A stretch of 13,373 bases of DNA from positions 1 to 13,373 of the forward strand of contig JBLIRP010000095.1 of the NCBI GenBank assembly GCA_049472355.1. The letters run 5' to 3'. The stretch is from a bacterium. Lineage in GTDB: Bacteria > SZUA-182 > DTGQ01 > JAFGSM01. A program made the position numbers and the translations under genes. The stretch's first letter is position 1, and every line of letters starts with the position of its first letter. Positions 1 to 13,373 of this stretch are shown here, piece after piece. The notes beneath the pieces were generated by a model, which saw only the letters and a list, made by a program, of their open reading frames with translations, was not told the origin of the DNA and did no database searches.

Positions 1-15
1 TCACTCGGGCCGGGA

Positions 16-441
16 TCACCGCACGATGCGGATGGTGGTGGTAATGCCTCCCCGTATCGCCACGTTCAATTGCACCGTTACCCTGGAGGGCTTGACCGCA
101 TTCTCGAAATCTTCGAGGATCTTGTGGGCAAGGTGCTCGTGGAGGATGGGTATGTCCCGGTAGGCGAGGAAATATTCCCTCAGGCTCTTCAGCTCGGGGA
201 CCTTGGCATCGGGGACATAGGTGATGCGGACCGTGTAGAGGTCCTGTATCCCGGTCATGGGGCACACGGCGGTGAGCTCGGGATATTCATAGGTGACTTC
301 CCCCGCCTCCTTGTACAGAAAGTCGAGCGTCCTGATCGGGGGCATTGCCCTTGCCTTCACCTCCTCCTGCTGCCTTCGGATCTCCTCATCATCCATGTCC
401 TCAATCCTCTTTACAAATATTTCTTTTTTCTCTTTCATCAT
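16..441 (-). CDS. queF: PreQ1 synthase / NADPH-dependent 7-cyano-7-deazaguanine reductase, unimodular QueF
   Basis: ELTAVCPMTGIQD (catalytic Cys and Asp), QueF-motif variant ELKSLREYF, HE, C-terminal RGGI. The ORF track starts at 477; ATG at 441 follows GAGGAAG and is the more likely start. Confidence 0.85.
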   Translation of the reverse strand: MMKEKKEIFVKRIEDMDDEEIRRQQEEVKARAMPPIRTLDFLYKEAGEVTYEYPELTAVCPMTGIQDLYTVRITYVPDAKVPELKSLREYFLAYRDIPILHEHLAHKILEDFENAVKPSRVTVQLNVAIRGGITTTIRIVR

Positions 442-581
442 ATGCTCTTCCTCTACGGTTTGATTTTTTCCGCGCATCCCTCATAACTGCTGAATACATC
501 GGGGAGGAGGAAAAGGGATACACATTGTTGAATGCGGACAAGCACCGGGGTCAGCCGGGGCCTTCGGTTCGGCACCCCTGA

Positions 582-1346
582 TCAGGAGCGAAGGGTGCAT
601 CCCGCCTTCTCCAGGATCTCCTTTACCGATACCGACGCCGGGGAGTCCTTGGGAAGGTCGAGGATCGATCTGCCCTCGAAGTTGTATCTTTCAACATCCC
701 TGTCGTATGCGATCGACCCCAGGTAGGTCCCCAGCCCGGTGGGGATGTGTTTCAGCATATCCTCGGTGAATCGATGATTTGCCACCAAAAAAAATTTCTC
801 GTACCTGATGCCGGTTTCCCTGGTGAGCCTATGGACCCGCTCGATGTTGTTCATTGATTTCAGTGAAGGATCCATCATCAGGAACAGGTCATTGATATCG
901 GATGTAACCCGCCTGTTGAGATGTTCGAGACCGGCGGGCGCATCGATCACCACGTTGGCGTAGTTCCCGGCCAGACCCGGGATGATCTCCCGAAGCAGAT
1001 TATTCGGCACACAATAACAGCCCGTGGTCCATTTTATCCCGAGTGAAATGAGGTCGAATTCCCCGGATTCATAGAGGCATTCGCTGTTCACCAGATACCG
1101 TATCTTTTCGGGCAGTGACATGGTGCCGATGTTCTCGTACCCTCTTTTTTTCTGGATATCGAACAGGACCTCAAGCACAGTACGCACCCCTTCCCGTGCA
1201 AGGTCTATCCCCAGCATCTCACCGAGGCTCTGATCAGGGTCGATATCGATAAGCAGCAGAGGGGGTGCCAGGAATCTGACTGAAAGGGCCGCGAAGCTGG
1301 TCTTCCCTGTTCCCCCCCGTCCGGTGGTTACGAGTGTCCTTCCCAT
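582..1346 (-). CDS. CooC/AcsF-family MinD-type ATPase (Ni-insertion / CODH-ACS maturation factor-like)
   Basis: Deviant Walker A GRGGTGKT, IDIDPDQSL, metal-binding GCYC, VIDAPAGLEHLNRR; 254 aa; AAGGAAGGAG upstream. Confidence 0.85.
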   Translation of the reverse strand: MGRTLVTTGRGGTGKTSFAALSVRFLAPPLLLIDIDPDQSLGEMLGIDLAREGVRTVLEVLFDIQKKRGYENIGTMSLPEKIRYLVNSECLYESGEFDLISLGIKWTTGCYCVPNNLLREIIPGLAGNYANVVIDAPAGLEHLNRRVTSDINDLFLMMDPSLKSMNNIERVHRLTRETGIRYEKFFLVANHRFTEDMLKHIPTGLGTYLGSIAYDRDVERYNFEGRSILDLPKDSPASVSVKEILEKAGCTLRS

Positions 1347-1439
1347 TGCGCGTATCGCTCCTTCCTTGTTTGAAATCGTATATGCACGTTATCAACCAAT
1401 TACCTGTTTTCAAGGATCTCCCTTCCTCACGGTGACGGC

Positions 1440-1515
1440 CTGATCACGGCATTATAGCAGACAGCCGTGAACCAGCGGCATATGGAGCCATTATAGTATA
1501 CCGGCGTCCATATGT
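1440..1515 (-). promoter_or_regulatory. Two tandem hairpins, each enclosing a perfect TATAAT on the minus strand; probable promoter region of the cooC-like/queF unit
   Basis: Stem TCACGGC/GCCGTGA (1444-1470) and stem CATATGGA-GCC/GGC-G-TCCATATG (1479-1514). The minus strand reads TGCTATAAT (extended -10) at 1459-1451 and TATAAT at 1495-1490. Confidence 0.45.
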
Positions 1516-1852
1516 CTCCCCTCCGGCACGGCCCAAGGAAATGCCGGGTGCGCACGGACGGCAGGCTATCCGGGCATGAGACAGGCCCCTCCTGTTTAGC
1601 GGGCAATGGAGGGGACGGCTCAGCCAAAAGGACCACAACATGTGGTTATTCCGGCAGGCATTGCATTCCGGTGCCGGAAGTCTTACCATGAAAGGAGAAG
1701 CCGGTCCGGTGCCGGGATCGCCGCTCCCGTGGTCAGTTAATCCATTGCGCCTTGAGGGCAATTATTTACTACCTGCGGTATGAACGATTTTCGCGATTGC
1801 CGGCATAACCGCCGGAAACAAGACGACCATCCTGCTTAAGGAGCCCAGTCAT

Positions 1853-2419
1853 ATGCAGCAAAAAATCTTTATCGACGCCAACACCCTCCTTCTTGATTCC
1901 TTTACCCTGGCACGAAGGATCTACGAAGATGGCTACCGGCCCGATTTCCTTATCGGTATCTGGCGCGGGGGGACCCCTCCCGGGATCGCCATCCACGAAT
2001 TCTTCGTGTACAAGGGATGCAGGCCCGCCTCCCATACCGCAATCAAGGTCGAATCCTACTACGGCATTGAACAGCGAAAGGAGGCCATCGTTGACGGCAT
2101 GGAAAAGGTAACCCCGCGATTACACCCCGACGGCAGGCTCCTCATCGTGGACGATATCTTCGATACCGGAAAGAGCATCGAGGCGGTGAAAAACGTCCTG
2201 GCAGAGACGGTGACCTTTCCCATCCAGGTGAGGGTGGCAACCATTTACTACCGGCCTGACAAGAACGTGACCAGCTTCGCCCCGGACTATTTTCTGAAAA
2301 AGGTGTACTCCTGGGTGGTCTTCCCCCACGAGCTCGAAGGACTTAGCGAAGAGGAGATACGACAGAAGGGTCCGAGGCTCTTCACAATCCTCACGGGAAA
2401 AGGGAATGAAGGGGAATAG
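1853..2419 (+). CDS. Type I phosphoribosyltransferase, probably purine (hypoxanthine/xanthine/guanine) salvage type
   Basis: PRPP-binding loop LLIVDDIFDTGKS, GIWRGG, SY loop, WVVFPHE; RBS AAGGAG at 1838-1843. Confidence 0.85.
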   Translation: MQQKIFIDANTLLLDSFTLARRIYEDGYRPDFLIGIWRGGTPPGIAIHEFFVYKGCRPASHTAIKVESYYGIEQRKEAIVDGMEKVTPRLHPDGRLLIVDDIFDTGKSIEAVKNVLAETVTFPIQVRVATIYYRPDKNVTSFAPDYFLKKVYSWVVFPHELEGLSEEEIRQKGPRLFTILTGKGNEGE

Positions 2420-2424
2420 GCCGA

Positions 2425-5424
2425 TCAGCGCTGGCAGGAGGAGATAAAACAGGTATACCCCTGCGGAAGCCCCACGCTGGTGAAGTCCGTATTCAGATCC
2501 GTTCCGGTGCCTGCCCCGGTCCCTGATGTGGGTGTCGCCGAATTGGGTATCAATCCCTCCTCCGATGGGCTGCTCTCCACCCCGTAGATATTATAGGCGG
2601 CAACCTGGACCTTGTAGGAAACCGTGGGATCGAGCCCCGACAGGAGATAATAGGTGGTGTTCCCCACATCCACCTTCGACAAGGTGGTCTGAGCAATGGG
2701 ATTCGTCCCCTGAGTGCTGCTCTGACTCGAAGAGGATGATGACGAGGACGAGGATGACGACCCTCCTCCTCCCTCCATACCCCCGCCGCCCTCGGTGCGA
2801 TCACTGGATGAGGAGGATGATGAGGAGGAGGAGCTGCTGTTCTGCATGAAACGGGTATCCGCGATCAGGGGGCGCGAGGTCCCGAAGGAAGGGCCATAGT
2901 AAAGATTATACCCGATCGCGTCCGGACTCTGATTCCACTGAACGGTGGCCCCCCGATTCTGGATGGTCACGATCAGGGAGTTGGGCGGGGTGGGGGCCTG
3001 GCTGATCCCCCTCAGGCCGAAGGTCTTCCTTATCAATTCACTATGGGCGCTCCCATATTTCACCTGATCCACGATCTGGACGTTCACCAGGAAATCCAGG
3101 TAGGTGGCGGGCTTGGCCATGCGGGCAAAATGAAAGAGGGTGTCCGCGATCCCGATCCCCTGGTCCCCGTATTCCTTGCGCAACTCCTGCCTGAGGTCCC
3201 ACATGGCCCCCGAGAGGATCAGGCTGCTCTGGTAAAGTTCCTGGCCATAGTTGATCAAGTAGTTGAGGTTATTATCCAGGTTCCTGACGCTGTCGTGATC
3301 GATCCAGAAGCCTCCCTCGGCGATCTTTGAATCGTTGGTGATGGTGCACGCCCAGTAATCGGAGAACGCCTCGTGCATCGCATCGAATTCCGAAAAGCGC
3401 GAGAGCGCGGCGTACCCGCCTGACTCCCCTATCCACTTACTCAGGCTCTCCAGGGTGCCGTAGATACTGTCGGTGATCGCATGGGTGCACTCGTGATAGA
3501 TGATGTCCGCAAAATGGGCGAAATTCCCGTATTCCAGCTTGTCCCCCTCGCCGAAAAAGATCCCTTCCCCGGGCATCCAGAATGAATTGTTGTATTCCTT
3601 GTCATACCGGATGGTAACCGGAATGGGAAAATATTCGGCCGACTCCGACCAGAACTCCGGGTCGATCTCCTGGATATACCGTACCAGGTGATTGGCATGA
3701 TAAAAGACATTTATTTCATCGATGTCACCGAGGGCGTTCACGGTTCCCGCCTTGGTGCCCACGTCGTAGTCGGTAACACGGGTGATATTCATGTTCTGTC
3801 CGGTTGCCCCGGACTTCACACTACTCTTTGTATACACCGCCGATGCACCGTCCTCATTGATGATCTGGAAGTACCGTCCCTCGAGCTTGGAGCCCAGGAT
3901 GTTTTTGGAGGCCTCTCCGGTGATGGAGTAGTAACCCTCATCATCGGCAAAGGCACTGGTACTGGTATACATCCCGATATCGTCGATATTCCACCCGCAA
4001 TAGCTCACGTACCCGTTGGTCGGGCCCATGCCCCATCGAAGAAAGATATTCTGCCGGCCATCGGCCCACTTGGAGACATCATGCAGTATCAGTCGCCACC
4101 CCCCGTCGTAGATATTCTCTTCGGGATTGGTCCAGATCTTCCACCAGGTGGAGGTAGCCCCGTCGGCAATTTCTATGGAGGCGCTGTCCGCCTCGGAGCC
4201 CTCAACCCCGAGCCACCGCCAGAAACGCAGATAGATATCGCCTTTTCCGGCGCAATTGACGGGATTCAGGGTGGTGAGATACTGGGGTGCCCACATGTTG
4301 AGGGGGTAATACCCATTGAGACTGAACCCGTAAAAATTGTTCCCCGTATGGCCCGTCTCCGGTCCCGGTCCCCCTGCACCGACCACGGGATATCCGGTGG
4401 GCCTCCCGTATTCCCATCCATATGCAGCCGTACCGATCCATCCCGGATTGCTGTCGAGTGATTCGTACATCAGGGGCGGATCGTCCCGCAGGCATATGAC
4501 CTTTGCGTAGGGGAGCGGCACGTCCACCGGATTGTCCTGTGAATACCTGGGCAGCACCTGCCCCCGTATCTGCCCGGAAACCAGGAACCTGCCAAGATCC
4601 TCTCTTACCAGGATATGCCCGCTGTCCGCTTGGACGAGGTAGTGCCGTCTTCGGAGTGGCTTCAAAGACCTGAAGGTAAGGTCCCAGGCCCACACATAGT
4701 TCAATTCCTCATCCTCCACGAGAGGATAGAGGACCAGTTCCTTCCCGATGCATTCCATCTCAGGCAAGGGGGAGGGATCACCCATATCCGCCTGTGCGGC
4801 GGCTATCGCCTGCTCCACTCCGGAGACAGGGGGGGCGGGCGCATCCACCCCCGGGAAGTGGCCCATGGTTACGGAGAGGACCTCCAATGCATCCGAGAGG
4901 ATGAAGGAGATGGTGCCCCCGTATACGGGAAGGCCCCTGTATACCTGACCGAATTCCACGAACCACATCCCCCCCCGATGGGTAGATTGTCGATGCCGAA
5001 TCTCATCAATGTCAAGGCCGAACAGGTCCTTATTCTGCCGGATAAAGGCAATGCACCCCTGGGTGACATCAGCCGGGCCGTTGAATCCCCGCGGCGCATC
5101 CAGTTGTATCCCTTGCCCGAGGATACGATACGCCTGCCCGGAATCCGGCCTGCCGAGGACACGGACACGTTCGCCATATCGCGCGAAAAAGCCCTTCCAT
5201 GCCTCGTTCGTATTTTTCAAGGTGTCCGGGGCAAGGGAACGGGCCGACGCAGGGGATGTATTTTCCCCTGCCGTTACGCCCCTTTGACGTGTCCGGGGAG
5301 ACATGAATCCCTGGGTAAGGTTTGGGGAAAGAAGCAACAGGAGGAATACGAAAAGACTGATGAGCACCATGGATTCGCATCGTATCATGGTGCTCGCCGG
5401 TACAAAGGGGCACTGCTTGGTCAT
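2425..5424 (-). CDS. Secreted thermolysin-like (M4/M36-type) zinc metallopeptidase, paralog A, with propeptide, inserted jelly-roll domain, Fn3 and C-terminal CFI motif
   Basis: Hydrophobic signal region (VLISLFVFLLLLLSP; true start may be 5388 or 5370), FTP-like FGQVYRGLPVYGG, PepSY-like YLVQADSGHIL, NSFW, FGEGD, HECTH (3481-3495), third ligand in DAMHEAFSDY, Fn3 (WNQSPDAIGYNLYY...LSGLDPTVSYKVQVAAYN). Confidence 0.85.
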   Translation of the reverse strand: MTKQCPFVPASTMIRCESMVLISLFVFLLLLLSPNLTQGFMSPRTRQRGVTAGENTSPASARSLAPDTLKNTNEAWKGFFARYGERVRVLGRPDSGQAYRILGQGIQLDAPRGFNGPADVTQGCIAFIRQNKDLFGLDIDEIRHRQSTHRGGMWFVEFGQVYRGLPVYGGTISFILSDALEVLSVTMGHFPGVDAPAPPVSGVEQAIAAAQADMGDPSPLPEMECIGKELVLYPLVEDEELNYVWAWDLTFRSLKPLRRRHYLVQADSGHILVREDLGRFLVSGQIRGQVLPRYSQDNPVDVPLPYAKVICLRDDPPLMYESLDSNPGWIGTAAYGWEYGRPTGYPVVGAGGPGPETGHTGNNFYGFSLNGYYPLNMWAPQYLTTLNPVNCAGKGDIYLRFWRWLGVEGSEADSASIEIADGATSTWWKIWTNPEENIYDGGWRLILHDVSKWADGRQNIFLRWGMGPTNGYVSYCGWNIDDIGMYTSTSAFADDEGYYSITGEASKNILGSKLEGRYFQIINEDGASAVYTKSSVKSGATGQNMNITRVTDYDVGTKAGTVNALGDIDEINVFYHANHLVRYIQEIDPEFWSESAEYFPIPVTIRYDKEYNNSFWMPGEGIFFGEGDKLEYGNFAHFADIIYHECTHAITDSIYGTLESLSKWIGESGGYAALSRFSEFDAMHEAFSDYWACTITNDSKIAEGGFWIDHDSVRNLDNNLNYLINYGQELYQSSLILSGAMWDLRQELRKEYGDQGIGIADTLFHFARMAKPATYLDFLVNVQIVDQVKYGSAHSELIRKTFGLRGISQAPTPPNSLIVTIQNRGATVQWNQSPDAIGYNLYYGPSFGTSRPLIADTRFMQNSSSSSSSSSSSSDRTEGGGGMEGGGGSSSSSSSSSSSSQSSTQGTNPIAQTTLSKVDVGNTTYYLLSGLDPTVSYKVQVAAYNIYGVESSPSEEGLIPNSATPTSGTGAGTGTDLNTDFTSVGLPQGYTCFISSCQR
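2715..2839 (-). repeat. Poly-Ser / Gly-rich low-complexity coding tract inside the Fn3 domain of paralog A
   Basis: Encodes S12-DRTEGGGGMEGGGG-S13-QSS with mixed Ser codons. Confidence 0.9.
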
Positions 5425-5435
5425 GTCATCCCTGC

Positions 5436-5463
5436 ATGCTAAAATGGTCCTGTTTCATGTCAA
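5436..5463 (-). promoter_or_regulatory. Possible sigma70-type promoter of paralog A
   Basis: Minus strand TTGACA (5463-5458), 16 nt, TAGCAT (5441-5436); another TATAAT lies at 5542-5537. Confidence 0.35.
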
Positions 5464-5729
5464 GTGTTCGATAACTCCCTTGTCCTATAACTGTTCGTTT
5501 GACCTAACATGCATATACAATACCAGGCAAAGACCGATTATAGTATGCGCAATAATTCATATTATTCAGACTGCATGGGCTTTTTGATGTGAAACAGGGA
5601 GGGGGGGCATGCTCAAAATATGATCTTCGGTGTATGATAATTGACCTTCTGCCTGATACACTCCGGCAAAGACCCTGCGCGATTCCAGCATGGATTTCCG
5701 CAGCCCCCGGCGACCCCCTGCCTACGGAT

Positions 5730-8513
5730 CTAATGAGCAACCGATTCGATAAAGCAAAACACCCTCTTCTCCGATCCCCCGCTTGTCAGTGAAGACACGG
5801 TATAAGGGGTTGCATAGGCGAGTTCCGAAGGATCGCTCTCTGCACGGTAGATATTGTACGAGGTCACCTTCAGCACATAGGTGGTGCCGTTAGTCAGGCC
5901 ATCCAGACGATAGGTCGTATTCAGCCCTGCATCCCTTCGGACGCTCGGGTCCTCCCGGTCGGACACGATATCGTTCTCCGTTCGGAAGTACATGTAATAT
6001 CCGGCCACCTCCTCGCTGTCGGGATTTTCCTTCCATTCCAGATCCACATGGGTGTCACCGGCTACCGCCACCAGGCCGCTCGGTGCAGTAGGCGCCCTGC
6101 TTATGCCGCGGAGGCCGAATATATCCTTGATCACCGATACATGCTCCCCGGTATACGAGATCTCATCCTGAAGGAGCACGTCCACGAGAAAATCGTCAAA
6201 GGTGGTTGCCCCACCGTACCGGGCCAGATGGAAGAGTGAGTCCGCGACCTCACTGCCCAGCAATTCCCGTGTCTCCCACATCGCGCCGGACAGTATGAGG
6301 CTGTTGGCATAGGCGTCGTCACCATAGTCATCCGGGTACTTGAAGGAGTTGTCCAGATTCCTCACATAGGCGTGTCCGATCCAGAAGTCCCCATCCCCCA
6401 CCATGGAATCCCCGTTCAAGGTGCATGCCCAATAATCGGAGAATGCCTCGTGCATGGCGTCAAACTCGGTCACGAACACCGGCCCGGTCTGCTCGCCGTC
6501 GGTGGTCCTTCGTATGGAGGTAAGGGGGGGCATGAACAGGGAGTAGAAGCTGTCGGTGACGGCATGGGCATACTCGTGATAGACGATGTCGGAAAAATGC
6601 ACAAAATTCCTGTACCCATCCACACAGGAATCCCCCTCGCCAAAGCAGATCAGGTGTCGTGGCGACCAGAAGGCGTTCAAGTAGTTATCCCCATAGCGGA
6701 CCACAACCGTGATGGGGCCCTTCTTGTCCATGACATCATAGAGGGGATCGATCCCCTTGACGGTGCGCAAGAGGCGGTCCACGTGATAGAAGGCGTTGAG
6801 CTCGTCAAATGCCTTGACCGTGGTATAGTTCGTATCCCAGTCCACCGCAAAGGGGGTATTGGGATCCGCACCGATCCCTTCAATGGTATAGATGGCGGCG
6901 GAGCCATCCTCGTTCTGCACATCCACATACTCCCCCATCAGGCGGCAGACCAGGGTGTTATCCGGAACCCCTCCGGTGTCTGGAAACTGGAAATACCCGT
7001 TGGGGTCCGTCACCTCCTTGAGACTCTCGTATAGCCCGACGTCATCCACATTCCACCCGCAGAATATCCCCGAGCCATCGGTGGGGCCCATTCCCCAACG
7101 GATGGCCACCGACTTCCCGTCCGCCAGGTCCGAGATGTCGAAAAACTGCAGGTTCCACCCCTTCCATGCATGGAGAAAGGCATCGTACACCCCGTCCTCG
7201 ATCTGGCTGGTCCCGTTCGACCAGATGGCCGTCCAGGTCAGGCCGGCATCACTGGAGACCTCTACGGTGGCCCGGTCGTACGTGGTGCGTGTTTCCTCGT
7301 CGTCCTCCCAGTATTCCCTCTGTACTCCCAGCCAGCGCTGGAATATGAGGGTGACCCCGGTCTTGTTCGTACAGGATATGGCATGGGTGGTGAGATATTT
7401 GGGCCGCATGAGGTTCGTGTAATCCCCGGTCAGATTGTATCCGAACACATTCTGGCCGGTGAAGCCACTGTTTGGATCAGGGCACCCCGCATGACCATAG
7501 AAGTTGATGTCCTGGGGCTCCGGATCGCCGAACTCCCACATCCCCTCACGGGTCCATCCGGGATCCGTATCCAGGTTGCTCTCGTACACGGGTTGATCAA
7601 AATTGAGCAGATGGACATACTGATTGCTGAAGGGGACCCACTGCGGGGGATCATTGAAATACTCCGGCAGCACCAGCCCCCTGACCGTTCCCTGAACCGC
7701 TCGACGGTCAAGGTCATAGGTAAGGATTATCTCACCGGAGTGCGCGTCGATGAAGAACAGCCTGCTTCCCGATGACGCACCTGCCCATACCGGGACCTGC
7801 CAAGCAAGGAGATACTCAACACCCGCATCCGTGGGCACCGGAAGAACAAACAGGCCTATCTCACCGATGTCATCCTGGTGTGCCTCCATTCCAGTAATCT
7901 CCCTGACCATCAGCTCCGCCTCATAGGAACTGAGCGCCGTATGGGGTGAAACCGAAATCCCCGGATAGGTGTCCCCGCAGATCATCAGGAGATTGCCTGC
8001 CTCGTCGAAACGGAACCTTATCCCCCCGCCATAGACAGGGATCCCTTGGTAGTATTGCCTCAGCCGGCAATAGATGATCCCTCCGCGCCGGATGATGTCC
8101 TCTTCGACCAGATCCCCGTCCGATACCTTGAAGCAATCCGATTGGTCACGGATGAGCTGCCGGACAGAGGACCATATCTCCTGGTCGGTCACTGTGCCTG
8201 CCCTCAATCGGATGGCCTGAGAGGGACGTTTTGCATAAAGCCGATGGATCGTACCCCAGTCATTCCACAGACCTACCCATTCCTGACCGGACGCATCCCG
8301 TAATCTCCGTAATCCCTCCCCTGCCCCGCCTTCATGCGAAACTTTAAGGCGATTCGGGGTGAGGTTTCTTCGTGAAAGGTTTATCCGATGCCCTCCCGCA
8401 TCGGGAAGAAAGGCGCGGGCGGGCGTTACAAGCCACATGAATACCACAATCCCTGCAATGCACCCCAACCAACACCGCACACTGTTTTTTCCCGGGTAGG
8501 AACATACTGCCAT
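5730..8513 (-). CDS. Secreted thermolysin-like (M4/M36-type) zinc metallopeptidase, paralog B, same architecture as paralog A
   Basis: Signal peptide ending PARA, LRQYYQGIPVYGG, FFIDAHSGEII, NAFW, FGEGD, HEYAH (6564-6578), DAMHEAFSDYW, Fn3 (LDGLTNGTTYVLKVTSYN), C-terminus FCFIESVAH. Confidence 0.88.
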   Translation of the reverse strand: MAVCSYPGKNSVRCWLGCIAGIVVFMWLVTPARAFLPDAGGHRINLSRRNLTPNRLKVSHEGGAGEGLRRLRDASGQEWVGLWNDWGTIHRLYAKRPSQAIRLRAGTVTDQEIWSSVRQLIRDQSDCFKVSDGDLVEEDIIRRGGIIYCRLRQYYQGIPVYGGGIRFRFDEAGNLLMICGDTYPGISVSPHTALSSYEAELMVREITGMEAHQDDIGEIGLFVLPVPTDAGVEYLLAWQVPVWAGASSGSRLFFIDAHSGEIILTYDLDRRAVQGTVRGLVLPEYFNDPPQWVPFSNQYVHLLNFDQPVYESNLDTDPGWTREGMWEFGDPEPQDINFYGHAGCPDPNSGFTGQNVFGYNLTGDYTNLMRPKYLTTHAISCTNKTGVTLIFQRWLGVQREYWEDDEETRTTYDRATVEVSSDAGLTWTAIWSNGTSQIEDGVYDAFLHAWKGWNLQFFDISDLADGKSVAIRWGMGPTDGSGIFCGWNVDDVGLYESLKEVTDPNGYFQFPDTGGVPDNTLVCRLMGEYVDVQNEDGSAAIYTIEGIGADPNTPFAVDWDTNYTTVKAFDELNAFYHVDRLLRTVKGIDPLYDVMDKKGPITVVVRYGDNYLNAFWSPRHLICFGEGDSCVDGYRNFVHFSDIVYHEYAHAVTDSFYSLFMPPLTSIRRTTDGEQTGPVFVTEFDAMHEAFSDYWACTLNGDSMVGDGDFWIGHAYVRNLDNSFKYPDDYGDDAYANSLILSGAMWETRELLGSEVADSLFHLARYGGATTFDDFLVDVLLQDEISYTGEHVSVIKDIFGLRGISRAPTAPSGLVAVAGDTHVDLEWKENPDSEEVAGYYMYFRTENDIVSDREDPSVRRDAGLNTTYRLDGLTNGTTYVLKVTSYNIYRAESDPSELAYATPYTVSSLTSGGSEKRVFCFIESVAH

Positions 8514-8696
8514 GGTGAAGACATCCTATGTTAGAGATTAACCACTGCGTTCACCGGGACCGGAATGGCCGGATGTGCCGGCGACTCATCCGATCAACAC
8601 GGGATTCCCTGTGCCCGCGGCGAACGCCTACCCCTTCTTCCTACAGTGCATACACGTAGAGCTTCTGTATGTATATCGGCAAAAATGACTCAGCAG

Positions 8697-8785
8697 AACG
8701 GACGGATGCCGTTACCAGTTGAGGTCAAGGGAACGGCGGATATGGTCGGAGATCTGCCTGGTGATCCGGAATGCCTCGGTGGCAG
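8697..8785 (-). repeat. Direct repeat copy R1 (3' end of MetE-like gene)
   Basis: 89 bp, 8 mismatches to 10845-10933 by manual ungapped alignment; minus strand encodes ATEAFRITRQISDHIRRSLDLNW-stop. Confidence 0.95.
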
Positions 8786-8854
8786 ATAGCGAAAAGAGGG
8801 GACAATTTACCAGGGGAGGAGAATCGCTGGAAAGGGAAAATACCCTGAAAAGGC

Positions 8855-8985
8855 CGGATAGGTCATCGGGTCGATGTTTTGGCTACGTGAGGGATTGGGT
8901 TGAGAAGAAGCTGCGGCGGCATCTGATGCGTGCCCGAAAGCGCAAGGGCTTCGGATGGAAAAGGTGGACCAGGTCCTGGCTGTCT
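8855..8985 (+). mobile_element. Short remnant of a group II intron reverse transcriptase/maturase (C-terminal maturase/thumb segment)
   Basis: Translates as (RIGH)/SGRCFGYVRDWVEKKLRRHLMRARKRKGFGWKRWTRSWL, recognisable as the tail of bacterial group II intron-encoded proteins. No YADD and no intron domain V/VI seen. Confidence 0.7.
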
Positions 8986-9041
8986 ACTCGACGCAGCGAC
9001 AGAATGGCGTTTTATTGAGGTGAGCGAGGGTGGTATATGCC

Positions 9042-9464
9042 CTATCTTATATCCTCAATCCAGGCGATGTGCTTCTTGAATCGACCATTCCTAATGCCTT
9101 CGTAGAGCCTGCGGTCGGATGTCACCATCCTGGCATCGAGAAGGGCGGCAAGGGCAACGTATAGGCAGTCGTATATGCTCTGTCCCATCTGGTTGGCGAT
9201 GGCGAATGCTGAATTGAGATACGATACAAACGGATGATTTTGTATCGGATATCGGCGAAGTGCATCCCGTAGCTCCATTCCCTCTTCCACCGTGACGACA
9301 CCGCGCCGAATCCACTTGCAGATTATGCTGTCCATCTCAAGAAACAGAAAATCGGGCGCATGGAGCCGGTTCCTTCCGTTCAGAACCGAGAGTGCGGCAT
9401 CGCTATATTCCTCATCGACAAACCATTTTGCCGCAACACTCGCATCCACGATGAACACGCTCAC
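9042..9464 (-). CDS. vapC: PIN-domain toxin, VapC/FitB family
   Basis: IVDASVAAKW, LHAPDFLFLE, SIYDCLYVALA, MVTSDRRL; GTG start overlaps the antitoxin stop (GTGA). Confidence 0.92.
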   Translation of the reverse strand: MSVFIVDASVAAKWFVDEEYSDAALSVLNGRNRLHAPDFLFLEMDSIICKWIRRGVVTVEEGMELRDALRRYPIQNHPFVSYLNSAFAIANQMGQSIYDCLYVALAALLDARMVTSDRRLYEGIRNGRFKKHIAWIEDIR

Positions 9465-9700
9465 TTCGCTCTGTCCTCTCGGATGAGTTCCCCCGTGTCA
9501 GGAAATCTCCTGCCCTTAAACCTCCGACGGAACTCCTCGGATATCCTAAGAGCCGCCTCCATGTCCACCTTGGGCTCCGCTGCGGCCTGCTCGAGAATGA
9601 ACTTCACCTCGGATTGCAGAGAACGTCCTTCTTCTTTGGCGCGTTTCTTAAGACGCTCGACAATGTCTTTGTCTAAGTCTCGAACCAGAATCTGTGCCAT
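9461..9700 (-). CDS. FitA-like ribbon-helix-helix (Arc-family) antitoxin
   Basis: MAQILVRDLDKDIVERLKKRAKEEGRSLQSEVKFIL and C-terminal ELIREDR; GAGG RBS 6 nt before ATG 9700; coupled to the PIN gene. Confidence 0.9.
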   Translation of the reverse strand: MAQILVRDLDKDIVERLKKRAKEEGRSLQSEVKFILEQAAAEPKVDMEAALRISEEFRRRFKGRRFPDTGELIREDRAK

Positions 9701-9716
9701 GATTATCCTCATGCCT

Positions 9717-9759
9717 CATATGCTATCGTTATGATAGCATATGGCTTTGCCCTTGTCAA
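9717..9759 (-). promoter_or_regulatory. Promoter and palindromic operator of the FitAB-like operon
   Basis: TTGACA (9759-9754), 17 nt, TATCAT (9736-9731); the perfect 11-bp inverted repeat CATATGCTATC-N5-GATAGCATATG (9717-9743) overlaps the -10 box. Confidence 0.8.
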
Positions 9760-9922
9760 TACGCTTTTGTCAGATCGGGCTGAGCATTCTCCAGCATTTG
9801 ATTTGATTTTTATGATAGAAATTGCTCTTCCGGACAACATGATGGGTAAGGTTTTCAATTCTTGTCAATGCACATATTCAAGCAGAACCAAGCAGATGGG
9901 GATGGCCTGAGATGGATGTTTG

Positions 9923-10020
9923 AACGAATGGATGTGGTTACTATTCGAGGTCAGAGGAGGTGCGGATATGCTCGGAGATCTGCCTGGTGATCCGGAATGC
10001 CTCGGTGGCCGCCTCCACGG
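9923..10020 (-). repeat. Direct repeat copy R2 (3' end of MetE-like gene)
   Basis: 98 bp, 14 mismatches to 10845-10942 by manual ungapped alignment; minus strand encodes VEAATEAFRITRQISEHIRTSSDLE-stop-stop. Confidence 0.93.
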
Positions 10021-10064
10021 TATCCCTGGTGCCCCTCTTTATCACGATGCCCAATTCAACATTT

Positions 10065-10093
10065 TTGACGATTAATGGATTATAGGTTAATAT
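10065..10093 (+). promoter_or_regulatory. Possible sigma70-type promoter of hicB-hicA
   Basis: TTGACG, 17 nt, TAATAT in an AT-rich stretch about 75 nt before hicB. Confidence 0.45.
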
Positions 10094-10166
10094 ATCATTA
10101 AGCTAACATATTATTTCCCTCTGTTTTTAATGATGTACCAAGATGTGATTAGTTAGGGGCTACCTT

Positions 10167-10469
10167 ATGAAAAATAAAATGCCTATAAAAATTAAAGGGA
10201 AGATTCCCGTGAGTTTCTTTAAAGAAGGCAGGATGTTCGTAGCATATTCCATTGTTCTGGATCTTTCTACTTGTGGCGAAACATTTGAAGAAGCGAAGAA
10301 AAATTTCATGGAAGCCTTGAACATTTTTTTTGAAGAGTGTATTAAAATGGGGACCTTGGTTGAAGTTCTGGAATCCTATGGATGGGAAAAAATAGGAAAA
10401 TCATGGCAACCGCCAGCCTACATCGGACATGAAGATTTACCAATACCTCTCCAACAATTGCATTCATAA
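10167..10469 (+). CDS. hicB: Short HicB-family antitoxin (partial RNase H fold only)
   Basis: FKEGRMFVAYSIVLDLSTCGETFEEAKKNFMEALNIFFEE; no C-terminal HTH/RHH; TAATG-coupled to hicA; AT-rich. Start may be 10179. Confidence 0.8.
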   Translation: MKNKMPIKIKGKIPVSFFKEGRMFVAYSIVLDLSTCGETFEEAKKNFMEALNIFFEECIKMGTLVEVLESYGWEKIGKSWQPPAYIGHEDLPIPLQQLHS

Positions 10470-10699
10470 TGAGTAAATTAGGTCCAATCCATCATACCAG
10501 ACTTGAAAAATTTGCAGAGTATGTTGGTTGTGTTTTCATAAGGCAAGAAGGCAGCCATAAGGTGTATTGGAGATCGGACCAAATTCGGCCTGTAATTATT
10601 CCTCAATACAAGGAAGTACCTCTATTTATCATACAGAATATCTTAAGGCAACTTAAGATTTCACGAGATGAATATCTTCAAATATTAGACAAGCTCTAA
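10469..10699 (+). CDS. hicA: HicA-family mRNA interferase toxin
   Basis: 76 aa, FIRQEGSHKVY (GSH catalytic His), RPVIIP, IIQNILRQLKISRDEY. Confidence 0.9.
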   Translation: MSKLGPIHHTRLEKFAEYVGCVFIRQEGSHKVYWRSDQIRPVIIPQYKEVPLFIIQNILRQLKISRDEYLQILDKL

Positions 10700-10722
10700 C
10701 CCACCAATTACTTCTAAAGTAG

Positions 10723-10760
10723 GGCTGTCTGAGGGCAGCCGCCTGAGGATTATGTTTTTT
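10723..10760 (+). terminator. Possible hairpin terminator after hicA
   Basis: GGCTGTC-TGAG-GGCAGCC stem-loop; the T6 run lies about 14 nt downstream, not adjacent. Confidence 0.25.
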
Positions 10761-10844
10761 GGATCTTCCATGACTCACGCCCCGGCATGGAGATCCTTGG
10801 TTCGATAATCCGATTCTCATCTTCTGCAAAGAGCTACTCGTCCT

Positions 10845-10942
10845 AACGAATGGATTCCGTTACCAGTTGAGGTCAAAGGATTGGCGGATATGCTCGGAGA
10901 TCTGCCTGGTGATCCGGAAGGCCTCGGTGGCAGCCTCCGTGG
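10845..10942 (-). repeat. Direct repeat copy R3, contiguous with the MetE-like gene fragment
   Basis: Matches R1 and R2; minus strand encodes TEAATEAFRITRQISEHIRQSFDLNW-stop plus 15 nt beyond the stop. Confidence 0.95.
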
Positions 10943-11160
10943 AGACGGTGCCCAGGCCGCAGGCAGGGGTGATGAGGGACTGGGCCGCGATATCCCTCGT
11001 ATCAAAACCGAGCGTGGCGAGACGCTCCCACGCATTCTCGAGCCGTGCCAGGAGTGTTTCTGCGGTCTCCTTGCGGATATCCTCTTCATTGGTGGGTACG
11101 ATTCCCCAGGCGATCATACCCCCCGTTTGAAAGGAAGCCCTTGAGATCCTCTGATACGCC
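10860..11160 (-). pseudogene. C-terminal fragment of a single-barrel MetE-like (cobalamin-independent methionine synthase catalytic domain family) gene
   Basis: GGMIAWGIVPT and SLITPACGLG motifs. Two 1-nt frameshifts (extra G in the run at 11119-11124, missing base near 11152) restore Y(P)EDLKGFLSNGGMIAWGIVPT. About the first two-thirds of the gene is absent. Confidence 0.75.
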
Positions 11161-11176
11161 CGCCGGTCCTGATGAC

Positions 11177-11405
11177 CTACGCGTGCACCGGCCCCGCCAG
11201 GGTCTCGAAGCATATCCTCTCAGGGGCAATACAGTTCAGAAAGACAGACCCGGCAAGGCAGCGGGCGCCGTTTCCGCACATCTCCACCTCGCCTCCGTCC
11301 GCATTGTAAAAGCGCATCCTGAAGTCGACCCGGTCCGAGCGCTCCACCATAATGAGGCCGTCCGCGCCCAGCGAGATCCGCCGCGTGCAGATGGATCTGA
11401 CCGCA
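11177..11405 (-). pseudogene. dapF: Internal fragment of diaminopimelate epimerase
   Basis: [40 protein letters not shown]; lacks the N-terminus and second domain; ends at TAG. Confidence 0.88.
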
Positions 11406-11407
11406 GG

Positions 11408-11690
11408 TATGGCGAATATCTTTGCCGTGCTTGGACGTGACGTAGAGGACCCTGGTGACCATGATACCGGCATTGCCCACCAGAACCCTGCACGGCTCCG
11501 AGATGATCCTGCAGCCGAGGTCCCTCGCAACGGGGTGCAATGTCCGGGCCCACTCCTCAGGGCTCGCAGGCTCCTCCTCCCGGGAACGGATCCCGAGCCC
11601 TCCCCCCATATCCAGGGATAAGATCTCGATCCACTCCCCGGCAAGCCTTTTGACCAGTAGGCTTACCCGTTCCAGGGCCGACAGAACGGG
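11408..11690 (-). pseudogene. lysA: Internal fragment of diaminopimelate decarboxylase
   Basis: [13 protein letters not shown] (canonical EPGR), [16 protein letters not shown], then a frameshift to KIFAI; PLP-lysine region and C-terminus missing. Confidence 0.85.
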
Positions 11691-11713
11691 ACAGACAGAA
11701 CGGGGCCGATTTC

Positions 11714-11742
11714 TTGACATTTAATAAAAATTTTGATACTTT
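11714..11742 (+). promoter_or_regulatory. Probable sigma70-type promoter upstream of peptidase paralog C
   Basis: TTGACA (11714-11719), 17 nt, TACTTT preceded by TGn; AT-rich intergenic region. Confidence 0.45.
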
Positions 11743-11949
11743 TTATTATAGTTTCTCTTCATTTCATGAATCAACATCATCTATTTGCATTCAATTCATT
11801 TCTTCTTTGCTTATCAACTTGGATAATTAAAGGCACGGAGATAGCAGAAATTTATCCCTCTCACAAAGGATGGTGATGCCCACAGATATGAAGAGAGCTT
11901 TAGTGTTTTCAGGGGGGATAACTGTTCATTTGTTTTGGAGACATGGATT

Positions 11950-13373
11950 ATGAGGCCTTTCAATAAATTGTGCGTGATAACTGTATGCTGCATTGCAATC
12001 TCATTCCTGTGCATCACAGAGATACACGCTGCTTCAGAAAAGGCATCACCCGCAGGATCATCTTTACATGCCGCTCGACACGAGATATCTTCCCCTGACA
12101 GAAAGCCCTCCGGAACACCCCATGGGTCTTCCCTAAAGAATCATCAGCCTCTGAATACAGAGGAGGAATTCAGGCATAGATTCAAGGGTGAGATCATGAA
12201 AAGGGGCGGCAAGAATCATGATATCCCGAAATACATCGGAAGAATCGAGGCCAAGCCCACGGATGAAGATCCAAGGAAGTCGGCCCGGGCATTCTTAAAA
12301 GAGAGCGCACCGCTCCTGAAATTGACCACGGATAATCTCGACGAGGGATCGCTCAGCGAGCGGGGGAAATTCAAGCACGTGGAATTCAAGCAGCAATACA
12401 AAGGAATCCCCGTTGAGAGAGCACGCATAATGGTAAATATGCGCCAAAACGGAGAGATCATAAGCCTTGAGTCCGATTATGAGCCTGACCTGGACGGACT
12501 TGACATTGCAACAACACCGGATATAAATCCTCAGGATGCTATCTCGATTGTGGCTTCCGATCTTGGAGTGGTTGAGGAAGCGGCATACGGGCCGCTCTTG
12601 CCTGCTGAAGAATGCGAGTCATGCAAAGGCAATGGTGATATAACCGAGGGTATGCCGGTTTATGCCGAGAATTAACCCGTGCCAAAGGCAGAGTTGGTGA
12701 TCTTCCCCGATACCAAAGGCCAATTCTACCTTGCCTGGAAGGTAGCCTATTCGGATAATGTTCAAGGAAGCTGGGTCTATTATATCGACGCCCGCACGGG
12801 CACTATAATCGACCGTTTTGACAACCTGATACATTTTTCAGTGGACGGCACGGTAAGAGGCAACATCCTTCTCTTTAACGCATCTGATCCCTCTAATACG
12901 GTATCGATGGGGCTCCGGGACAGCCTTGTTTATGCTGACTATCGTGTTACCCATCAAGATTGCTATCGGGTATGCCTTAGAACGCGTTGGGTGTGTTGCC
13001 CTTGGCACATCGTTTGTGCTGCTTGGGAAACACGCTGCCATCCGCCGACTTATTCATGGTACACTAGCGACATAGAGGAAACCTCCTCTGACGGGAGTTA
13101 CAGCAATTTAAGCTTTGAAGACTCTGATCGATACAGGTTGCGCTTCGATCTGGACGGGAGTATTACACGGGTTATCAACTCAAAGAATGGCCTTTACAGC
13201 CGAACTGTCGAGAAGGACACCGTTGATGATCCTTTTGATTTTGTATTTTATGAGAATCCTGACGATCCTTATTCCCTCTTTGACAGCGTCAATGTCTTTT
13301 ATCATGTCACCGATACATTGGATAACTACTACGAGGATGAATTGGATTTTGAGTTGGGATACAAGATAATCTG
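11950..13373 (+). pseudogene. Third secreted M4/M36-type peptidase paralog (C), interrupted by one in-frame TAA and truncated by the window end
   Basis: GGAG then ATG 11950; signal peptide ending EIHA; HVEFKQQYKGIPV; TAA at 12673-12675. The same frame stays open to 13373: AELVIFP..YLAWKV..YYIDARTGTII..VDGTVRGNIL..FDSVNVFYHV, collinear with paralogs A and B. HExxH would lie beyond the window. Confidence 0.75.

Follow-up and report, generated by a model that had tools for sequence, protein, structure and literature searches.

An eroded toxin–antitoxin array among operon-end copies and IS91-family relics in a bacterial chromosome

The array at positions 8697–10942 of the window (the whole 13,373-nucleotide stretch of DNA that was analyzed) contains two toxin–antitoxin (TA) operons set between three partial copies of a gene end, R1, R2, and R3. 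With moderate confidence, we interpret it as a dead and eroded stack of operon-end copies, TA operons, and IS91 relics that arose by repeated ISCR1-type rolling-circle capture with homologous rescue. The direct observations under this reading are IS91 relics that lie behind R2 and, weakly, R3 in the same orientation, distant and variable starts of the copies, and native DNA after R1.

Gene-end copies and operon relics

A repeat search confirmed the three direct repeats of the initial annotation, with start-to-start spacings of 1226 and 922 bp. All lie on the minus strand: R1 at 8697–8785, R2 at 9923–10020 (aligned part to 10016), and R3 at 10845–11124 (repeat part to approximately 10938). Their 48-bp core has exactly two variable positions, as claimed, and pairwise identities are 91% over 89 bp (R1/R3), 87% over 94 bp (R2/R3), and 85% over 88 bp (R1/R2). 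The repeats had been described as the last ~25 codons plus 15 nt of a MetE-like gene; each consists of 24 codons, counting the stop, plus 15 nt, but R3 is the end of an 86-codon fragment (orthologue codons 264–350) and not of an intact gene, and R2, which has a degraded tail and a premature TAG, also carries a piece of a second gene. The MetE-like label is itself loose, as the full-length orthologue has no match in Pfam, NCBIfam, or PDB, the name methionine synthase comes only from language-model neighbors, and PF01717 is found on 26% of one cluster. No copy beyond R1–R3 was found in the 148 contigs of this genome (G000, 87.5% complete) at E ≤ 1. In collections that possibly do not include close relatives, an exact scan with a 24-nt core returned no stretches from metagenome contigs, and a degenerate core scan of genome contigs returned two single matches in unrelated taxa.

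All copies share a single 3′ end at stop+15, where there is a short dyad (5-bp arms, 7-bp spacer; conceivably a recombinase core or an attC), and their 5′ starts vary: within lysA for the R3 block, within a FAH-family gene for R2, and at codon −24 for R1. R3 terminates a block of lysA, dapF, and metE-like fragments, in which the dapF relic (11180–11413, minus strand, about codons 32–110) and the lysA relic (11433–11699, minus strand, about codons 206–294) were recognized by Pfam and by comparison with the intact operon. Fused to R2 are 12 codons left from the FAH-family gene (10022–10057, minus strand; 67–75% amino acid identity to FAH of G002–G004), which precedes the metE-like gene in the intact operon; contigs from three runs match this site and extend into FAH-like sequence on both sides. 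In the intact operon, the FAH, dapF, and lysA pieces belong to sequence as far as 5 kb upstream, and we conclude that R3 and R2 are both eroded multi-gene copies, originally about 5 kb and about 1.4 kb long. R1 is likely the displaced original gene end, and the DNA that follows it (8514–8696, minus strand) is native intergenic DNA that has a 15-nt stretch in common with the empty site of G002. Because the working operon is absent from this assembly, the first junction behind the working gene is unreadable.

Repeats of this kind could be taken for att sites, a candidate role that we rejected given that R2 and R3 extend beyond a short 3′ block as remnants of several genes.

Toxin–antitoxin units and insertion sequence relics

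Both TA operons are on record by Pfam, one per unit and in the opposite orientations first proposed. Unit 1 encodes, on the minus strand, a FitA-like ribbon–helix–helix antitoxin of 83 aa that also appears in the ORF list (9461–9712; PF22513, 52.7 bits against a cut-off of 27) and a PIN/VapC-type toxin of 140 aa with an open frame (9042–9464; PF01850, 37.8 bits, cut-off 23.6), and the antitoxin stop overlaps the toxin start. This layout, an RHH antitoxin upstream of an overlapping PIN-domain predicted toxin, corresponds to a FitAB/VapBC type II system. Upstream of fitA, a sigma70-like promoter (11/12; 9717–9759, minus strand) has an 11-bp perfect inverted repeat over its −10 box, which is likely a candidate autoregulatory operator; promoter and terminator scans yielded 7 and 4 sites compared with 4.0 and 3.3 in shuffled sequence, so individual sites are weak evidence. 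Unit 2 resembles a HicAB type II system, encoding on the plus strand a HicA toxin of 76 aa (10469–10699; PF07927, 41.6 bits, over the cut-off) and a short HicB-like antitoxin of 100 aa (10167–10469; PF15919, 17.2 bits, E 0.006, under the cut-off of 27). The stated difference in base composition holds for unit 2, which is AT-rich (GC 0.38), but not for unit 1 (0.51), which is near the genome value (0.54).

The description of each unit as exactly one TA operon is incomplete for unit 1, where IS91-family relics and part of a group II intron are present as well. An IS91-family ori-side end (9809–9922, minus strand; nhmmer E 2e-15, with alignments) lies directly behind R2 (within about 10 bp) in the same orientation, pointing at fitA, and includes an outward sigma70-like site (9868–9839). 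The first codons of an IS91-family transposase gene are found at 8983–9042 (minus strand; 81% identity over 54 bp to the transposase start on contig C3 of G000). A further relic (8780–8859, minus strand; nhmmer E 1e-6, with alignments), from the region between the transposase stop and the ori end, is cut off and joined to R1 at 4–5 nt of microhomology. The intron fragment (8857–8965, plus strand) matches maturase domain X (Pfam GIIM, E 0.0014, under the cut-off) and is 70% identical to plasmid LtrA proteins (E 1e-9). In unit 2, a probable, heavily decayed relic of an IS91 transposase C-terminus (10702–10834, minus strand) follows R3 after about 11 bp and shares its orientation. This weak relic, which retains no ori and has no match at the protein level, aligned to three of eight IS references better than 300 of 300 random genome segments under lenient scoring and 296–300 of 300 under strict scoring. 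No intact transposase of this IS91 subgroup was found in G000 (87.5% complete) to G004, and the only copy, that on C3, is deleted and frame-broken. The bases beside the ori end in the window, the exact end of which is not fixed, do not include an IS91 target tetramer (CTTG/GTTC or complement); GAAC occurs at one of nine displayed copies.

The site in relatives and the origin of the array

The fixed downstream neighbor of the array is an M4-family peptidase with an FN3 domain by Pfam (5730–8513, minus strand), with orthologues of 66–100% identity in G001–G005, and the junction between R1 and native DNA is present on contigs of runs X2 and X5. The proposal that this site is an accretion hotspot is borne out by its variability, with both empty and alternative-cargo alleles among relatives. 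The arrangement is empty in G002 and G005; in G003 the cargo is different, the gene end is not duplicated, and an IS91 ori relic follows the metE-like gene at a distance of about 310 bp in the same orientation; G004 has about 30 kb of other cargo that starts with an AbiE TA pair and includes neither an IS91 relic nor a duplicate; and metagenome contigs carry at least five different sequences downstream of the gene end. The closest genome, G001 (98.5% identity over 7.7 kb), provides no test of the site because its contig starts within the peptidase and the operon was not found. Among 80 metagenome homologue loci, 60 from other taxa had at least 1 kb downstream, and a gene-end copy was present in none of these (five gave matches of 17–36 bp).

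We propose that an IS91-type element would first become joined to the downstream side of the metE-like gene. Replication starting at the ori end of the element would cross it and continue for variable distances into the operon, setting an operon piece and the IS next to foreign genes, and a second run-through would produce a circle of cargo, operon piece, and IS. This circle would recombine by homology into the resident lysA–metE-like operon, yielding the order gene end, IS, cargo, and truncated operon copy, with the oldest unit farthest from the working operon. Such rolling-circle gene capture is described by the ISCR1 model (Toleman et al., as restated in PMC7707992), and IS91 run-through is given as 1–14% in PMC13181058. 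The donors would be related lineages, given that the relics differ from working alleles mainly at synonymous sites: the lysA relic, 81% identical in nucleotide sequence to this genome's own lysA on C14 where they overlap, has seven synonymous to four non-synonymous codons, and the ratios for R3 against two intact alleles are 7:4 and 7:6 (p 0.008–0.024 against a 25% expectation). Deletions would finally strip nearly everything but the TA operons, which would resist loss; by the account in PMC6354349, IS801-driven deletions are reduced by TA systems. The small size of the units is a result of deletion, not design.

Further support for capture comes from the genome at large. In G000, the 300 bp upstream of an IS91 relic recur as a direct copy after the relic for 7 of 30 relics (6 of 28 when this window is left out), compared with 5 of 238 random gene ends (Fisher p 6e-5; 2.6e-4 with the window left out) and 2 of 150 gene ends that precede low-GC DNA (p 5e-5), an approximately tenfold excess of the copy–IS–cargo–copy order over random gene ends. 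In G001–G005, upstream DNA recurs in 3 of 27 cases and in none of 26 mirror controls. The complete pattern is present on contig C31 of G000 (ntpD end, IS91 relic, cargo, a 93% ntpD copy, and an IS91 ori relic), and the C56 locus has empty sites in four relatives; comparison of the C72 and C83 loci with relatives gave no indication of which copy is native. Several points count against capture: homologous rescue at 81–88% identity would be rare; the direction test within G000 is not significant (7/30 against a mirror count of 2/28, p 0.15); and most duplicated-fragment pairs in G000 (24 of 32) are without a nearby IS91 relic, only 5 of 29 being near one once three hand-added pairs are removed. 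IS relics and duplication scars may share variable regions with no further link. The weakness of the R3 relic and its missing ori, the lack of an intact transposase and of a target tetramer, and the G004 cargo with neither IS91 nor duplicate weigh on the same side, as does the unreadable first junction behind the working gene.

The rival that survives best, although we consider it unlikely, is sequential displacement, without a mobile element, by DNA of related strains, which would recombine through homology at its operon-proximal end and join illegitimately at the other; the old gene end would be pushed downstream each time, and the IS91 relics would be passengers of the hotspot. Joins of this type are known as homology-facilitated illegitimate recombination or "insertion with long target duplication." It accommodates the 33 of 33 local orphan gene fragments in G000 that are in direct orientation, most of them without an IS91 relic, and the resemblance of the relics to foreign alleles, and it has precedents in the accounts of Vibrio cholerae T6SS arrays (PMC5361080) and of restriction–modification (RM) insertions (PMC2853133). 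However, it leaves unexplained both the IS91 pieces that adjoin R2 and R3 in the same orientation and the tenfold enrichment, and the presence of comEC in five of six genomes of the family is weak evidence given that 10 of 14 control genomes also encode it.

Serial integration of tyrosine-integrase islands that carry a gene 3′ end, followed by decay to TA modules, is very unlikely. Native DNA after R1 is what a displaced gene end predicts, the dyad at the common stop+15 end would suit such elements, and empty and filled alleles both exist, but the relics from up to 5 kb upstream largely refute this reading. Nor is there duplication in the 60 homologous loci, G003, or G004, and the same scars (37–497 bp) are found at unrelated genes of G000. 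As noted previously, no integrase is present in the window; the locus is unassembled at its upstream end. No island integrase turned up in the genome, which encodes only two full-length tyrosine recombinases (PF00589), both outside the window, and the one checked is XerC/D-like. The mechanism initially suggested, att-like cassettes served by a recombinase in trans or by homologous recombination, survives in part: multi-gene remnants with different 5′ starts and the 0/60 result speak against the former, and homologous recombination is probably half of the real mechanism.

We regard plain tandem duplication of the operon end within one lineage, followed by separate insertions of TA operons and IS elements and by decay, as highly improbable: direct orientation and erosion by deletion are consistent with it, and TA modules do move independently (a hicBA homologue, with 79% nucleotide identity for the HicB-like gene, is located at prfB–lysS in G001), but neutral decay predicts mainly non-synonymous change, opposite to the synonymous excess noted above, and the cargo differs between units. 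No skip or go-back joints across the repeats were seen among metagenome contigs, which end at the shared core. There is equally little chance that the contig merges alleles of different strains through the repeats as a chimera, one unit per strain, even though no metagenome record covers both units and in run X3 unit 1 (depth 28.8, 13 differences) resembles a more abundant sister population beside unit 2 (depth about 5), because depths in run X2 match across the R2 end, the R3 relic, and the dapF join (14.2, 14.7, and 13.1), unit-to-repeat junctions occur with 0–1 differences in runs of several independent studies, and the operon relics and IS91 fusions would persist regardless. Unit 1 is uncovered in runs X1, X5, and X8, which we do not take as absence given that 61–76% of each run was read and the word share of X1 (0.84) is too high without part of unit 1.

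Returning to IS91 capture with homologous rescue, we tentatively extend it to a possible integrase-free route by which this sediment bacterial family builds TA/defense islands where housekeeping operons end (lys, V-ATPase, hdrA, ABC transporter) and by which operon segments of kilobase length pass between species 80–90% alike; complex class 1 integrons would then have natural, chromosomal forerunners in arrays of this kind.

Comparison with known systems

The closest likeness is to ISCR1-linked (complex) class 1 integrons, described in PMC7707992 as a conserved segment, an IS91-like element with its ori facing cargo, the cargo, and a truncated repeat of the segment, an arrangement that can recur and in this part needs no integrase. 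Here, an IS91-like piece is fused behind a repeated host segment in the same orientation (clearly at R2, more weakly at R3), the ori faces the captured genes in unit 1 (unit 2 retains none), and the cargo is followed by a 5′-truncated repeat with a variable start. Unlike those integrons, the anchor is a chromosomal lysA–dapF–dap–FAH–metE-like operon and not the integron 3′-CS, the cargo consists of TA operons, the IS is present only as relics, and the copies are 81–91% alike and not near-identical. In comparison with integron cassettes, the repeats are coding relics. Our literature search, chiefly of open-access text, found no published ISCR-type TA array associated with a housekeeping operon.

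One-ended transposition of the IS91 family (IS91, IS801, IS1294), as treated in PMC13181058 and PMC6354349, offers a second parallel in the Y2/HUH transposase relics and the ori end downstream of a gene, and its mobilization of variable upstream lengths would yield the variable 5′ starts; unlike active members, the element here is known from relics alone, with no intact transposase or recognizable target tetramer. Insertion with long target duplication, in the account of Furuta et al. (2010; PMC2853133), shares cargo under 20 kb, direct repeats over 30 bp, an empty site in relatives, and selfish toxin-type cargo, but the insertions described there are RM genes with near-identical repeats and no other mobile elements, in contrast to TA cargo, IS91 and intron relics, and repeats that are eroded multi-gene copies. 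The V. cholerae T6SS immunity arrays and Rhs orphan tails presented in PMC5361080 likewise place the newest module by the working gene and older ends downstream without an integrase; their anchor is an effector locus that retains its immunity genes, whereas here it is a housekeeping operon with IS91 relics adjoining the copies.

Short gene-end repeats around TA modules are thus not necessarily the att sites of very small cassettes; deletion can reduce kilobase operon copies to such remnants. If the IS91 route is correct, uncultured environmental bacteria also have chromosomes shaped by a capture mechanism known from resistance plasmids, with TA operons as the part of the cargo that survives erosion. 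The surprise is modest, given a dead element and a layout already published for ISCR1: the array is likely a chromosomal fossil of a capture route known from resistance plasmids and not a new cassette system.

Repeats and cargo of the array

The window, which is the whole of contig C144 of the 3.49-Mb genome G000 (87.5% complete), contains three direct repeats of the 3′ end of a metE-like gene: R1 (8697–8785), R2 (9923–10020), and R3 (10845–10942). As the initial annotation described, the repeats start 1226 and 922 bp apart and have two variable sites in a 48-bp core; their mutual identity is 85–91%, and the search for the repeat that it proposed found no further copy in the G000 assembly. Also as annotated, each interval holds one toxin–antitoxin pair, a FitA-like antitoxin with a PIN toxin in unit 1 (R1–R2) and a short HicB-like protein with HicA in unit 2 (R2–R3). 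The distinct base composition attributed to the units stands for unit 2, which is AT-rich (GC 0.38), but not for unit 1 (0.51; genome 0.54). The label "MetE-like" is loose, given that the gene has no match in Pfam, NCBIfam, or PDB, yet its neighbors in a language-model search are named methionine synthase. A short dyad with 5-bp arms and a 7-bp spacer lies over the stop codon in each repeat (8697–8714, 9923–9940, 10845–10862); it is best preserved in R1, and repeat copies and population alleles diverge directly after it.

The insertion site in relatives and metagenomes

The metE-like gene is the last gene of the operon argF-argG-argH-lysA-dapF-dapA-dapB-FAH-metE-like in relatives (names read from ORFs, with separate searches for FAH, lysA, and dapF, the latter two using Pfam). 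The site after this gene is a real cargo hotspot, as had been proposed: the gap to the peptidase is about 370 bp in G002 and similarly short in G005, G004 carries about 30 kb of cargo that begins with an AbiE toxin–antitoxin pair, G003 carries other cargo, and metagenome contigs contain at least five different sequences after the gene end. No second copy of the gene end is present in the retrieved site DNA of G003 and G004. Among the G004 cargo genes (contig C70; locus L021, 10890–18275) are those for a KAP-type ATPase with a fused FGE-like domain, an HRDC protein, a reverse transcriptase, and another FGE-domain protein; this cargo is possibly a diversity-generating retroelement. The window also encodes, at 2425–8513, a tandem pair of M4 peptidases that carry FN3 domains and both finish in a short tail containing CFI; G001, G002, G004, and G005 have the pair as well.

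The window stretch occurs, whole or in part, in 20 metagenome runs from 7 studies, and we checked its junctions in contigs of 6 runs from 5 studies, one of which may be the source. The native–R1, R2–hicB promoter, hicA–R3, metE relic–dapF relic, and dapF–lysA relic junctions are covered with 0–1 differences, and the R1–IS91 and IS91–R2 joins are matched by loose-end consensus sequences. No record in the six runs spans both units, which leaves their arrangement along a single molecule unproven. One contig of run X5 has a long gene end and a loose end (a two-contig consensus) that resembles native downstream DNA; we take it to be the empty allele of a sister lineage.

Operon remnants and IS91 relics

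R3 forms the end of a mosaic 860 bp long that combines about 260 bp each of lysA (codons 206–294), dapF (starting at codon 32), and the metE-like gene (codons 264–350), and 12 FAH-gene codons lie immediately upstream of R2. This composition indicates that R3 and R2 are deletion leftovers of copies about 5 and 1.4 kb long, respectively. Contigs of three runs match at the R2-side FAH relic and extend into FAH-like DNA in both directions. The repeats are not att sites, and the tyrosine-recombinase cassettes of the initial annotation are made unlikely by these multi-gene remnants, by the failure to find an island integrase in G000, and by the gene end being repeated at 0 of 60 testable homologous loci. 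The genome's own argF-G-H-lysA is on contig C14 and runs off it at lysA codon 234; the remainder of the working operon is absent from the assembly. The lysA relic differs from working lysA at seven synonymous and four nonsynonymous codons among 22, and the R3 relic differs from two intact alleles by synonymous:nonsynonymous ratios of 7:4 and 7:6 (listed differences only, omitting a stretch with compensating gaps). Given these mostly silent differences, the relics would have diverged at a time when they still functioned, and related lineages are the simplest setting for this. On the + strand at 11935–13373, upstream of the lysA relic, lies a third gene for an M4-type peptidase, with an in-frame TAA at 12673–12675, past the propeptide; it is covered by contigs of three runs with 1–9 differences and is probably cargo from an earlier capture round.

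IS91 relics occur at the junctions of the array: three segments of unit 1 are members of a dispersed family, the longest copy of which, on contig C3, consists of a Y2-transposase gene with deletions and, after it, the end sequence also present in the window. PMC13181058 and PMC6354349 place the ori of IS91-type elements downstream of the transposase, from which the identity of this end follows. In operon direction, R2 is joined within about 10 bp to the IS91 ori-side end, which faces fitA, and beyond the toxin lie the first codons of the transposase gene, a fragment of a group II intron, and a pre-ori region cut off at R1. Aligned to the transposase C-terminus, the 145 bp behind R3 outscore all 300 random genome segments for three of eight related references under lenient scoring and 296–300 of them under strict scoring; since they have no protein-level match, we consider them only a probable relic of this C-terminus. 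In G003, the metE-like gene is followed after about 310 bp by an IS91 ori relic that has the same orientation; the remaining 5.4 kb of contig contain no duplicate. After several IS91 ori ends in G000 (contigs C3, C56, and C60) come short tandem repeats of 6–7 bases.

The genome-wide pattern and its proposed mechanism

In G000, 33 local orphan fragments of genes lie no more than 30 kb from their source, and every one is in direct orientation, as plain tandem duplication also predicts. IS91 relics lie inside 8 of 32 fragment–source pairs versus 1.1 expected (four of the 33 were removed as tandem or paralogue cases and three added by hand; 5 of 29 without these three). In 7 of 30 cases (6 of 28 if the window is left out), the 300-bp sequence lying upstream of a relic is found again after it; the corresponding counts are 5 of 238 for random gene ends and 2 of 150 for gene ends that precede low-GC DNA. 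In relatives, 21 regions, covering all but one of the listed places, yielded 28 distinct relics, with recurrence in 3 of 27 testable cases and mirrors in 0 of 26, many with little downstream DNA. The pattern is genome-wide in G000, and its cleanest ISCR-like example, on contig C31 (1480–4921), is complete, running from the ntpD end through an IS91 relic and cargo to a 93% ntpD copy and an IS91 ori relic. The C31 cargo includes a probable HigA-like antitoxin. Gene-end arrays with IS91 pieces also occur on C72 (67797–85391), where an hdrA-like gene is followed by three copies, and on C141 (5990–13056), where three copies follow a gene for a repeat protein and are separated by AbiE-like and Phd-like genes; these gene labels were read from ORFs. 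The prfB–lysS interval is another hotspot in which the cargo has been exchanged, with a hicBA module of 79% identity in G001 (contig C12; locus L026, 1481–2100) and an ATPase with a partner in its place in G000 (contig C123; locus L165).

We favor, with some confidence, construction of the array by ISCR1-type rolling-circle capture with homologous rescue. According to PMC7707992, complex class 1 integrons linked to ISCR1, in which a host segment is followed by an IS91-like element, cargo, and a truncated copy of that segment, arise when rolling-circle replication runs through in two rounds and homologous recombination then rescues the circle, either a single time or repeatedly. In the window, two rounds through an IS91-like element would likewise yield a circle rescued by homology, singly or repeatedly, and would account for the fixed 3′ end and variable 5′ starts of the copies, for the IS pieces that follow R2 and R3, for the native DNA after R1, and for the lack of an integrase. 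The anatomy of the array is observed directly, whereas each step of movement is inferred. The main rival, element-free displacement by related DNA (described in PMC5361080 and PMC2853133), seems unlikely; we retain it because most scars in G000 lack an IS91 relic and the mirror count of 2 of 28, which tests direction, does not yet fall significantly below 7 of 30. The toxin–antitoxin operons may have survived through the effect on deletions known for such systems (PMC6354349). The array is no longer mobile. It shares the segment–IS–cargo–truncated segment order of ISCR1-linked complex class 1 integrons and would work like an ISCR capture array, although it is not itself a class 1 integron.
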